A DNA stretch of 64,000 nucleotides, from sequence record ON529852.1; one strand, given 5' to 3'. A program made the position numbers and the translations under genes. A model generated the notes under the pieces. The model was not told the DNA's origin. It saw only the letters and a program-made list of their open reading frames with translations, and did not search any database. Positions 1-64,000 of the stretch are shown here, one piece after another. How positions within the stretch are numbered: the first letter of the stretch is position 1; every line of letters starts with the position of its first letter.

Positions 1-90
1 GGCGGTGACGAACTGGACGATCGGAAGGTCGGGGATGTCCTTGAGTTTGCGCGGCATGGGGCCGGTCCAGTAGGAGACGAACGCAGTCAT
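1..90 (-). CDS. hypothetical protein (partial, runs off window edge)
   Basis: ATG at 90 overlaps stop of next upstream gene (ATGA); open frame MTAFVSYWTGPMPRKLKDIPDLPIVQFVTA to the edge. Confidence 0.6.
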   Translation of the reverse strand, partial: MTAFVSYWTGPMPRKLKDIPDLPIVQFVTA

Positions 91-365
91 CGCGCAGCGC
101 CCTGGCGCAGGCTGTCATAGACCCCCGAGGTGATGCCGGCGACCTCGCAGGCGGCCTTGCGGAAGATGCCGCGATAGGGTTCGGCGTGGGCCTCGATATG
201 GGTGATCACGTCGATGACCTCCAGGTCGGTCGACGCGGGGGTCAGCCGGGCGATCATGGCGGGGATCGGCGCCTCGGGGTGAAGGACGCCGGCCTCGCAG
301 CAGGCGTCGTCCGGCTCGGCCTTGATCTTCTCCAGCAGCCATTCGCGGGTGATGTGCATCTTCAT
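87..365 (-). CDS. hypothetical protein
   Basis: ORF in coupled minus-strand chain. Confidence 0.7.
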   Translation of the reverse strand: MKMHITREWLLEKIKAEPDDACCEAGVLHPEAPIPAMIARLTPASTDLEVIDVITHIEAHAEPYRGIFRKAACEVAGITSGVYDSLRQGAAR

Positions 366-610
366 GCCTTGATCTCCTCAGGCGGACGATCCAGCCAGCC
401 CGGTTCTGACTTGAACCGGACCGGCGCGGGCTCGTAGAGTTTCTCGATCGTCTCTCGTCGGCCCCAGTGTTGGACGTAGCCCTTGGCGTCGGTTACGACC
501 CAGGCCCCGACCCAAGGGCCGCTGACGACGCCCTCGAACTCCGCGAGGTTCTCGGCGGTGATCTGCTCGACGATGCAGGGCGCCGAACGACCCTTGAGGG
601 CGACCTTCAT
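362..610 (-). CDS. hypothetical protein
   Basis: Start moved to MKVALKG (ATGA overlap with stop at 607). Confidence 0.7.
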   Translation of the reverse strand: MKVALKGRSAPCIVEQITAENLAEFEGVVSGPWVGAWVVTDAKGYVQHWGRRETIEKLYEPAPVRFKSEPGWLDRPPEEIKA

Positions 611-1041
611 GCGCGGCGGCCGTCGCACGCCAGGCAGGCCATCAGCGCCAGGGTCAGGCCGGAGGCGGAGCCGGAGGCATCCACATGGAAGTAATCGTCC
701 GTGTGATCGTCCGTGATGTAACCGGGACCGGCGACCCAGGCGCGCACCTCAGTCGCACCGTCGTCTCCTGCGCCCGGCATGGTGCAGTAGCCATGCACCC
801 ACTGGGGCAGGATGGCCTCGATCAGCCGGACGATGGAATCCACGGAGGCGGTGTAGCGCGGGACCGGCGTGCGGTCCGAAGCCTGGGGGTAGAGCAACGC
901 GTGCAGGTCGCGATCAATGGCCCGATCGGCGCCCTTGACGAGGCGCTCGGACAGGGACTGGAGATGGGCCTTGGCGTCCGGGTCCAGCAGGATCGCGGGT
1001 TTCTGGACGGCGCCCGAGGCGGGATCGTAGGCTTCAGTCAA
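607..1041 (-). CDS. hypothetical phage protein
   Basis: ORF in coupled chain; no motif assigned. Confidence 0.7.
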   Translation of the reverse strand: MTEAYDPASGAVQKPAILLDPDAKAHLQSLSERLVKGADRAIDRDLHALLYPQASDRTPVPRYTASVDSIVRLIEAILPQWVHGYCTMPGAGDDGATEVRAWVAGPGYITDDHTDDYFHVDASGSASGLTLALMACLACDGRRA

Positions 1042-1468
1042 GGGTCGTGCTCCCCGGTTTGATAAGGGCTTTGCCGCGTCGCATCAGGTCGACCAGGAAC
1101 GGGCTGGGCGCACCCAGGGCCATGAACATCCGGACGAGCAACAGCTTGTGCGCCTTGGGGATGGTGATGGACTCGTCCGGGTTGATGACGCACAGGCGGG
1201 TGAGGGTTTTGGCGGCCTCTTCGCCGCCGGCGCGGTCCCGGTAGTGCAGGTCGAGGCGATCGACGAGCGTCTCTTCAGCCTCAGGCTCCCAGGGCCTGCC
1301 GTCCTGGAGCGCCAGCATCAGCGCGCGAATCTGACCGGCGACCACCGGGGCGTCGATCAGATTGTCGCGTTCAGCGAACTCGTCGAGCATCCCCGCCGCC
1401 GCCGCCATGACGTCGGGCAGCGGGGTGCGGCCGATCTTGTGCGGGACCTTCCGGGTCAGGAACTCCAC
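1034..1468 (-). CDS. hypothetical protein
   Basis: ORF in coupled chain. Confidence 0.7.
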   Translation of the reverse strand: MEFLTRKVPHKIGRTPLPDVMAAAAGMLDEFAERDNLIDAPVVAGQIRALMLALQDGRPWEPEAEETLVDRLDLHYRDRAGGEEAAKTLTRLCVINPDESITIPKAHKLLLVRMFMALGAPSPFLVDLMRRGKALIKPGSTTLD

Positions 1469-1470
1469 GC

Positions 1471-1758
1471 TTAGGCGCTCGTCTTGGCCTTGGTGCGGCT
1501 GGCCGGCGACAGGGCGTCAGGCCCCTCGAATTCCAGGCCCTTGTAGAAGTGCGAGACCGGCTTGCCCAACAGGCTCGCCAGGGCGAACAGGTTGTCCACC
1601 GTGATGCGGCGGTTGCCCTTCTCATAGTGGTGCATCGCCACTTCGGAGATGCCCATGCCGCGCGCCAGTTCGGCGCGGCTCAAACCACGCTTCTCGCGGG
1701 TCTCGGCGACGACGGCGCCGACATGATCGGAAACGCGTTGATCGGTAGGTCTGGGCAT
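1471..1758 (-). CDS. XRE/Cro-family helix-turn-helix transcriptional regulator
   Basis: VAETREKRGLSRAELARGMGISEVAMHHYEKGNRRITVDNLFALASLLGKPVSHFY is a typical HTH_3 pattern. Confidence 0.9.
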   Translation of the reverse strand: MPRPTDQRVSDHVGAVVAETREKRGLSRAELARGMGISEVAMHHYEKGNRRITVDNLFALASLLGKPVSHFYKGLEFEGPDALSPASRTKAKTSA

Positions 1759-1771
1759 GGAATGTCCTTTC

Positions 1772-2242
1772 TTAGAACGGATTGACGGCGGCCTCGAAGG
1801 CCGCGATGAACTGGTGATGACGGTCCACAGGCTTGGCGGTCATCCGCGCGGCGAGCGCGTTCAACCCCTGGCGATTACGCACGAACCCCGTCAGCCAGTC
1901 CGGCACCTGGTAGGCGGTATGCCCGGTCTCCACGCATTGGATCGACAGGGTCTGATTCCGCTTGACCACGAAATAGGTGAACACCGCCGGATCATCCTTG
2001 GTGTAGGGCAGGGCCGGCTGGAACCACCGCAACAGGCGACGGGCTTGCTGCCGGGCGTAGACGCCGGCCTCGAAATCGCCAGACCGACCCGAGCCGATCA
2101 GCGGAATCTTGTGACGTGATCCGTCCGGCGCGATGATCCGCGCCATGTTGTGCTTCTTGGCGGGCTCGAAATCCACACGGAATCCTTCGGGCTCCAGCAC
2201 CGCACGGATGGCGTCAAGACCGGCTCGTTCATGGGATGTCAT
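1772..2242 (-). CDS. hypothetical protein
   Basis: First gene after promoter repeat at 2267; GGAGGG RBS. Confidence 0.75.
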   Translation of the reverse strand: MTSHERAGLDAIRAVLEPEGFRVDFEPAKKHNMARIIAPDGSRHKIPLIGSGRSGDFEAGVYARQQARRLLRWFQPALPYTKDDPAVFTYFVVKRNQTLSIQCVETGHTAYQVPDWLTGFVRNRQGLNALAARMTAKPVDRHHQFIAAFEAAVNPF

Positions 2243-2266
2243 AGCGCCCTCCTTTCCCTCTGCGCT

Positions 2267-2292
2267 GTAAAGGAACGAGAGCGGGATGTCAA
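2267..2292 (-). promoter_or_regulatory. conserved phage promoter repeat (class I)
   Basis: TTGACA-TCCCGCTCTC-GTTCCTTTAC; 17-nt spacer to a TACAGC -10-like hexamer. Confidence 0.8.
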
Positions 2293-2308
2293 ACTATTTG
2301 TTAAGCCT

Positions 2309-2695
2309 TCAGGGCGCTCTGCCAAGAATCTCGGCAGCCTTTGCCCATGCTCTTTGGGTCGGTGGCACGATCACGGGAAGGCGCATGTTGTAGCGCGAGG
2401 CGCTGACCACGTTGGCGACCCACTCCAGTTGCTGGTCCCGCAGCCGGGCGAACCAGTATTGCGCCACCAGACGCTCTTCGTCGCCGCCGTCCTGCGCCCG
2501 ACGCTTGGCGTCTTCTGTATCCTGGCGCGCGGACGCCAGCAGGCCTTTGAGGTCATCAGCGTCGACCGTCTCACGGGCCTCGCTGAAACCGCGCAAGGCT
2601 CCGGCGCGCTTGTAGGGGTCGGTATAGGCCAGGCCCACCTCGGCCTCGCCGTCGGCGCAGATGCGCCCGACAAACTCTCTATAGGAAAGCCCCAT
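2309..2695 (-). CDS. hypothetical protein
   Basis: ORF in coupled chain. Confidence 0.7.
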   Translation of the reverse strand: MGLSYREFVGRICADGEAEVGLAYTDPYKRAGALRGFSEARETVDADDLKGLLASARQDTEDAKRRAQDGGDEERLVAQYWFARLRDQQLEWVANVVSASRYNMRLPVIVPPTQRAWAKAAEILGRAP

Positions 2696-3369
2696 CAGGA
2701 TTCCCCCTCCTCCGGCGACAGTTCATCCAGCGGTCCGAGGGACCAGTCCGGCCCCAGCGACCCGCTATGCAGCGCGGCGTTGCGCGCAGATTGGCGCAGC
2801 GTGAGAAGTTGGCTCTTGGTGAGGTGGAGCGTGCGCGCGTCCTCGGATTCCGCCCGAATCGCCCTCAGATAGAGCCACAGAAGGATTTGCAGCCCGCCGA
2901 ACACGGCGCCGGCGATAAATCCCGGCAGGCCCATGAGGTAGACCGATGCGGCGATGATGCTCGCGGCGCCCGACCAGACGAGGGCGATTCGCCGCGCCTT
3001 ACGCGCCATCTGGCGCTCGATCCGCTCAACCGCCTCCGCCCGCTCGGCGGCGGCGGCTTCGAAATGCGCCTTGACGAGTTCGGTGTGTTCGCGGCGCAGG
3101 CGATCCAGGGTCTGCTGCTGCCGCCGGTAGAGGTCCTTGTTGCCGGGTTCGTTCAGCCAAGCGATCAGGGCGTCGTCGCGCGCCTTCCGCACGGCCCGTT
3201 CAGCCTGAGCACGTTCGACCCGCGCCAGAAGCAACTCATCGGACTCGTGGATCGACGAGGCGGCGGAACCACCGGATGAACGGTGCGACGCACTGGAACC
3301 GTTGTCCATGAACGCCAAGGGCAGCAGCCCTGGGTTGGCGACGCCCAGGGCGAGAAAATCGGCGTTCAT
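2695..3369 (-). CDS. membrane protein with coiled-coil region
   Basis: Two hydrophobic segments (IALVWSGAASIIAASVYLMGL / FIAGAVFGGLQILLWLYL) after a charged helix. Confidence 0.7.
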   Translation of the reverse strand: MNADFLALGVANPGLLPLAFMDNGSSASHRSSGGSAASSIHESDELLLARVERAQAERAVRKARDDALIAWLNEPGNKDLYRRQQQTLDRLRREHTELVKAHFEAAAAERAEAVERIERQMARKARRIALVWSGAASIIAASVYLMGLPGFIAGAVFGGLQILLWLYLRAIRAESEDARTLHLTKSQLLTLRQSARNAALHSGSLGPDWSLGPLDELSPEEGES

Positions 3370-3404
3370 GGGAGGCTCCTTTGGTTTTCAGCTACGGTCC
3401 TGCC

Positions 3405-3430
3405 GTAAAGGAATGATGCGCGGGTGTCAA
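3405..3430 (-). promoter_or_regulatory. conserved phage promoter repeat (class I)
   Basis: TTGACA-CCCGCGCATC-ATTCCTTTAC. Confidence 0.8.
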
Positions 3431-3438
3431 CAACGGCG

Positions 3439-3492
3439 TCACTCGTGCGCTACGCGCCCTCGTGACCGGCTGCCGCCGGCCCACCTTCGGTC
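3439..3492. repeat. 54-bp structured repeat, copy A (copy B at 51791-51844)
   Basis: 27 of first 28 nt identical to copy B; lies 8 nt from the -35 box in both copies. Confidence 0.85.
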
Positions 3493-3869
3493 TCCGGGAT
3501 CAGCGTGTCGGGCGCCGTCATCACGGTCTCCACCGTGCCGATACGGCCGCCGCGCCTCCAACGGTCGCGCTGCCAGATCAACCACCGATCGTAGAGCAGG
3601 TCCGCCAGCATATCCAGCTTGGCGCCCAGCAGCGGGTGGCTGTCCCGGACCTGAGCCTGCGCGACCTTCGTCACGCTAAACCAATCTCGGAGATCATTTT
3701 CGGGCAGATCATTGCGGCGGATCACCTTCATGGACATCCCTCGAAACGTCTGCGCCAGGTGATCGACTTTGTCGGGGTGCTCCTCCAGAAAGGCACGCAG
3801 AATCGGCCGCGCCTCGGCCGGTGTGCAGGTCAGGGTCTGGATGCGGTGCAGGCCAGGATAGACGATCAT
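3450..3869 (-). CDS. hypothetical protein
   Basis: ORF in coupled chain; C-terminus runs into repeat copy A. Confidence 0.7.
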   Translation of the reverse strand: MIVYPGLHRIQTLTCTPAEARPILRAFLEEHPDKVDHLAQTFRGMSMKVIRRNDLPENDLRDWFSVTKVAQAQVRDSHPLLGAKLDMLADLLYDRWLIWQRDRWRRGGRIGTVETVMTAPDTLIPETEGGPAAAGHEGA

Positions 3870-4126
3870 CGGCCCGCTTTGCGCGCCTGTTCGTCGGCGC
3901 AGTTCGGGTCGCCGTAGCCTCCATGCATGGGGGATGTGCAGCCCGCCATGCAGGCCCAGTTGCAGGGGTGCTCTTCCGGCGCGAGCGGCTCCGCCAGGGC
4001 GACGCGCACCGCCTCCACCATGACGTCGTTCTGGGTCCGATTGTTGCGGAAGGCGTGGACGCGCAGCTTCTCAGCCAGTTCCGGCGGAAGGTAGAAGGTG
4101 CGGCCGACAGGACGATCGCTCACCAT
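3866..4126 (-). CDS. ribbon-helix-helix (CopG/Arc-like) DNA-binding protein
   Basis: RTFYLPPELAEKLRVHAFRNNRTQNDVMVEAVRVAL fits the RHH beta-alpha-alpha pattern. Confidence 0.7.
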   Translation of the reverse strand: MVSDRPVGRTFYLPPELAEKLRVHAFRNNRTQNDVMVEAVRVALAEPLAPEEHPCNWACMAGCTSPMHGGYGDPNCADEQARKAGR

Positions 4127-4434
4127 CCGTCTCCCGCTTCACCGGGCAGGCTGCTCAGGTATCGCTGCCGTTCTTCCTCATCGAATTCGCGCTGGAAGGC
4201 CGCCTCGCGCTCCTGCTCCTCACGCTCCCACCGGGCTTCCAGGTGCTCTTGGTAGACGGCGTTGGCGCCGGCGCCCCAGTAGTCGCATTCCAGGCCGCAA
4301 GAGCGGCACTTCTCCCTCGACACCGTTTCCAGGTAGTCGGTGGAGTTGCATTTCGGGCAGCGCGTGCGTCGGTTGGTCGCCTGGATCGGGGCGCCGGTGT
4401 CGACGTGGCCGTTGCGGTAGCGCGGATAGGTCAT
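4120..4434 (-). CDS. zinc-ribbon protein
   Basis: Start at MTYPRY; CPKC...CRSC motifs; acidic C-terminal helix. Confidence 0.7.
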   Translation of the reverse strand: MTYPRYRNGHVDTGAPIQATNRRTRCPKCNSTDYLETVSREKCRSCGLECDYWGAGANAVYQEHLEARWEREEQEREAAFQREFDEEERQRYLSSLPGEAGDGW

Positions 4435-4805
4435 GCCGACGCCTTCCGGACTTTCACGACCTTGCCGCGCGCGTTGATCTTCAGCGAGCCCGTTTTCAGG
4501 CCGTCCACGGCGGTGCGGATCGCCGCCACCATGACGTCGTTGCGACTCATGTTTGCCCGGAAGGCCATCGCTTGGAGGTCCTGATCCATATCGAACGGCA
4601 GGAAGACGGTTCGGAGCACCGAACGCGCCTCCGCCTCCAGACGCGGCAGGCTCTGGGTGATCTCGTAGGATTGACGAACATTCCATCCCTGGGAATTCTG
4701 ACTGTGTCGGTCCACCAGGGCGACCGCCCCGTCATAGGTGCAGGACTGACCGACGATCTCCGCGTCGCCGTCCATGGAGCGGGGCAGGATGACGTAATAG
4801 GTCAT
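4431..4805 (-). CDS. protein with C-terminal ribbon-helix-helix domain
   Basis: RTVFLPFDMDQDLQAMAFRANMSRNDVMVAAIRTAV aligns with the RHH of 3866-4126. Confidence 0.65.
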   Translation of the reverse strand: MTYYVILPRSMDGDAEIVGQSCTYDGAVALVDRHSQNSQGWNVRQSYEITQSLPRLEAEARSVLRTVFLPFDMDQDLQAMAFRANMSRNDVMVAAIRTAVDGLKTGSLKINARGKVVKVRKASA

Positions 4806-5425
4806 GAGCCCGACACCCGGCAGCCCGCCGCGCGCACCTCAGCGACGAACTCGCCCAGGGAGACGCGTCCGTCGGTCATCGCCAGATTGGACCGCAGGCC
4901 GACGTTGTTCGTCAGGTCGACGCGGGCGGGCTGCGGCGGGTTCAGCCGCAGGCGGCGGTCCGTCGGGTCCTCGTAGGCTTCACCCTCTTCATAAGGGTCG
5001 AAGTTGAGGTGTTCGGGCCGCACGCCCGTGACGTCTTCCTCGACCACGTAGGTGATGGTGAACTCCAGGTCATGGCGCGCCGTGTCCGCTGTGGGTTCGG
5101 CGCCGTCCACGTCTTCGTCCTGGGTCACGCGACCCACCACCGGCAACCGGTGGGCATCCACGTACTGCCGCAGGGCCAAACGCGCCAGTTCATTGGCCTC
5201 GTCGTCGCTCAGCAGGTCGGCCTCGTCTTCTCCGTCTTCGGGGGCTTCGATGTAGTCCGAAAAATAGGTCAGGCTGAACACCTGCACCCGTGTCGGGAAG
5301 GTGATGGCCCGGCCGCCGCGCGCGTTCGTGCGCCGTCCGCAGCCCAGGGACACCTCCACCGAGGGCGCATCCAGGACATAGCGGCTGGCGAGGAAGGCTT
5401 CAGGGGTTGTCGGGGGCGTCGTCAT
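4802..5425 (-). CDS. hypothetical acidic protein
   Basis: ORF in coupled chain. Confidence 0.7.
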   Translation of the reverse strand: MTTPPTTPEAFLASRYVLDAPSVEVSLGCGRRTNARGGRAITFPTRVQVFSLTYFSDYIEAPEDGEDEADLLSDDEANELARLALRQYVDAHRLPVVGRVTQDEDVDGAEPTADTARHDLEFTITYVVEEDVTGVRPEHLNFDPYEEGEAYEDPTDRRLRLNPPQPARVDLTNNVGLRSNLAMTDGRVSLGEFVAEVRAAGCRVSGS

Positions 5426-6110
5426 GCATGACCTCCTCGCCGTCGATAAACAGGATGCCGGCGCCGTCGTTGGCGTCCAGCGCGGCGAGGTAGGCGCGCC
5501 ACCCCGCGTCCGTAATGGGCGGGTTCCCCGGCGGATCGCCCAGGATGAAGTGGGTCGTCATAGCCGCGTAGGCTTCGAGGTCCTGCGCCATCTGCTCGGC
5601 GACCGCCTCGGGCACGACGCCGTCAGGGAACAGCGGCGGCGTCGTTTCGTCCGTCCAGAGCGGGGACGACCAGGTGGACAGGGTCATGCCTATGCGGGCG
5701 GGCCACTCCTGAGGGAACAAGCGGGTGAACCATTCCTTGACCTTCTCGCGCTGCTCGGGCGTGTCGGGACCACTGACGTCGTCGATGATCTGCAACGGCG
5801 ACTGGTCGCGCCAGTGCGTCAGGAGGTCTTCCATCGCCTGCCGCTGGTGCGGGTAGAGGCCGTCAGTCTCGATGTCCATGAGGACGGTAGGCGGCGACGC
5901 CAGCCCAGCGCGGGCGCGACTGACGTGGCGGCCGGTGCCGGCGCAGACGCGGCAGCGCTTATAGTAGGGCGGCATGGTCATGTAGACGTCAGGACCGCCA
6001 CGCTTCAGTTGCGCCAGGTATTCATCTTCCCCGTCCACACGGCCGGTCCCCTCGCAGGTCTGGCAACGCAGCGGCTCCAGGTCGTAGCTATGGATGTAGG
6101 TGATGGTCAC
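5400..6110 (-). CDS. protein with DnaJ-type CxxCxGxG zinc-finger repeats
   Basis: GTG start overlapping stop at 6107; CQTCEGTG and CRVCAGTG. Confidence 0.65.
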   Translation of the reverse strand: MTITYIHSYDLEPLRCQTCEGTGRVDGEDEYLAQLKRGGPDVYMTMPPYYKRCRVCAGTGRHVSRARAGLASPPTVLMDIETDGLYPHQRQAMEDLLTHWRDQSPLQIIDDVSGPDTPEQREKVKEWFTRLFPQEWPARIGMTLSTWSSPLWTDETTPPLFPDGVVPEAVAEQMAQDLEAYAAMTTHFILGDPPGNPPITDAGWRAYLAALDANDGAGILFIDGEEVMHDDAPDNP

Positions 6111-6721
6111 GCGGGCATCTCGGTGAAGACGTCTTCGGTCATGTGATAGGATCGGCGCGAGACGATTCGCAGGGCCTCGTCGCCCCGACGGAAATCGCCG
6201 CACCGGGCTTTCGCCAAGGCGAGGGAATGGAATTCCACCACATCGCCGAGGCTCAGGCCGATGTCCCGCCATTCCTCGCCGACCCTGCGCTGCACGAAAT
6301 GGGTTTCGTCCCATTGGCTTCGGGCCTGGGGGCGGACGACGGGCAGCGTGGGGTTCTGGATATGGGCGACGAGCGCCTTCAACGCCCGGTCCAGGTCGGG
6401 CGCGGAATCCAGGTCTCCCTCGTCATCCGGCGGCGGCGGCGTGTCCCAGCTAAAGGCGGCCGTGCCCCGCATGAGCGTGGCGAGGTCCAGGGTCTCCAGC
6501 ACCTTCAAGGCGAGACGGGCATGATCCAGGAAGGTGGTCCAGGCAGGCCCGCCCCGATCCACCTTGGCCTTCTGATCGAAGTCGAACCAATGCTCGTCTT
6601 CAATGTGCCCCTCGGCCAGGCAGATGGCGCGCGCCATCTTCTCCAGCGCCGGGTGGATCGTCGTGATGTCGACCAGCGGCTCGCGCGGGACGGCGCAGGG
6701 CGGGGGCGCGTCAGCGGCCAT
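6107..6721 (-). CDS. hypothetical protein
   Basis: Start moved to MAADAPPP. Confidence 0.7.
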   Translation of the reverse strand: MAADAPPPCAVPREPLVDITTIHPALEKMARAICLAEGHIEDEHWFDFDQKAKVDRGGPAWTTFLDHARLALKVLETLDLATLMRGTAAFSWDTPPPPDDEGDLDSAPDLDRALKALVAHIQNPTLPVVRPQARSQWDETHFVQRRVGEEWRDIGLSLGDVVEFHSLALAKARCGDFRRGDEALRIVSRRSYHMTEDVFTEMPA

Positions 6722-7313
6722 GAAGCGCTTCCTTGTGTTGATCCAGAAAGGCCTGGGCGGAGGCCCCAGCGGCGGATTGCTGCGCCCCTTCTCCGCCGCC
6801 CTGGGCGATCGCCGACAGCACGTCGAGGGCGCGGTCCAGCAGGGTCGCTTCATGATAGGCGCGGTAAGCCATCTGCAAGGCCTGGGTCAGCAGGGTGCTT
6901 TCGCTGCGCTCCCACCCCTGGTGCTGATCCAGCAGGGTGAGGTGGCCTGCTTTGTCGTGCTGGAGGAGGTCCAGCAGGGCGTCGGGCGTCAACCAGCCTT
7001 CGCGGTCGGTGCGCACAAAGGCCGCATGGGTGTCGCGGGCGGTGATGCTGACGTTGGTCCCGCCGACATGGTTGGTGCGGATGGTCAGGGCGTTGGTATC
7101 GCGGATCACGAAGCCGAGGCTGGTCGAGCCGTCGGCGGCGAAGGCCCGGACGGTGACGTCGGACCCTTCATCCTGCTCGATTTTCGGCTCCAGATAGAGG
7201 ACGAGGTCGCCGCCGGCGCAGGCCGGACAGGGCTTCATGACCGGACCGTGGTCGGTCGGGACCTTGATCTCGTGGCGGTCGCCGCAGAGGCGGCAACGGA
7301 TGTCAGCGTCCAA
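6711..7313 (-). CDS. hypothetical protein with N-terminal zinc ribbon
   Basis: CRLC...CPAC. Confidence 0.7.
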   Translation of the reverse strand: MDADIRCRLCGDRHEIKVPTDHGPVMKPCPACAGGDLVLYLEPKIEQDEGSDVTVRAFAADGSTSLGFVIRDTNALTIRTNHVGGTNVSITARDTHAAFVRTDREGWLTPDALLDLLQHDKAGHLTLLDQHQGWERSESTLLTQALQMAYRAYHEATLLDRALDVLSAIAQGGGEGAQQSAAGASAQAFLDQHKEALHGR

Positions 7314-7518
7314 GGCGACCCTCCAGGAGAATCAGGCCTGTATGCGCGGCCTGGGCCTCGCGCAGCCGCGTCGCCGCTTCGGTCATGTGGCTGGGCTGGG
7401 CCAGCACCATGGCGTCGATCGCCGCCGAAACCCGATCCCAGGATTGGATCACGGCGTCGGAGAGGGCGGGTCGGGGCACGTAGTCGCCGCCCAGCCCGTC
7501 CATGCCGGCCCGACTCAC
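7303..7518 (-). CDS. hypothetical protein
   Basis: ORF in coupled chain. Confidence 0.6.
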   Translation of the reverse strand: MSRAGMDGLGGDYVPRPALSDAVIQSWDRVSAAIDAMVLAQPSHMTEAATRLREAQAAHTGLILLEGRLGR

Positions 7519-7748
7519 GACGTCAGTCTCCGGTCGATCCAGTAGATGTCGTCGTCGCGCGATGACGTCGCCTTGATGACGTAGCCGATCAGGTCGCCGT
7601 TGTGGCGCCAGTCGACGCGCGGCGGCAGGCCGGGCACGGGGTTTTCAAAGGCGAGGCCGCCATGGCGCATCTCGTAACGGCGCACGGCGTCATAGAAGGC
7701 GCGCTTGCCGATGCGGCGGTAGTCGGAACGAAGCATGGCCTGGATCAC
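7515..7748 (-). CDS. hypothetical protein
   Basis: GTG start overlapping stop at 7745. Confidence 0.6.
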   Translation of the reverse strand: MIQAMLRSDYRRIGKRAFYDAVRRYEMRHGGLAFENPVPGLPPRVDWRHNGDLIGYVIKATSSRDDDIYWIDRRLTS

Positions 7749-8536
7749 GAGCGCGTCGCCTGCTCGACCATGACGTCTACGGAGCAGTCGTCGCACAGCC
7801 GTTTCCCGTCGACGATGTTCTCGTTGCCGGGGGCGCCGCCAGACACGCCGTGGCATGCCTCGCAGTTGTCGGGTCCCGGCGCCACGGACAGGCTGCTCGC
7901 CAGGCCGCCGGCATTCTCCAGGTCGGTATGGATTGTATCAAACAGGGCGCGCTCGCCGTCCTGGAGGTGCAGGGCGTCCTCTACCTGGAAGAGGTCATCG
8001 CGCGCGCCCTGGATCAGGGTCGCGGCCTCGGCCGCCATGGCGGCGTGCTTCTCCAGCGGCTCCAGGGTGCGGGCGATCCGCATCGACATGATCAGGTCCG
8101 ACTGGGCCTTGTCCCGCAGGTCGGCCGGCACGCGGTCTTCCTGGAGGGCGCGTTCCAGATCAACCGCCCATTGGCGGTGATGGGTGACGATCTCGGCCAG
8201 GGTCAGCGGCGGGACCTTGTTCTCGGCGCGCCCTGGCAGATAGCCCAGTTGGGTCTGGATGCCGTCCGGATAGCCCAGCGCCTTGTCGCGGGCCGACATG
8301 CGCTCCGCCGGCTGCGGATTCTTGGGATCATGCAGCGGCCGCGCGACGGCGTCCTCCAGCTTGCGGAAGACGTCGACGAAGTCGCGCGTCTCCGACCACA
8401 GCAGAATCTGACCCACGGAGACGGGCAGGCCGTCGATGTATTGCACCTCGTGGAGGCCGTATTCCGGGCCGTCCTCGGTCCGGTATTCCACCACCCGGAA
8501 GCCCCAGGTGCGGACCGATTCCACTTCATCAGCCAT
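7745..8536 (-). CDS. hypothetical protein with C-terminal zinc finger
   Basis: CEACHG...LCDDC at C-terminus. Confidence 0.7.
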   Translation of the reverse strand: MADEVESVRTWGFRVVEYRTEDGPEYGLHEVQYIDGLPVSVGQILLWSETRDFVDVFRKLEDAVARPLHDPKNPQPAERMSARDKALGYPDGIQTQLGYLPGRAENKVPPLTLAEIVTHHRQWAVDLERALQEDRVPADLRDKAQSDLIMSMRIARTLEPLEKHAAMAAEAATLIQGARDDLFQVEDALHLQDGERALFDTIHTDLENAGGLASSLSVAPGPDNCEACHGVSGGAPGNENIVDGKRLCDDCSVDVMVEQATRS

Positions 8537-8675
8537 GCAGATACATCTCCTTGTCGTCGTAGCGGCTCCAATGGAGCCCGGCGTAGACCGCCAGCGCGAG
8601 AGGGATCGCCACCACCAGAAGAACCAGGGCCGCCGGGATCATCCACAGCAGGTTGAGGGCTTCGAGATCGGTCAC
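8529..8675 (-). CDS. small membrane protein (48 aa, not in ORF track)
   Basis: Hand-translated MTDLEALNLLWMIPAALVLLVVAIPLALAVYAGLHWSRYDDKEMYLHG; AAGGGAG RBS; follows promoter at 8709. Confidence 0.65.
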   Translation of the reverse strand: MTDLEALNLLWMIPAALVLLVVAIPLALAVYAGLHWSRYDDKEMYLHG

Positions 8676-8708
8676 GGTCGTCTCCCTTATCATTTTGTTA
8701 CGACCACG

Positions 8709-8734
8709 CTAGTCTGTGCCGCCAATCCTGACAA
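8709..8734 (-). promoter_or_regulatory. sigma70-like promoter (class II, no ATTCCTT box)
   Basis: TTGTCA-17nt-TAGCGT in intergenic gap. Confidence 0.5.
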
Positions 8735-8751
8735 GAGGCGCCAGCGATTTT

Positions 8752-8988
8752 TTAAGTCCAGCCGATCGCCTTGCTGAGTTCGGGCGTCCAGTCGCCCAGG
8801 GCGCGGAACCGGGCCTGGATGCGTTCCAGGATGGCGATCTCGGCGTCAAGGACCTCATGAAAGTCGTCGCGGCCCAGGGCATGGTTGGCGGGGGACGGCA
8901 GATGCCGCAGCCAGCGGCCCAACTGCATCTTGTCAGCGGTCTCGACCTGTTCGGGCGTCGGATAGAGGCTCATGCGCACGCCCGCCAT
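8752..8988 (-). CDS. hypothetical protein
   Basis: ORF in coupled chain. Confidence 0.65.
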   Translation of the reverse strand: MAGVRMSLYPTPEQVETADKMQLGRWLRHLPSPANHALGRDDFHEVLDAEIAILERIQARFRALGDWTPELSKAIGWT

Positions 8989-9599
8989 TCCGCGTGTTCG
9001 CGCAAGATCGCCGCCACTTCCCGCTCCTGCGGCGTTTCCGCATAGAGGGCGTCATGGCGCCGGCGCTCGACCCAGGATGCGGGCGGCCGGTAGGCCGCCA
9101 GCGCCTTGATGAAGAAGGGTGCGATCTCGTCCCACTCCATATAACCGTCCAGCGGATGGACGCTGGTGCGGCGATGCTCGGCGTGGGGATGCTTGTTGAC
9201 GCCGGCGTCGATCGCGCCGTCCCGACTATGCGGGTGCAGGCCGATGCGAACGCGGGCGCCGCGATACCGGGCGTAGAAGACCGTGCCGTCGGACAGTCGC
9301 CCTTCCCACTGACTGGGGCAGACCCGACAGGTCTGGACGACCTCGGCGAACACGTCGGGGTCCAGGCGGAAGTCGCGCACGTCGAAGCGCGTCCAACTGA
9401 AGCCGAGGTGCTTGTGGATCGCCCGGCTGCGGCGACCGGGTCGGGCCTGGGCGGTCATCGAATGGAACTGGGCGAAGACCGACCGCGCCAACAAGGAGGC
9501 GGGCGCGTTACGCCAGGCCCGCGAAGGTTCGTTTCGGATCAGCGCGCGCTGCCCACGCAGGTGCGGGAGCGGGCCGACATAGGTGGCGACAACGATCAT
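8970..9599 (-). CDS. hypothetical protein
   Basis: ORF in coupled chain. Confidence 0.7.
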   Translation of the reverse strand: MIVVATYVGPLPHLRGQRALIRNEPSRAWRNAPASLLARSVFAQFHSMTAQARPGRRSRAIHKHLGFSWTRFDVRDFRLDPDVFAEVVQTCRVCPSQWEGRLSDGTVFYARYRGARVRIGLHPHSRDGAIDAGVNKHPHAEHRRTSVHPLDGYMEWDEIAPFFIKALAAYRPPASWVERRRHDALYAETPQEREVAAILREHAEWRACA

Positions 9600-10096
9600 T
9601 GTTTGGCTTTCAACCGCCGCTCGACGCTCGGCGGCACGAGCCAGGACATATCCTCGCCGATGCGCGCGAGTTCACGGGCCATGCTGGAGGAGACGTGCAG
9701 GTAGTCCGACTGGCAGATCAGATAGACCATCGGCAGGTCAGGGGCGATCCGTTCCATGACGCCATGGATGCCGAACTCGTCGTTGAAATCGCTGGCCTGG
9801 CGGAAGGCGCGAACGAGGTGGGTCGCTTCCACGGACCGGGCGGCGGCCGCCAGGCTGCCTTCGAAGGCGAGCGTAAAGATGCGCGACGCGTCCTCGGGGA
9901 ACTGCGCCTTGCACGCCTCGTAGGCCATAAAGGACCGTTCTTTGGGTTCGAACAGTCCACGCTTGGCGGCGTTGCTGCCCACCGCCACATACAGGACGTC
10001 AAAGACGGTCAGGGCCTGACGGATCACGTCGAGATGCCCTCGGGTGATCGGGTCGAACGACCCGGCGTAGAAGCCGATTTTCGGCCCCTCGTTCAT
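9596..10096 (-). CDS. coaD: phosphopantetheine adenylyltransferase
   Basis: YAGSFDPITRGHLDV (HxGH), LVRAFRQASDFNDE and VSSSMAR match CoaD signatures; 166 aa is the expected size. Confidence 0.9.
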   Translation of the reverse strand: MNEGPKIGFYAGSFDPITRGHLDVIRQALTVFDVLYVAVGSNAAKRGLFEPKERSFMAYEACKAQFPEDASRIFTLAFEGSLAAAARSVEATHLVRAFRQASDFNDEFGIHGVMERIAPDLPMVYLICQSDYLHVSSSMARELARIGEDMSWLVPPSVERRLKAKQ

Positions 10097-10518
10097 GGAT
10101 GCAAGTCCAGCGGCGCCACGGCGCGTTCGATGGCGATCTTCGGGCCGAAGATGTAGGCGCAGGTGTCCAGCGGGAAGAGGTGCACCACAGAGCCGTCCAG
10201 CAGCGGGTAGGTCGGATCGTTGACCACCGCGCAGGGGAAGCCCAAGCGCGTGGCGATCGCCAGCGCCTCGTTCATCTGGCGGTTATCGCAACCCATCGAC
10301 AGGACCGTGCCGAAACCGCGATCCTCGGCCCACGCCTTGAGCCAGTTCTGCTGGGTGACCGTCCAGGTCTGGCGATCCTTGAGCGCCATCTGGGTGCCGG
10401 CGTGATGCGACTGGGCGTGCCCCTTGCCGGGGTTCATGGACTCCATGTCGGTGCGCACCAGCAGATAGACGCACAGCAGTTCCTCGGCGCTCTCGGCCGG
10501 GGTCGGCAAATCAGTCAA
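10093..10518 (-). CDS. peptidyl-tRNA hydrolase type 2 (Pth2)-like
   Basis: YLLVRTDMESMNPGKGHAQSHHA and later D-x-T/T-C-x-x-I-x-GP resemble the Pth2 motifs. Confidence 0.75.
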   Translation of the reverse strand: MTDLPTPAESAEELLCVYLLVRTDMESMNPGKGHAQSHHAGTQMALKDRQTWTVTQQNWLKAWAEDRGFGTVLSMGCDNRQMNEALAIATRLGFPCAVVNDPTYPLLDGSVVHLFPLDTCAYIFGPKIAIERAVAPLDLHP

Positions 10519-10814
10519 GCTTCATGTCCTTGCAGGGCGGGAAAGGCGTCGATCAACGCGTTCGCCAGTCGGGTCTTCGATCCTCCGAGAGGACCAGGGT
10601 AGAAGTGGTGGTAGACGACCTGTTCCACGGTCTCGACCAGAGCCGGTCCCGCGTTGGCCGGGGGACGCATCAGGGCGGTGATGACCGCCTCACGGTTCTC
10701 CAGCACAAAGAGCGCCAGAACTTCGCGGGCGGAGGGGTCTTCAGAAACCGACGCCGTGTCGCACGCCGACATCAACGCCCGCAGCTTTTCGACCCGTTTC
10801 AGGTCAATCGGCAT
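10515..10814 (-). CDS. hypothetical protein
   Basis: ORF in coupled chain. Confidence 0.65.
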   Translation of the reverse strand: MPIDLKRVEKLRALMSACDTASVSEDPSAREVLALFVLENREAVITALMRPPANAGPALVETVEQVVYHHFYPGPLGGSKTRLANALIDAFPALQGHEA

Positions 10815-11340
10815 CGGGATGCTCCTGGGCGCCCGGCGTCTTCGGCAACAGCAGCCACAGGGTCGGCGCCGGGCCGTCCCAGGGAATCAGTTGATCGGTA
10901 TCGGCGCGATACCATGACCACTCGTATTCATGGCCGGGATGATGGTCGACGGAGCCGACCGCCGCCCGCCACTCCTCCGGCGTGCCCCAGCGCGTGACCA
11001 TGCCGGACAACGGCGTCGCCCAGTCGGGTCCGCAGAACAGCACATCCGCCTGCTGAGCCACGGGGCAGGGCGCGCCGTCAATCAACCGGTTCCAGGTCGT
11101 GACGCCGCCGTAGAGGCGGTCGCGGGCGTCCTGCACGAACTCCGAACACTGACGCCCCGAGAAGGGCGCGGCCGGGTGCTCGCGCAGATGCGCCGCGATC
11201 GTCGTCATCGCGTCGTAGTCGTGCTGGTTCTGGTCGAACCGCCCCGCCAAGTCTCGGGCGATGGCGACCTGATCCACCGCAGGCGAGAGCCTTACGTTGA
11301 CCATGGGCGTGTCGAGGTTCATGCGGTCCTGAATGCTCAT
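10804..11340 (-). CDS. hypothetical protein
   Basis: Start MSIQDR, ATGA overlap with upstream small ORF. Confidence 0.7.
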   Translation of the reverse strand: MSIQDRMNLDTPMVNVRLSPAVDQVAIARDLAGRFDQNQHDYDAMTTIAAHLREHPAAPFSGRQCSEFVQDARDRLYGGVTTWNRLIDGAPCPVAQQADVLFCGPDWATPLSGMVTRWGTPEEWRAAVGSVDHHPGHEYEWSWYRADTDQLIPWDGPAPTLWLLLPKTPGAQEHPDAD

Positions 11341-11513
11341 GCGCACACGCACTGGCCCAGCAGCAGGCGCGCGCGTTGGGCGCGTTCGGCGGCACTCGGT
11401 ATCGCCTGGCGCTTGCCGTGCTCCTGACGGCGGCGCGGCGGGAGGACGGGGCTCTGGACAAAGGCTTCAAAAGCCTCGTCGCGGCCGGGGATGGTGTAGG
11501 TCGTCGAGTGCAA
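11337..11513 (-). CDS. small hypothetical protein (58 aa, not in ORF track)
   Basis: TTG start with GAGGAGG RBS directly after promoter repeat 11543; MHSTTYTIPGRDEAFEAF...CVCA. Confidence 0.6.
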   Translation of the reverse strand: MHSTTYTIPGRDEAFEAFVQSPVLPPRRRQEHGKRQAIPSAAERAQRARLLLGQCVCA

Positions 11514-11542
11514 TAGGTCCTCCTCAAATCGTCGGAGAGGGC

Positions 11543-11568
11543 GTAAAGGAACGATCAGCGACTGTCAA
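11543..11568 (-). promoter_or_regulatory. conserved phage promoter repeat (class I)
   Basis: TTGACA-GTCGCTGATC-GTTCCTTTAC. Confidence 0.8.
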
Positions 11569-12032
11569 CCATCCTGACTCACTTTCGGCCGCCGCCGCGC
11601 CTCCTTCTCAGCCCGACGCCATTCGCTGATGTCGCGGGCGATCTCGATGGTGTTCTCGGCGCAGACCTTCTGCCCCACGACCTTGACCAGGGCCTCGACC
11701 TCGTGGCGCTTGAGGTCCAGAGCGCACTTCATCGCCCGCACGAACCGTTCGAATTCCATGCTGGACCGCTCGCTCGCCACATAGAGGCGGATGATGACCT
11801 CGATCTCCTCGGCGCTGGCGGTCGGCTTCAGGCGGGCGACGCAATCGAGTCGGTAGCATTCTTCGATGTAACGCCCAAGCAGGGACAGGTTGAATCGACC
11901 GTCCAGGCCGATGTCGTGGTCGTCTTCCTCCCAGACGTGCGGCGCGCGCGCCGGCAGGATCGCGTCGCGGTAAAGGGCGAACGCGCGGCGCAGGACTTCG
12001 GGCGTGATATGGGTCGGGTCAAGCAGGTTCAA
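11565..12032 (-). CDS. hypothetical protein
   Basis: TTG start overlapping stop at 12029. Confidence 0.7.
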   Translation of the reverse strand: MNLLDPTHITPEVLRRAFALYRDAILPARAPHVWEEDDHDIGLDGRFNLSLLGRYIEECYRLDCVARLKPTASAEEIEVIIRLYVASERSSMEFERFVRAMKCALDLKRHEVEALVKVVGQKVCAENTIEIARDISEWRRAEKEARRRPKVSQDG

Positions 12033-12241
12033 CGACGCGCCTCCAGAAGCCGCAGCGCTTCTTCGAGCGCCTGCGAGCGTTTGACAAAAACCTTGTCGCT
12101 GATTTCTCCCGCGAGGTAGGCGTCGTGAGCCTGGCGCAGGCGCGTCAGGAGGAGACGACGGACGCGGTCGACGTTCGCCTGACGATACCACCGCCAGCCG
12201 AACCACGCCCCGACCACCAGGAGGATCAACAGTTCAGCCAT
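12029..12241 (-). CDS. small membrane-anchored protein
   Basis: N-terminal MAELLILLVVGAWFGWRWY; GGAGGAG RBS. Confidence 0.7.
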   Translation of the reverse strand: MAELLILLVVGAWFGWRWYRQANVDRVRRLLLTRLRQAHDAYLAGEISDKVFVKRSQALEEALRLLEARR

Positions 12242-12274
12242 GTTCTCCTCCTGTTCTACGTCAAAAACGGTCGT

Positions 12275-12616
12275 CTAGTTTGTGAAGCCCTCTGATTCGG
12301 CCCTACGGTCATTGTAGGCCTGCATCCAGGGATTCGCCGCGTAACGCCAGGTCCATGGGGTTTCGCCTGGCTTCGCCCCGTTGAAGGCGCACAACCATTT
12401 GTAGGCGCGCACCGACAACGGGTAGTTGTAAGCTTCACCGGTCCGCCCGCCAAGCCTAAAACTGGCGTGAATCTGTTCCGGCGTCAGATTTGCGGGCTCG
12501 TCGCGTCCCACCTTGATCTTGATCTCCGGAACCTGAACGTCCGATGACTCCGGCGGCTCCACGCTCCAGCCGGCTTTTCGCAGCAGCTTGATCGCCGCCT
12601 TGAGGTCTGCATCCAT
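12275..12616 (-). CDS. hypothetical protein
   Basis: Start moved to MDADLKAA. Confidence 0.65.
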   Translation of the reverse strand: MDADLKAAIKLLRKAGWSVEPPESSDVQVPEIKIKVGRDEPANLTPEQIHASFRLGGRTGEAYNYPLSVRAYKWLCAFNGAKPGETPWTWRYAANPWMQAYNDRRAESEGFTN

Positions 12617-12636
12617 GTCGCCCGCCTCAATTCGGA

Positions 12637-12912
12637 TCAGTATGTGTAGCCATCGTCGACCTCCGTCAGGGGATGGGACTCCTCCAGCATCTCCATAGCG
12701 CGTGCGCGCCAGCGCGCCCGCTCCTGCCGCTCCAGTTCCGCCCACGGGGCGTAAGAGGCGGTGGCGACAACGGCGGCGCGAACCTGATTATCCTGGGTCG
12801 ACAGCCCGCCGCTGTACCAGGACGCCCTGCCCTTGTCGAAAGACCGGCAATCGCTCTCGTAGAGGACGATCGCCACCATTTCGATGTCTGCCCGTGTCGG
12901 CGCCTCGCTCAT
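12637..12912 (-). CDS. hypothetical protein
   Basis: ORF in coupled chain. Confidence 0.65.
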   Translation of the reverse strand: MSEAPTRADIEMVAIVLYESDCRSFDKGRASWYSGGLSTQDNQVRAAVVATASYAPWAELERQERARWRARAMEMLEESHPLTEVDDGYTY

Positions 12913-13292
12913 TGGACGACGTCCGGCGCAGGGACGATCGGCTGGGTCACGGCCGCATACTGGTTCATGAAGGCCGACACCAGGGAGGCGTCCTCAAGGG
13001 TGGCGTGGAAGGTGTAGACGCCCAGACGCCAACGATCCTTGTCCGCCTTGATCTCGGCGGTCACGACGCCGTCGCCGGCCTCGGGCACGCCGGTGCGCAC
13101 CCACGTCAACACGTCTTCCTTGATCCGGTCGCCCAGCCAGAGCGCCTCGCCTTGGGCGACGATGTCCTCGATCACCATGATCGCCAGGATGTGATCGTTC
13201 GGCCCCTTCATGACGCCGACCTTGATAGACTGGTCGGCGACGGTGAAGTGTTCCGCGTCGTCGAGGTGCTTGGTCAGATCATGTGTCAGCAT
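12909..13292 (-). CDS. hypothetical protein
   Basis: ORF in coupled chain. Confidence 0.7.
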   Translation of the reverse strand: MLTHDLTKHLDDAEHFTVADQSIKVGVMKGPNDHILAIMVIEDIVAQGEALWLGDRIKEDVLTWVRTGVPEAGDGVVTAEIKADKDRWRLGVYTFHATLEDASLVSAFMNQYAAVTQPIVPAPDVVQ

Positions 13293-13746
13293 TGCGGGTG
13301 CTCCCCGCCAGGCGGGCGAACCAGCCGGGCTTCTTGGCGTCAGGCGCCGGCGCGGCGGCGGGTTGAGGATGGTCGGGCGCCCCGAAGGCGCGGGGGCTGA
13401 GCCCGCCGACCGTGACAGGCTTCACCGTAGGTTTGTGGCCCAGCCTGGCGATTCGGTCCAGTTCCTTCCGGACATCGGGCCACAGGTGATCTTCGTCGAA
13501 GTAGATTTCACCGACGACGCGGCACTCCGCGCGTCGCCGCACCATGACGCCCATGCAGAACAGCCAGAACTCGTCGCGCGCCTGGCGCTTCAGATAGTCG
13601 GAGTGGCCGGTGAACAGCGTCTGCTGTTCGAACATGATGTCGAAGGCCGAGAAACCGGTCTTGCCGTGTTCAGGGCACTCCCACAGGCGCGGCGCCATGT
13701 CGCCGGCGCTCGCTTTGGCGCTGCACACGCAAGGGACCCGGCCCAT
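13279..13746 (-). CDS. hypothetical protein with Cys/His clusters
   Basis: CVCS, ECPEHG motifs. Confidence 0.65.
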   Translation of the reverse strand: MGRVPCVCSAKASAGDMAPRLWECPEHGKTGFSAFDIMFEQQTLFTGHSDYLKRQARDEFWLFCMGVMVRRRAECRVVGEIYFDEDHLWPDVRKELDRIARLGHKPTVKPVTVGGLSPRAFGAPDHPQPAAAPAPDAKKPGWFARLAGSTRNADT

Positions 13747-15494
13747 CAGCGGCGCTCCGCCAGGGCGTGCAGCCGCTGTTCGAGGTCGATCACACGGTCT
13801 TCGATGGCGGCGGCCTGGTCTGAGACTTTCTCGGCCGCCGCATCCAGCATCACCTTGGTGTCGACCTTGATCTGCTCCATCAGGGCGGACTGACGCGCCT
13901 CGATCTGCTCGACCTCATGAGCGCCGTCGTCGAACAGCTTCTCCTGAAGCGTCTTCAAGGCCTTGACCTCGTCCTTCAGGGCCTCGATCTCAAGCGCGTC
14001 CTGCGAGGACGTCTCGTTGATGTCGGGGCCGTACAGCATGGCCTCACGCCGTTCCGCCACCCACTCGGCAGGAACCCCCAGAAGGGCCGCCAACGCGGCG
14101 TCCGAGAAGTCCCCGGCGTAGTAGCCGCCTTCGCCGTTGCTGGTGGCGCGCACATAGTGATCGTTCAGCGCCTCGCCGATCTTGATCCGGTCCAGAACGC
14201 CAGGAGCCGAAGGCGTCACGGTGTTGTCGTGGATAGGCATGGGAGCCGGCTTGGCGTTCATCGGGGTCTCCGGCTTGGGGGGTTGAGGGGCAGGCTCGAC
14301 GAGCCGCAGGCGGGGTGGGGCGGACGCGCGCACGGCCTTTGCCTGTCGGCGAGACTCGGCTTCGGACTTGCGCGCCTCGTTGCGCTCGGTCCACTCTTCG
14401 AGGGTCAGGCCCGCCTTGGCGGCGAACTTCATATTGCGTTTGAGGGACATGCGCGCGACCCGGTCGGCGTGCTCCTCCGGCGTCATGCTGTCCCAGCCTC
14501 CGGTGCGCTTGACCCGGTTGGGCGCCTTGCGCGCCGGCGCGGGCTCCGGTGAGGAGACGACCGCCGTCGGCGCGGCGATGGGTCGGGGTGCGGGGGGCTT
14601 GGGGTTCACGACGGGCAGAGGCGCCTTGCGGGCCTTGCCGACCATCTTGACGCCTCGACGGTCGTCGCGGGCCTGATCCGAAATCAGCTTGTCGAGCGTC
14701 GCCTGGTCCTCAGGCGAGCGCGGCGGCCTCTGGGCGCCGGCCTGCTTGATCTTGTCGGTCTGCGCCTTGACGAAGGCGGCGCCCAACGCGGTGTCGGGAC
14801 GTGCGGTACGGGGCTGCATGGGTTCGACCTCCTTTACGGGATGGGACGGTGGCATGTCATGGGCGTTGACCTGCTCCATCAGAGGGATCAGCGTGGCGGC
14901 GTCTTCGTCAAGTTCCGCCATCAGGACATGGATTTGCTCGATACGGACTTCGATCTCGGCCAGGACGTCCTCGTCCAGAAGGTGATCACGCCGCGCGCGT
15001 TTAAGGGCGGCCTGAAGCAGCACCTCCGCCCGCGTCTGGAGTTTGGCGGGCAGGGCGCGGCCTTCCTCGGCGTGTTCGACCTCGATCGCCGCCATGATGA
15101 ACCCCAGCAGGGGGTAGTCCTGATAGAGGACGTCGTATTCCTTCTGCCGGGTGTATTCCGGATCAAGCGCGACGCGGCTTTTGAGTTTCTCGCTCAGGTC
15201 CGCCAGCGCCGCCTGCCGCTTGTCCTGAGGCACGCAGGCGATTTTACTACGCGCGGCGCAGCTAGGGCAGACATCCTTGTTGCGGTGGGCGCCCATCTTC
15301 CAGCCGAGCCTGCGGCGGAACATCTTGGCGCCGGCTTCCGGGGGCACGGACCCGGCGTTGTTGGGGATCAGGATCGATCCCTCGGCGTCGCAGTTTCGGC
15401 AGAAGGCCAGGATATGCGATTTGTAATCGTCGGTGCCTGGAACTTTACGGGTTTCGGTCGGGAACGCGGTACGCGATGACGCTTGACGAATCAT
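13746..15494 (-). CDS. large hypothetical protein: N-terminal zinc finger, Pro/Ala/Lys-rich linker, HTH-like segment, C-terminal coiled coil
   Basis: FCRNC...CPSC; low-complexity middle; SDAALAALLGVPAEWVAERRE; heptad-rich C-terminus. Confidence 0.7.
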   Translation of the reverse strand: MIRQASSRTAFPTETRKVPGTDDYKSHILAFCRNCDAEGSILIPNNAGSVPPEAGAKMFRRRLGWKMGAHRNKDVCPSCAARSKIACVPQDKRQAALADLSEKLKSRVALDPEYTRQKEYDVLYQDYPLLGFIMAAIEVEHAEEGRALPAKLQTRAEVLLQAALKRARRDHLLDEDVLAEIEVRIEQIHVLMAELDEDAATLIPLMEQVNAHDMPPSHPVKEVEPMQPRTARPDTALGAAFVKAQTDKIKQAGAQRPPRSPEDQATLDKLISDQARDDRRGVKMVGKARKAPLPVVNPKPPAPRPIAAPTAVVSSPEPAPARKAPNRVKRTGGWDSMTPEEHADRVARMSLKRNMKFAAKAGLTLEEWTERNEARKSEAESRRQAKAVRASAPPRLRLVEPAPQPPKPETPMNAKPAPMPIHDNTVTPSAPGVLDRIKIGEALNDHYVRATSNGEGGYYAGDFSDAALAALLGVPAEWVAERREAMLYGPDINETSSQDALEIEALKDEVKALKTLQEKLFDDGAHEVEQIEARQSALMEQIKVDTKVMLDAAAEKVSDQAAAIEDRVIDLEQRLHALAERR

Positions 15495-16273
15495 AGGCGG
15501 CGCAGACCCAGGCTGGAGACGCGGTCGTCTTTGTAGAGCACTTCACGAACGACGTAATCGCCCCAGAGGTCCTCATTGTCCGTGCGGTCCCAGCCGAGCG
15601 ACAAAGTCGCGTGGGTCTCGGCCAGGTCGATTTCGTCCTGTGTGAGGGTCAGGCTGACGTCGTCCATATCGGCGAACATCAGCGTGACCGCGTGGCCGTC
15701 GGGCGTTTCAGCCCCCGGCAGTTCCCCGACCGAGACAAAACGGCCGTCCTGCATCTCGGCGGGCGGACGCAGGAACCAGGCGCCGTCGACTTCGTCGCGG
15801 TAGATGGTTAGGGCGGCGCCGTCGGTCAGGGGGTGCTCGGTCTGGAGCATGCCCACCGCGTGAACGGCGTAGGTGGTGCCGCGCTTCTTATGGCGCAGCG
15901 TCGGGCGTTCGGCCGCCTCCGCAAGCAGGATCAATGCGGTCTGGACGGCCTCGGCGCGCTCGTCGCGCATCTTGATCTCGCGATCCATCTCTTCGCGCGA
16001 GAAGGAGCCTTTTTCCGTCCCCTCAGACAGGTGATCCAGCCGCTTGGACTCGAATCGATCATCGATCAGCAGCGCGTTGAGGACGTCGAGAGCCTTGCCG
16101 GCGCGGACGCCGCCGATCGGCTGCGTCAGTTCAGTCCATATGGCCCTATGCTCGTCCAGGGCCTTGCGGGCCGCTTCGCGATGGTGATCGCTGTAGAGGT
16201 TGCCGTCGGTGTCAAGGACCTGCTGGTTCTGGCGTATCTGTTCTTGATGGAAGGCTAGGGCGCGCTCGAACAT
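15491..16273 (-). CDS. hypothetical protein with DUF1653-like segment
   Basis: LRHKKRGTTYAVHAVG...IYRDEVDGAWFLRPPAEMQDGRF resembles DUF1653 (YRHYKG...VY...WVRP...F...RF). Confidence 0.55.
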   Translation of the reverse strand: MFERALAFHQEQIRQNQQVLDTDGNLYSDHHREAARKALDEHRAIWTELTQPIGGVRAGKALDVLNALLIDDRFESKRLDHLSEGTEKGSFSREEMDREIKMRDERAEAVQTALILLAEAAERPTLRHKKRGTTYAVHAVGMLQTEHPLTDGAALTIYRDEVDGAWFLRPPAEMQDGRFVSVGELPGAETPDGHAVTLMFADMDDVSLTLTQDEIDLAETHATLSLGWDRTDNEDLWGDYVVREVLYKDDRVSSLGLRRL

Positions 16274-16300
16274 GGGACCTCCGTTGATGTCGTCACCGGT

Positions 16301-16326
16301 GTAAAAGAATGATTTGCGGGTGTCAA
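16301..16326 (-). promoter_or_regulatory. conserved phage promoter repeat (class I)
   Basis: TTGACA-CCCGCAAATC-ATTCTTTTAC. Confidence 0.8.
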
Positions 16327-17009
16327 CCCAGCGCGGCGTCGAAAGCCTTTTGGCGCTCTTCGGACAGGTCGACGAACGCCGTCACCGCCCAGAACGCAAC
16401 ATCCTCGTCGCCGACCATGCCCAGGATGAGAGCCTGAGCGGCGTCAAAGGCCTCTTGGAAATCCTTCGCCTCAAGCCGGGTGATCTGGTTGGCGATCTCC
16501 ACGCTGTAGGCGGCGTCCGTCTTGGCGTAGCGCAGCCATCCGACGGGGCTGCCCGCGACCGCCAGGATACATTGCAGCGACAGGTCGGAGCGGGGCGGCA
16601 GCCGGCTGGTGACGTCCTGGACCGTGATCTGATCCTCCACAGGGTAGTCGGCCGTGGCGGCGATCGTCATCAGGGCGTCGTCGCGCAGGGCCTCCAACTT
16701 GGCGCGCACCGCCGCGAACGATTCTCCCTGAAAGTCCCGCATCAGGATTTTCAGGATGTTCAGCGCCCGCAGCGCGGCGTCGCAGACCACTTTGTTCGGG
16801 GCCAGGCCCTCGGGGCAGGCGGCGATGAAGCGGTCGGGGTCATAGCCCACGACCCGACCGTCGTCGGAGGCGACCCGACACCATTCCTGGGCGCCGCAGC
16901 CGGAGTGCCCGTCGTAGGAGGAGTGGACCCGGTAGGCGCGTCCGGCGGTCATGCGATCGCTGTCGATCAGGTTGACGACAAGCTGGTTGGCCGCGAAGGT
17001 GAAGGACAT
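16323..17009 (-). CDS. hypothetical protein
   Basis: ORF; stop lies within the -35 box. Confidence 0.7.
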   Translation of the reverse strand: MSFTFAANQLVVNLIDSDRMTAGRAYRVHSSYDGHSGCGAQEWCRVASDDGRVVGYDPDRFIAACPEGLAPNKVVCDAALRALNILKILMRDFQGESFAAVRAKLEALRDDALMTIAATADYPVEDQITVQDVTSRLPPRSDLSLQCILAVAGSPVGWLRYAKTDAAYSVEIANQITRLEAKDFQEAFDAAQALILGMVGDEDVAFWAVTAFVDLSEERQKAFDAALG

Positions 17010-17020
17010 GCGGGTTCCTC

Positions 17021-17821
17021 TCAGAAAGGGCGGATGACGGCGTCGGTCAGGCGAATCGCCAGGGGATCGCCGGAGGTGGAATAGCGTAGGAAGACTTCGG
17101 CGGTCCCGGCGGCGATCAACTTGCGCACCGTCTCGATGTCGACACTCCAGGCGTCCTCTGGCAGGGTGATCACGCCAGGGTCCAAGGTGTCGCCGATGAC
17201 CGACTTGACCGACCAGCGCCCGCCCCTGGTCTTGAACAGGCTGTAGGAGTTTCCAGGCTCCAGCATCCGGCGCTGAACTTCGATCAGCGCGGCGGCGTCC
17301 GCCTTGTCCTTTTCAGCCTTGATGCGCGCCTTCGCGGTGCGGCGCGCGTCCCGGCGCATCTCCCGCTCATTCGGCTGGAGACCTGACCACAGGATGTCGC
17401 CGTCGAGGCGAGCGGCGAAGCCATAGCGCCGTATCACGTTAAAGACGGACTGGTTGCGACCGATCAAAGGCGTGAAGACCTTGCGGAGCGACTGGGCGTC
17501 GGCTGCGTGCGCCTCGGGAGCCCGCGCAAAGAGTTCCGCGCTGGTGAGGGCGACGCTGCTGTCGTCCAGACTGGCGACCCAGAACCAGCCGCGCCGCCAG
17601 GCGTAACCGGGCTCGTCGCTCTCGATCGGCCCTTCTTCCGGCTCAAACTGCGGCCAGGCGGCATGGACTTCGGCGCTGAGTTCGCTGGAGGCGAAATGGC
17701 TCTGGAGCGCCATGTCTTGCGCCGACTTCAAGGCGGAGGCCTCGTCGCGCGCCATGACGTGAACCTGAATGCGGTTGGTCTGCGTGACCAAGACGCTGTA
17801 GTTCCGAAACTCGTCGCTCAT
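17021..17821 (-). CDS. hypothetical protein
   Basis: ORF with GGAGGGG RBS. Confidence 0.7.
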   Translation of the reverse strand: MSDEFRNYSVLVTQTNRIQVHVMARDEASALKSAQDMALQSHFASSELSAEVHAAWPQFEPEEGPIESDEPGYAWRRGWFWVASLDDSSVALTSAELFARAPEAHAADAQSLRKVFTPLIGRNQSVFNVIRRYGFAARLDGDILWSGLQPNEREMRRDARRTAKARIKAEKDKADAAALIEVQRRMLEPGNSYSLFKTRGGRWSVKSVIGDTLDPGVITLPEDAWSVDIETVRKLIAAGTAEVFLRYSTSGDPLAIRLTDAVIRPF

Positions 17822-17852
17822 AAGCCCCCTCCGATCTATTCTACGTCACTCC

Positions 17853-17878
17853 CTACGGCAGTGAATGCCGGCTGTCAA
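17853..17878 (-). promoter_or_regulatory. sigma70-like promoter (class II)
   Basis: TTGACA-17nt-TAGGGA in intergenic gap. Confidence 0.55.
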
Positions 17879-17883
17879 CGACC

Positions 17884-18387
17884 TCAAGCCAGAACATCAT
17901 GCTCCGTGAGAACGGGCTTCGTCGACAGCGCCTTGACCACCTCGGTCCAGAGCGTGGCCCGTTTCAGCCGTGCGTGGGCCATCAACTTCTCCACGGCGCC
18001 CGACGTGTCGAAAACAGCCCGGATTCCGAAGTCGCGCATGGTTTGGGTCTGAGCCTGTGCGATCTTCTCGCCATGCTGGGCCAAGACCGGCTCGATTTGC
18101 GCGCGATAGGTGCGGAGCCCTTCGCCGGCGTCTTCCCAAGCCTTGTCCAACATCGTCTTCAGCGTCGTGATCTGGGCGACGTTGTCGCTTCGGGTGACGA
18201 TGGTGTTCGGCGGGATCGTGACGAGTACGTCCTTAGGGTCGCGATCATGACGCAGACCCAGGCATCCGCCAGGAAACTCATAGAGGAGTCGGTAGACCGA
18301 GCACGATCCGGGATCGCTGACGACGTCCGCCACCAGGGCATAGGCGTGCTGGGTCACTGCGTGGGCTGGATCAGGGGTCAGGGTCAT
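17884..18387 (-). CDS. hypothetical protein
   Basis: ORF in coupled chain. Confidence 0.7.
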   Translation of the reverse strand: MTLTPDPAHAVTQHAYALVADVVSDPGSCSVYRLLYEFPGGCLGLRHDRDPKDVLVTIPPNTIVTRSDNVAQITTLKTMLDKAWEDAGEGLRTYRAQIEPVLAQHGEKIAQAQTQTMRDFGIRAVFDTSGAVEKLMAHARLKRATLWTEVVKALSTKPVLTEHDVLA

Positions 18388-18674
18388 GCGCCTTGAATGT
18401 CCTTGCGATAGTCGTCAATGGCGCCGACGGACCGACCAATCTCCAGGATGGCCCTGTTCACATCGAACTCCGCCCGGACGAGGTAGGGGAAGATGTCGTG
18501 GTCGTACCAGCACTCCAGAACGAAGTCCCAGCCGCCCGTTTCATAGTGGGCCTGGGCGTGGGTCTTGATCACGTCGATCAGAGCGCGCTGCTCGGGAGTC
18601 GCGGCCGCCATGGCGGCCTTGCCGGCCTCCTCCTGAGCCACGAACTCCTCATGAGACCTTGGCGGCTTATACAT
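18384..18674 (-). CDS. hypothetical protein
   Basis: Start moved to MYKPPRS. Confidence 0.65.
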   Translation of the reverse strand: MYKPPRSHEEFVAQEEAGKAAMAAATPEQRALIDVIKTHAQAHYETGGWDFVLECWYDHDIFPYLVRAEFDVNRAILEIGRSVGAIDDYRKDIQGA

Positions 18675-19017
18675 CAGGGTTCTCGCGTTGAAGTTTCTCC
18701 AGGCGGCGGCGCCAGCCTTGAATCCAGGTGTTGACGCGACCGCGCATATAGACATCGGACAGCGCGCCGCCGCTCTCGACGAAGATGACGGTGAAGGCGT
18801 CCAGCGACTTGATGCCGTCGGCGATCGTGAAGGTGCGATTGGCGAAGGCCTGAAAGACATGGCGCTCGGCCACCGCATCGACCAGGGCGTTCGAGGCGCC
18901 CGCGCGTTCGAGCACCTCATAGGCGTCATCCGCCAGACCCTGGACAAACTGACCGATCACGAGATCAAGCCGTTTGCCGTGCTCTGTCTTGAAAGCGGCG
19001 TAGGCAGCGTGAGGCAT
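18667..19017 (-). CDS. hypothetical protein
   Basis: ORF in coupled chain. Confidence 0.7.
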   Translation of the reverse strand: MPHAAYAAFKTEHGKRLDLVIGQFVQGLADDAYEVLERAGASNALVDAVAERHVFQAFANRTFTIADGIKSLDAFTVIFVESGGALSDVYMRGRVNTWIQGWRRRLEKLQRENPDV

Positions 19018-19517
19018 CAGAAGTCCACCTGAGTACGAAAGTCGAGGATGCGGAAGAAGCGTGAGCAGGCGTCGTCGAAGAACCGATGCGCCTCGTCAAG
19101 GTCGTCAAAATGACGGGAAATGCGGTGGGCCGCGAAGGCGTCGGCCCTGACGAACCCCGCCGCCTTGACGAAGCCCTCCACGTCATAGGTGAAGTCCACC
19201 GAGTCGACCGTCAACTTCAGGGCGAAGCAGTTGGTGCGGACCTCGGCCAGGGTCGCGCTGGTGTCACGATAGGGGTCGTTGGTCAGCATCGCCGGAGCGT
19301 ACCCGCCCCTGGCGTAGGCTTCATTGGCGCGCTGACGCATCATCTGCGCCGTGTCCAGCTTGGCCTGATTGACCGCGACCGTCAGCCTCGTTTTGGCCTT
19401 CAGGCGTTCGGACTCGGCAATGCGGTCGTGCAGCCGTTGCTGGCTCGCCAACAGTTCCGCCATGGCGACCGGGGTCACGACGCCCTCTGAGGTCTGGGTC
19501 TGGTTGGGAGTCTGCAT
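19017..19517 (-). CDS. hypothetical protein
   Basis: Start moved to MQTPNQ after promoter and GGAGG. Confidence 0.7.
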   Translation of the reverse strand: MQTPNQTQTSEGVVTPVAMAELLASQQRLHDRIAESERLKAKTRLTVAVNQAKLDTAQMMRQRANEAYARGGYAPAMLTNDPYRDTSATLAEVRTNCFALKLTVDSVDFTYDVEGFVKAAGFVRADAFAAHRISRHFDDLDEAHRFFDDACSRFFRILDFRTQVDF

Positions 19518-19551
19518 GGGAAAGCCCTCCTTGTTGTCGTCCAGGAGGGCT

Positions 19552-19577
19552 GTAAAGGAATGATTCGAGGTTGTCAA
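19552..19577 (-). promoter_or_regulatory. conserved phage promoter repeat (class I)
   Basis: TTGACA-ACCTCGAATC-ATTCCTTTAC. Confidence 0.8.
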
Positions 19578-19861
19578 GCGGCCACGGCCGCCGGCCGGCG
19601 TTTTCTGGGCGGGCCTTTGATCCGTGCCGGTTTCAGCCTCGCCGGCGCGGTCTGCAAACCGGCGAACTTGCCGTTGCGGGTGATGCCCACGGGATCGACG
19701 CCGGCGATATACCAGCGCTTGTCCTTCTCATAGATGTAGGCGATCCCGTCAGGGTCTCTCATGTTATAGCACCGAAACTCGCCGTCCCACCCGCTCGGGA
19801 GTGGGACGATATAGACCGCCGCCGGCGTCCCGCGCGGCGGCTTTACGCTGTAGTCCATCAT
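19574..19861 (-). CDS. hypothetical protein
   Basis: ATGA overlap with stop at 19858. Confidence 0.65.
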   Translation of the reverse strand: MMDYSVKPPRGTPAAVYIVPLPSGWDGEFRCYNMRDPDGIAYIYEKDKRWYIAGVDPVGITRNGKFAGLQTAPARLKPARIKGPPRKRRPAAVAA

Positions 19862-20106
19862 CCCTTGAGGGCATCCTGCATCACGTTGCGCACCCACTGC
19901 GCGGTTTCCTGGGTCTGGTAACGCGCGATGACGACCTCGCCCTGCGCGCTGATTTCGATGACGCCGAGACGCCCCTGGGGGCCGGCGGGCGGCAGGGAAC
20001 GGACCTCGTAGCGAGTGGATGGACGCTTGCGCGGCGCGGCCAGGCGCGCGTCGATTCGCTCGACCATACGCTTCATGGCCTTCTTCTTTTCAGCCTTCTT
20101 GCCCAT
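19858..20106 (-). CDS. small basic hypothetical protein
   Basis: Lys/Arg-rich N-terminus. Confidence 0.65.
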   Translation of the reverse strand: MGKKAEKKKAMKRMVERIDARLAAPRKRPSTRYEVRSLPPAGPQGRLGVIEISAQGEVVIARYQTQETAQWVRNVMQDALKG

Positions 20107-20342
20107 CAGTCGGCGCGCTCATAGTCGACGAAGGTCGCGCCGCCGGTCAGGTCGTCGATATAGCCCTCAGGGCCGTTTTCGCAGCGGGCGGCGATCTCGT
20201 CGATCAGGGCCGTCCAGTCGGCGCCGCGTTTCCGGGCCTCGCGCTGGGCCACCTCGCGGAAGCGGGCGATACAGGCCTCGGGCGTGTCCGCGAACACCTC
20301 GATCTTGAGGTAGGCGCGCATATTGGCGATCAGTCGATACAT
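20106..20342 (-). CDS. hypothetical protein
   Basis: GGAGGACCCC RBS. Confidence 0.7.
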   Translation of the reverse strand: MYRLIANMRAYLKIEVFADTPEACIARFREVAQREARKRGADWTALIDEIAARCENGPEGYIDDLTGGATFVDYERAD

Positions 20343-20374
20343 GGGGTCCTCCCTGTTTGTCGTCAGCCATTCTC

Positions 20375-20400
20375 CTAGAGGTCCGAGTGACGGTTGTCAA
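20375..20400 (-). promoter_or_regulatory. sigma70-like promoter (class II)
   Basis: TTGACA-17nt-TAGGAG followed by GACGAC/GGAGG leader. Confidence 0.6.
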
Positions 20401-20416
20401 CGCTCTCGCGCCAAAG

Positions 20417-20444
20417 AAAAAAGCGGCGGGATTGCTCCCGCCGC
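20417..20444 (-). terminator. intrinsic (rho-independent) terminator of the hfa-like operon
   Basis: GCGGCGGGA-GCAA-UCCCGCCGC 9-bp stem followed by UUUUUU. Confidence 0.9.
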
Positions 20445-20470
20445 CTCTCATTCAGCCTTGATCCGAAGAC

Positions 20471-21538
20471 TTACGGACGGGCGGTGAAGGAGCCCGAGTT
20501 GCCCACCGCCGAGGCGGAGGCCGACAGGTTGCCGGCGACGATCGAGCCGCCGACGTTGACTTGCGACACCTGCGGACCGGTGTTGACCTGCGTGAAGTTC
20601 GGCAGGTTCACCGACGCGCCGATGAAGCTGGCCGACGAGCCCACGGCCGAGGCCGAAGCGGTCAGGTCGCCACCGACGCTCACCAGGCCGATGTTGGTCT
20701 GGGCGAACTGCGGGCCGTGATTGGTCTGCTTGACCGAGGTCCAGCCGCCGTTGGTGATCGGGCCGTTCGCCGAAACGAAGAGGCTGTTGCCGAACGCGCC
20801 GGCGCTGGCGTTCAGGTTGTCGTTGACCAGGGCGGCGCCCACATTGGTCTGGGCGACTTGGACGCCGGTGTTGGCCTGGTTGGCGCCCGGAACGGCGCCG
20901 AGCGTCGTGGTCAGGCGCAGGTTGTTGCCCACGGCCTGCGCCATCACGTCGGCGCTCATGTTGACGGCGACGCCGACGACATTGGTCTGCGCCAGTTGCG
21001 CCCCGCCGTTGATCTGGGTCAGGTTCGTCTGGACATTGCCCTTGTTCAGAGCGGCGTTGTTGCCGAGCGCGACCGTTTCGACGTTGAGGTCGCGGCCCGT
21101 GGCGACCAGGCCGATGTTGGACTGCGCCGCTTGCGAGCCATAGTTCTCCTGGCGGCCCAAGACGTCATTCTGATTGGCGCCGTTGGTCGTCAGGGTGTTG
21201 CCGATCGCCTGGGTCGAGACGTTCAGTTCGCGGCCGACGGCCACCAGGGCGACATTCGCCTGGGCGGATTGAGCGCCGGTGTTGAACTGGGACACGTCGC
21301 GCGCCGAGATGTTCTTCGTCGCGCTGGTGGCGGCGGTGGCGTCGTAGAACAGCGAGTTGCCGATCGCCTGCGGCTGGACCGTGGCGTCGCGGACGACGAT
21401 GGCGCCGACGACGTTGGTCTGACCGGCTTGCGGGCCGGAGTTGTTTTGCGACTGAGCGCCGCCGATCGACTGGGCCGAAGCGGCGCCGGCGATCAGGAGG
21501 GCGGCCGAAGCGGCTGCCAGAATCAAAGTCTTACGCAT
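20471..21538 (-). CDS. secreted Q/N/G-rich repeat protein, HfaD/curlin-like
   Basis: Sec signal MRKTLILAAASAALLIAGAASA; seven repeats QxNxGxQx(A/S/G)QxN(V/I)...AxG(N/S); third gene after hfaB-like. Confidence 0.75.
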   Translation of the reverse strand: MRKTLILAAASAALLIAGAASAQSIGGAQSQNNSGPQAGQTNVVGAIVVRDATVQPQAIGNSLFYDATAATSATKNISARDVSQFNTGAQSAQANVALVAVGRELNVSTQAIGNTLTTNGANQNDVLGRQENYGSQAAQSNIGLVATGRDLNVETVALGNNAALNKGNVQTNLTQINGGAQLAQTNVVGVAVNMSADVMAQAVGNNLRLTTTLGAVPGANQANTGVQVAQTNVGAALVNDNLNASAGAFGNSLFVSANGPITNGGWTSVKQTNHGPQFAQTNIGLVSVGGDLTASASAVGSSASFIGASVNLPNFTQVNTGPQVSQVNVGGSIVAGNLSASASAVGNSGSFTARP

Positions 21539-21632
21539 ATGAGATATTCTCCCGTTGATGATGTGACGGCGCTCGGATGAGCCCCGCTTACTCACGACCG
21601 AGCCCTGAGGCTACGCCGGTCGTTCCTCCCCG

Positions 21633-21678
21633 CCGGGACGTCCCGGAGGTTGGCGACGGGGCGGCGTGGGCCGCCCCG
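21633..21678. promoter_or_regulatory. intergenic 14-bp palindrome plus 9-bp hairpin between hfaB-like and hfaD-like genes
   Basis: CCGGGACGTCCCGG (21633-21646); CGGGGCGGC-4nt-GCCGCCCCG (21657-21678). Confidence 0.6.
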
Positions 21679-21691
21679 AATGATGATCGGA

Positions 21692-22582
21692 CTAGGTCCG
21701 GAAACTGGCGTCGACGAGCGGCGCGCAGTCGCGGAAGTAGTTGCCGTAGAGCGGGTTCAGCAGTTCCAGCGTGGCGTATTCCAGCGTGGCGCGGACGCCC
21801 AGTTGGAGCGGCTCCTGGCCTTGCTTGCCGGTGTTGATGTCCACCAGGTAGTCGCCGAAGAAGCGGAACAGGCCGGCGCGGGTCTCGTAGCCGATGATCT
21901 GCTTCTGCACCGAGACGGTCTTGACGACCCTCAGGGACTTGGTGTCGACCAGCCGCAGGTCCACCGCCGTGTTGATCACGTAGTAGCGCATGCCGGCCTC
22001 GAACAGGCTGATGCCCAGTTCGGCGCCGCCCGAGACGATGTCGTAGTTGACCTCGGTGATGCCGCCGACGATGTAGTAGTCCGAGCCCTGATACTGACCA
22101 GCGGTCAGGTTCAGGCGGCGCAGCGCGGCGGCCGAAGGGTTCGCCGGATCGTAGGCGGGGTCCTGGATCAGTTGGTTCTGCGTCAGGGTGGCTTCGCTGG
22201 AGGCGATGTCCATGTCGAAGCGTTCGACCTGCTCGACGCCGTCCAGCTTGCCCAGGGCCGACATGACCATGAGCGAACCGCCCTGGGTGATGCGGAAGCC
22301 GCCTTCACTGGCCTCGTTCGAGAACTTGCCGGTGTAGTCGCGGATTTGCCCCACGGCGATACGGTTCGGAACCACGCTCTGACGCGTCGCCTGGGCGAAG
22401 CATTGGATGGCGGGGTCCATCGGGCTGGAGTTCAGCGTCGGGCGGCTACCGACCACGACCGGGGCCTGGCCCTGGGCGTTCAGCATGGGAGAGACCGGGG
22501 CGGACGTCGAGGCGCAGGCGGCCGTCGACAGGGCCAGCGCCGACAGCGCGGCCAGGGTGATGATGCGGTTCTTCATGTTCAT
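21692..22582 (-). CDS. hfaB: CsgG/HfaB-family outer-membrane secretion lipoprotein
   Basis: Signal peptide with lipobox-like TAAC; IAVGQIRDYTGK, ITQGGSLMVMSAL, VERFD, YYIVGGITEVNY, AVDLRLVDTKSLRVV, QEPLQLGVR are CsgG/HfaB hallmarks. Confidence 0.9.
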   Translation of the reverse strand: MNMKNRIITLAALSALALSTAACASTSAPVSPMLNAQGQAPVVVGSRPTLNSSPMDPAIQCFAQATRQSVVPNRIAVGQIRDYTGKFSNEASEGGFRITQGGSLMVMSALGKLDGVEQVERFDMDIASSEATLTQNQLIQDPAYDPANPSAAALRRLNLTAGQYQGSDYYIVGGITEVNYDIVSGGAELGISLFEAGMRYYVINTAVDLRLVDTKSLRVVKTVSVQKQIIGYETRAGLFRFFGDYLVDINTGKQGQEPLQLGVRATLEYATLELLNPLYGNYFRDCAPLVDASFRT

Positions 22583-23076
22583 GCAGCCCCGCCCGGTTGA
22601 CCATTCGTCTGCGAGCCGGAGCCCGTGTTCGTATTGGTCTGGTTGCCCTGGCTCGTGACGGTGTTGTCACGAATGGTGGTCGTGGCGTCCTGGGTGTTGC
22701 CCGTCGAGGTCTGGTTGTTGTTGACCTGATTGGACGAGCCCGAGCACGTCAGCGAGGCGCCGACGGCGGAAGCCGAGCAGTTGTTGTGGGTCACCGACTG
22801 GTCGATGAACTGGAACACGTTGTTGGTGTTCGCGGCCGAACCGCCAAGGAGGCCGCCGGCCCCAGCGACGGCGGCGGGATTGCCGGCCTGAAGCTGATCG
22901 AAATATCCGGCCTTGTTCAGTTCGAACAGTTGCAGGCTGTTTTGCTTGGCGACGCGATCATTGGCCGTCCCGAAGCGCCACGGCGCGTCTTCACCGATGG
23001 AGCGATCCTGGGCGTGCGCGGCGCCCGCCAGCATGACAAGAGCCGCAGCGGCCCCCGCGAGAATCTTCATCCTCAT
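22579..23076 (-). CDS. secreted N/Q/T/S-rich protein, HfaA-like by position and composition
   Basis: Start MRMKIL with GGAGGG RBS; signal peptide ending AHA; low-complexity N/Q/T/S C-terminus; ATGA-coupled to hfaB-like. Confidence 0.6.
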   Translation of the reverse strand: MRMKILAGAAAALVMLAGAAHAQDRSIGEDAPWRFGTANDRVAKQNSLQLFELNKAGYFDQLQAGNPAAVAGAGGLLGGSAANTNNVFQFIDQSVTHNNCSASAVGASLTCSGSSNQVNNNQTSTGNTQDATTTIRDNTVTSQGNQTNTNTGSGSQTNGQPGGAA

Positions 23077-23118
23077 ATAAAAGTCCCTCCGTAACGGCGC
23101 GTGCGCCTTGATGATGGG

Positions 23119-23151
23119 CCGGGGCGCGGGAGACTTCCCGCCGGCCCCGGT
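23119..23151 (-). promoter_or_regulatory. 5' leader hairpin of hfa-like operon
   Basis: CCGGGGC/GCCCCGG outer stem plus GCGGG/CCCGC inner stem just downstream of the predicted start site. Confidence 0.55.
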
Positions 23152-23165
23152 CAGTGATCGAGGGT

Positions 23166-23191
23166 GTAAAGAAACCATTTGCGTCTGTCAA
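23166..23191 (-). promoter_or_regulatory. conserved phage promoter repeat (class I) driving hfa-like operon
   Basis: TTGACA-GACGCAAATG-GTTTCTTTAC. Confidence 0.75.
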
Positions 23192-23200
23192 CACTCGCCG

Positions 23201-23779
23201 TCATTTTTTCTTGAAGCGATTGATCGGTATGCAGTTCAGCGCCGCCAGATAGCGCGAGACCGCCGCTTCAGGCGTCAGGAACTCTGACGTGCTCAGGGTC
23301 GCGGCGATCCACAAACGCTGCGGGCGCTCTGACCAGACGCCGCCCCAGTCCGCCGCCAGATAGCCGGAATCCCTTCGCGTCGTTCCGCAATGGGTCAGGG
23401 CGTGCAGATGGGTCTGCTGCTTCAGGCAGATCAGGTCTCCGGCGAGGTGTGGCGCATCAAAACCGCGCCAGACGCGCGGCCCGGTCACATTGTAGCCGCT
23501 GGCGCGAATGATCAGGAGGTAGCCGTAACGGGGGAAGCCCTGGTCCTTGTGGAAGCCGATCTCGCCGTTGGCCGAGATCACCTGGACCTCGCCAAAGGCC
23601 TGGCCCATGTTGACCTCGGACTCCCAGAGCCGATGTCGCATGTGCGGCCGCTGGTGACGGATGTAGTCGAGTTGCTCGCGCTTGAGGTTGGCGATCCACT
23701 CGGGCGGCACCAGGGGAAGCAGGTCCTGGCCGGCGCCCCGCGCCACCCAGCCGATGGCGTCGTGTTTAGGCGGGCTCAC
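23201..23779 (-). CDS. putative 2OG-Fe(II) dioxygenase/cupin-like protein
   Basis: GFHKD (HxD), distal HLHAL and downstream R in QRLWIA, with beta-strand spacing as in DSBH enzymes. Confidence 0.45.
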   Translation of the reverse strand: MSPPKHDAIGWVARGAGQDLLPLVPPEWIANLKREQLDYIRHQRPHMRHRLWESEVNMGQAFGEVQVISANGEIGFHKDQGFPRYGYLLIIRASGYNVTGPRVWRGFDAPHLAGDLICLKQQTHLHALTHCGTTRRDSGYLAADWGGVWSERPQRLWIAATLSTSEFLTPEAAVSRYLAALNCIPINRFKKK

Positions 23780-24348
23780 ATCGTGCAAGGCAGTCCCCAC
23801 AGCAACCGCCCCGCGCCGAGTTCGACCGCCGCCTTGGCCTCGCGCAACGACGGTGCTTCACCCTCGGCCAGCGGAGCGCCGCCCGGTGCGTCCGGGTTGT
23901 CGATCAACCAGGCGTAGGTCTTGCCGTCCCAGAGCCCCCCAGGTCCGATGGAGACAAGCCCCAGGCGCGGCGCCTCGCGGGTGTTGCGAGGCTCCTCGGG
24001 ATCAATCACGGGATTGTTGGACCACAGGCCGTGGCAGCGATACCCCTTCTCCCAGTGCGCCGCGCTGCGGGCATAGGCCCGCATGGAGCGGTCGCGCTTG
24101 GCCTGAGCGCGCGCGGCCTCCGCCGCCAGGACCGCTCGGCCGGCGTCGGTGAGGATGTGCGTGCCGCGACTACCGCCTTCGAGATAGGCCCAGACCAGCC
24201 AGCCGTTGCGCATGCAGGTCGACACGGTGTTGCCGCGTCCGACGGTGCGGGACTGCGAACCCTTGCCGTTCACCAACGGCGCCCAGGTGCAGTCGCGCCC
24301 CTCTCGGGCCAGGGTCAGGACGTGGAGTTGTTCGGCCGAGGCTCTCAA
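23776..24348 (-). CDS. hypothetical protein
   Basis: ORF in coupled chain. Confidence 0.7.
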   Translation of the reverse strand: MRASAEQLHVLTLAREGRDCTWAPLVNGKGSQSRTVGRGNTVSTCMRNGWLVWAYLEGGSRGTHILTDAGRAVLAAEAARAQAKRDRSMRAYARSAAHWEKGYRCHGLWSNNPVIDPEEPRNTREAPRLGLVSIGPGGLWDGKTYAWLIDNPDAPGGAPLAEGEAPSLREAKAAVELGAGRLLWGLPCTM

Positions 24349-24947
24349 GACGCAAGACTTTCGGCTTCGCGCTCCAGACTTTCGGCGCGCGCGATGACGG
24401 AGGCGCGCGCCTCGCCGTCCAGGACCCTGGCGGTGTCGCGCATCTCCTGCGCGGCGCGGCGCAGGCCGGCGATCTCCAGGTCCAGGCCGTTGGACGGTTT
24501 GTCGATGACGATCACGCGAACCTTGCCGTCGCGGGCGCGATCCCTGGACTGCTTCTTGGGCTTGATCCGATTCGCGATCGGCTTGTAGCCGCCGCTCTGG
24601 CCCTCGATTGGCCCATAGGTGTGATCGAGGGTGAACCAGCCCGGCTGCGTGGCGCTCGGCCGGCGAATCTGGCGCGCCTGGATGGGAAACTCCGGCGCCG
24701 CGATTCTCACCCAGTGTTCTTCATCGAAGGGGATGAAGGGCTCGAACGTCTTGGGACCGCCCATGTCGGGGCTGTCGCGGCCGATCTTGACCCCGTCCAT
24801 GGCGAAGAGCACGAGGTCCATGTAGACTTCGCCGCCGGAGAGATATGCCTGACGCACGCGGCCGACGCGCACGGCGCCCAGGCCGTCCCGCCTCTCGGCG
24901 ACCCAGTCGCCTTGAACAATGGGGAGAACCCGCATCGGTTCGGTCAT
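24345..24947 (-). CDS. hypothetical protein
   Basis: ORF in coupled chain. Confidence 0.7.
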   Translation of the reverse strand: MTEPMRVLPIVQGDWVAERRDGLGAVRVGRVRQAYLSGGEVYMDLVLFAMDGVKIGRDSPDMGGPKTFEPFIPFDEEHWVRIAAPEFPIQARQIRRPSATQPGWFTLDHTYGPIEGQSGGYKPIANRIKPKKQSRDRARDGKVRVIVIDKPSNGLDLEIAGLRRAAQEMRDTARVLDGEARASVIARAESLEREAESLAS

Positions 24948-25189
24948 GCCGCTTCCTCCAGTTCTTGCTCAAGGGACGCCAGCGCCAGGAAATGGGTTTG
25001 GCGGTAGGTGCGCCACACGTCGCCGGGGCGCTTGATCCACCACATCCGTTCCAGACCGTCGCGCCGAACCTCCACGCCCAACCTGGAGGCGGCGGCCTCC
25101 ACCTGCGCACGGGTGACGCGAGGCGCGCCCGGCGGATTGAGCGGCGGCGGCTTGGCCTGGTCCTGGCCCATGGTGTGGCGGGTGCGCAT
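24944..25189 (-). CDS. hypothetical protein
   Basis: ORF in coupled chain. Confidence 0.6.
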   Translation of the reverse strand: MRTRHTMGQDQAKPPPLNPPGAPRVTRAQVEAAASRLGVEVRRDGLERMWWIKRPGDVWRTYRQTHFLALASLEQELEEAA

Positions 25190-25536
25190 CAGAGGCTGTC
25201 GATCCCGATGGTGAAGGTCTGCCCGTCGACGGTGACGAGGTTGATCGCCATGATAGTGACGGTTTCGACTTCGAACTCGGGGTTGACCACCGGCAGGGTG
25301 ATGCCGGCGTCGGACAGGGCGCGCACGATGCGGCCCATCAGATCGGCCTCGTTCTCGACCTCGGCGAGGTCGTGCAGGGTATGGGCCATGGCAGGTTCTC
25401 CATAAAAGCGATAATGGGCGGCGATGTAGGTGTCGGCGAGGGCGAGCCGCGCCGCCTGTTCGTCGGGCGGCAGGCGGTCAAACCCCTGCGCCAGGGCCTC
25501 GTCAGAGGGTAAGGATGTGACGTAGCTGTCGGTCAT
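25189..25536 (-). CDS. hypothetical protein
   Basis: Start moved to MTDSYV. Confidence 0.65.
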   Translation of the reverse strand: MTDSYVTSLPSDEALAQGFDRLPPDEQAARLALADTYIAAHYRFYGEPAMAHTLHDLAEVENEADLMGRIVRALSDAGITLPVVNPEFEVETVTIMAINLVTVDGQTFTIGIDSL

Positions 25537-25850
25537 CAGTCGAAGCCGTCGTCGAGGCCTTGAGCCGCGCACAGGGCGCTGTGCTCGTCCATTTCGCGAT
25601 CCCCTTCGGCGATGAAACGGCGGCGGGTCTCTTCGTCCAGACCGGCGAAGACGCCGACGCGGAACAGGCCGTAGCGGGGGTCCGCCAGGACGGCGGGGTC
25701 CGGTTCGGGTATGCCCTTGAGGATGTCCGAGATCGGCCGGTCACGACCCACGCGGACGTCGAAGATCATCTCTTCAGGCGTGACGTCTGTCGTCAGCGGT
25801 TCGCAGGCGGACCACTGGGCGTCACAGGCGATTTCATCCGCAGGGTGCAT
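25536..25850 (-). CDS. hypothetical acidic protein
   Basis: First gene after promoter repeat 25881. Confidence 0.7.
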   Translation of the reverse strand: MHPADEIACDAQWSACEPLTTDVTPEEMIFDVRVGRDRPISDILKGIPEPDPAVLADPRYGLFRVGVFAGLDEETRRRFIAEGDREMDEHSALCAAQGLDDGFD

Positions 25851-25880
25851 TCCATCTCTCCGTCGTTGTCCTGAGCGGTT

Positions 25881-25906
25881 GTAAAGGAATGTTCTGCGTC
25901 TGTCAA
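25881..25906 (-). promoter_or_regulatory. conserved phage promoter repeat (class I)
   Basis: TTGACA-GACGCAGAAC-ATTCCTTTAC. Confidence 0.8.
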
Positions 25907-26352
25907 TCGCCTTCGTCTTCGAGCGCGGCGGCGCCGGCCTCCAGGGCGGCGATCACCTCTTCGGCCGTGCGATCCTTGCGGTTGTTCCAGGCGTTGGCGT
26001 GTTGCGGCAGGTCCATGATCCGGGTCGCCTCGGACATCATGGCGAAACCATAGGAGTCGGCGTCGGTCCAATCGCCGTTCCAGTGGGATAGGCTTGCCTG
26101 AGGGTGGAACAGGTCCAGATCGACGCCGGCGCGCACCAGAGCGCCCATGATGCAGAAACAGGCCGCCTCGGGGGCCTCGATGTTGCACACGCGGCCGCCC
26201 TGGTCATGCGGACCGGTCGCCGCGAACACCTCGCGGGTGTGTCCCTTGGTGCGAATCAGATCGGCGGCGGCCCGGAAGACGGCGGGATTGCGCACCGCCG
26301 TCTCGACCTCTTGAAGCAACTGGCTGTAGCGGGCGTCGCGTTCCGGCGTCAT
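25903..26352 (-). CDS. hypothetical phage protein
   Basis: CFCIMGAL...NAWNNRKDRTAEEVIAALE. Confidence 0.7.
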   Translation of the reverse strand: MTPERDARYSQLLQEVETAVRNPAVFRAAADLIRTKGHTREVFAATGPHDQGGRVCNIEAPEAACFCIMGALVRAGVDLDLFHPQASLSHWNGDWTDADSYGFAMMSEATRIMDLPQHANAWNNRKDRTAEEVIAALEAGAAALEDEGD

Positions 26353-26741
26353 CAGAAAGCGTCCTGTTTGGCGCGGAACGGCTCCAGCGAGTTCACCACA
26401 AAGGCGACGTCCAGGCCCTCGATAAAGGCGGCGCTGTCGGTCAGGCAGATGTCGCTCACCATACGCACTACCTCGGACAGGCAGGTGATCGAGCCGATGG
26501 GCTCGAAGTCCGGCATCACGTCATAGACGTCGGTCATACCCTTGGCGCGATTAACAATAGCCGCGCGATACTTCTCGCTCAATTGGACGGCCCGCTGGGC
26601 GTCGACGATCAGGTCATGGACCGGCTTGGCGTAAATCAACGGCACATGCCGCACCACCGCGCTCAGCGGACGGAGCGCGTTGGCGCCGGCGCGCGCGCGA
26701 TTCTCGTTGTCGATCTCGGCCTTGGATTTCTCGCGGGGCAT
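26352..26741 (-). CDS. hypothetical protein
   Basis: Start moved to MPREKS (listed start overlaps promoter). Confidence 0.7.
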   Translation of the reverse strand: MPREKSKAEIDNENRARAGANALRPLSAVVRHVPLIYAKPVHDLIVDAQRAVQLSEKYRAAIVNRAKGMTDVYDVMPDFEPIGSITCLSEVVRMVSDICLTDSAAFIEGLDVAFVVNSLEPFRAKQDAF

Positions 26742-26773
26742 CGGGCTCTCCTCTCGTCGGTGTCGGGAGGGTT

Positions 26774-26798
26774 GTAAAGGAATGCTGCGCGGTGTCAA
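26774..26798 (-). promoter_or_regulatory. conserved phage promoter repeat (class I, 1 nt shorter)
   Basis: TTGACA-CCGCGCAGC-ATTCCTTTAC. Confidence 0.75.
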
Positions 26799-27622
26799 CC
26801 CGGCGCGTCGCCGTAATCGCGTTCGATCGGTTCAGCGCCCGCCATAATGAACTCGGTGCGGTTGACGACGCGCTGGAGCGGCGGGACAGACAGACGGGTC
26901 ATGGAGGAGCGAACCACCGACGTGTCCTCAAGACGCGCCGGGCGCATGGCGGCGGGAATGCGGGCGGCCTCGGCCGGCGTCAGGGGCCGCTCGACCGTCT
27001 CCTTGCGCACGAACGTCCCAAGACGGAACGCCTCAGGGTAGTCGGCGAACACCACGCCCTTCTCGGCGATCATGTCGACCATCGCCTGGCGCCCCTTGCC
27101 ATGCATCTGGCTCGGCGAGTATTGCGCCCGGCACGCCATGGAGGCGGCGTTCTTCTGGCAGTCGAGGTTACGCCACAGGAACATGTTGGCGGCTTCCCAC
27201 GGGTGGGGAAGCTGACAGACACGCGCGTCGAACGCCGGCAGGCGATCGTTGAACGGCTCCCAGTAGCGGATGGCGTGCGCCATGCGCGCGGCCGCCATCG
27301 ACGCCAGCACCGAGGTCATCTTGACGATCTTGCCGGAGAAGAAGATGTCGCTCTCGTAGTCGGGCGCCTCCCACACCAGGCTGATCTCGTCGGACTGGAC
27401 GTAGCCGATCTTGGCGTGGGTCTTGTCGACGAGATACTCCGCCACCACGATCATCGCCTCGGTCATGCGCGGGTCAAACGGCCGCTCCATGCCCTTGGTG
27501 AACTTGGAGAAGCCTCGGCCGTCGATGCGGGCGTAGACCGGCAGGGACGGGAAGAAGCGGCGCGCGGTCTCGCGTCGCTCGTAGTCCTTCATGCGGTCGC
27601 CGAGTTCGTCCTTGGTCGTCAT
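26795..27622 (-). CDS. tRNA(His) guanylyltransferase Thg1-like 3'-5' polymerase
   Basis: LGDRMKDYE, YARIDGRGFSKFT...PFD, GYVQSDEISL, FDARV, F.WRN.DC.KN motifs. Confidence 0.92.
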   Translation of the reverse strand: MTTKDELGDRMKDYERRETARRFFPSLPVYARIDGRGFSKFTKGMERPFDPRMTEAMIVVAEYLVDKTHAKIGYVQSDEISLVWEAPDYESDIFFSGKIVKMTSVLASMAAARMAHAIRYWEPFNDRLPAFDARVCQLPHPWEAANMFLWRNLDCQKNAASMACRAQYSPSQMHGKGRQAMVDMIAEKGVVFADYPEAFRLGTFVRKETVERPLTPAEAARIPAAMRPARLEDTSVVRSSMTRLSVPPLQRVVNRTEFIMAGAEPIERDYGDAPG

Positions 27623-28098
27623 GGGAATCGTTTCCTCCGCGCAGCGGCCACAATGGGATCGGGCTTCTTATCGACCACCGCTCGGGGTGATCGCTCGCTG
27701 GCCTTCGGCTGCGCTCGCGCCCGGCTGCCGCCGGCCTGTCCTTCGGACGCCGGGGCGGTCTTCTTGGGCGTCTCGGCTTTCTCGACCTTCTTGGGCGTCT
27801 CGGCCTTCTTGCGCTCCGCCATCTGGGCCATCACGGCCGGATCGGGCGGGGCGATCTCGTATTTGATCGGCGCCAGCTTGTCCCAGCCGAGCGTCTTTTC
27901 GTTCTCCATGGCGGCGCGCCCGGCGTCCTCCAGGGACATCAGCCGACCGGCCTTCTTGGTCCGGCCCGATTCGGTCGGCAGGTGGACCTCGTAGAGGACG
28001 CGCCCGGTCTTGGTCTCGACCTTGCCGGTCTGGACCAGGTGCATGATGACCATGCCGGCCTTGTTGGCGTAGGGACAGCTATGCAGGGGTGCGCTCAT
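27619..28098 (-). CDS. hypothetical protein with Lys/Pro-rich tail
   Basis: KAETPKK duplicated. Confidence 0.7.
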   Translation of the reverse strand: MSAPLHSCPYANKAGMVIMHLVQTGKVETKTGRVLYEVHLPTESGRTKKAGRLMSLEDAGRAAMENEKTLGWDKLAPIKYEIAPPDPAVMAQMAERKKAETPKKVEKAETPKKTAPASEGQAGGSRARAQPKASERSPRAVVDKKPDPIVAAARRKRFP

Positions 28099-28316
28099 GG
28101 CAGTCCCTTCCAGAACGGAACGAAATGGAGGGTGACGGCGCTGACGTCGCCCAACCGCATGTAGAAGGGAAACCCTCTGTGGTCGTCGGCGGTGAGATTG
28201 GTCAGGGCGCCCGTCTCGGTGTTGTAGGTCCGGGTAACGCCGCGCGCGAAGAATCGCAGCACCTTACCGCTCTTGAGGTGCACGCGCACCTCCTGCTTGA
28301 CGAAGGGATTCCGCAT
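28095..28316 (-). CDS. hypothetical protein
   Basis: ORF in coupled chain. Confidence 0.65.
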   Translation of the reverse strand: MRNPFVKQEVRVHLKSGKVLRFFARGVTRTYNTETGALTNLTADDHRGFPFYMRLGDVSAVTLHFVPFWKGLP

Positions 28317-28960
28317 CAGCGGGTGTTCCTCATGATGCGGGTGGCGCGGACCCAGGGGATGTAGTGCTCAATCAGGAACTCGGCGGCCTTGGCCTCGACG
28401 TCGCCGTAGCTTTCAGGCCAGTGGATCGGCCAGATGTCGCCCTTCTGGGTCGTGACGGAGGTCTCGACGAACAGCAAGTTGGTCCACCACGAATGGTTCC
28501 CGTGGAACTCGGCCTTGAAGCCGCCGCGATCGGTCCAGGCGTAGATGGAGCCCTTGCCGATGTCGAGTTCATAGAGGGTGGGGATGTGGTCGGACGGCTT
28601 GAAGTCGGCGGCCTGCAACACCTCGACCACCGTTCCGGCGGCCGGTCGCGGGTCCCGCAGGCGCTCGATCAGCGCGATCAGCATCTCCATGCGCGAGCAG
28701 TAGATGATCTCGCTCTGGGGAGAGATATGCGCCCAGAGTTTGCGGAACGCGGGATCGGCGATGTAGTCGTGCGTGTCGTCCTTGGGCCAGGCCTGATAGG
28801 CCGCCATCTTGTCCGGCGTCATGGGCAGCGTCAGGCTGCCGTGGGCGACGTCGTCGCGGCGGTCCGCCAGCCACCAACGGCAGCCGTCAGGCTGGAACCC
28901 TTCGCGGACGTCCGATGTCGAGCCCTTGATCGGGACGGTGCGAAATTGAATCGGTTCCAT
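28316..28960 (-). CDS. hypothetical protein
   Basis: GGAGGACCCC RBS after promoter repeat. Confidence 0.75.
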   Translation of the reverse strand: MEPIQFRTVPIKGSTSDVREGFQPDGCRWWLADRRDDVAHGSLTLPMTPDKMAAYQAWPKDDTHDYIADPAFRKLWAHISPQSEIIYCSRMEMLIALIERLRDPRPAAGTVVEVLQAADFKPSDHIPTLYELDIGKGSIYAWTDRGGFKAEFHGNHSWWTNLLFVETSVTTQKGDIWPIHWPESYGDVEAKAAEFLIEHYIPWVRATRIMRNTR

Positions 28961-28987
28961 GGGGTCCTCCGTTGCGTCAGAGGCTGC

Positions 28988-29013
28988 GTAAAGGAACGAT
29001 CAGCGAATGTCAA
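28988..29013 (-). promoter_or_regulatory. conserved phage promoter repeat (class I)
   Basis: TTGACA-TTCGCTGATC-GTTCCTTTAC. Confidence 0.8.
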
Positions 29014-29021
29014 CTATCCTG

Positions 29022-29333
29022 TCAGCCGCATCCGCCGCAAATACCTCCGCCGATCGGTCCGCGCCCGAAGCAGGAAGTGCAGACCTCGGGACCAGCGACG
29101 CGCACCAGGCGCGCCGCCTCCTCGAAGGCCTTCGCCAGGCTCTCGCGCCTCTCCTGCGAAGCCGGCAGCCAGAAGGTGACGGCCGATCGATCGTCGTCCA
29201 TGGGCGGATGGTGCAGACGTCCTGACGAATGCAGCATGAACATGACGGCGCTGTAGGTCTCCCCATCCTCGCCGCCCTTGGTCGTCAGGTTCACCTCGTC
29301 GGTGAGTTCCTGGCTATAGACGTTGACCCGCAT
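29022..29333 (-). CDS. hypothetical protein
   Basis: C-terminal CTSC...CGGC. Confidence 0.7.
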   Translation of the reverse strand: MRVNVYSQELTDEVNLTTKGGEDGETYSAVMFMLHSSGRLHHPPMDDDRSAVTFWLPASQERRESLAKAFEEAARLVRVAGPEVCTSCFGRGPIGGGICGGCG

Positions 29334-29590
29334 CAGGAGGCCTTGCCAGCCCGTGCGTCGTGCTTCGCCTTGCGGTCCTCTTCACGCTTCCACACGGCGG
29401 CGGACATACGCAGTAGGCGCGCTTCTTCCAGGAGCGGCTCGGCGGGATGGTGGTCGCCGGTCCACATGCAGTGCTCCAGGCTCTTGGCCTGGGCTTCGGC
29501 GGCCTCGGCCTTCTTGATCAACTGCGCGCTCATCGGCAGGCGGGCGGTGGCGAGCATGTCGGCCAGCCAGTCGGGCGGGGAGGTGTCCAT
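29333..29590 (-). CDS. hypothetical protein
   Basis: ORF in coupled chain. Confidence 0.6.
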   Translation of the reverse strand: MDTSPPDWLADMLATARLPMSAQLIKKAEAAEAQAKSLEHCMWTGDHHPAEPLLEEARLLRMSAAVWKREEDRKAKHDARAGKAS

Positions 29591-29591
29591 C

Positions 29592-29987
29592 TCAGAATTC
29601 CCGAAGGCTGTAATGATACTCCAGGCTCGTCTCTTTGTAGTCCATTGACCCCGCCGAAGCGATGTCGACCAGACGACGCGTATGGGGCCACACGCGGCGC
29701 GACGACAGGTTGAAGCCAGGGTATTCGCCCTTGATCAGCGGATGCAAGTGCGCGGCGACCGCGACGTCATCGGCCGACACATAGCATCCGGCCCAGTTTT
29801 CAATCAGGTGTTTGGTGGCTAACCACTGGCGATTTCTGTTCTCTCGGACCAGTTGCGCATCCAGCCACTGGAAGGCGATCAGCACGGGGTCGACTTGATC
29901 GGCCGGCAGGTTAAGCGCGATACGCGCCGCGATGATCTGCTCGGGGGACGGCGGCGTATGCGGTCGCAGGGTTTCGATGGTCTTCAT
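29592..29987 (-). CDS. hypothetical protein
   Basis: ORF in coupled chain. Confidence 0.7.
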   Translation of the reverse strand: MKTIETLRPHTPPSPEQIIAARIALNLPADQVDPVLIAFQWLDAQLVRENRNRQWLATKHLIENWAGCYVSADDVAVAAHLHPLIKGEYPGFNLSSRRVWPHTRRLVDIASAGSMDYKETSLEYHYSLREF

Positions 29988-29990
29988 GGG

Positions 29991-30197
29991 TCAGTCTTTC
30001 GGAGGAGGTGGATAGTCCGACCCGCGTTCGATCACGGCCGGGTCCGGGTCGCCGGGCTTCCAGTCGGCCGGCACCAGGGTCATAGGTCCTTGCGGATAGG
30101 CCTTGCCGCAGGTCTCCTCCCTCGTCCCGTACCGGGCGATGAAGGCGGCCTGACGGAAAGCTTCCAGGATGCGCTCGGGCGACCCCAGCAGGCTCAC
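29991..30197 (-). CDS. hypothetical protein
   Basis: ORF in coupled chain. Confidence 0.6.
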   Translation of the reverse strand: MSLLGSPERILEAFRQAAFIARYGTREETCGKAYPQGPMTLVPADWKPGDPDPAVIERGSDYPPPPKD

Positions 30198-30538
30198 GAC
30201 AACAGGCTCTCGTCGAAGGCGGGCCAGGTCAGCACCGGCTCGATCACGGCCGCCTTGCCGTTCTTGAAGTAGTGGCGGCTCTCGTAGGTCATGTCGTATT
30301 CGACCGTCGCCTCGATCACGATCAGCACCTTGGGATGCTTGAGCGAGAAGACCTTCATGTCTTCGTCAAACTCCCACTCGCTGCCGGCGCCGATCGGCTT
30401 ACCGTCCTCGTCGATGAAGTGCTTCGCGTCGGGAACCTGCTTGCGCAGGCTGTAGATAAAGTAGTCGAGATCGAAGCCTTCGAGGTCGCTCGGCGACACC
30501 ATCGGTTTCAGGGTATAGCTGGCGGATTCCACGCCCAT
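30194..30538 (-). CDS. hypothetical acidic protein
   Basis: ORF in coupled chain. Confidence 0.7.
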   Translation of the reverse strand: MGVESASYTLKPMVSPSDLEGFDLDYFIYSLRKQVPDAKHFIDEDGKPIGAGSEWEFDEDMKVFSLKHPKVLIVIEATVEYDMTYESRHYFKNGKAAVIEPVLTWPAFDESLLS

Positions 30539-30561
30539 GGGTCAGTCCTTTTCTTGGGGCG

Positions 30562-31716
30562 TCAGCCGCCCGGCTCCAGGCGCACGCCGTCGAGCGCCTT
30601 CAACATGTCTTCACGGGTCGCGGTGTAGTCGCTCAAGGCCCAGGTCATCCGCGCCGCCATCAACCCGGCGCCGATCTCCTTGGGCTTGAACCCCTTCGCG
30701 ACGAAATCATCCCCATTGATGGGCAGCGTCGGGACGGACCAGGAAGAGACTTCGGTGAAGACGTCCGGGACCCCGGTCGCCCGCGCCCAGGCCTCGGCAT
30801 AGGCGAGCGAGGCTTTTTCGCACGCCAGGAGGTATTTCAGGTTCTTTAGGGACGGCGGGCTATACTGGCGGTTCTCCAGGAATTTCGCCAGAGCCGTCTC
30901 GGGATTCGACCAGCGCCAGCGTTTGGCGATCGGCGACCAGTTCTTGGCGAGCGCGCTCATCAGCACCACGGGATCGCGGGTGTGGACGTGCGCGATGTCC
31001 ATGCGTTCGGGCAAGACTTCGCCGGAGACCTCCAGATGATCCAGCAGGCCCAGGCGGCGCATTTCCCGCACCATGCGCGGCCCGCTGTCGTGGGCCACCA
31101 CCTTCTTCATCTCGACCCAGATACGTTCACCGGAAATGGCGCGCAGACCGTGACCGAACAGGGCGCAGGCCGCCGCCGCCGCCGGGTCAAGGGGACCCCG
31201 TCCATAACGACCGTGGAAGCGGAAGAAGCGCAGGATGCGCAGGTGGTCTTCCTCAATCCGCTCGGAGGCGTCGCCGACAAAGCGGACCACGCCGGCGTTC
31301 AGATCGTCCGCGCCCCCGTAGGGGTCGATCAGGACGCCCTGGAAGGTCATCGCCATGGCGTTGATCGTCAGATCGCGTCGCGCCAGGTCTTCATGCAGGT
31401 CGCGGGTGAAGGCGACCGTGGCGTGGCGGCCGTCGTGCTCCGATTCCGTGCGCAGGGTGGTGATCTCGTAGGGCTCGTCGCCGATCACGACCGTCAACGT
31501 GCCGAACTCGATCCCCGTCGGATAACAGATGAGGCCCAGACTTTCGTAGATGGCCTGCTGTTCGTCGGGCGTGGCGTCCGTGCACAGGTCGACATCCTTG
31601 TGCGCCTCGCCCCGCAAGGCGTCGCGCACACAGCCGCCGACGAACCACAGACTGAAGCCGCGCTCCTGGTAGGCGCGTTCGACCGCCGCCAGTTCTGGGG
31701 TGACCGGCATACGCAT
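30562..31716 (-). CDS. cca: class II CCA-adding tRNA nucleotidyltransferase
   Basis: VGGCVRD, DVDLCT, EITTLR, DGRH loop, DLARRDLTINAM, EDHLRILRFFRF; no HD domain. Confidence 0.88.
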   Translation of the reverse strand: MRMPVTPELAAVERAYQERGFSLWFVGGCVRDALRGEAHKDVDLCTDATPDEQQAIYESLGLICYPTGIEFGTLTVVIGDEPYEITTLRTESEHDGRHATVAFTRDLHEDLARRDLTINAMAMTFQGVLIDPYGGADDLNAGVVRFVGDASERIEEDHLRILRFFRFHGRYGRGPLDPAAAAACALFGHGLRAISGERIWVEMKKVVAHDSGPRMVREMRRLGLLDHLEVSGEVLPERMDIAHVHTRDPVVLMSALAKNWSPIAKRWRWSNPETALAKFLENRQYSPPSLKNLKYLLACEKASLAYAEAWARATGVPDVFTEVSSWSVPTLPINGDDFVAKGFKPKEIGAGLMAARMTWALSDYTATREDMLKALDGVRLEPGG

Positions 31717-32247
31717 CTATTCGATCTCCAGGTCGGCTTCGGTCCAGCCGAATTCCCGCAACAGACTGGCGCGAAGCGCGCCGCCAGTGGAGCGGATGCG
31801 CTTCACCTGTTCTTCCCGATAAAGCCTGGCCTTCTCCAGCACCGCCGCCACGTCTGCGGCGCGGCCGCCGGCGGTGTCATAGAGGCGCAAGGCCCGCTGG
31901 AAATCGTTGAGGTGCACGGCGTTCTCGATCACCGTGAGGTCTTCGGGGCGAACGGGATAGCCGTCGATCTCCAGTATGGCGCCTTCGTCTTTGGCGTAGG
32001 CGACGACGCCCTGGAGAGCGCCCGAGCGAGCGTACTTGCCCACCAGGCAGTCCGCATCGGTGTAGTCGTCGACGCTACGCCACCGGCCCGACCAGGTCAG
32101 AGGATCGCCCCGCTCCAACACGCGCCACTCGCGGGTCGAACGGCGCAGCGAGGTCGAATAGGAGCCGTAGCGGGCGGGGATGCGCGGCCCCGGCACGACG
32201 TCGTCGCGTTGGTGTTCGGGCAGCAGAGGCAGATCGGACTGGCTCAC
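31717..32247 (-). CDS. hypothetical protein
   Basis: ORF in coupled chain. Confidence 0.7.
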   Translation of the reverse strand: MSQSDLPLLPEHQRDDVVPGPRIPARYGSYSTSLRRSTREWRVLERGDPLTWSGRWRSVDDYTDADCLVGKYARSGALQGVVAYAKDEGAILEIDGYPVRPEDLTVIENAVHLNDFQRALRLYDTAGGRAADVAAVLEKARLYREEQVKRIRSTGGALRASLLREFGWTEADLEIE

Positions 32248-32843
32248 AGGGTCACCGGGGTCTTGATGATGCGCAGACCGTGCGCGGCGGCGTAGGCGCG
32301 GTAGCGGTCGGTCTTTGTGGTGTATCGCCCGAACGCCCGGTCATAGTTCATCTGCTGGATCACCGCCGCATGACGTCTGATCTGGAACGACCACCGTTTC
32401 GTCAGCGCCAGCTTTTCGTTGAGCGTCAACCGCGACACATCCACGTCCGGTTCGAAGCTGAGCGCGTATTGCGTGGCGTGCACGGCGGCCGTGTAGGGAT
32501 CGGCGCTGAAGCAGACGACGTCGCGTCCCTTCAGGGTCACGTAGATCGTGCGCGCGCCGTCCTGGAAGGTGAAGGTGTAGATCACCCCTGGCGCAGCCGT
32601 GCGCCGGATCAGAGTCAGGCCTTCAGCGGTCTCACCCTTGCGCAGCTTGCTGCTCAGGCGCCGGATCGCCTTCAGACGGTCTTCACCGAACTGACGCGCG
32701 AAACCGTCGGACGGGTCCTTGACCTCGTCTTCACGGATGATGCGTTCGGTGCCGCGCCGGGTGTATTTGTCCAGCACCACGGGCGCCTTCGGCTCGGCGG
32801 GCGGCGTGCGCTTGGTGTTCCATTGTACGGTGGCGACGGTCAC
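32244..32843 (-). CDS. hypothetical protein
   Basis: ORF in coupled chain. Confidence 0.7.
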   Translation of the reverse strand: MTVATVQWNTKRTPPAEPKAPVVLDKYTRRGTERIIREDEVKDPSDGFARQFGEDRLKAIRRLSSKLRKGETAEGLTLIRRTAAPGVIYTFTFQDGARTIYVTLKGRDVVCFSADPYTAAVHATQYALSFEPDVDVSRLTLNEKLALTKRWSFQIRRHAAVIQQMNYDRAFGRYTTKTDRYRAYAAAHGLRIIKTPVTL

Positions 32844-33289
32844 GACGGTTCAGGCCCTTTCGGCAGCATCGAGCCCAGGTCGATCAGGGCGTCTCGGGCT
32901 TCGACCCCTCGCGCCATTTCGGCCGTCAAGGCGGCGACCTCGCCCAACTGATGCTGGAGCGCGTTGATCTGCTCGTCGCGGCGGCTGACCATGTTGAACA
33001 GGTCGATCACCGTGTCGACCAGGTCGGGGTAGGATTCATAGAGCAGGTCGTGTTCGGCGTCGTCCTGCCGGGCGTCGCCGTTCTCGATGACGTCGGCCAG
33101 CAGCAGGACCTTGACCCAGTCGTCGCCCTTCATTTCCTGCACCTGCGTGCGGGCGTTCGGGCTCAGCCAGGGGCCGTCGCGCAGCAGGGCGCCGACCAGC
33201 AGGCTCTGCACCCGGTTGTCGCGCGCACTCGCCGTCCACTCGCGGCCGCCCATGGAGGGCTCGTGGCGCAGGTCGATGGTGTGTTTCAT
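32840..33289 (-). CDS. hypothetical protein with C-terminal coiled coil
   Basis: ORF in coupled chain. Confidence 0.7.
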   Translation of the reverse strand: MKHTIDLRHEPSMGGREWTASARDNRVQSLLVGALLRDGPWLSPNARTQVQEMKGDDWVKVLLLADVIENGDARQDDAEHDLLYESYPDLVDTVIDLFNMVSRRDEQINALQHQLGEVAALTAEMARGVEARDALIDLGSMLPKGPEPS

Positions 33290-33290
33290 A

Positions 33291-33557
33291 TCAGTCTACT
33301 CCGTAGGTGCCGGGTTCATGGATGTGCATCTCGCATCCATGCAGACCCACGATTCGCTGCGCCGCTTCAAGTGGCATGCCGGTGTTTTCCACGCAATATC
33401 CCAGCAGACGCCCCACCAGGTTCTGCAAATCACTGATGTCGGCCGCCATCCGATCGAGCGTGTCGCTCCGGTCGTTCGGGTCCGGCGTCAGCGCGTCGTC
33501 CACCGCCATCACCTGGGGCGCGCGGCCGGACCATTTGCGGGTGACGACGACCTTCAT
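33291..33557 (-). CDS. hypothetical protein
   Basis: Start moved to MKVVVT (ATGA overlap). Confidence 0.65.
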   Translation of the reverse strand: MKVVVTRKWSGRAPQVMAVDDALTPDPNDRSDTLDRMAADISDLQNLVGRLLGYCVENTGMPLEAAQRIVGLHGCEMHIHEPGTYGVD

Positions 33558-33850
33558 CGGGCGGCCCCCTCGGCGCGGCGCAGCAGGGCGATGACCTCGT
33601 CCTGGGTGCGGGCCTCGTCGTTCAGCCAATCCGTCAGCGACCACACCTCCAGAATGTATCCCAGAAACCAGACGGCTTCCTGGTAGAGGCCTGAGATGCT
33701 CTGTTCATCCGTCTGAACAGGGTAGTGTTGCCGCGCCGCGTGATAGACGGCGGCGTGCAGGCTTAACCCCGCGCCATCCGGGGCGAACCGGGGCGGCTTC
33801 CAGACAGACGCCGTGAGCATGTTGGCGGCCAGATCGTACACGCTATGCAC
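33554..33850 (-). CDS. hypothetical protein
   Basis: C-terminal [16 protein letters not shown] resembles the end of 25903-26352. Confidence 0.65.
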
Positions 33851-34790
33851 AGGACGTTTCCTTCAAGCCCGCCAGCGCCTCCGGCTCCAGGAACATGCCG
33901 CACGACGCCTTCACGTCCAGCCCCACACGGGGCACGATGCGCGATTTCGGCGCGTCGAAGGCCGTCGCCAGCTTGGCGGTCAGGTAGGCCAGGTCGCGCT
34001 CGTCGGGCTCGACCCCCTGGGCGGGACTGTATGGATTGTAGCGCACGCAGTTGAAACGGGTCTTGAGCCCGCGATCCTTCACCGCCTGGATGATCTCGTC
34101 GACGGTGTCTTCGTCGTCGTTCTGGCCCTTGATGAAGGACCAGTGCAGGACGATTTCGCCGGGCTCTCGGCCGTAGTCCGGGGCCGTGCGTTGGAACTCC
34201 GCCAGCATGTCCAGGGCCGTATTCGGGTCCATCGCCTTGGGCAGCCAGCGCTTCCGGAACGCGGGGCGCATCGAATAGAGGCTGTAGTAGATGTTGAGGC
34301 CAGGATGCGACGGCCCCAGCACATCCACCAGCGAGCGCCCCTCCAGGTCGCGGGGCATGATGGTGCTGTAGTTCAACTGCGCGCGCGGCACGCCGGCGAA
34401 CAACGCCTCCTCGCGCAGCGCCTTGAACAGCGCCCGATGCCCGCCGTTGAGGATGTCAGGGTTGGCGAAGGGCTCGCCCCGCGCCATGAAATTGAAGTTG
34501 ACGAATTGGGGCTCGTCGTCGACCGCTCGCTCGACCTTGTAGCGCGCCAACACCTGTCGCGCCTGGTCCAGATAGTCCCCATGGCGCGCGGGCGTCATCA
34601 TGGTCTGACCAGTCTGGGTCAGGTGACACATCCGGCAGGCCCTGTCACAGCCGGAATGGCTGGACAGGTAGACGATGAAGTAGGCGTCGGCGCGGCGCAC
34701 GAAGCGGCACTCGAAGGCGCCCCCGTCCTCGGTTTTGAGGACGTGGTTGACCGAGGCGTCCTGGGTCGAGACGAGAGTCTCGTAGGTCAC
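33843..34790 (-). CDS. RlmN/Cfr-like radical SAM protein (divergent)
   Basis: [14 protein letters not shown] (CxxxCxxC), FMARGEP, YSLYS, GQND, YNP, C-terminal ASCGMF align with RlmN motifs. Confidence 0.85.
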
Positions 34791-35116
34791 GACTGGCCCA
34801 TCCGATCCACGCCTGTCACGCGATAAGCCTGGGCCACGATCCGCGAGCCCTTCGGCGGGGTCGCGGGGGCTGAGGCCGTCAGGCTGCTGCGGTTCAAGGC
34901 GTCAATGAAGGCCTCGACCTCCTCCGCCGGCATCTCCACCAGGACTTCGCGCATCTCCTGGAAGCGCAGCTTCACGGTCGGGATGTTGCTGTTGGGGCAG
35001 ACCTGTTGCAGGCGCGTATCGCCGGCGGCGTCCGTTCCGCGACAGTGGATGCAGATTTCGTCATACAGGGACGAATCCGAGAAGCGGGTCTCGTGCCCCA
35101 GGCTCTCAAACGACAT
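34787..35116 (-). CDS. hypothetical protein
   Basis: CIHC...C motif. Confidence 0.65.
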
Positions 35117-35324
35117 TACGGGCCTCCGTCAGAGCCGCCCATTCGGCGGACAGCAGCGCGCCCTGGGCGGGCGTCGCCTCGATACAGTCGGCCATCGCGC
35201 CTTCACCCACAATGCAGCCGATTTCGCGGGCGTAGGCGGCGAAAGCGGACATGATCGACTGAGCGGCGATCTCCTGGGCGAGCAGGGCGTTCAGATCGAC
35301 CGTCCGGATGGGACCCGTGGTCAT
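35106..35324 (-). CDS. hypothetical protein
   Basis: ORF in coupled chain. Confidence 0.6.
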   Translation of the reverse strand: MTTGPIRTVDLNALLAQEIAAQSIMSAFAAYAREIGCIVGEGAMADCIEATPAQGALLSAEWAALTEARNVV

Positions 35325-35683
35325 GCGCGTGCGATCCGGTTCAACATCCGCTGCTTGTCCCAGCGCCCGACGTTGTAATAGACGCGGACGGGCGCGCCTT
35401 CATACTGCCAGCGGGGCGGGCGCGAGGAGGTGGTGCGGCGATCGGACTCGCCCAGATAGGCGACCTCGACCGCCCACTCCTCGGCGCACCACTTCGTCTT
35501 GGACTTGCCGTTGGAATCGGTGGTGGTGCCGCAGGTCCGGCGGGGACGGTGGTCGATGTCGGTGATGCGGCCCTGGGCGACCTGGGTCGGCGTGCCCGCG
35601 TAGTTGCCGATCATATAGCTGACGCCGCCCACCAGCAGGAGGACGATGGAGACGCCGATGGCGATGAGACCCTTGTCGGTCAT
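35321..35683 (-). CDS. membrane-anchored protein with exported OB-like domain
   Basis: N-terminal TM helix; Cys pair TCG...WCA. Confidence 0.65.
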   Translation of the reverse strand: MTDKGLIAIGVSIVLLLVGGVSYMIGNYAGTPTQVAQGRITDIDHRPRRTCGTTTDSNGKSKTKWCAEEWAVEVAYLGESDRRTTSSRPPRWQYEGAPVRVYYNVGRWDKQRMLNRIARA

Positions 35684-35684
35684 G

Positions 35685-35888
35685 TCAGGTTTCCTCCGGA
35701 AATTCGTTGTGCAGGCTGAGCGCCAGACGGATCACCGCGTCTTTGGACATGGCGCGCAGTTCGGCGTAGGTCGGCGGCGCCTTGTCCAGCGCCCGACACA
35801 TGGACTGGATGTTTTGCTCGGCCACGCTGCGGTTGCGCTTCTCATAGTAGCGGTAGCTAACCGTGGCGACATAGGTGATGATCGCCAT
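35685..35888 (-). CDS. hypothetical protein
   Basis: Start moved to MAIITY. Confidence 0.6.
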   Translation of the reverse strand: MAIITYVATVSYRYYEKRNRSVAEQNIQSMCRALDKAPPTYAELRAMSKDAVIRLALSLHNEFPEET

Positions 35889-36106
35889 CAGGGCAGCCCC
35901 TGGGCCACGATGACCGCGACGGCGTGGTCGACATCGCCGGTGAAATCCACGCCGCGCTCGATCGCCAGGGCGATCAGTTCGTCGGCCTTCTGATCCACAG
36001 GCCCGCCGGCGGCGGGATAGGTCCCGCCGTTCAGTGCCGTCACCAGGGCGCGGTGGACCTTGTAGGCCCAGCCGCCGTCGTCCGTCTCGTCGAGGGTCAA
36101 GGCCAT
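35888..36106 (-). CDS. hypothetical protein
   Basis: ORF in coupled chain. Confidence 0.6.
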   Translation of the reverse strand: MALTLDETDDGGWAYKVHRALVTALNGGTYPAAGGPVDQKADELIALAIERGVDFTGDVDHAVAVIVAQGLP

Positions 36107-36696
36107 CAGTCGTAGTGCCTGTTGGTATGATTCCAGGCCTCGGCGAACGCCAGAGCGAAGCGTTCGGCCTCATCGACGCTGTCGAAGGCGTCAGACGCCA
36201 CACGCGCCACCGTCAGCGATCGGGCGTCGTTCAGGCGGAAGGCCGCCCGATTCAGCGGGATGTAGAACCGCCCGTCGTCGCGTTCGACACGGCGCCCGAC
36301 CTGAATCTCCGTGGCGTGAAACTCGGCGTTCGGCGCCCGGCAGTAGTCCTCGGCCGCCAGCAGCAGTTCAGGCCCGGTCATGTCGACATCGGCGCGGATC
36401 ATGCCGGCGGCGACCAGCACCTGACCGAGAGCCTGACCCAACATCTTCAGGCGATCCTGGGACTGCTCCAGCGAGCCAGCGTCGCGATAGGTCGTCCTGG
36501 CGTAGGGGTATGTCCGATCGAGAGCCACGCGGCTGCCGCAAGCGGAGCAGACATGCTCGTACTTCGGTGGAGCGGAGGTGTAGACCGTGTCACCCACCTT
36601 CATTTCTCCCTTGCCGCAAGCCTCGCAACGGTAGCGGACGGTCGTCACAGTGTCGGGCACCTGGGCGGGCGCCGCTGCATCTTGATACTCGGCCAT
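36106..36696 (-). CDS. hypothetical protein with N-terminal zinc ribbon
   Basis: CEACG...HVCSACG. Confidence 0.7.
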   Translation of the reverse strand: MAEYQDAAAPAQVPDTVTTVRYRCEACGKGEMKVGDTVYTSAPPKYEHVCSACGSRVALDRTYPYARTTYRDAGSLEQSQDRLKMLGQALGQVLVAAGMIRADVDMTGPELLLAAEDYCRAPNAEFHATEIQVGRRVERDDGRFYIPLNRAAFRLNDARSLTVARVASDAFDSVDEAERFALAFAEAWNHTNRHYD

Positions 36697-37215
36697 CTAT
36701 GTCTCCTGGCTCCAACCCATGGCCTCGGCGGCCTTGATCCACCCCGCGTCGCGCAGCACCGGCCCCTGCGGGGTTTGCTTGCGACGTCGGGCGACCCAGA
36801 CCTGGAGGCCCCAGGTCCCATGCGCCTTGTGGATGGCGGCGATCTCGCCCCACAGGTCCGGCGACACCTCTTCGCAATCGGCCACGGCCCAGTGAAACAG
36901 GTCGTTGCACAGGACGGCGACAGCGGGCCAGTTTCGGGCGCCGGAGGTCTCAACGAGCCGTCCGTCACGGCTCTCGAAGGTCGGCGGCGTCTCCCAGTGC
37001 GTGCACCAGAAGATCGCGTCGTCCAGGAACATCCGCCGCAAGACCGGGGGCGTCACGTCTTCGAGCGCCATGACCAGGGATTCAAGCGTGGCGGCGGCGC
37101 CCTTGCGTTGTTCGGGTGTCAGCGGCGCGTCGCTGCGCAGCAGCCGATAAGAAACGGCCGCTTCACGCGTCTCGGGCGTGTCGATGGTCCAGTAGTCGGG
37201 GAGAGGCTCGGTCAC
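36697..37215 (-). CDS. hypothetical phage protein
   Basis: ORF in coupled chain. Confidence 0.7.
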   Translation of the reverse strand: MTEPLPDYWTIDTPETREAAVSYRLLRSDAPLTPEQRKGAAATLESLVMALEDVTPPVLRRMFLDDAIFWCTHWETPPTFESRDGRLVETSGARNWPAVAVLCNDLFHWAVADCEEVSPDLWGEIAAIHKAHGTWGLQVWVARRRKQTPQGPVLRDAGWIKAAEAMGWSQET

Positions 37216-37406
37216 CGGCGCTTCTTGCTCCAGTTGAAGACGTAGGACAGGCCCGTGCCCAGCCAGGAGAAGGTGGTGCGCACGCCGCGCCGCCCGACGT
37301 TGGTGGTGAAGCCGCGCGGACCGATCGAGGTCGACACGCCCGTCTTGGACAGGTTGAACTTCAGGCCCGGCAGGATGCTGAACGACTTACGAAAACGGAA
37401 ACCCAT
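37212..37406 (-). CDS. DUF4236-domain small protein
   Basis: MGFRFRKSFSILPGLKFNLSKTGVSTSIGPRG...TGLSY is the DUF4236 pattern. Confidence 0.8.
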   Translation of the reverse strand: MGFRFRKSFSILPGLKFNLSKTGVSTSIGPRGFTTNVGRRGVRTTFSWLGTGLSYVFNWSKKRR

Positions 37407-37408
37407 GG

Positions 37409-38221
37409 CTATGCCTCTTGCAGGATGTCGGCCGCCTCCAGGCGGCCCTTGAGATAGGCGCGGGCGACGACCTGGGAGCCGAAGCCGATCGGATCGCCCA
37501 GCGGCATGTAGACGACCTCGTCGTCGCCATCCCACTTGCCCCGGATCAGGCCGACGTCCGGGTCCACCAGACCGTCGGTGCGGAACAGGCGATCCCCATA
37601 GACCAGCCAGTTGCGCACATAGGCGATCTGGTCGGGGGCGTCGGCGCGATAGCCGCCCCAGGCGACGTCGATGGTCTTGCAACGGACCTCGCCGCGTGCC
37701 GCCGTCTTCGACTTCTGGCGCCGGTTGTTCTTGGCCCGACGACGTTCGTGGCGGTTGACGTCACGCGCCGGCCCAGCCGCCAGGTCGCCCGGCAGCTTGT
37801 CGGACTTGAAGCGATTGCAGGGGCTGCACATGGTCTGGTAGTTGAAGTCCGCGTCCGGGCCGCCCTTGGATCGCGGCTGGATGTGGTCCTTGGTCATCAG
37901 CACCAGCTTGCCGCCCGCGTCGAGCGCGTAGAGGTTGAAGTGCCACTTGTTGGTGGTCGCCTCCCACTGGCCGGTCGACTTGCGCAGCACCGCCGAGCGC
38001 TCCTTGGCGAACCAGAGGCCGACAATCCCGCAAGAGACGCAGATCGAGGACTTCTGGAACAGGCGGTAGCGCGCCGACGTCATGTCGATCACGTCATCGT
38101 CGAAGACGTGCGTGTCCTTGTCCAGGTGCTGGAAGACTTCATCGCAGGTATAGAACCCCCGACGTTCATAGCCCGGCACAAAGCCGTGCGACCGCACCCC
38201 TTTAGGTCCGTTGGTCGTCAC
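37409..38221 (-). CDS. HNH endonuclease
   Basis: CVSCG...DHIQPRSKGG...NYQTMCSPCNRFKS. Confidence 0.85.
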   Translation of the reverse strand: MTTNGPKGVRSHGFVPGYERRGFYTCDEVFQHLDKDTHVFDDDVIDMTSARYRLFQKSSICVSCGIVGLWFAKERSAVLRKSTGQWEATTNKWHFNLYALDAGGKLVLMTKDHIQPRSKGGPDADFNYQTMCSPCNRFKSDKLPGDLAAGPARDVNRHERRRAKNNRRQKSKTAARGEVRCKTIDVAWGGYRADAPDQIAYVRNWLVYGDRLFRTDGLVDPDVGLIRGKWDGDDEVVYMPLGDPIGFGSQVVARAYLKGRLEAADILQEA

Positions 38222-38910
38222 TGCTCACCCGTATAGAGGTAGCCCTTGCCAACGCGCTGGAAGCTGTCCGGCGGGCCGCCAGCGGCGCCGATGGCCTCCA
38301 GGGCCGCGATGCTTTCGGCGGACGACCGATGGAAGACGCCGATGCCGCCCGCTTCAGCCCAGGCCAGGACGTTGGCGATCCGATCGTCGACCAGAATTTG
38401 GTGAGCGCCGTGCAGGCGGTGCATGAACTCGAACTTCCGCGCCGAGGTGGTGCAGATGAAGTTCTCGTCGGGCGTGGCGATCCGATCCTTCACCGTGGCG
38501 AAGACCATGGCGTCGTTATATTCTTCCTGGACCACCGCCGGCAACAGCACGGTCTCGACCCACACACGCTTATGGTAGGCGGCGCCCAGCCAGAATGGAT
38601 TGAGATAGTAGTCGTCTTCCGTGGCGCCGAACTTGGGCGCCGCTGTCACGATGACCGGCAAGCGGGCGGACGCCGCCATCAGACGCGCCGCCGCACGGTA
38701 GAGCGCCACGGCGCCCTCTTGAAGCGGCAAGTTGCGATAGAACTCGGTGCCCTTGATGCGCTCGTACATCTCGCGCTTGAGCGGATGGGAGGTGCCGGAC
38801 CGGTTGAGGTCGCGGCCCAGGGCGGGATCGACGTCGTAGCCAAGCGCGGCCATGCCGGCGCCGTAGTCGGCTTCGACGCCGTCCAGGTCCAGAGAGACGA
38901 CAAAATCCAT
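38218..38910 (-). CDS. HAD-superfamily 5'(3')-deoxyribonucleotidase-like
   Basis: LDLDGV (DxD), VTAAP, HKRVW, ILVDDRIANVLAWAEAGGIGV. Confidence 0.8.
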   Translation of the reverse strand: MDFVVSLDLDGVEADYGAGMAALGYDVDPALGRDLNRSGTSHPLKREMYERIKGTEFYRNLPLQEGAVALYRAAARLMAASARLPVIVTAAPKFGATEDDYYLNPFWLGAAYHKRVWVETVLLPAVVQEEYNDAMVFATVKDRIATPDENFICTTSARKFEFMHRLHGAHQILVDDRIANVLAWAEAGGIGVFHRSSAESIAALEAIGAAGGPPDSFQRVGKGYLYTGEQ

Positions 38911-39137
38911 CAAACGCCTACCTTCCACACACGGCGCGCCACCACGACGCCGACACCCATGCCGACGAGGGTCAGCACCGCAAGAAACCCGCCACGCAGG
39001 GCGTGTTCCGCCTGGCTCTCGCCATATCCGGCGAGACGCTTGATCCAGTAGGCGGAGCCGCCCATCATCACGATGGAGACGTAAACGCCGACCAGGACCG
39101 ACGCCCACAGGCGCAACGCCTTCACTCCGGCGCTCAC
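38910..39137 (-). CDS. small two-helix membrane protein
   Basis: GTG start overlapping stop at 39134; two hydrophobic helices. Confidence 0.65.
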   Translation of the reverse strand: MSAGVKALRLWASVLVGVYVSIVMMGGSAYWIKRLAGYGESQAEHALRGGFLAVLTLVGMGVGVVVARRVWKVGV

Positions 39138-40144
39138 GTCTGAACCGCGCCTTTCGCGATGCCGGACAGACGGATGGCGGCGTGGTTGCCCAGGATCGAG
39201 CCTTCCACCAACCACTCCACGCGGGTGCGGTAGAGCGGCGGGTGATCGACGGCGTCGCGGTAGCCAGGGGGCGCCGTTTCTTTGGAGATCAGGCCCAGGT
39301 CGGCGACTTGCGGCGGGTTGTTCATCAGCCCGACGACGCCTTCGGGCTTCAGCGCCACCACATAGATCGAGGTGGTGTCGCCGGGCTCGTTGAAGTCGAT
39401 GATCTGTGCATCGACTTCGTTGTAATCGGTGCACAGGATCGTGACGGTCCGCCCCTGCCGGGTCGTATAGGTGGCGATACGCCGGCCGTTCTCATCTTTA
39501 TCCCAGCCGATATAGACGTGATCCGTCGACGGCCTCGCGCCGACCGTCAGCAGGTTCCGCATGCGTTTGCTGGTGACGAGGTGGGTGGCGTTCGTCTGTT
39601 CGATGGCGCGATCCAGGACGGCCAACCGAAGCGGCCCGCCCATATCGAGAACGGCGTCGTCGGCGATCCGATGCTTCAGTCCTGTGGAATAGGCGTAGGC
39701 GGCCGTGCCGTCGCCATTGATCATCCGATCCACCAACGACTTCGCCGCCAGGCGGTGATGCATTCGGCGACGCAACGACAGCAACGAGGCACCGGAGTCC
39801 TCGACCAGGGCGGCGTCCACGTCGCAATCGCCGCACATGATCTTCAGCGTATCTTCGCTGCGGGGTTTGATGGTGGTGAAGCGCTCGCCCTCGCGCTTCA
39901 GGGCGCCCCCCGAGACGGTCAGGAACGGCAGCGCCTGCAAAAGGTCCTCCGCCACCAACGCTTCGAGATATTCGGCCTGGCGCATGTCGCCGCGCTCCGC
40001 TGCGTCTTCCCTCAGGTCTTCGAGATAGGAGACGACGACGGCCTGGCGCTCGCCGGGCTGCGCGGCGGGTGCGGCTTCAGCCACGCCGGCGGCGATCAGG
40101 GAGGCGGCGGAGGCCGTGGCGTACAGGAAGGCGCGGCGGTTCAT
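39134..40144 (-). CDS. major-capsid-protein paralog (HK97-fold, phiCbK-type) with N-terminal Tat signal
   Basis: NRRAFL + h-region + AEA; then LLQALPF, GDCDVD, INGD, LAVLDRAI, SKRMRNLL, IIDFNE, TSIYVV, YRTRVEWLV, AAIRLSGI, recalled as conserved blocks of this capsid family. Confidence 0.75.
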   Translation of the reverse strand: MNRRAFLYATASAASLIAAGVAEAAPAAQPGERQAVVVSYLEDLREDAAERGDMRQAEYLEALVAEDLLQALPFLTVSGGALKREGERFTTIKPRSEDTLKIMCGDCDVDAALVEDSGASLLSLRRRMHHRLAAKSLVDRMINGDGTAAYAYSTGLKHRIADDAVLDMGGPLRLAVLDRAIEQTNATHLVTSKRMRNLLTVGARPSTDHVYIGWDKDENGRRIATYTTRQGRTVTILCTDYNEVDAQIIDFNEPGDTTSIYVVALKPEGVVGLMNNPPQVADLGLISKETAPPGYRDAVDHPPLYRTRVEWLVEGSILGNHAAIRLSGIAKGAVQT

Positions 40145-40155
40145 GGTGAAGCCTT

Positions 40156-40530
40156 TCAGGAATGGATTTCGTCGCGCCCGTCCAGCGCGTCATCGCGCTG
40201 ACACAGGTCGACCAGACGGTGGACCGAGAGGTGGCGGTCGTAGATGGCGCAGCCGTCGAACTTGAATAGTTCCGAAGCCTCATGCATCAGGGCGCGCTGC
40301 ACCGCCGCCCAGAGCGTCTGGACGATCTCGGTGTCGGTCATCCACCGCGACAGCTTCCACTTGCGGCCCTTCCATTCGATGGGCAGGCCGGTGGTGGTGT
40401 CGATGCCGTCGGGGCAGATGATCTGGCACCAGGGCTCGTCGAACGAGCCCGAGACCTTGAACGTGAAGCCGGGATAGCGGCACCGCGCCACCACCGCCTC
40501 CAGTTCGGCGAAGGTTTTAGGATCGGACAT
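40156..40530 (-). CDS. hypothetical phage protein
   Basis: ORF in coupled chain. Confidence 0.7.
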   Translation of the reverse strand: MSDPKTFAELEAVVARCRYPGFTFKVSGSFDEPWCQIICPDGIDTTTGLPIEWKGRKWKLSRWMTDTEIVQTLWAAVQRALMHEASELFKFDGCAIYDRHLSVHRLVDLCQRDDALDGRDEIHS

Positions 40531-41060
40531 CAGGCGGGCGGCCGGGCTTTCGCCCGCGCCTCCAGCGCCGCCATCAAGCGGCTGTTGTCGTAGCGGACCT
40601 GTCCCGGCAGGGCGGCCTTCAGCGCCTTCACATCCTTGATGTGACGGGTGAACATCACCACAGGAGGCACGTCATCCGCCAGGGACTCGCCGGTGTAGTG
40701 ATACATTTCGGCCTCGATCACCAGGACGTCGCCGTCAAAGACCTTGACGCGCGGGCCGGTCAGTCCGGCCTTGTAGCCATTATGGGAATCCCAGGCCTGG
40801 CCCAGTTCCCCTTCGAAACGGGGGTCCTTGAGGTCGACGCGCACGTCGATCGGCCACGTCTCCTGCCCGATGACATAGCCGTCGGCCTGAACCTGGTTGA
40901 TCCAGTCCACAGCGAGCGAGGCGTGCTCATGGCGGAAGGCCTCCTGCGTGAAGGTCACGGCGCGCATCATCGGAGACGTGACAGCAGCCAAGGCGGCGGC
41001 GGGCAGGGCGCTCAGCGCCGCTGCGGCGCCGGCGGATTTGAACAGGGTGCGGCGGTTCAT
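40530..41060 (-). CDS. Tat-signal (twin-arginine) exported protein of unknown function
   Basis: Start MNRRTLFKSAGAAAALSALPAAALA; GAGGAG RBS. Confidence 0.75.
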   Translation of the reverse strand: MNRRTLFKSAGAAAALSALPAAALAAVTSPMMRAVTFTQEAFRHEHASLAVDWINQVQADGYVIGQETWPIDVRVDLKDPRFEGELGQAWDSHNGYKAGLTGPRVKVFDGDVLVIEAEMYHYTGESLADDVPPVVMFTRHIKDVKALKAALPGQVRYDNSRLMAALEARAKARPPA

Positions 41061-41070
41061 CAGGGACTCC

Positions 41071-41319
41071 TCAGTCGAGAGGGATGTCGTGATAGGCGAG
41101 CCAGTCCTGGAGTGCCCCGCGCGAAGGAAAGTCATTGACCTCCAACTCGCCCGAAGCCCCCGACAGGGTGCAGCCCCAGTAGCCTTCATCGTCATCCTGT
41201 TCGAGGAACTGCGCCGACACGTCGTCGTCTTCAGCCGCCTCCCCGAAGCGCTCGTACCAGATGAGACCGAGGTCGTCGTCGGGTTGCAGGACGGGGGTGT
41301 TGAAGAAGTCCAGACGCAA
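41071..41319 (-). CDS. small acidic hypothetical protein
   Basis: TTG start with GAGGA RBS; D/E-rich. Confidence 0.7.
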   Translation of the reverse strand: MRLDFFNTPVLQPDDDLGLIWYERFGEAAEDDDVSAQFLEQDDDEGYWGCTLSGASGELEVNDFPSRGALQDWLAYHDIPLD

Positions 41320-41339
41320 GGCGCATCCTCAGAGAAAGT

Positions 41340-41612
41340 AGAGTGGGAGCGAGGGCGGACGACGCATGAGCACAGGGCAAAAAGCACAAGGCAAAAAGCA
41401 ACCCAGCAAACGTGTCACAAACCCCGAGCAATAGAGCAGCGCCATTGTTTCAGGCGGCCCGAAGGCACGTTGTTTGATCGGGGCAGCACGACACGATCCC
41501 ATAAAAGGGTGGTGCTATGTTTCGATCATCAAGGCCCGAAGGCCTCGGATGAGTAGGCGCCGCCCGTATCCTCGCTCCCACCCCTCGGTTCAGGCAGGCC
41601 CGTAGGCCCGCC
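41340..41612 (-). ncRNA. putative structured non-coding RNA (~270 nt)
   Basis: 12-bp perfect plus 10-bp G-U-containing closing helix (41557-41581 with 41343-41365); C(UUCG)G and C(UACG)G hairpins; 14-nt U-rich tandem repeat; G-U pairs work only on the minus strand. Confidence 0.7.
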
Positions 41613-41630
41613 GTCCCCAAGTGGGTGAAA

Positions 41631-42227
41631 TCAGTTCAGCTTGAAGCGCTCGATCAACGCCACCACGGTCTCGGGGAGGGTGATGCGATGACCGGTGTTC
41701 AGGCCCAGAAGTTCGTCGGTGATCTCCGCCTTCTCGCGGCGAATGTCGCGCAGGGCGTCCTCCAGGCCGTCGTAGGCCGAACGAGGGACCCGAACCGAGA
41801 AGGTTTCGGCGGCGGTGACGCGAACGCCGGCGGTCTTGGCGGCCTCGTGTTGCGCCAGGAGGGCTTCGAAACGGCGCGGGGCCAGGGCGACGTCATCGCT
41901 CGCCGTGGCGGCGGGCGCATGCATGAAGACCTGCGACAGCAGCTTCTCCTTGCGGTCCAGCAGCGCCTTGCGGGTCAGGACGTCGTTGATGCCCGAGGTG
42001 TGGAAGGCCTTGCCCATCAGGGCGCGCACGGCGTAGGCGGCCTCGGTCAGCGCCAGGGCGTCCTCCAGGGTGGTGCGCATCGCCTGGCCGGCGGCGTCCA
42101 CCTTGCCGGCGAAATCGGGGGTCGTGTCATAGATGGAGAACGCCACGGCGTGCTCGGCGGTCTGCTTCAGGGCTTCGTCTTGAAGCGATTTGGCGAGCGC
42201 ATTGGCTTTGCGCAGATTGACTTGCAT
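41631..42227 (-). CDS. all-helical hypothetical protein upstream of the putative ncRNA
   Basis: MQVNLRKANAL...SGINDVL...LRDIRREKAEITDELLGLN; amphipathic helices, loosely reminiscent of DIP1984-like proteins (unverified). Confidence 0.75.
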   Translation of the reverse strand: MQVNLRKANALAKSLQDEALKQTAEHAVAFSIYDTTPDFAGKVDAAGQAMRTTLEDALALTEAAYAVRALMGKAFHTSGINDVLTRKALLDRKEKLLSQVFMHAPAATASDDVALAPRRFEALLAQHEAAKTAGVRVTAAETFSVRVPRSAYDGLEDALRDIRREKAEITDELLGLNTGHRITLPETVVALIERFKLN

Positions 42228-42255
42228 CGGGTCCTCCGTAAATCGTTTGCCGTGT

Positions 42256-42282
42256 TTACTGGCACTTGGCGCCGTCTGTCAA
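42256..42282 (-). promoter_or_regulatory. sigma70-like promoter (class II, 18-nt spacer)
   Basis: TTGACA-18nt-TAAACA upstream of GGAGGACCCG-ATG. Confidence 0.45.
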
Positions 42283-42289
42283 CTCTTAA

Positions 42290-42625
42290 TCACATGGGCT
42301 TCAACTTGATCAGCAGCGGCACGCCGTTGATGTTGAACCGCACGACCTCCACGCGGCCCGCGCGCACCAGCTTCTGGATCGTCGCGGCGGAGAAGCTTTT
42401 CTCCCTGAAGGCCCCGTCGGCGTCACGGGGCTGGCCCATCACGTTGTAGAGCCCGAGGCTGTCGCGCTCCATGGCGTGGGAATCATGGACCGCCATCATC
42501 ATCAGGGCGATCTCGGCCGCCGGCGCCACAGAGCCCTTGCGCAGGCCGCCCAGGTAACGGACGACCCGTTCCCGCTGCTGCGCCTGCAACTGCTGGCGAA
42601 AGGCGATCTGGGACGCGGTGGGCAT
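42290..42625 (-). CDS. hypothetical protein
   Basis: ORF in coupled chain. Confidence 0.65.
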   Translation of the reverse strand: MPTASQIAFRQQLQAQQRERVVRYLGGLRKGSVAPAAEIALMMMAVHDSHAMERDSLGLYNVMGQPRDADGAFREKSFSAATIQKLVRAGRVEVVRFNINGVPLLIKLKPM

Positions 42626-42882
42626 CAGAAGGCCGCCTGCATGGCGGCGACATCCAGCACGATCAGGACCCCGGTGTGAACCCGCAGTCGATCGGAGTTG
42701 ATGCCTGACAGGAAGACCGGCGCCTGGTCGGTTCCAGGCCGGATGACGCAGTAGGGCTGCTGCCTCAGGCGCCCGGCGTCAGAGGCGTGCTCGACGATGG
42801 TCCAGGCGACCGCATCGGCGTCCCCGGCGTCGTGCCCCAACCGCGTCAGCCAGTTGACGCAGTGGGTGTGGAAGTGGCGCAT
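42625..42882 (-). CDS. hypothetical protein
   Basis: Start moved to MRHFHTH. Confidence 0.6.
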   Translation of the reverse strand: MRHFHTHCVNWLTRLGHDAGDADAVAWTIVEHASDAGRLRQQPYCVIRPGTDQAPVFLSGINSDRLRVHTGVLIVLDVAAMQAAF

Positions 42883-42889
42883 GCTCGTC

Positions 42890-43651
42890 CTAGCCGCCGG
42901 CTTTCTTGATCGCTTCAGCGAGGGCGGCGGCCTCGAAGTTCGATAGGTCCTGGCCGAGGCGGTCCTGGATGGAGCGGAGCCCCTCCAGGGTGTCGGCTTG
43001 AAGTTGTTTACGCGCGGCGGCTTCAAGAGCGTGAATGCGATCGCGCTCTTCTCGGTCCGCCTTATCCTGGAGCGCCTTGGCGCGCGCCCGTTCGGCGCTG
43101 TCGATCCGCGCCTGCTTCGCGTCGGCGATGATCTTCACCACCGCCGCCGGGTTCGGCAGGCGCCCCGCTTTCAGAAAGCGCGGCACGAAGGACGCCATAT
43201 GCTCGCGGCTCTTCCACCCGCGCCAATCGCTGACCTCGCTGTCGCCCCACCGCCCGTGATCCGTATCGGGCTCGACGTCTTGTCGCCAGGGCGTCAGCGG
43301 CGTCAGCTTGCCCATGAGGCCGCTATAGCGGCCCCAGACCGGAAGGTTGCCGCACTCGGGGTTCGGCGGCGGCGGTTCCCAGGCGTGGACGAAGCTGTCG
43401 CTGTAGGTTTGCGTGCATCCATTCGGCACGAGGGCGGTGAAGACCCACGGCTTGCCGACGCCGATGGGGTAGAAGGCGAAGCCCACCAGGTCCTCGCCGA
43501 CTGTGATCTCCCACTTCGAACGCTGCTGCGGCGTCAGTTCCGTATTGAAACTGATCCCCAGGTCTGGATCGACCTGGGTGAACACGACGTCGACGCCGTC
43601 GACCTGATAGGTCTCGACCTTACGCTTGCGCGGCCTGGCGTCCCCGGTCAA
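42890..43651 (-). CDS. hypothetical protein (C-terminus shared with 60257-61075)
   Basis: ARKQLQADTLEGLRSIQ...LSNFEAAALAEAI. Confidence 0.7.
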   Translation of the reverse strand: MTGDARPRKRKVETYQVDGVDVVFTQVDPDLGISFNTELTPQQRSKWEITVGEDLVGFAFYPIGVGKPWVFTALVPNGCTQTYSDSFVHAWEPPPPNPECGNLPVWGRYSGLMGKLTPLTPWRQDVEPDTDHGRWGDSEVSDWRGWKSREHMASFVPRFLKAGRLPNPAAVVKIIADAKQARIDSAERARAKALQDKADREERDRIHALEAAARKQLQADTLEGLRSIQDRLGQDLSNFEAAALAEAIKKAGG

Positions 43652-43875
43652 TCCAGGTCCTTCTCATAGTCGTAGGTCGAGGTCGAATTGCCCTTGGGGT
43701 CGACCGAGAAACGCTGCGTGCGGTGTTTGCCCGTCGTGCGGTTGATCGTCTCGATCTCGACGACGGCGTTATCGCCGTCCATGTTGTGCCCCAGGTTGGT
43801 CAGCACCCATCCGGAACCGGAGGCCCGGTTCTTGATCGACTGGATGGCGGTGTGTTGATAGTCGTTCGCGGGCAT
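43648..43875 (-). CDS. hypothetical protein
   Basis: ORF in coupled chain. Confidence 0.65.
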   Translation of the reverse strand: MPANDYQHTAIQSIKNRASGSGWVLTNLGHNMDGDNAVVEIETINRTTGKHRTQRFSVDPKGNSTSTYDYEKDLD

Positions 43876-43877
43876 GG

Positions 43878-43931
43878 TCAGAAACTCAGGCAGATGATCA
43901 GGAGACAGGTCAAAAGGGGCAGGGCGCGCAT
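43878..43931 (-). CDS. 17-aa hydrophobic micropeptide
   Basis: MRALPLLTCLLIICLSF; consensus GACGAC-GGAGGACCCC-ATG leader directly after promoter. Confidence 0.55.
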   Translation of the reverse strand: MRALPLLTCLLIICLSF

Positions 43932-43962
43932 GGGGTCCTCCAAAAAAGTCGTCGGAAGACCC

Positions 43963-43988
43963 CTATCGCACTGAGTGCCGTTCGTCAA
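43963..43988 (-). promoter_or_regulatory. sigma70-like promoter (class II)
   Basis: TTGACG-17nt-TAGGGG. Confidence 0.6.
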
Positions 43989-43997
43989 CACACGGCG

Positions 43998-44855
43998 TCA
44001 GGCGACGCGCAGGCGTTCCACGAAGGGCGCTTCCAGCGCCATCAGTTCATCACGCCGCGCGCGCAGACGTTTGAACTTGTCGCGATAGCCGTCCTGCTTG
44101 TCGTATTCCTTGGCGAGACAGGCGTGGTAGAGGCGATCGGCGAAGTCGAACGACAGCTTGTCCAGGACCGTTTGCAGGCTCTCCTCGGGGATGTCGAGCA
44201 GGAAGCGCACGGCGCGGACCACCAGGCGGTGGTTCGGCTCCTGGATCAGGTCCAGGTATTCGGCCGGGGTGGAAATGCCCGACAGGTTCAGCGCGGCCTC
44301 GATGTCGGCGCGCTCGCCGTTATACTTGGCGTAGTAGCAGAAGATGTGCGGATTGATCAGGCCCTGATCCTTCAGGAAGGCGTCGATCTTGCGCTCATGG
44401 GTGCCGGTGATGGTCACATCGTCGACGAACAGCAGGACCTTGTCCTGGATGAAGTCGCGATTGATGAACAGCTTGTCGGCTTCCAAAAGGGCCTGGCGCT
44501 GCTCCTTGGGCAAGAAGGAGTAGTCGGCGATGTAGGACATGGTCCGATGCATCGTCGTGAATTCGACCATGCGGTGTCCCTCGCGGGTCAGCAGGTCGTT
44601 CAGCCGGTTCATGAAGTGCTCGGCCAGGATCGAGGCGGCGATCGGCACGACGTTGAAGGCCGAGGGCACGACCACGCAGCGGTCGGTGATCAGCATCCGA
44701 CGGTGCTTGGCGTAGAAGGCGTCGGCCATGGCGTGACCGAACTGCCGCGCCACGAGGTCCGAGCCGAACTTCAGGCGCGAATAGTCCAGCGGGTTGAAGG
44801 AAGCGGTGTCGAGGCACGAAAACTCGTGGACGACGAACTGGCCTTTGGCGCTCAA
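43998..44855 (-). CDS. type I phosphoribosyltransferase-like protein (Ter-cluster-associated type)
   Basis: VLLFVDDVTITGTHE PRPP-binding loop; YSRLKFGS, VVVPSAFNVVPIAAS. Confidence 0.75.
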   Translation of the reverse strand: MSAKGQFVVHEFSCLDTASFNPLDYSRLKFGSDLVARQFGHAMADAFYAKHRRMLITDRCVVVPSAFNVVPIAASILAEHFMNRLNDLLTREGHRMVEFTTMHRTMSYIADYSFLPKEQRQALLEADKLFINRDFIQDKVLLFVDDVTITGTHERKIDAFLKDQGLINPHIFCYYAKYNGERADIEAALNLSGISTPAEYLDLIQEPNHRLVVRAVRFLLDIPEESLQTVLDKLSFDFADRLYHACLAKEYDKQDGYRDKFKRLRARRDELMALEAPFVERLRVA

Positions 44856-45511
44856 GCGATCAATCCTTTCAGCAGGGGCGCGAGGCCCTCGGGGTTGGGG
44901 GTGTAGGCGAAGCGGATGCCGTGGGCTTCACAACCGCCGTCGCAGATTTCGTTGTCGCCGACGTGAACGATTTCCGTCGGATAGATGTCGATCGCCGAGG
45001 CCTTCGCCTTGACGATGCGCCAGAACTCAGGGTGCGGCTTGGACACCGCGTGGATGTCCGAGAAGACCTTGAAGGCGAAGGGCACGTCCAGCCGGGCCAG
45101 GGCGGCCTCATGCAGCACGCGGCCCCGAATGAAGTTGGTGTTGGAGCCGATCGACACCTGCACGCCGGCCGCATGGACCGCTTGCAGGGCCTCGATCACG
45201 TCGGGACGGATGAGGGGCGGATGGGCGCGGAAGGCCTCCTCCAGACGGCGCTGCAAGGCCCAGGGGATGATGTCCCCGGTCGGGTCGATCGCCAGAGCGA
45301 ACTTCTTGTAGGTCGCCTCGCTGGTCAGGCCCTCGCCGCGTTCCTCGGCGGCGCGATCGGCGCCGTCCTTGTGCTCGCGGTAGACCGCCTTGATCTGGTC
45401 CAGATCAAACGGGAGGTCGCGGAACACCGCATCGCGGGCGGTCGAATAGGCGGGGTTGGCGCTGATGATCGTGTTCCACACGTCCAGCGAGATCAGCCGG
45501 GGGCGGCTCAT
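44852..45511 (-). CDS. HAD-superfamily hydrolase
   Basis: ISLDVWNTII, IGSNT, SKPHPEFW, IVHVGDNEICDGG. Confidence 0.85.
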   Translation of the reverse strand: MSRPRLISLDVWNTIISANPAYSTARDAVFRDLPFDLDQIKAVYREHKDGADRAAEERGEGLTSEATYKKFALAIDPTGDIIPWALQRRLEEAFRAHPPLIRPDVIEALQAVHAAGVQVSIGSNTNFIRGRVLHEAALARLDVPFAFKVFSDIHAVSKPHPEFWRIVKAKASAIDIYPTEIVHVGDNEICDGGCEAHGIRFAYTPNPEGLAPLLKGLIA

Positions 45512-45720
45512 CGCGACGGCTCCAAGACGGCCGACAGTGCGCGACGGAGGTCCATCTTGGCGCGCTCACGGGCCATGTGGTCGGTCAGGTCGACCGGCTT
45601 GCCCATTTGACACAGGCTGACCCCGCGCAACTGGGCGATCGCGAGCACAAGCGCCTGAACGTCGTCGTCGCGAATGTCGTGCTCCAGCAGCACCGTCAGA
45701 TGTTGGATTCGATCGGTCAT
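45508..45720 (-). CDS. hypothetical protein
   Basis: ORF in coupled chain. Confidence 0.65.
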   Translation of the reverse strand: MTDRIQHLTVLLEHDIRDDDVQALVLAIAQLRGVSLCQMGKPVDLTDHMARERAKMDLRRALSAVLEPSR

Positions 45721-46004
45721 CGGGGCAGGGTCCTTTCGTAGGCTTGGCCGACAGCGCGCACGGCGCCGGCGTCTTCCAGGGCGGCGACACGCTCATTCAG
45801 GTGGGCGATCATCTCGTAGACGTCGGCCAGAGTGTGGGCGTGCATCGTGGTGGGCTCGTTCGGGCGCCGGCGAAGTTCGGCCGCGACGCGCCGGGCTTCC
45901 TGCGCCATCAGCCACGGATGAGCGTTCGGCGTCGGGCAGGGACGCGGCGGCAGGTTGTGGCGTTCGCGCCAGCGCTTCATCCAGCGATTCAGCCGGGCCT
46001 TCAA
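45717..46004 (-). CDS. hypothetical protein
   Basis: TTG start overlapping stop at 46001. Confidence 0.6.
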   Translation of the reverse strand: MKARLNRWMKRWRERHNLPPRPCPTPNAHPWLMAQEARRVAAELRRRPNEPTTMHAHTLADVYEMIAHLNERVAALEDAGAVRAVGQAYERTLPR

Positions 46005-46324
46005 GAGGGATTCTCCGCCGCATAGCGCAGAGACTCCAACGCGGCCTTGCGGGTCTCGTGCGGGTGACCGCGCCGAAACTGCCCGGCGGCGACGGCATAC
46101 CACCGGGGCGACTCCCAGCGTCGGGTGACGATGCGTGCGCCCTTCGGCTTGATGTCGAAGGTGGTCATGTCCTGGAAGACGCGACCGATCGCCGTCCCGT
46201 CCGGCAGGGCGACCGCGTAAGATTTCAGCAGACGCGGCTCGCGGTTCCACTTGCCCCACACGGCGGCGCGTTCCCGATCCGGCTGGCGGGACAGGGTCAG
46301 GGTCGTGAGATCAATCAACGTCAT
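46001..46324 (-). CDS. hypothetical protein
   Basis: Start MTLIDL with AAGGAG RBS. Confidence 0.65.
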   Translation of the reverse strand: MTLIDLTTLTLSRQPDRERAAVWGKWNREPRLLKSYAVALPDGTAIGRVFQDMTTFDIKPKGARIVTRRWESPRWYAVAAGQFRRGHPHETRKAALESLRYAAENPS

Positions 46325-46613
46325 CTCCTTCGGTGCGGGGTGCCATCGCGCGCCGGCATAGCGCCGCGACCGCGCGGCCGTCATAGGTGGAACGGAAGCC
46401 GTAAACGCCGCGCTCGACGTCGCCGTGGACCAGGCCGTGTTCGAGCAGTTCTTCGAAAATGCGCGCCTGGCGCTTGTTCTGCGGCGCCAGGAGGATCGGC
46501 TTGTTCATCAGGATGGCGCTGAAGTAATCCTGGGCGCAGATGTGGGCGGCTTCGTCGGACAGGGCGTTGGCGGTATCGACCAGTCGGTGCAGGCGAACGT
46601 CTTCAGGCGCCAT
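46311..46613 (-). CDS. hypothetical protein
   Basis: ORF in coupled chain. Confidence 0.65.
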   Translation of the reverse strand: MAPEDVRLHRLVDTANALSDEAAHICAQDYFSAILMNKPILLAPQNKRQARIFEELLEHGLVHGDVERGVYGFRSTYDGRAVAALCRRAMAPRTEGDDVD

Positions 46614-47064
46614 CAGCCAACCCGTCGAAGGTGCAGTCGCTGCATTCGTTTTCCGGCAGGGTCGCGCCGCAGCGATCGCACTGATCCTGAGGCTCCGGCG
46701 CCTGGGCGGCCTTGATCTCCAGGGCGCGCTTGCGGCTCTTCTTCAGCAGGGTCTGCACCGCCGCCATGAACTCGGCCTCGGTCGTCGGCATGGGCACCGA
46801 GGCGCCCAGGCTGTTCGCCCAGCGGTCGAAATAGCCGTCGCAGATGTCCATGCGGTTGATGTGCGGCAGCACGCGGAAGAAGCGGCGGTCGTCGGCGCAG
46901 TCCTGGATATAGGCGGTGCGGCGCGACGAGGCGTAGAAGTAGCGCATCCGGCGCCAGTCCTTGGCGTAACGGCGCGAGCACAGGTAGATGCCGGCCTTCT
47001 GCGCCCAGTGCCGCGTGGACTTGGGGATCGGGCGGGTCGGGTCTTCTTCAGCAATCAGGGTCAT
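46603..47064 (-). CDS. hypothetical phage protein with C-terminal zinc finger
   Basis: CDRCG...CSDC. Confidence 0.7.
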   Translation of the reverse strand: MTLIAEEDPTRPIPKSTRHWAQKAGIYLCSRRYAKDWRRMRYFYASSRRTAYIQDCADDRRFFRVLPHINRMDICDGYFDRWANSLGASVPMPTTEAEFMAAVQTLLKKSRKRALEIKAAQAPEPQDQCDRCGATLPENECSDCTFDGLADGA

Positions 47065-47576
47065 CGGCCCAGCTTCTCCGTCAATCGTTTCAGTTCCGCC
47101 TCGTCGATCGCCCGCTGGCGCACCTTGGCGGCTTCCGCGTCGGCGATCGCCTTGGCGGCGGCCCTCTCGGCGGCCTCGGCGCGCCGCGCCATCAGGGTCT
47201 GCATGCGGTCGGTATAGGCCAGGACGGCCGGCGAGAATTCACGGATCGTGACGACTTCGCAGATGTCGCCGAAGTCGACCGAGACATATTCGCCGTTTTT
47301 GTTCTTGGCGTGCGACGTATCGTGGTGGTCGTAATAGCCCGCCATGTATTCGTAGAGGGCTTCCAGCGACGGGGCCGTCAGGGTCTCGATGTCGTCTTCG
47401 TCGCACCGCGTTTCCAGATAATTGTCCCGGTCGCGGTAGTAGGTGGTGTTCGAGGCCAGGACCTGGAAGCGGCGCCCGTCGACCGCGTCAATCGTCTCGA
47501 CCGCGCCCGTCGCATCGAAATCTGCGATCGCCTGGGTCAGGGTAATGCCCGGAACGGGCGGCTCGATGGTGGTCAT
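47061..47576 (-). CDS. hypothetical protein
   Basis: ORF in coupled chain. Confidence 0.7.
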   Translation of the reverse strand: MTTIEPPVPGITLTQAIADFDATGAVETIDAVDGRRFQVLASNTTYYRDRDNYLETRCDEDDIETLTAPSLEALYEYMAGYYDHHDTSHAKNKNGEYVSVDFGDICEVVTIREFSPAVLAYTDRMQTLMARRAEAAERAAAKAIADAEAAKVRQRAIDEAELKRLTEKLGR

Positions 47577-47854
47577 TTGACCCTCCCCTCGTCGATGTCG
47601 GCCTGGGAGACCCAGAACTGCGGGTATGCGAACATGGCGCTGACGTCGCGGCCGTACAGGGCGCCAGGCGGCGGACCGAGATCGCGCAGGACCCGCTCGC
47701 CGTCGAAATCGACCACGTCATAGAGTTTGGCGAACGGCAGCGGGCCGTCACGTTCCGTCTGGAGCCCGAAGGACGCCGGCGGCGTGATGATCTTGCCCAG
47801 TTCGCAGACAAGGTTGTCGCCAAAGGCGACGCGCAGGATGCGGCCCTGGATCAT
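47573..47854 (-). CDS. hypothetical protein
   Basis: ORF in coupled chain. Confidence 0.65.
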   Translation of the reverse strand: MIQGRILRVAFGDNLVCELGKIITPPASFGLQTERDGPLPFAKLYDVVDFDGERVLRDLGPPPGALYGRDVSAMFAYPQFWVSQADIDEGRVK

Positions 47855-48033
47855 GCGGCGCTCTCCTCGACGAGTTCGACGGACTGGACGTAGTTGTGCC
47901 CCTCGATCTCCTTGATGATGTCTTCGGGCCGCGACCAGTAGGCGTCAGGATCGGGGTTCAGCAGCACGCGCACCTTCAGTTCGATGATGGTGTCCGTGGG
48001 CTGGGGTTTGTAGCGGAACCGATTGCCCATCAC
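47851..48033 (-). CDS. hypothetical protein
   Basis: ORF in coupled chain. Confidence 0.6.
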   Translation of the reverse strand: MMGNRFRYKPQPTDTIIELKVRVLLNPDPDAYWSRPEDIIKEIEGHNYVQSVELVEESAA

Positions 48034-48710
48034 GCGGCTCCGGCGACGACGACACGGTCGAAGCGGGTCACCTCGACCAGGCGCCAGGACGGATCAAGGG
48101 CTTGCAGTTCGGCGTGCTCCTGACGGGCGACGTCGAGGTCGGTGTAGTCTGACCGATCGCCGGACGCGTGAACGACCTCCCAGTAGACCTCCTTCTCGGC
48201 GTCCTTGGGGTCATGGGCGGTGCCGCCGTAAGCCAGGCGGTCGTAGACCTCCTTGATCTGGTCCATGTCCTCCAGCTTGGTCTCCATGTAGGCCATGGGG
48301 ATCATGGCGAACTGGCGCTGGTCGATCGGCGTCAGGTCGCTCCACAGATAGCCCATGACCGGGAAGGCGTCGGCGACATAGTCCATGATGGCGGTGATGC
48401 GCTGCTGCCCATCGAGCAACAGGCCGTCATAGGGGCTGTCGAGGCCGCCCACGCGGTTGACGATGTAGGCGCCCAGCGGCAGGCGCTGCCAGATCGATTC
48501 GATGAACCGCACCTTCTGCTCGGTCGTCCAGACCGGCGGACGTTGGAAGTCAGGCAGGATGAAGTTTCCCAGCTTGCGCTCGCCGGCGCGCAGCGGGCGA
48601 TCCCACATGGCGTCGGGACGGTAGATGCTCAAAATGGTGCCCGAGGTGTTGCTGGCGCGGAACCACGGGATCGGCATCTTGCAGCCTTCAGGGATGGCGG
48701 TCTTGGGCAT
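48030..48710 (-). CDS. stand-alone DUF262 (ParB/Srx-fold, GmrS-like) protein
   Basis: LPDFQRPPVWT...FIESI...PLG...LLDGQQRITAI; start moved to MPKTAI. Confidence 0.85.
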   Translation of the reverse strand: MPKTAIPEGCKMPIPWFRASNTSGTILSIYRPDAMWDRPLRAGERKLGNFILPDFQRPPVWTTEQKVRFIESIWQRLPLGAYIVNRVGGLDSPYDGLLLDGQQRITAIMDYVADAFPVMGYLWSDLTPIDQRQFAMIPMAYMETKLEDMDQIKEVYDRLAYGGTAHDPKDAEKEVYWEVVHASGDRSDYTDLDVARQEHAELQALDPSWRLVEVTRFDRVVVAGAA

Positions 48711-48741
48711 GGTGTCCTCCAGGTCGTCGTTGATCAGGTGT

Positions 48742-48767
48742 GTAAAGGAATGATCTGCGGAGATCAA
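48742..48767 (-). promoter_or_regulatory. conserved phage promoter repeat (class I, -35 TTGATC)
   Basis: TTGATC-TCCGCAGATC-ATTCCTTTAC. Confidence 0.75.
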
Positions 48768-48769
48768 GC

Positions 48770-49333
48770 CTAGTTCAGCACCTTCTCCACAAAAACCGCG
48801 AAGGCTTCATGTGCGGACGCGAAATCGCGCGAGGTGAGGCCGTCGGAAAGGGCCAGACCCAGGCGGTCCCCTTCCCACAGGATGCGCCAGGTGCCGGGCG
48901 TGGCGGTGCGCACGCCCTGGTCGTCTTCCGTGAACGCGGCGCGCAACCGGGCGACCCGGCCTGACTTGACCCGGTCGTAGACGCCGGCTTTGTAGTCGAT
49001 GTCGTAGGCGTCGGCGTCGCGCTTGCAAATCGAGAAGGAGTCCAGGCGGGTCATGGGGGCCGCCGCCGGGCGGCTGATCTCGCCATAGGGATTGTCGGTC
49101 TCGATGACGCGCACGCCGAAGGATTCCCAGCGCAGGGTGTGCGGTGCGTGGCGATCCGACGACTTCAGGGTGATGTGCACGGTCTTGTTCAGTTGCGAAC
49201 GGTCCGAGCCGTTGACGGACATCAGGTCGATGAGGGCCTGGTCGTCGCCGGTGGCCGCCGTGGCGCTATCGTAGCGCAGCATGTCCAGCGGGAACTCGGC
49301 GCTGTAGCGCAGTTCAACCGTAAAGGTGTGCAT
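48770..49333 (-). CDS. hypothetical phage protein
   Basis: FPLDMLRYD motif; GGAGGACCCC RBS. Confidence 0.75.
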   Translation of the reverse strand: MHTFTVELRYSAEFPLDMLRYDSATAATGDDQALIDLMSVNGSDRSQLNKTVHITLKSSDRHAPHTLRWESFGVRVIETDNPYGEISRPAAAPMTRLDSFSICKRDADAYDIDYKAGVYDRVKSGRVARLRAAFTEDDQGVRTATPGTWRILWEGDRLGLALSDGLTSRDFASAHEAFAVFVEKVLN

Positions 49334-49364
49334 GGGGTCCTCCTCTTGCGTCGTCCAGGCGGCT

Positions 49365-49390
49365 GTAAAGGAACCTTACGCGTCTGTCAA
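49365..49390 (-). promoter_or_regulatory. conserved phage promoter repeat (class I)
   Basis: TTGACA-GACGCGTAAG-GTTCCTTTAC. Confidence 0.8.
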
Positions 49391-49402
49391 CGGTCGGCGT
49401 CA

Positions 49403-49735
49403 TTATTTCCGACGGCGGAACTCGCGCACCTGAACGGCCTTGGCCTCGAAATAGACGTCTGGGCCTCCGGATTTCAGCGGCTTTTCAACAAAGGTGCGGG
49501 TCTTGGTGTCCTGCATCAGGCGCAGGTGCCCGCTGTGGGTCAAGACGTCCAGGTGGTGCTCGGCGGCGCGGTCGCCTTCAAAGCGGTAGCGATCGTCGTA
49601 GTAGGTCTCGGCGCCGCCGCGCCGGGGCCGCGCCACAGGCTTGATATGGTAGGTCGCAGTGACGGTGAAGGTGTCGCCGACGTTGGGTGCGACCTTCTTG
49701 AGATAGGCGCGATTGGCGCGGGTCAGGAGGGTCAT
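49403..49735 (-). CDS. hypothetical protein
   Basis: ORF in coupled chain. Confidence 0.7.
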   Translation of the reverse strand: MTLLTRANRAYLKKVAPNVGDTFTVTATYHIKPVARPRRGGAETYYDDRYRFEGDRAAEHHLDVLTHSGHLRLMQDTKTRTFVEKPLKSGGPDVYFEAKAVQVREFRRRK

Positions 49736-49989
49736 GCCGGCTGGAATCCTCGACTATCAAAGGGCGCGAATTTCGATGTGAACCCGCTGTCGCCCAGGCA
49801 GCCAGCCGCGATCTTGGCGTGGATCGACACCTCTTCACGATCCAGTTCGCGGGTCCAAACCAGAAGACCTAAGAAACGGGTTTCCAGACGGAGGATATTG
49901 AAGTGGGTTGGGTATCGCCCGATGTAGCCACGCTCCTCGCGATACACGGTGCGAGCGACCACACGTCGACGCTTCTGAATGATTTTCAC
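49732..49989 (-). CDS. hypothetical protein
   Basis: GTG start overlapping stop at 49986. Confidence 0.65.
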   Translation of the reverse strand: MKIIQKRRRVVARTVYREERGYIGRYPTHFNILRLETRFLGLLVWTRELDREEVSIHAKIAAGCLGDSGFTSKFAPFDSRGFQPA

Positions 49990-50291
49990 GATGGAGCCTC
50001 CTCTAGGGCCTTGACCTTGGTGACGACGCCCGGCGCCAGGACCATCAGGGCCTTGGCGCCGCACGGCAGGATGCCGGCGGGGTCGTAGACGAACCGGCCG
50101 ATATAGTCCCCGGCCCCGGACCACAGTTCGATCTCGTGCCCGTATTCGGCGTCGATCGACGAACGGCCGCGCGACAGCTTCAGCGGCGGATCGTTCTTGG
50201 CGTGCTTGCGGTTCGAATCGATCGTCCCCCGGTTGACGTGGATCGTTCGGTCCTGGGGCGTGATCGGCGCGATGGCGCTCATCTTGGACAA
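49986..50291 (-). CDS. hypothetical protein
   Basis: IHVNR...N...PPL; ORF in chain. Confidence 0.65.
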   Translation of the reverse strand: MSKMSAIAPITPQDRTIHVNRGTIDSNRKHAKNDPPLKLSRGRSSIDAEYGHEIELWSGAGDYIGRFVYDPAGILPCGAKALMVLAPGVVTKVKALEEAPS

Positions 50292-50301
50292 GCGGATACT
50301 C

Positions 50302-51117
50302 CTAAGCCTTGATTTTCGTACCGTCGTTCAGGGTGAAGGTGCGTTCGACCTTCGTGCCCAGTTGAACGTCGTCGCGGGGACGGTAGGGATGTTTGTAGGC
50401 GCTGCCGCCAGGATCGAGCAGGGGCCGCTCGCGCACGGCGCGCCGGCCGTAGACGGCGGCGCAGGTGTCGCCGCAGAAGTCCGCGTCGAGGTAGGATTCT
50501 CCGTCCCAGGTCTCGAACCACCGCACATAGCCGGCTCGCTTCCGATCGGTGTCGCCATAGTCGTGGATCGCCACAACCCGTCGATTGGTGAGACGCTGGC
50601 AGTCCTCCAGCGATCGCGGATGGTTCGGCTCGATTGTGTGCTCGTAGCGGTAGTGATCGGTGCTCAGCCTCAGCGGCTTCGAGCATTGTCGGCAGGTCTT
50701 CACCTCGCCCGTCAGATCGGCCTGCCAGTTGATGGTGACCTTGGCGTAGGCCGCCTTATGCATGGCGCGCGCCTTCATGCGCGTCGGCGGCAGGGGCTTG
50801 CCCCCGCCATCCAGCAACACCGTCAGGTTCTTGCGCCAGGCGTGGACCAAGGCGGCGCCGACGCCTTCGCCGTAGAGGGCGTCCACCGTCTCGACGGCGG
50901 CTTCGAACTTGGCGATGGTCGGCCGATCGCTGAACAGCTTCTTCAAGCCGTGCCACGAGGCGTGCTCGTCCCGGTTCCAGTAGTTGCAGCCCAGGCCGTT
51001 GAAGACCACCGCCGTGGGCGAGCGCATCATGATACGCACGTCCGAACCAGGGAAGATCGACCCCGCGATTTGCGGGTGCGCCTTCTCACTCGGGACGAAG
51101 ACGATGTCGGGCGTCAT
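50302..51117 (-). CDS. hypothetical protein with zinc-binding motifs
   Basis: Start MTPDIV; CRQCSKP and FCGDTCA. Confidence 0.7.
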   Translation of the reverse strand: MTPDIVFVPSEKAHPQIAGSIFPGSDVRIMMRSPTAVVFNGLGCNYWNRDEHASWHGLKKLFSDRPTIAKFEAAVETVDALYGEGVGAALVHAWRKNLTVLLDGGGKPLPPTRMKARAMHKAAYAKVTINWQADLTGEVKTCRQCSKPLRLSTDHYRYEHTIEPNHPRSLEDCQRLTNRRVVAIHDYGDTDRKRAGYVRWFETWDGESYLDADFCGDTCAAVYGRRAVRERPLLDPGGSAYKHPYRPRDDVQLGTKVERTFTLNDGTKIKA

Positions 51118-51380
51118 GCGCAACGCACCATGCCATGCGGGGTCTGACCCCATTCCAGCCAGGCGATGACCACCGCCTCCTTCATCAGGGCGGGATCGCT
51201 GACCTCGACCGAACGCACGCCGGCTTCGGTCATGAACAGCTTGGCGGTCGCCGACCAGGGGACCTGCGTCTGGGTGACGGGATTGAAGGCCCGTCCCTTG
51301 AAGGTCTGGATGCCGACCAGCTTGCGGGTCTTGGCGTCGCGACGCCGGGCGAGGAAGGCGCGCAGCATCAGGCGGGCCAC
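51114..51380 (-). CDS. hypothetical protein
   Basis: ORF in coupled chain. Confidence 0.6.
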   Translation of the reverse strand: MARLMLRAFLARRRDAKTRKLVGIQTFKGRAFNPVTQTQVPWSATAKLFMTEAGVRSVEVSDPALMKEAVVIAWLEWGQTPHGMVRCA

Positions 51381-51724
51381 AGCGAGACGGAGCCCGGATC
51401 GCGCCAGGACACTTCATAGCCGTGTTGTTGCGCCCAGGCCTCGATCAGCGGATGGACCCAGGGATCGAACGGAGCGAACTCACCCTCGAACTGGCCCAGA
51501 TAGTGGGCGAAACCGCGCCCGTCTTCGGCCGAGACGATGATCTCGCGGGCGTCGTCCTGAGAGGCGAAGGCCGACGGGTGCAGGTCGCGGGTCTCCCATT
51601 CGGCCAGGCCGTCTTCCCCGATCACCTCATTGCCGTCGGTGTCGCGCTTCACCTTGTAGAACGGGTCCACCACCGTCAGCTTTTTGAGCGATTCAACGGC
51701 GTCGTCGCGGGTCTTGAACGGCAT
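51368..51724 (-). CDS. hypothetical acidic protein
   Basis: First gene after promoter repeat 51757. Confidence 0.7.
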   Translation of the reverse strand: MPFKTRDDAVESLKKLTVVDPFYKVKRDTDGNEVIGEDGLAEWETRDLHPSAFASQDDAREIIVSAEDGRGFAHYLGQFEGEFAPFDPWVHPLIEAWAQQHGYEVSWRDPGSVSLWPA

Positions 51725-51756
51725 GGGCTATCTCCTGTTCGTCGTCGACCTGGTGT

Positions 51757-51782
51757 GTAAAGGAATGTTCTGCGAATGTCAA
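51757..51782 (-). promoter_or_regulatory. conserved phage promoter repeat (class I)
   Basis: TTGACA-TTCGCAGAAC-ATTCCTTTAC. Confidence 0.8.
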
Positions 51783-51790
51783 CGGGGTGT

Positions 51791-51844
51791 TCACTCGTGC
51801 GCTCCGCGCCCTCGTGACTGGCTGCGCCAGCCCCACCTCCGGTC
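51791..51844. repeat. 54-bp structured repeat, copy B
   Basis: Near-identical to 3439-3492; wholly intergenic here. Confidence 0.85.
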
Positions 51845-51847
51845 AGG

Positions 51848-52396
51848 CTAGGCGGCGTATCGGTCGAGCATCCAGTGCAGGTCCAGCGGCTCGAAGGCGT
51901 CGAACTCCTCGATCAGGTCGGCTGTCACGGGAAAGGCGATCACTTCAGCCGAGGCGGACGGGACGACGCTGCGGCGACTATCCGCCACGGCGCCCTTGCC
52001 GCGTCCGATGCTCTGGCGAGGCTTCACGCCGCGTTTCGGCTTGTAGGTCGCCTTGCGGCGCAGGGCGTTGCTCTGCTTGGACGTCTCGGCGTCGTCGGCC
52101 CGCTTCAGCCCCAGGCGGTCGAGCCGGCCCAGGACGGCGCTGCGGCTGCGATTGCCCATGAGCAGGCTGATCTCCTGGGCGGTCTTGCCCTCCCGCCAGA
52201 GCCGGACCAGATCGTCAACCTCGGCCTGGGGCCAGGCGTGGGTCGGCTTTTTCGGCTGCGCGGCCCTGCGGGCCTGGACCTTTGCGATCCGGCGCAGTTC
52301 CGCCCGCTCCTGCGGATCAGCGGGAACCTCCATGTCGTCCCAGTCACCGGCGCCGCGCCAGTCTCGGCTCGGATCGCCTTCCAGAAGCGTCGTCAC
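51848..52396 (-). CDS. gcrA: GcrA-like cell-cycle regulator, N-terminal domain only
   Basis: WPQAEVDDLVRLWREGKTAQEISLLMGNRSRSAVLGRLDRLGL matches the GcrA N-terminal domain; GTG start overlaps serS stop; no C-terminal CxWP-type domain. Confidence 0.8.
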   Translation of the reverse strand: MTTLLEGDPSRDWRGAGDWDDMEVPADPQERAELRRIAKVQARRAAQPKKPTHAWPQAEVDDLVRLWREGKTAQEISLLMGNRSRSAVLGRLDRLGLKRADDAETSKQSNALRRKATYKPKRGVKPRQSIGRGKGAVADSRRSVVPSASAEVIAFPVTADLIEEFDAFEPLDLHWMLDRYAA

Positions 52397-53700
52397 CCCG
52401 CCAACCCGACTTCCGGCAGGCGCGGGCGCAGGTAGGGGACCAGAATGGCCGGCATGTCGACGCCGCCGTCGTCGGTCTGGTGGTTCTCGAACAGCGCCGC
52501 CAGGGTGCGGCCGACCGCCAGGCCGGAGCCGTTCAGGCTGTGCAGGTAGCCCAGCTTGCCATCCGCCTGACGATAGCGACCCTTCATCCGCCGGGTCTGA
52601 AAGTCGCCGCACCAGGAGATCGAAGCGATCTCGACATAGCGTTGCTGGCTGGGCATCCAGACTTCCAGGTCGATGGTCTTGCGGGCGGCGAAGCCCATGT
52701 CGCCGGCCGCCAGCAGCACCTTGCGATAGGGCAGTTCTAGGTATTGCAGGACCGCCTCGGCGCAGGCGACCTTGCGATCGAACTCGGCCTCGGCCTGTTC
52801 GGGCTCGACCAGGGAGACCAATTCCACCTTCATGAACTGATGTTGGCGGATCAGGCCGGTGGTGTCGCGGCCGGCGGCGCCGGCTTCGGCGCGGAAACAG
52901 GGCGTCAGGGCGGTGAACCGCAGCGGCAGGGCCTCGCGCTCGGTGGTCTGTTCGCGCGCCAGGTTGGTCAGCGGCACCTCGCCGGTGGGGATCAGCAGGT
53001 TGCCGTCCGTCAACTGGAAAAGGTCGTCCTTGAACTTCGGCCACTGCCCGGTGGCGTACATGACGTTGGGCTTGACGATGAACGGGACCGACTTTTCGAC
53101 GTAGCCGTGCCGGTGCACATGCAGGTCGAGCATGAACTGGCCCAGGGCGCGCTCGACGCTGGCGAAGGCGCCTGACAGGACGGCGTAGCGCGATCCGCTC
53201 AGCCAACCGGCGACGGCGCTGTCGTAGCTGTTCCCGGCCAGGGTGACATGGTCCTTGGGCTCGACATAGGCGCGGCGCTTGCCCCATTCGCTGATGACGA
53301 TGTTGTTCGCTTCGCCGCCCTCGGGGATGTCCTCGGCAGGCAGGTTCGGCAATAGGTCGACCAGGCCTTCGCGGGTCTTGTAAAGGGAGTCTTCCTGCTT
53401 CGCCAACCGCTCCAGGCGCGGTTTGATTTCGGCCATGCGGGCGCGCAGGGTCTCTTCCTCGGACGGCGGCGCATCGCCTTCCCGCGCCGCCACGGGCCGA
53501 ACGTCCTGGCGGAGTTCACCGATCCGGGTCGAGATGGCGTTGCGCTCGGTCTGAAGCGCCTGGAGTTCAGTGCGGGTCGCCTGGAGGTCGCGATGCGCCG
53601 CGCGGGCGTCGTCGACGATGGTCTTCACCGCTCCGCCGCGTTTGGCGATCGCCGCGACGACGGCGTCGGGTTCATTGTCGATCAGGTGAAAATCAAGCAT
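52393..53700 (-). CDS. serS: seryl-tRNA synthetase
   Basis: N-terminal coiled coil, LPNLP...PEG, LIPTGEVPL, CFRAEAG...GLIRQHQFMKVEL, IDLEVWMP, EIASIS, HSLNGSGLAVGRTLAALFENHQ. Confidence 0.97.
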   Translation of the reverse strand: MLDFHLIDNEPDAVVAAIAKRGGAVKTIVDDARAAHRDLQATRTELQALQTERNAISTRIGELRQDVRPVAAREGDAPPSEEETLRARMAEIKPRLERLAKQEDSLYKTREGLVDLLPNLPAEDIPEGGEANNIVISEWGKRRAYVEPKDHVTLAGNSYDSAVAGWLSGSRYAVLSGAFASVERALGQFMLDLHVHRHGYVEKSVPFIVKPNVMYATGQWPKFKDDLFQLTDGNLLIPTGEVPLTNLAREQTTEREALPLRFTALTPCFRAEAGAAGRDTTGLIRQHQFMKVELVSLVEPEQAEAEFDRKVACAEAVLQYLELPYRKVLLAAGDMGFAARKTIDLEVWMPSQQRYVEIASISWCGDFQTRRMKGRYRQADGKLGYLHSLNGSGLAVGRTLAALFENHQTDDGGVDMPAILVPYLRPRLPEVGLAG

Positions 53701-54259
53701 CGTCGTTCTCGTCGTCGGGTGCGAAGGTCGGCTCGATCTTCACGATCTCGCCCAGGGCGTCCAGCAGATAGGCCTGCTGTCCGATGGCGGGCGCCGTCTT
53801 GGCGAAGGCCTGCGCCTCTTCGAGGGTGTTGAACACGGCGCGCGTGAGGCGCCAGCCCCAGAAAATTTCATCCAGTGACGGCGGGCTGCGATCAGAGCAC
53901 CGCAACCGGTAGGGCGTGTGGAGGTGCGCCTTCATCAAGCCCCATTGACCGGTCTCCTGATCCTGCACCACACGCCACGGCACGGGAGGCCCCTGCTCGC
54001 GCAGCGTCGCCTCCCGCTGATCCGAAGCGGCCTCGTATTCGTCCCAGCGGCGTTCGTCGATCTTGCGTCGCTCCTGGTCACGACGGCGGCTTTCCGACCT
54101 TCGCAGGTCTTGCTCGTCGGCGGCTTCGCGGCGCTCGGCCTCGACCTGGGCGTCATGGGCGGCCCAGGCGTCCCGTTTGTGGTTGCGCCAGACGATTACG
54201 CCAAGCAGCACGAAGATGGCGGCGACGCCGCCGGCGATCACCAGCAGTTGGTCCTGCAT
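53693..54259 (-). CDS. membrane-anchored protein with charged helix
   Basis: N-terminal TM LLVIAGGVAAIFVLLGVIVW. Confidence 0.7.
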   Translation of the reverse strand: MQDQLLVIAGGVAAIFVLLGVIVWRNHKRDAWAAHDAQVEAERREAADEQDLRRSESRRRDQERRKIDERRWDEYEAASDQREATLREQGPPVPWRVVQDQETGQWGLMKAHLHTPYRLRCSDRSPPSLDEIFWGWRLTRAVFNTLEEAQAFAKTAPAIGQQAYLLDALGEIVKIEPTFAPDDENDDA

Positions 54260-54804
54260 CAGGTCTTCCCCTTGATTCGCGCCACAGCGGCGTCATGCCG
54301 GGCCTGCATGTCGGCGAGCGCGGCGGGCGTGGTGAGTTTGCGGAAGACCCGCGCGTGGTGGCGTTCGTCAGGCAGGGCCGAGGTCAGGAAGCCCTTGATG
54401 TCGGCCGGCGTGCCCTCGTGATCAAGCAGGACCTGGAAGCGCTCGGCCGCCAGGTGTTCGCCCATGTAGAAGACGGCCGCGCAGGTCTCCAGACTGACCA
54501 CGCCCTTGTCCATGTCCTCCCAGTAGGTGCTCTCGGGCGGCGTCTCGGCGATGGGCCAGGCCCCGCGTCCGATCAGGATCGTCTCCAGCAGGGCGGCGTG
54601 CCGTAGTTCGTCGTCGCCGGTCTTCATGAAGATGTTCATGACGCCGAGGTTGCCGCCGCTCCAGCGTTTGGCGGCCTGGTAGTTGTCCTCAAAACCGCCG
54701 TGTTCGGTCGCCCACAGCTTCTGAAGCCAGCGGACCATGCGGGCGTCATCGGCCAGCAGCTTGTCCCACCATTGGCGGGTGAAGGCGTAATCTTCCGGGG
54801 TCAT
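54259..54804 (-). CDS. ferritin-like di-iron protein
   Basis: TEH, DDELRH, GEH and DERHH give two ExxH-type ligand sets on a four-helix pattern. Confidence 0.75.
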   Translation of the reverse strand: MTPEDYAFTRQWWDKLLADDARMVRWLQKLWATEHGGFEDNYQAAKRWSGGNLGVMNIFMKTGDDELRHAALLETILIGRGAWPIAETPPESTYWEDMDKGVVSLETCAAVFYMGEHLAAERFQVLLDHEGTPADIKGFLTSALPDERHHARVFRKLTTPAALADMQARHDAAVARIKGKT

Positions 54805-55403
54805 GCGATGACGCGCGTCGGCAGCAGGTCGATCGACGGGGCGCCGAGTGGGCGACCCGTGGCGTTGTAGCCCCAGGCGGTATCCCTTGGATGGAGGCAG
54901 ACCCCCAGCCAGCGCTCCGCATCGGGCGCCGTCGGGAAGCTGTGGCGCGTTTCGATCCGCGTATAGTGGGACGTGTATTGAGGGGTCTCCGCCGGCGGCG
55001 CTCCCGTATAGAAGGAGTGGTGCTTGCCGTGCTGGTCATAGGCGTATTCATACGGACGGAAGGCGCGATCGCCGTGGACCTCCCGTTTGAAGACGTAGTA
55101 GTTGGGATAGTCCGCACCGGTCGCCATGCGAATGATGTAGGCGGGGTCGGTGGTTTCGGCCTCAAAGGCGTTGCGCGCCGCTTCCACACGCTTGTCGTAG
55201 GCCTCCCACAGGGGCTCGACTTCCTCATGCCGCGCACGCAGGCGCTCAAACTTCAGGCGCGCAGCCTCGTCGCTGGCGGCCTCCGCCGCCTTCTTGGCCT
55301 GAGCCTCGATCCAGGCCCGATGGAACTTGCCGCTATGGTAACCGGCATAGAAGACGCCGAGGCTGACCAGGAGGCCCAGGAAAAGAGAAAGGTAGAAGTT
55401 CAC
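54801..55403 (-). CDS. membrane-anchored protein with coiled coil
   Basis: GTG start (MNFYLSLFLGLLVSLGVFYAG) downstream of class II promoter. Confidence 0.65.
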   Translation of the reverse strand: MNFYLSLFLGLLVSLGVFYAGYHSGKFHRAWIEAQAKKAAEAASDEAARLKFERLRARHEEVEPLWEAYDKRVEAARNAFEAETTDPAYIIRMATGADYPNYYVFKREVHGDRAFRPYEYAYDQHGKHHSFYTGAPPAETPQYTSHYTRIETRHSFPTAPDAERWLGVCLHPRDTAWGYNATGRPLGAPSIDLLPTRVIA

Positions 55404-55431
55404 GGAAGCCCCGATGTCAGTTTTCGCGACA

Positions 55432-55458
55432 CTAGCTGTCGCGATCACTGGCTGTCAA
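55432..55458 (-). promoter_or_regulatory. sigma70-like promoter (class II, 18-nt spacer)
   Basis: TTGACA-18nt-TAGTGT (GCTAG, as in the Caulobacter housekeeping -10). Confidence 0.5.
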
Positions 55459-56093
55459 CGCTCGGTGTCAGGAAAATCTTTCCGCAGGATCGCCTCCAGG
55501 ATGGGCTTGAGGTCCTCGACGTCGCGGGCCTCGGCGAGTTGCGCGCGCAACTCCCGCCCGCGCAGAATGGCCCTGGCCTGATTGTAGGAGACGCCCAGCT
55601 TGGCGCTGAGCGCCTTCACCTCGGGCAGGGCGACGCGCGACCGACCGATCGGGGTGACGTCCTCAGCGGGATAGTCCGCCGACCCGCCGCCCTGGAACAC
55701 CACCATGCGCCGCCCCAGGGTTTCGGCGACAAAGACGCCCTTGCCCCAGTCGTCACGCTCGCGGATGTAGATGCGCACCTTGGCTCCAGGCGTCAGGCCG
55801 TCCTCGGTCTCGGTCTTGATCTCGTGCGGGTAGGGATCAGCGTTTTCCAGCCGTTCGATCTGGTGCGCCGGCCAGTTGGCGATCCAGGGTCCAGCCTTAT
55901 GCGCCACCAGGGGCGCGCACAGGAAGGCCGGCCCTTCGGGCGCGCCCGGATAGCGCGCCACGACCCAGCCGCGCGCGTGTTCATACCCGTCGGAGAGGAC
56001 CACCCGCGCCGCCTCGCCGACAAGGGGCGCACGGCCCTGGGGGGACCACACGGGGCGACGGCTGGGTTCGTTGCGGGATTTCGAGCGGAACAT
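55455..56093 (-). CDS. hypothetical protein, two SH3-like beta domains possible
   Basis: Start moved to MFRSKS. Confidence 0.65.
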   Translation of the reverse strand: MFRSKSRNEPSRRPVWSPQGRAPLVGEAARVVLSDGYEHARGWVVARYPGAPEGPAFLCAPLVAHKAGPWIANWPAHQIERLENADPYPHEIKTETEDGLTPGAKVRIYIRERDDWGKGVFVAETLGRRMVVFQGGGSADYPAEDVTPIGRSRVALPEVKALSAKLGVSYNQARAILRGRELRAQLAEARDVEDLKPILEAILRKDFPDTER

Positions 56094-56106
56094 GCGTATA
56101 AGTCCC

Positions 56107-56556
56107 CTAGTGCAGGGTGCTGCGCGGAAACGCGTCCAGCGCCTTGATCGCGACGGCCATCGCCTGAGCCACATCAGGCGCGCAGCAGATTTCCACATCT
56201 TCATTGCAGTCGCAGAAAACGATGGCCTCGACCCTGTCTCGGAGATCGCGTTCCACGGTGATGATGTAGCCGTCCTGATCAAGGCCGGGGATGTCGTCGG
56301 AGACGAAGACCACCGTCTCGCTGTCGGGCGCCGGAGCCAGGGGACGCAGGAGCAACGTCTGGACCATGTCGGCGAACAGCAAGGCCACCTCGATCGGCGC
56401 CTGCAAGATGTCGCCTTCGGCGTGGTCGATGATCGCCACCGCGTCGATTCGGCCCGAACCCTCACGCGCCGTCTTGATCTCGAAGCCCTCTTCCAGGCCC
56501 TCGGGGTCTTCATTCGACGCATAAATCGTGGACACAGCGTACTCGGTGAAAATCAT
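56107..56556 (-). CDS. hypothetical acidic protein
   Basis: AAGGAG RBS. Confidence 0.7.
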   Translation of the reverse strand: MIFTEYAVSTIYASNEDPEGLEEGFEIKTAREGSGRIDAVAIIDHAEGDILQAPIEVALLFADMVQTLLLRPLAPAPDSETVVFVSDDIPGLDQDGYIITVERDLRDRVEAIVFCDCNEDVEICCAPDVAQAMAVAIKALDAFPRSTLH

Positions 56557-56588
56557 CCGGTCTCCTTGGCTTGCGTTCGTTGACAGAA

Positions 56589-57149
56589 CTAGCGCTTATG
56601 CTTGCGCGTGTCGGCGCGGTCAAGCGCCTTCTTCCATAGATCGAGCATGCTGCGCTGAATGGAGGCCAGTCCGCGCAGTTCCTGAGGCGTGAGTACGATC
56701 CCGTCCAGAATCCCCGTCTTGCGCATCGACTTGAAGCCGGGCGCGCGCTCGAACTCGGAGGCCGACTTCTCGATCTGATCGATGGCGCTCAGACGTTCGG
56801 AGGCCGCCGCCAAGCCCTCACGCGCCGCATCCTGGAAGGCGTAATAAAGGCCCTCTGGCAGATCGATCCGGCAATAGACCTCACCGACCTCGTCGCCGCC
56901 CGCCTCGTAGAATTGTGGTGTGAACGCCGGTTCCCAACGATCCGCTTCCGTAGGTCGGCGAATCACCTTGAGGCCCTGCGTGCGCAGCAGCGCGACGATG
57001 GCGTCCTCGATCTCCACAGGCGTCGGAGCCGCCTGATCCTGCACGCCGGCGACATCCTGCTCCAGGTGAGACGGGTAGGACAGCATCCACCCCCGATCCT
57101 TCAGATGGCGGCGAAGCGTGTGGATATGCGGCGTCAACGCTTCATCCAT
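56589..57149 (-). CDS. hypothetical protein
   Basis: ORF in chain; GGAGGT RBS. Confidence 0.7.
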   Translation of the reverse strand: MDEALTPHIHTLRRHLKDRGWMLSYPSHLEQDVAGVQDQAAPTPVEIEDAIVALLRTQGLKVIRRPTEADRWEPAFTPQFYEAGGDEVGEVYCRIDLPEGLYYAFQDAAREGLAAASERLSAIDQIEKSASEFERAPGFKSMRKTGILDGIVLTPQELRGLASIQRSMLDLWKKALDRADTRKHKR

Positions 57150-57298
57150 CGCGCCACCTCCCAGACCACGAACATCAGCAGGCCGATGAGGCTGCCCTGG
57201 ACCAAGGAACGCGCCAGCCAGCCGATGGTGTTGAGCCCCAGCATCAGGACGATGCCGAGCAGAATGCAGATGACCAGGCCGGTCAGGTGAGTCTTCAA
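57134..57298 (-). CDS. small two-helix membrane protein (not in ORF track)
   Basis: TTG start overlapping stop at 57295; MKTHLTGLVICILLGIVLMLGLNTIGWLARSLVQGSLIGLLMFVVWEVARWMKR. Confidence 0.6.
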   Translation of the reverse strand: MKTHLTGLVICILLGIVLMLGLNTIGWLARSLVQGSLIGLLMFVVWEVARWMKR

Positions 57299-57741
57299 GA
57301 CTTGGGCTCCTTCAGTTCAGTGAGGGACGTCACCAGGGCGGCGACGACCTTGCGGCGCCCCGGCGACAGGGCGGTGAAATCGGCCAGCAGCTTGACGCCG
57401 CCCTGGGCCAGAAGGGCCGAGTGCTCATCCATGAGGGCGGGGTCCGTCGCCGGAAAATTCGACGACGGGTCCTTGTAGAAGTAGTTGGGCGAGACCTGGA
57501 GGGTCTCGGCCAACAGGTGGATCGTGCCCGCCATCAGCCGATTCTCGCCCGATTCGTATTTGGCGATCTGCTGCGGCGTCAGATTCATCTTCAACGCCAG
57601 AGCCTTCTGCGTCAGTCCGATTTCGGTGCGGCGCGTCAGCAGTCGCGTGGCGATGCGCCGGTCCACCTCGGCGGTGATGTAGCGCTCGCCGTTCTTGCGA
57701 CCGGTCGAGACCTTCTTGGGCTTCTGGGGATTGTCAGTCAT
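57295..57741 (-). CDS. XRE-family HTH transcriptional regulator (alphaproteobacterial type)
   Basis: VDRRIATRLLTRRTEIGLTQKALALKMNLTPQQIAKYESGENRL...LAETLQVSPNYFY. Confidence 0.9.
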   Translation of the reverse strand: MTDNPQKPKKVSTGRKNGERYITAEVDRRIATRLLTRRTEIGLTQKALALKMNLTPQQIAKYESGENRLMAGTIHLLAETLQVSPNYFYKDPSSNFPATDPALMDEHSALLAQGGVKLLADFTALSPGRRKVVAALVTSLTELKEPKS

Positions 57742-57749
57742 GGATACTC

Positions 57750-59876
57750 TTACGCAATCAGGGGTTCGTAGCCGCCGTTTTCACGCGTGCGGCGGAAGCA
57801 GTTCAGGTGTTCGGGCGGGCGCGGATGCGGATACAGCTTCTCCAGCGCCTTGCGGCCGGACTTGGACAGGGGCGCCTTGACCCTGAAATCCAGCTTCAGC
57901 CAGGGGTTGCGGACCATCCAGGCGACCGGGTCGATCCGGTTGAGCAGGTGGTTGCCGGCATGGTCCGCCTTGACGTCGTGGTGCTGGAGCACGTCGGGCA
58001 GGTCCTGGACCGCGACGCCGCAGAGCCAGGCGATGTCGGCCGCCGTGTGCGGGGAGAAGATGGCGGTGTAGGTCGCCTTGGCCTCGTTGACCGCGCACAC
58101 CTCGCCGCGCCCGTAATTCTCATAGCTGCCGAGACTGAAACCGGCATGGCGGCTCGCGAGATCGCCGTAGTCCAAATTCTTGGACGGGATGCTGATGTCA
58201 TAGGTCATCAGGAAGCGGGAATAGGTCTGACGGCCCTGCCCCTCTCCAACCCGGTGCTCGGCCCCGTGACCGACGGCGTAGGACGAACATCCTTCGCGAC
58301 TGGACCGGGCGACCCAGACCTCACCCAGGGCGGCGACCTCCAGCAGGCGCGCCCGGTTGGCCGTGACCTTGGCTTGGAACCAGGCGAGGACTTCATCCTT
58401 TCGCCGCTCATACTCGGCGTCCGCCAGCACCTGGACCTGCTTGGCGTAGGTGGCGCGGGCCAGGAATTTGCGGTCGGCGTCGAGTTGTTCGGCCGGGCCG
58501 AAGGCGGTCAGTCGCATGGGCTCGATCGTGGCGACTTTGCGGGCCGCCGCGATGTCATGGCTGAAGAAGGGCTTGAGGGCGCGTTCCTTGTCTTTTTCCG
58601 CGACCTTGACCGCCTGACCGTCGGCGGGGGTGATCTTGTAGACGTCGCCGGCGTGACCCAGCAGGTTCAACGGCGCGTCGCTCAGCGCCGGCGCATAGCG
58701 GCGCTCCAGCCAGGCGTTGTGATCGCCGCCCTTCTTGCCCAACGCCTTCTCATCGTGTGCGGCGTCCGGGCCGATGTCGGCGACCGTCAAGGCCGGCAGG
58801 CCCAGGGTCTTGACGTTGGTCGTCGGCAGGTGGGCCGCCCGCGCCAACAAAGCCATTTCGTTTTCAGGGCGGATCATCTCGCCGGTGTAAGAGAGTTGCG
58901 GCGCCTTGAAGCCCTGCTTCCAGAACTTCTGCACGATCAAGTCGAGCATCATCGTCAACCAGATGGTCTCATGGGCGCCGATCTCGCCGATCTTCTTGGT
59001 CTTGACGCCGTCCTCGTCGTAAACGGCGACGCCGGTCTCCTCGCTCGCGGCGAAGATCAGGCGGCCTTCTTCATCCCAGTCGACGTTGAGCAGTTCGTAG
59101 GGATACCAGTTGCGCGAGATGCGCGCGTCCATCGCCTTGTCGGGCCGGCGCGCCATCTTCGACGCCAGAGGATGGGCGTGCTCGGGCACGTCCGTCAGTA
59201 CGAACAGATTGGCGCCGTTGCGGATCGCGAAGGCGAAGAAGGTGTCGTAGATGAAGGGGTCGCGGATCATCGCCAGGCAGACGCCGGACGGGGTCGCGGT
59301 CATGGCCCCGAGGAAGGAGTTGATGTTCCAGTATTGGCGAATCGATTCGACGTAGACCGGCTTGACCTGCGGGTCTTCGCCCTGACCGTCCAGGAACTGG
59401 TCGACGCGCAGGTTCTGGAGCGAACGCAGGGCGTCGCGGCGCAGGATGGCGACGACGTCTGGCTTGGCGAGCAGGGCCTTGACGTCTTCACGGTCGGCGG
59501 CGCCGTAATGGGCCAGGCCCTCGCGCAGACGTTCAATGAAGGCGTCCCGCGCCTCTACGATCTCGTCACGATCAATGATCGCCAGCAGCTTCTTGGCGGT
59601 GGTGACCTGCGCGCCGATCTTATCGGGATTGTCCAGCAGGTCCTGCATGTTGGTGGTGGCCGACTTCAGCCAGTCCATCACATAGACCTTGAACATCAAG
59701 GTGGCGGTGATCTCGGTCGGATCGAGTTTCAGCGCCTCGCGCAGCCCGTGGTAGGCGTCACGCACGTTCCAGTCGCCGATCGTATGAGCCTTGACCTCGC
59801 CGTCGGCGCCGACCTTGACGCCGGTCAGCTTGCCCCACAGTTCAATGGCGGCCCAGAGCGGGCTTTCCTCGTGCAT
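57750..59876 (-). CDS. large hypothetical protein (708 aa)
   Basis: Longest real ORF; own promoter repeat and GGAGGA RBS; no motif recognised. Confidence 0.85.
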   Translation of the reverse strand: MHEESPLWAAIELWGKLTGVKVGADGEVKAHTIGDWNVRDAYHGLREALKLDPTEITATLMFKVYVMDWLKSATTNMQDLLDNPDKIGAQVTTAKKLLAIIDRDEIVEARDAFIERLREGLAHYGAADREDVKALLAKPDVVAILRRDALRSLQNLRVDQFLDGQGEDPQVKPVYVESIRQYWNINSFLGAMTATPSGVCLAMIRDPFIYDTFFAFAIRNGANLFVLTDVPEHAHPLASKMARRPDKAMDARISRNWYPYELLNVDWDEEGRLIFAASEETGVAVYDEDGVKTKKIGEIGAHETIWLTMMLDLIVQKFWKQGFKAPQLSYTGEMIRPENEMALLARAAHLPTTNVKTLGLPALTVADIGPDAAHDEKALGKKGGDHNAWLERRYAPALSDAPLNLLGHAGDVYKITPADGQAVKVAEKDKERALKPFFSHDIAAARKVATIEPMRLTAFGPAEQLDADRKFLARATYAKQVQVLADAEYERRKDEVLAWFQAKVTANRARLLEVAALGEVWVARSSREGCSSYAVGHGAEHRVGEGQGRQTYSRFLMTYDISIPSKNLDYGDLASRHAGFSLGSYENYGRGEVCAVNEAKATYTAIFSPHTAADIAWLCGVAVQDLPDVLQHHDVKADHAGNHLLNRIDPVAWMVRNPWLKLDFRVKAPLSKSGRKALEKLYPHPRPPEHLNCFRRTRENGGYEPLIA

Positions 59877-59907
59877 GTCAGTCCTCCTTCGTCGTCAACG
59901 GGAGGCT

Positions 59908-59933
59908 GTAAAGGAATGTTCTGCGCATGTCAA
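59908..59933 (-). promoter_or_regulatory. conserved phage promoter repeat (class I)
   Basis: TTGACA-TGCGCAGAAC-ATTCCTTTAC. Confidence 0.8.
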
Positions 59934-60205
59934 CCGGCGATCGCCGCCCGACCTGCGTCAGTGATGACGGCAAAGGCGATCTTGCCGCCTTTGTGGGTCT
60001 TGTAGGGGCTGACCATGGACTCTTCTGTGATCAGGTCTTCCCGGCGCAGACGATTCGACACGCCAGGATTGATCTCCTGCATCGGCATGGCGCCGCGCGA
60101 CAAGGCGCGCAGCACGCCCAGGGCGTGGGCGGACAGCGGATGGGTCTTGGTCCCGTTGTTTGGCGGGATCGTCGTCTGATCCATATGTTCCTCCGCTGCT
60201 GGCAT
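59930..60205 (-). CDS. small winged-helix-like hypothetical protein
   Basis: LSAHALGVLRALSRG...NRLRREDLI...AVITDAGRAAI pattern. Confidence 0.55.
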   Translation of the reverse strand: MPAAEEHMDQTTIPPNNGTKTHPLSAHALGVLRALSRGAMPMQEINPGVSNRLRREDLITEESMVSPYKTHKGGKIAFAVITDAGRAAIAG

Positions 60206-60256
60206 GACGGTTCTTACGGCGCCTGGCGCCAGTCGTCAACGCTCAACGTCTGGCGT

Positions 60257-61075
60257 TCAGGCGTCGTCCAGGGCCGGCTCGCCGGTCATCCGGCGTTGCC
60301 CCACCACCACGATGGCGTTCATCAGCCCCTGGCGCTGGAAGTTGGTCAGGGTCTCGCGTGCGAGGATGTCGTTCAGCGCCTCCAGGGTTTCGTCCTGAAG
60401 GGCCTGGCGCGCCTGCCGCCGCGTTTCGCGGGCTTGTGACGCGGCCTCGGCGGCGGCGCGGTGTTGTGCGTGCTCGGCGTGCAGTTGCGGCCCGGTCTTG
60501 AGCCAGCCCGAGGCCACATAGGCCTCGCAGGCCAGGGCGGCGGCCTCCTTGGAGCGATACCGCAGAACCTCGTTGCCGAGGTAGGCGTAGAGGGATCGGC
60601 TCGCCGTCGCGCCGCTGTCGTCCATGGGCATGGAGGCGTTGCGCACATAGGGGCCGTCGGCCTTGGCCTGGTGGTCGTATCGCTCGATCACCAGCGGATA
60701 GATGCGCCAGAAATGGTCCTGGAACCCGACGTAGGCCACCGCCTCGCCGTCGAACAACACCCTGGAGCCGCCCTGATGACGGAACCCTCCGAGCGCCGCC
60801 TTATCCGCCTCGATCGTCAATTTCGGCGCCGAGGCCGGCCGCGCCTTGATCAAGCGCGCCGCCGTCTTCTTGTTGCAGGTCGGGCAGGTGATGTTGTTCG
60901 CCCGCTCGTCAAAGGCGTGGTCGGTGTCCCACTTGGCGCGGATGCTGTAGCCGCAGACGGCGATCCGCACATCCTCGATCTCCTTACGCCCGGTCGGGGT
61001 ATGGTTGTCGGTGAAGACGGTGAACGGCTCCTGGACCACCCGGTCCAGGGCGTGCGTATGGCGGGCGCGGCCCAT
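60257..61075 (-). CDS. hypothetical protein (C-terminus shared with 42890-43651)
   Basis: CGY...CPTC; ARQALQDETLEALNDIL...LTNFQRQGLMNAI. Confidence 0.7.
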   Translation of the reverse strand: MGRARHTHALDRVVQEPFTVFTDNHTPTGRKEIEDVRIAVCGYSIRAKWDTDHAFDERANNITCPTCNKKTAARLIKARPASAPKLTIEADKAALGGFRHQGGSRVLFDGEAVAYVGFQDHFWRIYPLVIERYDHQAKADGPYVRNASMPMDDSGATASRSLYAYLGNEVLRYRSKEAAALACEAYVASGWLKTGPQLHAEHAQHRAAAEAASQARETRRQARQALQDETLEALNDILARETLTNFQRQGLMNAIVVVGQRRMTGEPALDDA

Positions 61076-61455
61076 CAGGCGGCGGCGTGCGGGATGACGC
61101 CGGCCGCGCGCAGGGCCGCAATGTTGTCGGCGGCCTGGGCGATCACGCGTTCTCGCGCCGGGCCGTCCATGGCCGAGCCGAAGCCCTCGCTGACGGCGAA
61201 GGTCGTACAGTCGGGGTTGGAGTCCTTGATCAGCCCGTAGAGAACGGCTTCGAACTCGCGGTATCCGTCCGAGTTGTCCAGCATCAGCCCAAGCGCCAGG
61301 AGTTCGCCGCGCAGGTGCTGGAAGGTCTCGCCGAAGAAGGCGCTCAACGCCTTGGCGTCTTCGTAGGCGCCCTCGGGGGCGTTCTCGGCGCAGGCCTCCA
61401 GGTTTTCAAGCTGGCTGTTCAGATCGCGGGCGTTGATGCAGGTGCGGATGGTCAT
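61075..61455 (-). CDS. hypothetical protein
   Basis: First gene after promoter repeat 61491. Confidence 0.7.
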   Translation of the reverse strand: MTIRTCINARDLNSQLENLEACAENAPEGAYEDAKALSAFFGETFQHLRGELLALGLMLDNSDGYREFEAVLYGLIKDSNPDCTTFAVSEGFGSAMDGPARERVIAQAADNIAALRAAGVIPHAAA

Positions 61456-61490
61456 GGGCGGGTCCTCTTCGTATGTCGTCAGACAGGGTT

Positions 61491-61516
61491 GTAAAGGAAT
61501 GCTTTGCGCAGTGCAA
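61491..61516 (-). promoter_or_regulatory. conserved phage promoter repeat (class I, -35 TTGCAC)
   Basis: TTGCAC-TGCGCAAAGC-ATTCCTTTAC. Confidence 0.75.
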
Positions 61517-61519
61517 GCC

Positions 61520-61939
61520 CTATTCGACGCCCGTCGCCTCGACCTTCTCTGCGCGTTTGGGGGTCAGGCGCCGGTCCAGGAAGAACGCCCTGAAGCCGAG
61601 TTTGGACCGCATCAGTTGCAGGCCCAGCAGATCGAACTGGATATAGCCCCGGTCCTTGGTCAGCGCCTCCGACAGGCCGTAGTCTTCCACCGGTCCCGCC
61701 TGGTAGGCCCAGGCGAGGTTGAAGAGCCGGTTCGCGCCCAGCGAGACGGCGTAGACGCGCTGGCTCTGATCCCAGTTGATGTCGAAGCCGACCCCGAGCA
61801 GGCGGGCGCGACGGGTCCAGCGGGTCGCCGGCCGGGTCAGGCCGAGGAAGGGCGCCCAGTCATGGTGGTGGAAGGAGACCTTCAACCAGGGACGGCTGAT
61901 GCGGAAGGTTCCGGGAGCAGGGGCGGCGGGATGGGTCAT
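61520..61939 (-). CDS. hypothetical protein
   Basis: GGAGGA RBS. Confidence 0.7.
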   Translation of the reverse strand: MTHPAAPAPGTFRISRPWLKVSFHHHDWAPFLGLTRPATRWTRRARLLGVGFDINWDQSQRVYAVSLGANRLFNLAWAYQAGPVEDYGLSEALTKDRGYIQFDLLGLQLMRSKLGFRAFFLDRRLTPKRAEKVEATGVE

Positions 61940-61970
61940 CAGGTCCTCCTTGGATGTCGTCCCGACCGCC

Positions 61971-61996
61971 TTAAATCATTCCTTTACAGATGTCAA
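61971..61996 (-). promoter_or_regulatory. promoter with the conserved box inverted inside the spacer
   Basis: TTGACA-TCTGTAAAGGAATGATT-TAAGGC; ATTCCTTTAC reads on the + strand at 61978-61987. Confidence 0.7.
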
Positions 61997-62115
61997 CGCC
62001 GACGAAACCAGCGCTGGAACCAGGCCCAGTCGAACGTCACGGTTTTGCGGAAAGCTTCGTTGCGCGTGATCCAGGGGCCGAAACGTCGGGCGTTCCAGGG
62101 GTCGGGCAGGTGCAT
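61993..62115 (-). CDS. 40-aa Trp/Phe/Arg-rich peptide (not in ORF track)
   Basis: MHLPDPWNARRFGPWITRNEAFRKTVTFDWAWFQRWFRRR; GAGG RBS; stop inside the -35 box. Confidence 0.55.
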   Translation of the reverse strand: MHLPDPWNARRFGPWITRNEAFRKTVTFDWAWFQRWFRRR

Positions 62116-62180
62116 GACGGGCCTCGTAAACGACTAAGGCCGTCCACCTTAGTCCAGCGGACGGCCTCGTCTAGCCTCGA

Positions 62181-62669
62181 TCACGCAAACTCGAACCGAT
62201 CATGACAGGAACCCTGGCAATCCATCGGGGCCAGGTCCGCCAGGACGTCATAGACGGCGCGCACCCTGGGATCGCCTTCGGGTTCCAGCTTGACCCCATA
62301 CTTGGCCGCGACGGTGTAGGTGTCGTCGCCGACATCAATCTCCACCGACAGCGCCAGCTTGGTGTAGCGGCCGACGTATTCGCCGCGCGCCTTCTTGGCC
62401 TTGTCCCAACGGTCCAGATCAGCGATGACCCGGAACGCCTTGGCCTTCGCCAGGGCCATGCCCATCTGCGCCCAGTCCTCGTCGTCGAACAGGTCCGCCT
62501 CGGGCGGCACGAAGGCCTTGAACATCGCCTTGTATTGGTCGAACCGCTTGCGCGCACCGGGGTGGCCGCACATCATGGCGGTCGCCGCCGCCAGACCCAT
62601 CGCCTGCATCAGCATCGGCGCGTCGGTGACGTCGAACTCGATCGTTCGCTTGTTGCGGCTGTTGCTCAT
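62181..62669 (-). CDS. hypothetical protein
   Basis: Start moved to MSNSRN with GAGGAGGACCCG RBS. Confidence 0.7.
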   Translation of the reverse strand: MSNSRNKRTIEFDVTDAPMLMQAMGLAAATAMMCGHPGARKRFDQYKAMFKAFVPPEADLFDDEDWAQMGMALAKAKAFRVIADLDRWDKAKKARGEYVGRYTKLALSVEIDVGDDTYTVAAKYGVKLEPEGDPRVRAVYDVLADLAPMDCQGSCHDRFEFA

Positions 62670-62720
62670 CGGGTCCTCCTCAAGGTCGTCGCCGAGCATA
62701 AAGCACAGCCGACGACCTTT

Positions 62721-62746
62721 GTAAAGGAATGATCAGCGACGAAACG
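62721..62746 (-). promoter_or_regulatory. promoter repeat lacking the -35 hexamer
   Basis: CGTTTC-GTCGCTGATC-ATTCCTTTAC; spacer identical to the 11543 copy. Confidence 0.6.
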
Positions 62747-63410
62747 CCGGCAGTTGGACATAGCCCGGCGACGAGAACCCGGTTCCGGCCTGCGCCTCCA
62801 GCCACTGACGCGCGATCAACTGGTGCGTCGGCCAGCACAGTTCGAAATCGCTGTCGCGGTGCAGCACGGTCCAGTCGTACATCTCGCTGGTGTCTTGCAG
62901 CTTGTCGAAATCCTGCTGCGCCAGGGCGGTGTTGTTCTGCACGAAGACGAGCGACTGCGTGCCGCTGGTCGAGGGCAGGTCCCCCAGGGTGATGCAGGAG
63001 CGCGATTTCACTACGGCCAGGTCGACGCCGGTTTCTTCACGGAACTCGCGGCACGCGCCTTCCAGCGAGGTCTCGCCGATTTCCTGGAAACCGCCAGGGA
63101 GGGCGTAGCCGTGCTTGGCGGGCTCGATGCCCCGCTTGGCGACCGCCAGGCCCAGGCCGCCCGAAACGAGGACCGGTTGCAGCAGTAGAAGGACCGGACG
63201 CGGATTTTGCCAGTCGGTGGTGTTGCAGGCGTGGCAGTGAGGATGGGGCTGGGCGCGCTCGACCGCCAGGAAGGCGGCGCCGCAGGAGGAGCAGTGAGGA
63301 GGGTTCATTTGAGCCTTGGCGATGGAGGTGAGGCGGGCGCGCTCGCGGTTGGAGTAGGCGTCGGCGACTTCAATGATCTCGGCGACGATCGCCGCGCTGA
63401 GCAAGGTCAT
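62733..63410 (-). CDS. Nudix hydrolase with N-terminal zinc ribbon
   Basis: CSSCG...CHACN; YALPGGFQEIGETSLEGACREFREETGV Nudix box. Confidence 0.9.
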   Translation of the reverse strand: MTLLSAAIVAEIIEVADAYSNRERARLTSIAKAQMNPPHCSSCGAAFLAVERAQPHPHCHACNTTDWQNPRPVLLLLQPVLVSGGLGLAVAKRGIEPAKHGYALPGGFQEIGETSLEGACREFREETGVDLAVVKSRSCITLGDLPSTSGTQSLVFVQNNTALAQQDFDKLQDTSEMYDWTVLHRDSDFELCWPTHQLIARQWLEAQAGTGFSSPGYVQLPAFRR

Positions 63411-63721
63411 GGCAGCAGCTTGTAGTCGGAACCGCCGTTGGTGCTGCGGTTGCGGGGCGAGCAGACGGCGCCGCGCACGGGAACGCCGGCGCGCTTGGCG
63501 GTGAAGAAGAATCCTTCACGCTGGGGCGACCAGATGCTTTGCGCCGGGCGCGGCTCGCCCTCCGTGGCGCAGTCGAAGCCGCGCGGCTCCAGACGCACCT
63601 CCGTGAACCCCGCCAGACGGAGGGTCGCCGAGGCGCGGTTGCCGGCGAAGCCGCTTTCAGGCGGCAGGGTGCAGGAGGCCGCCAGCATCAGCAAGGTGGC
63701 GGCGAGGGTCAGTCGAAACAT
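63407..63721 (-). CDS. lipoprotein
   Basis: MFRLTLAATLLMLAASC lipobox; additional Cys pair. Confidence 0.75.
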   Translation of the reverse strand: MFRLTLAATLLMLAASCTLPPESGFAGNRASATLRLAGFTEVRLEPRGFDCATEGEPRPAQSIWSPQREGFFFTAKRAGVPVRGAVCSPRNRSTNGGSDYKLLP

Positions 63722-63972
63722 CAGTCGTCCTTGTTGTTTTTCAGCGCGGCGATGACCCGGTGGGTGATCTTGCGCCGCTCGCCGGCCGTTTCACTCAGGG
63801 CCTCCAGTTCGGCGATCGTTCGCCGTTCCGGCGTGGACAGCCAGTCGTTCAGGTCGACCGGGGCCGGGCTCATGTTGACGAAGGTCGGCGAGGCGCGCAG
63901 GCCCTGGATCAGGCCGTGAACCAGGGGTCGGTTGTGGCTGACCACGACCACGCCGTGGCAGGCGTCGTTCAT
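63721..63972 (-). CDS. hypothetical protein
   Basis: ORF in coupled chain. Confidence 0.6.
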   Translation of the reverse strand: MNDACHGVVVVSHNRPLVHGLIQGLRASPTFVNMSPAPVDLNDWLSTPERRTIAELEALSETAGERRKITHRVIAALKNNKDD

Positions 63973-64000
63973 GCCCCCGTCGGCTTCAGCCGTGCGGGCC

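What the first reader, a model, noticed from the sequence alone, without database searches (positions are those of the whole stretch)
41340..42227. Helical protein followed by a ~270-nt structured non-coding RNA: candidate undescribed ribonucleoprotein system
Seen in sequence: this is the longest non-coding gap (41320-41630) in an otherwise wall-to-wall coding region. On the minus strand it folds into a long closing helix: GUGGGAGCGAGG (41581-41570) pairs perfectly with CCUCGCUCCCAC (41354-41343), then after an AUA/C internal loop CGGGCGGCGC pairs with GCGUCGUCCG (10 bp, two G-U). Inside are CGAGGCC-UUCG-GGCCUUG (41547-41530), a GCC-UUCG-GGC hairpin (about 41456-41467), a CCCCGA/UCGGGG pairing (41483-41478 with 41427-41422), CGCC/GGCG, and a U-rich 14-nt tandem repeat (41369-41396). 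A separate GGCGGGCC-UACG-GGCCUGCC hairpin (41612-41593) sits just after the stop codon of the 198-aa helical ORF. The G-U pairs and UNCG loops work only on the transcribed strand, which argues for selection on RNA structure. Inference: the RNA is co-transcribed with, and may be bound by, the upstream protein (loosely DIP1984-like). I recognise no tRNA, tmRNA, RNase P, riboswitch or ribozyme core in it.
Basis: partly seen in the sequence, partly recalled or inferred. Interest (0 to 1): 0.88.

Follow-up and report, generated by a model that had tools for sequence, protein, structure and literature searches.

The report
New phage RNA paired with helical protein
The gap holds a real, conserved, about 280-nt structured RNA of a family not in Rfam, and in every informative relative examined it sits beside the same uncharacterised helical protein gene, usually inside phage tRNA gene arrays, so the two probably work together.

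Summary
The window is Brevundimonas jumbo phage vB_BpoS-Kabachok. The strand folds far better than shuffles (z = -4.7).

The 198-aa protein has about 31%-identical homologues in Gurke, Kikimora, CcrColossus and CcrPW. Each is followed by a gap of similar length whose helices keep pairing through compensatory changes.

The protein family is large: at least 1,667 database clusters, none found in 185,579 cellular genomes. In 79 of 80 viral contigs a related RNA lies on the same strand within about 360 nt of the gene. The 80th contig ends too early to tell. The RNA is downstream in 18 loci and upstream in 61. In about 16 loci an RNA polymerase omega gene lies between RNA and protein.

Most loci sit in tRNA arrays, and some have GOLLD RNA nearby.

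The family hallmark is a rod-like closing helix that presents a tract with invariant UG dinucleotides every 7 nt. Kabachok has six, at 41371-41405; this pattern occurs once in the window and in none of 100 shuffles.

Rfam, ARAGORN, Pfam and PDB give no match.

The genetic pairing is shown. Physical binding and function are inferred. The "DIP1984-like" remark is not supported.

The parts
41631..42227 (-). Gene for the 198-aa helical protein (KABACHOK_02060). The N-terminus M-x-x-x-LRKANA is conserved across the family.
   Evidence: ORF and annotation. Family alignments. AlphaFold2 model with pLDDT 91.7, an elongated helical bundle. At least 1,667 homologues.
41338..41630 (-). The structured RNA as a whole: from just after the stop codon to the CACUCUAC tail. 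The 5' and 3' ends are inferred, not mapped.
   Evidence: Fold z = -4.7. Conserved gap of 284-314 nt in seven Dolichocephalovirinae phages. Covariation.
41584..41621 (-). P0: stem CUUGG/CCGAG with an invariant U-G pair, capped by a variable hairpin (41612-41593). The conserved ACCGAGGGG follows at 41589-41581.
   Evidence: Outer stem invariant in 7 of 7 sequences; the tip covaries or carries insertions. A 5' hairpin followed by ACCGG is also present in the upstream variant of relatives. No U-tract.
41570..41583 (-). P1, 5' strand of the closing helix. It pairs with 41341-41354.
   Evidence: 13 of 17 P1 columns have compensatory changes across 21 sequences.
41341..41354 (-). P1, 3' strand of the closing helix.
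41567..41571 (-). GGAUA motif at the inner end of P1, shared by all three RNA variants.
   Evidence: Alignments.
41557..41566 (-). P2, 5' strand. It pairs with 41356-41365.
   Evidence: 19 of 32 P2 columns have compensatory changes.
41356..41365 (-). P2, 3' strand. It starts with the conserved GCG right after the last heptad.
41526..41552 (-). P3 hairpin (UCAUC-CGAGGCC-UUCG-GGCCUUG-GAUGA), specific to the high-GC clade.
41411..41495 (-). P5 (CGUGUCG 41495-41489 with UGACACG 41417-41411). It encloses P6 (41484-41478 with 41427-41421), two hairpins (41466-41457 and 41456-41440) and the conserved CUGCUCUAUUGC (41439-41428).
   Evidence: P6 has 7 of 10 columns with compensatory changes. The CUGCU..UUGC motif is conserved in all clades.
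41371..41405 (-). UG-heptad tract: six invariant UG dinucleotides spaced 5-7-7-7-7 nt. It is single-stranded in the consensus and lies between the inner domain and the 3' strand of P2.
   Evidence: UG is 24 of 24 at each of the six alignment positions. The pattern occurs once in the window and 0 times in 100 shuffles.
41071..41319 (-). Downstream gene for an 82-aa acidic protein (pI about 4). Its GAGGA ribosome-binding site (41330-41326) follows the RNA directly. It is conserved only in Dolichocephalovirinae, so it is probably not part of the core pair.

Best explanation
The gap encodes a member of an uncatalogued family of phage structured RNAs, about 195-300 nt long. The RNA forms a fixed genetic pair with a roughly 190-aa all-helical protein.

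Shown:
- The RNA fold is conserved by compensatory changes.
- The RNA is always on the protein's strand and next to its gene, on either side.
- A tract of invariant UG dinucleotides every 7 nt is held between the inner domain and a long closing rod (P1-P2).

Inferred:
- The RNA is co-transcribed with the protein gene.
- It is released by ordinary RNA processing. In relatives a tRNA follows within a few nucleotides, so RNase P would define the 3' side. In one Vibrio phage an intrinsic terminator follows instead.
- It acts in trans as a ribonucleoprotein in which several copies of the helical protein read the UG heptads, one protomer per repeat.

The genomic company is tRNA arrays, GOLLD RNA, and a translationally coupled RNA polymerase omega gene in about a fifth of the loci. 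Kabachok itself has a CCA-adding-type enzyme and a seryl-tRNA synthetase within about 12 kb. This points to a role in expressing or protecting the phage's tRNA and translation programme.
For: Fold and strand:
- z = -4.7 on the minus strand against -2.6 on the plus strand.
- Relatives fold at z = -5.0 to -5.7 and -4.8.

Covariation:
- On a plain MAFFT alignment of 12 low-GC members, 87% of cells pair against 71% when shuffled, 24 of 33 pairs have compensatory changes, and 0 of 500 shuffles reach this.
- On a hand-curated 21-sequence helix alignment, 42 of 65 pairs have compensatory changes, and 187 cells against 54 +/- 6 in shuffles.

Linkage:
- The gap is conserved after homologues that are only about 31% identical.
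- A DNA-pattern search for the RNA alone in IMG/VR gave 14 hits, 13 of them right after a protein homologue.
- The covariance model of the upstream variant hits 63 of 80 loci at E <= 5e-7, all on the protein's strand. It hits the downstream variant at E = 4e-4 to 0.1 in the right place.
- Overall 79 of 80 loci have the RNA, and the 80th contig ends too early to tell.
- 72 UG-heptad arrays lie in the 62 kb beside the gene, against 4 in the other about 335 kb.

Other points:
- The RNA occurs on either side of the gene, which argues against a purely positional UTR role.
- The omega gene's stop overlaps the protein's ATG in about 16 loci; 13 intervening ORFs were read and 9 passed Pfam's cutoff.
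- The protein is confidently folded and virus-only.
Against: - No experiment shows a stable RNA or any binding.
- The protein is not basic (median pI 6.4; Kabachok 6.5). It has no recognisable RNA-binding domain and no PDB fold match.
- Covariance models built from low-GC members do not reach significance on the 65%-GC Kabachok RNA. One gives E = 1.3 in the right place and register; the other gives no hit.
- Membership of the Kabachok RNA therefore rests on synteny, architecture, shared motifs and the identical UG spacing, not on a significant score.
- Tight linkage could also reflect co-regulation without contact.
- GOLLD and ROOL, the neighbouring RNA classes, are described as RNA-only assemblies (PMC12286853).
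Confidence: 0.5

Rival explanations
1. RNA-only machine or scaffold. The RNA works on its own or as a homo-oligomer, like the neighbouring GOLLD and ROOL RNAs. The helical protein is merely co-expressed in the same module without touching it.
For: - GOLLD lies 1-2.5 kb away in 9 of 40 loci scanned.
- GOLLD and ROOL form RNA-only cages and no protein partner is known for ROOL (PMC12286853).
- The protein is near-neutral with no RNA-binding domain.
Against: - 79 of 80 loci show adjacency on the same strand, kept through a move of the RNA from one side of the gene to the other. That is hard to explain without a direct functional tie.
- A strictly spaced, sequence-invariant single-stranded UG array looks like a ligand-binding surface rather than a self-assembly interface.
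Confidence: 0.2
2. Cis-acting UTR element. The structure is an operator, stabiliser or processing signal that controls expression of the adjacent protein gene, or in Kabachok of the 82-aa gene whose ribosome-binding site follows it. It would not be a trans-acting RNA.
For: - It always lies in the same transcription unit.
- In the upstream variant it ends 20-30 nt before the start codon.
- In Kabachok the 3' strand of P1 ends about 10 nt before the GAGGA of the next gene.
- An mRNA embedded in a heavily processed tRNA array might need protecting ends.
Against: - The same RNA functions both 5' and 3' of the gene.
- When an omega gene intervenes, the RNA is no longer next to the protein's start codon.
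- Other ORFs in the arrays have no such element.
- 200-300 nt with about seven conserved helices and invariant repeats is far more than a stabiliser needs.
- The 82-aa gene is absent outside Dolichocephalovirinae.
Confidence: 0.15
3. DNA-level element (origin, packaging site, or inverted-repeat mobile element), or a chance fold of GC-rich sequence.
For: - The two arms of the closing helix look like 22-bp terminal inverted repeats.
- HNH endonuclease genes are nearby.
Against: - There is one copy per genome.
- The pairs are kept by compensatory changes that include many G-U pairs (97 of 889 helix pairs), which would be A-C mismatches on the other strand.
- The fold is strand-asymmetric.
- The orientation always matches the tRNAs and the protein.
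- A promoter lies in front, or a terminator behind, in relatives.
Confidence: 0.02

Closest known systems
GOLLD RNA (Rfam RF02032) and ROOL RNA
   Same: - Phage-encoded, ornate structured RNAs of unknown function found in or beside tRNA arrays.
- GOLLD is physically within 1-2.5 kb of this RNA-protein pair in 9 of 40 relatives scanned.
   Different: - No sequence or structure match: no Rfam hit in the window or on the relatives' RNAs.
- It is 2-3 times smaller.
- It has a UG-heptad single-stranded tract.
- It has a dedicated neighbouring protein, whereas no protein partner is known for ROOL (PMC12286853).
Ro60 with Y RNA / YrlA ribonucleoproteins, including phage-encoded ones
   Same: - A non-coding RNA whose 5' and 3' ends form a long stem-bulge-stem rod with a complex inner module.
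- It is encoded next to its protein partner.
- Examples are known in phages, CcrColossus among them according to PMC12135203.
   Different: - The partner here is a 190-aa helical bundle, not a roughly 500-aa TROVE/HEAT ring.
- No Pfam match was found among the adjacent genes or the seven window ORFs of 384-708 aa that were scanned.
- No Rfam Y RNA or YrlA hit.
- Y RNAs have no heptad tract.
TRAP with the trp leader (repeat-reading RNA-binding oligomers)
   Same: Short invariant RNA words, (G/U)AG in TRAP and UG here, are repeated at a fixed spacing on single-stranded RNA. In TRAP each word is read by one subunit of a homo-oligomer. This is the working analogy for the UG heptads and rests on my own knowledge, not on a test.
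   Different: - TRAP is a beta-sheet 11-mer ring acting on a 5' leader for attenuation.
- Here the protein is helical, the spacing is 7 nt, there are five or six repeats, and the tract is embedded in a large folded RNA.
- No homology.
Processive antitermination RNAs and RNPs (HK022 put, lambda N-nut, rrn boxA-Nus)
   Same: - An RNA element transcribed early in a long, poorly translated, highly structured operon.
- Here an RNA polymerase omega gene is inserted between RNA and protein in about 16 of 80 loci.
   Different: - No sequence match to put, nut or boxA.
- The element is much larger.
- In many genomes it lies in the middle of the array or, as in Kabachok, among protein genes.

Membership tests
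Any Rfam 15 family (4,227 models) | Covariance-model score at or above the family's gathering threshold | tested here: not met
   No hits in the whole window. The best E-values in 41000-42000 are 0.16-3.1, for unrelated families at other positions. Relatives' RNAs give only the flanking tRNAs.
GOLLD RNA (RF02032) | Match to the conserved 3' domain model | tested here: not met
   GOLLD is found elsewhere in relatives' loci but never overlaps this RNA, and there is none in the window.
tRNA / tmRNA | Cloverleaf or tRNA-like domain detectable by ARAGORN | tested here: not met
   No tRNA or tmRNA genes in the window.
Group I intron | Interrupts a gene, and has a P3-P8 core with a G-binding P7 | tested here: not met
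   The flanking ORFs are two separately conserved genes, each with its own start and stop, in all relatives. In most relatives the RNA is flanked by a promoter or a tRNA instead. No Rfam intron hit.
Intrinsic terminator (for the hairpin 41612-41593) | GC-rich hairpin followed by a U-tract | tested here: not met
   No terminator-like site in 40900-42700. The hairpin is the tip of the conserved P0 stem.
Ro60-Y RNA system | TROVE-domain protein nearby, and a Y RNA or YrlA model match | tested here: not met
   No Pfam match among the adjacent genes or the seven window ORFs of 384-708 aa that were scanned. No Rfam Y RNA hit. The whole 356-kb genome was not searched.
Riboswitch or ribosomal-protein-type leader | Fixed position in the 5' UTR of the regulated gene | tested here: not met
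   The RNA lies 3' of its partner gene in 18 loci and 5' in 61, and is sometimes separated from it by an omega gene.
The UG-heptad RNA family defined here (low-GC variants A and A') | Adjacent to, and on the same strand as, a homologue of the LRKANA helical protein | tested here: met
   The Kabachok RNA starts at the stop codon of a homologue.
The UG-heptad RNA family defined here (low-GC variants A and A') | Long closing rod (P1, GGAUA, P2), inner P6 preceded by CUGCU..UUGC, then invariant UGs spaced 5-7-7-7-7 leading into the GCG of the P2 3' strand | tested here: met
   All elements are present, in order, in Kabachok.
The UG-heptad RNA family defined here (low-GC variants A and A') | Significant covariance-model score with a model built from other members | tested here: inconclusive
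   The low-GC model R1 hits 41377-41541(-) in the correct register but only at E = 1.3. The A' model R2 finds nothing there, although it links variants A and A' significantly. The 40% versus 65% GC contents probably mask the signal.
   No Pfam family for the Kabachok protein. No DIP1984-type family appears among the 25 most frequent Pfam matches listed for 34 members. PDB sequence search gives E >= 0.98 and the best PDB fold match is E = 0.2.

The most novel reading that the evidence does not exclude
The RNA, the helical protein and, where present, the phage omega subunit form a ribonucleoprotein that rides on or remodels the host RNA polymerase. This would let long, untranslated, highly structured tRNA and ncRNA arrays be transcribed without Rho- or ppGpp-mediated shut-off. 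It would be a new kind of RNA-based processive transcription factor, with the UG heptads as its assembly track.
Probability: 0.12. Interest if true: 0.95.

Novelty: categorically new. Interest (0 to 1): 0.85.

Why it matters
Large structured RNAs of phages such as GOLLD and ROOL are a standing puzzle. Their structures are now known but their functions and partners are not.

This finding adds a third RNA class from the same genomic niche, with three advantages:
- It has an obligate-looking protein partner.
- It has an obvious candidate recognition element, invariant UG every 7 nt.
- It occurs in cultured phages of laboratory-tractable hosts: CcrColossus and CcrPW on Caulobacter CB15, the Brevundimonas pondensis phages, and a Vibrio jumbo phage.

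That makes the question 'what do the ornate RNAs in phage tRNA arrays do?' approachable by ordinary genetics and biochemistry. The link to a phage RNA polymerase omega gene also suggests a concrete direction.

The protein family has at least 1,667 clusters, all without annotation, so naming the pair would annotate a common virome gene.

Tried and rejected
1. **Known RNA families.** Rfam at gathering and E-value thresholds, and ARAGORN, gave nothing.
2. **Terminator or promoter in the gap.** None predicted.
3. **Coding potential.** The 56-57-aa ORFs inside the gap are broken by single-base indels in Domovoi and Marchewka.
4. **Inverted-repeat mobile element.** Single copy per genome, only syntenic matches.
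5. **Group I intron joining the two flanking ORFs.** Both are independent conserved genes.
6. **Ro60 / Y RNA.** The lead came from PMC12135203. No TROVE protein was found among the ORFs scanned and there is no Rfam hit.
7. **Protein function.** Pfam gave nothing. PHROG 25230 has unknown function. PDB sequence and Foldseek PDB gave nothing better than F-BAR-like helical bundles at E = 0.2. BFVD gave only uncharacterised phage proteins, plus Catovirus and Yasminevirus.
8. **Cross-GC covariance-model detection of the Kabachok RNA.** Not significant.
9. **phiCbK, CcrRogue, CcrBL10 and Bajun at the syntenic site.** They lack both protein and gap.
10. **Cellular genomes.** No homologue.
11. **mafft-qinsi for a structural alignment.** Not installed. 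I therefore located helices by anchored complementarity and fed an N-padded alignment to the pair counter. That alignment is 100% paired by construction, so only its covariation measures count. The unbiased MAFFT alignment gave the same answer.
12. **Ideas considered for the heptads.** Anticodon-loop mimicry, Cys/Ala codon display, RNase E sites, a T-box-like NCCA/UGGN pairing in P4, and boxA. None fits the pattern of conservation, in which only UG is invariant.
Full report
**Source.** The window matches Brevundimonas phage vB_BpoS-Kabachok (ON529852.1; 356 kb; Dolichocephalovirinae) at 100% identity. Window position 40500 corresponds to record position 102500. All genes around the finding are on the minus strand. 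The 311-nt gap 41320-41630 lies between KABACHOK_02060, the 198-aa protein at 41631-42227, and KABACHOK_02050, an 82-aa acidic protein at 41071-41319.

**Observation check.**
- The minus-strand RNA folds at -141 kcal/mol against -114 +/- 5.7 for dinucleotide shuffles (z = -4.7). The plus strand gives z = -2.6.
- No Rfam family matches at gathering or permissive thresholds. No tRNA or tmRNA, promoter-like or terminator-like site is found.
- The small ORFs inside the gap are not conserved. Domovoi and Marchewka differ from Kabachok by single-base indels there.
- The element is single-copy in each genome.

**Conservation in related cultured phages.**
- The gap is 90-94% identical in four sister phages.
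- tblastn finds homologues of the protein at only about 31% identity in Gurke, Kikimora, CcrColossus and CcrPW. Each is followed by a 284-292-nt unannotated gap and then a homologue of the 82-aa protein.
- These gaps fold with z = -5.0 to -5.7.
- The closing helix changes as GUGGGAGCGAGG/CCUCGCUCCCAC, then GCGGGGACGGAAG/CUUCCGUCCCCGC, then GGUGGAAGCGG/CCGCUUCCAC, always staying complementary.
- The smaller relatives phiCbK, CcrRogue, CcrBL10 and Bajun lack both the protein and the gap at the syntenic place.

**The wider family.**
- A profile of the protein finds 123 loci in IMG/VR, of which 80 were fetched. It finds at least 1,667 clusters in the large protein database, none with Pfam domains or informative names.
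- It finds none in 185,579 species-representative cellular genomes.
- Nearly all IMG/VR loci are 31-46% GC and lie inside dense tRNA arrays. GOLLD RNA lies 1-2.5 kb away on the same strand in 9 of 40 loci scanned.

**Variant A (downstream).** In 17 loci a 260-280-nt RNA begins at the protein's stop codon and ends a few nucleotides before the next tRNA. It shares these features with Kabachok, in the same order:
- the leader AGUUUYG...GAGG;
- an 8-16-bp P1 followed by GGAUA;
- a long P2 ending in CGC/GCG;
- a helix P4, GNCCA/UGGNC;
- a helix P6 preceded on its 3' side by CUGCUUGUUGC;
- a tract of invariant UG dinucleotides.

**Variant A' (mostly upstream).** In 61 further loci a related RNA of about 270 nt lies upstream of the protein gene. 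In two more loci (L046 and L059) it lies downstream.
- It has its own TTGACA-17-TATAAT promoter.
- It has a 5' hairpin followed by ACCGG, as in Kabachok's P0 with ACCGAGG.
- It has the same CUUGAAAA-loop hairpin seen in variant A.
- It has the same UUGCUG-P6 arrangement and the same UG heptads.

**Strength of the linkage.**
- A covariance model of A' (R2) hits 63 of 80 loci at E <= 5e-7, always on the protein's strand. It hits variant A RNAs at E = 4e-4 to 0.1 at the correct positions, which ties A and A' together.
- Adding the 16 variant A loci gives 79 of 80 loci with the RNA beside the gene. One of the 16, L057, ends 86 nt past the stop but shows the leader. In the 80th locus, L079, the contig ends 39 nt before the gene.
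- Searching for the RNA alone with a DNA pattern returned 14 places, 13 of them directly after a protein homologue.
- A cultured Vibrio jumbo phage (MG592671) has a minimal version of about 195 nt after its homologue, followed by a textbook intrinsic terminator.

**Covariation statistics.**
- On the unmodified MAFFT alignment of 12 variant A RNAs with a five-helix structure, 87.3% of cells pair against 70.6 +/- 1.3% after shuffling. 24 of 33 pairs carry compensatory double changes. The covariation score is 0.52 against 0.23, with 0 of 500 shuffles as high, and slid controls give 35-53% paired.
- On a 21-sequence helix alignment spanning both GC classes, 42 of 65 pairs have compensatory changes. 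187 cells do so against 54 +/- 6 in shuffles. This alignment was assembled by anchoring the well-aligned 3' strands and finding their partners, so its pairing percentage is circular and only the covariation measures count.
- G-U pairs are common, 97 of 889 helix pairs. Together with the fold asymmetry and the fixed orientation relative to tRNAs, promoters and a terminator, this places the structure in the transcript and not in the DNA.

**The hallmark.**
- In a 24-sequence alignment covering 34-66% GC, six UG dinucleotides are invariant (24 of 24 each), spaced 5, 7, 7, 7 and 7 nt. Two sequences have one extra base. The base before is usually U, the base after is a pyrimidine, and the spacers are free.
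- In Kabachok this pattern is at 41371-41405. It occurs once in the 64-kb window on either strand and in none of 100 shuffles.
- A looser four-UG pattern marks 72 arrays in the 62 kb flanking the protein genes, against 4 in the remaining about 335 kb of the same strand.
- In the consensus, the tract is single-stranded and joins the inner domain to the 3' strand of P2.

**The protein.**
- AlphaFold2 with a 32-sequence alignment gives a confident model (pLDDT 91.7). Short N- and C-terminal strands flank five long helices, giving an elongated bundle.
- No PDB sequence or fold match is meaningful: the best Foldseek hit is E = 0.2, to F-BAR domains.
- BFVD returns only uncharacterised phage proteins (CcrColossus, Erwinia pEa_SNUABM_47, Vibrio Vp_R1). 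More weakly, it returns proteins of the giant viruses Catovirus and Yasminevirus.
- The family is near-neutral (median pI 6.4). The low-GC proteins paired with variant A are more basic, mostly pI 7.9-9.1.
- On a protein tree, variant A sits with the deep-branching lineages, including the Kabachok clade. One derived clade (97/97 support) has A' upstream.

**Associated genes.**
- In about 16 loci the A' RNA lies about 230 nt further upstream of the protein gene, leaving room for one small gene. The 13 intervening ORFs that were read are RNA polymerase omega homologues (Rpb6/RpoZ). Most end in a stop that overlaps the protein's ATG, suggesting translational coupling. Nine were scanned with Pfam and all passed its cutoff.
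- Other neighbours are HNH endonucleases, 2OG-Fe(II) oxygenases and an RNase H-like protein.
- In Kabachok the pair is not in a tRNA array, since the 64 kb holds no tRNA gene. A CCA-adding-type nucleotidyltransferase gene (30562-31716) and a seryl-tRNA synthetase gene (52393-53700) lie within about 12 kb.

**Interpretation.**

Shown:
- A real, conserved, strand-specific RNA structure.
- A family-wide, orientation-fixed, side-independent linkage to one protein family.
- An invariant periodic UG tract.

Inferred:
- Co-transcription.
- Processing by the tRNA machinery, or termination.
- Trans action as a ribonucleoprotein, with the UG heptads as a multi-protomer binding track.
- A role connected with phage tRNA or transcription functions.

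I put the ribonucleoprotein reading at about 0.5. RNA-only function is about 0.2, a cis-regulatory UTR element about 0.15, and a DNA element or chance about 0.02.

The most novel reading not excluded is an RNA-polymerase-directed RNP acting with the phage omega subunit, at about 0.12.

**Weak point.** Low-GC covariance models do not significantly score the 65%-GC Kabachok RNA: E = 1.3 in the right register for R1 and nothing for R2. Its membership therefore rests on synteny with the homologous protein, equal size and helix order, shared motifs and the identical UG spacing.

**Comparison with the known.**
- It resembles GOLLD and ROOL in niche and Y RNAs in overall shape.
- It resembles the TRAP-binding repeats in logic.
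- It resembles put and nut elements in possible purpose.
- It fails every membership test that could be run for them.

Neither Rfam 15 nor the papers retrieved in five full-text searches describe it. I cannot exclude that it is among the 10,006 unnamed candidates of PMC10690425.

Noticed in passing
L033:3574-3901, L039:1378-1698, L050:3577-4017 and about 32 other IMG/VR loci: A second, unrelated conserved structured RNA ('type B', about 210-440 nt) fills the space between the helical protein's stop codon and a tRNA-Met. Its core CAGUCUAGGGC-hairpin-GCUAGACAC always lies at +164 to +175. It has no Rfam match. Its presence or absence flips between nearly identical proteins, as if it were mobile.
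   Followed up: partly
L033:2774-3004, L056:2774-3004, L061:2789-3004, L013:2757-3011 and about 12 more loci: A phage-encoded RNA polymerase omega subunit gene (Rpb6/RpoZ; the nine scanned are above Pfam's cutoff) sits between the RNA and the helical protein gene. In most of the 13 ORFs read, its stop codon overlaps the protein's ATG. Another omega-like ORF follows the tRNA-Met in L034 (3654-3924), recognised by eye and not scanned.
   Followed up: partly
L016:562-1022, L028:2332-2795, L050:1543-2010, L059:5199-5665, L082:570-1027, L075:1496-1961, L086:1155-1619, L023:23-401, L052:1-355: GOLLD RNA (RF02032) lies on the same strand within 3 kb of the protein gene in 9 of 40 loci scanned. In L016 and L028 the order is GOLLD, tRNA-Met, protein, RNA, tRNA.
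   Followed up: partly
window 39134-40144 (-): KABACHOK_02020 is annotated as major capsid protein (PHROG 212, E = 5e-24) and has a twin-arginine-like signal peptide (MNRRAFLYATASAASLIAAGVAEAAP). It is an extra gene absent at this position in Domovoi, Marchewka, Gurke and Kikimora. It is an odd, possibly encapsulin-like, HK97-fold gene far from a structural module.
   Followed up: no
window 30562-31716 (-), 52393-53700 (-), 51848-53287 (-): A poly(A)-polymerase/CCA-adding-type nucleotidyltransferase, a seryl-tRNA synthetase and, overlapping it in another frame, an ORF with a GcrA-like domain. The region is translation-related although the 64 kb holds no tRNA gene.
   Followed up: no
L083:178-449 and L083:2707-2978: Two copies of the A' RNA lie in one 6.5-kb locus, the only duplication seen. 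The first copy is not next to a detected protein homologue.
   Followed up: no
L082:3658-3917: Another element of about 260 nt, with a long closing helix (UUGAUAGUAGUAUGA...UCAUUAUUACUAUCAA), lies between the tRNA-Met that follows the protein and the next tRNA-Gly. It has no Rfam hit at the gathering threshold.
   Followed up: no
structure model m87452799873c (protein 41631-42227): Foldseek against BFVD finds the same fold in Catovirus CTV1 (E = 3.6e-5) and Yasminevirus (E = 1.5e-4), which are giant eukaryotic viruses. From my own knowledge, these viruses carry many tRNA and translation genes. It could be a deep link or just a common helical bundle.
   Followed up: no
window 40530-41054 (-) and 40156-40530 (-): Downstream of the 82-aa gene are a Tat-signal protein and a PHROG 1540 protein. 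The PHROG 1540 protein is conserved across all phiCbK-like phages and many other phages. In two phage records the annotation under its match includes a 'ribosome modulation factor-like domain' protein.
   Followed up: no
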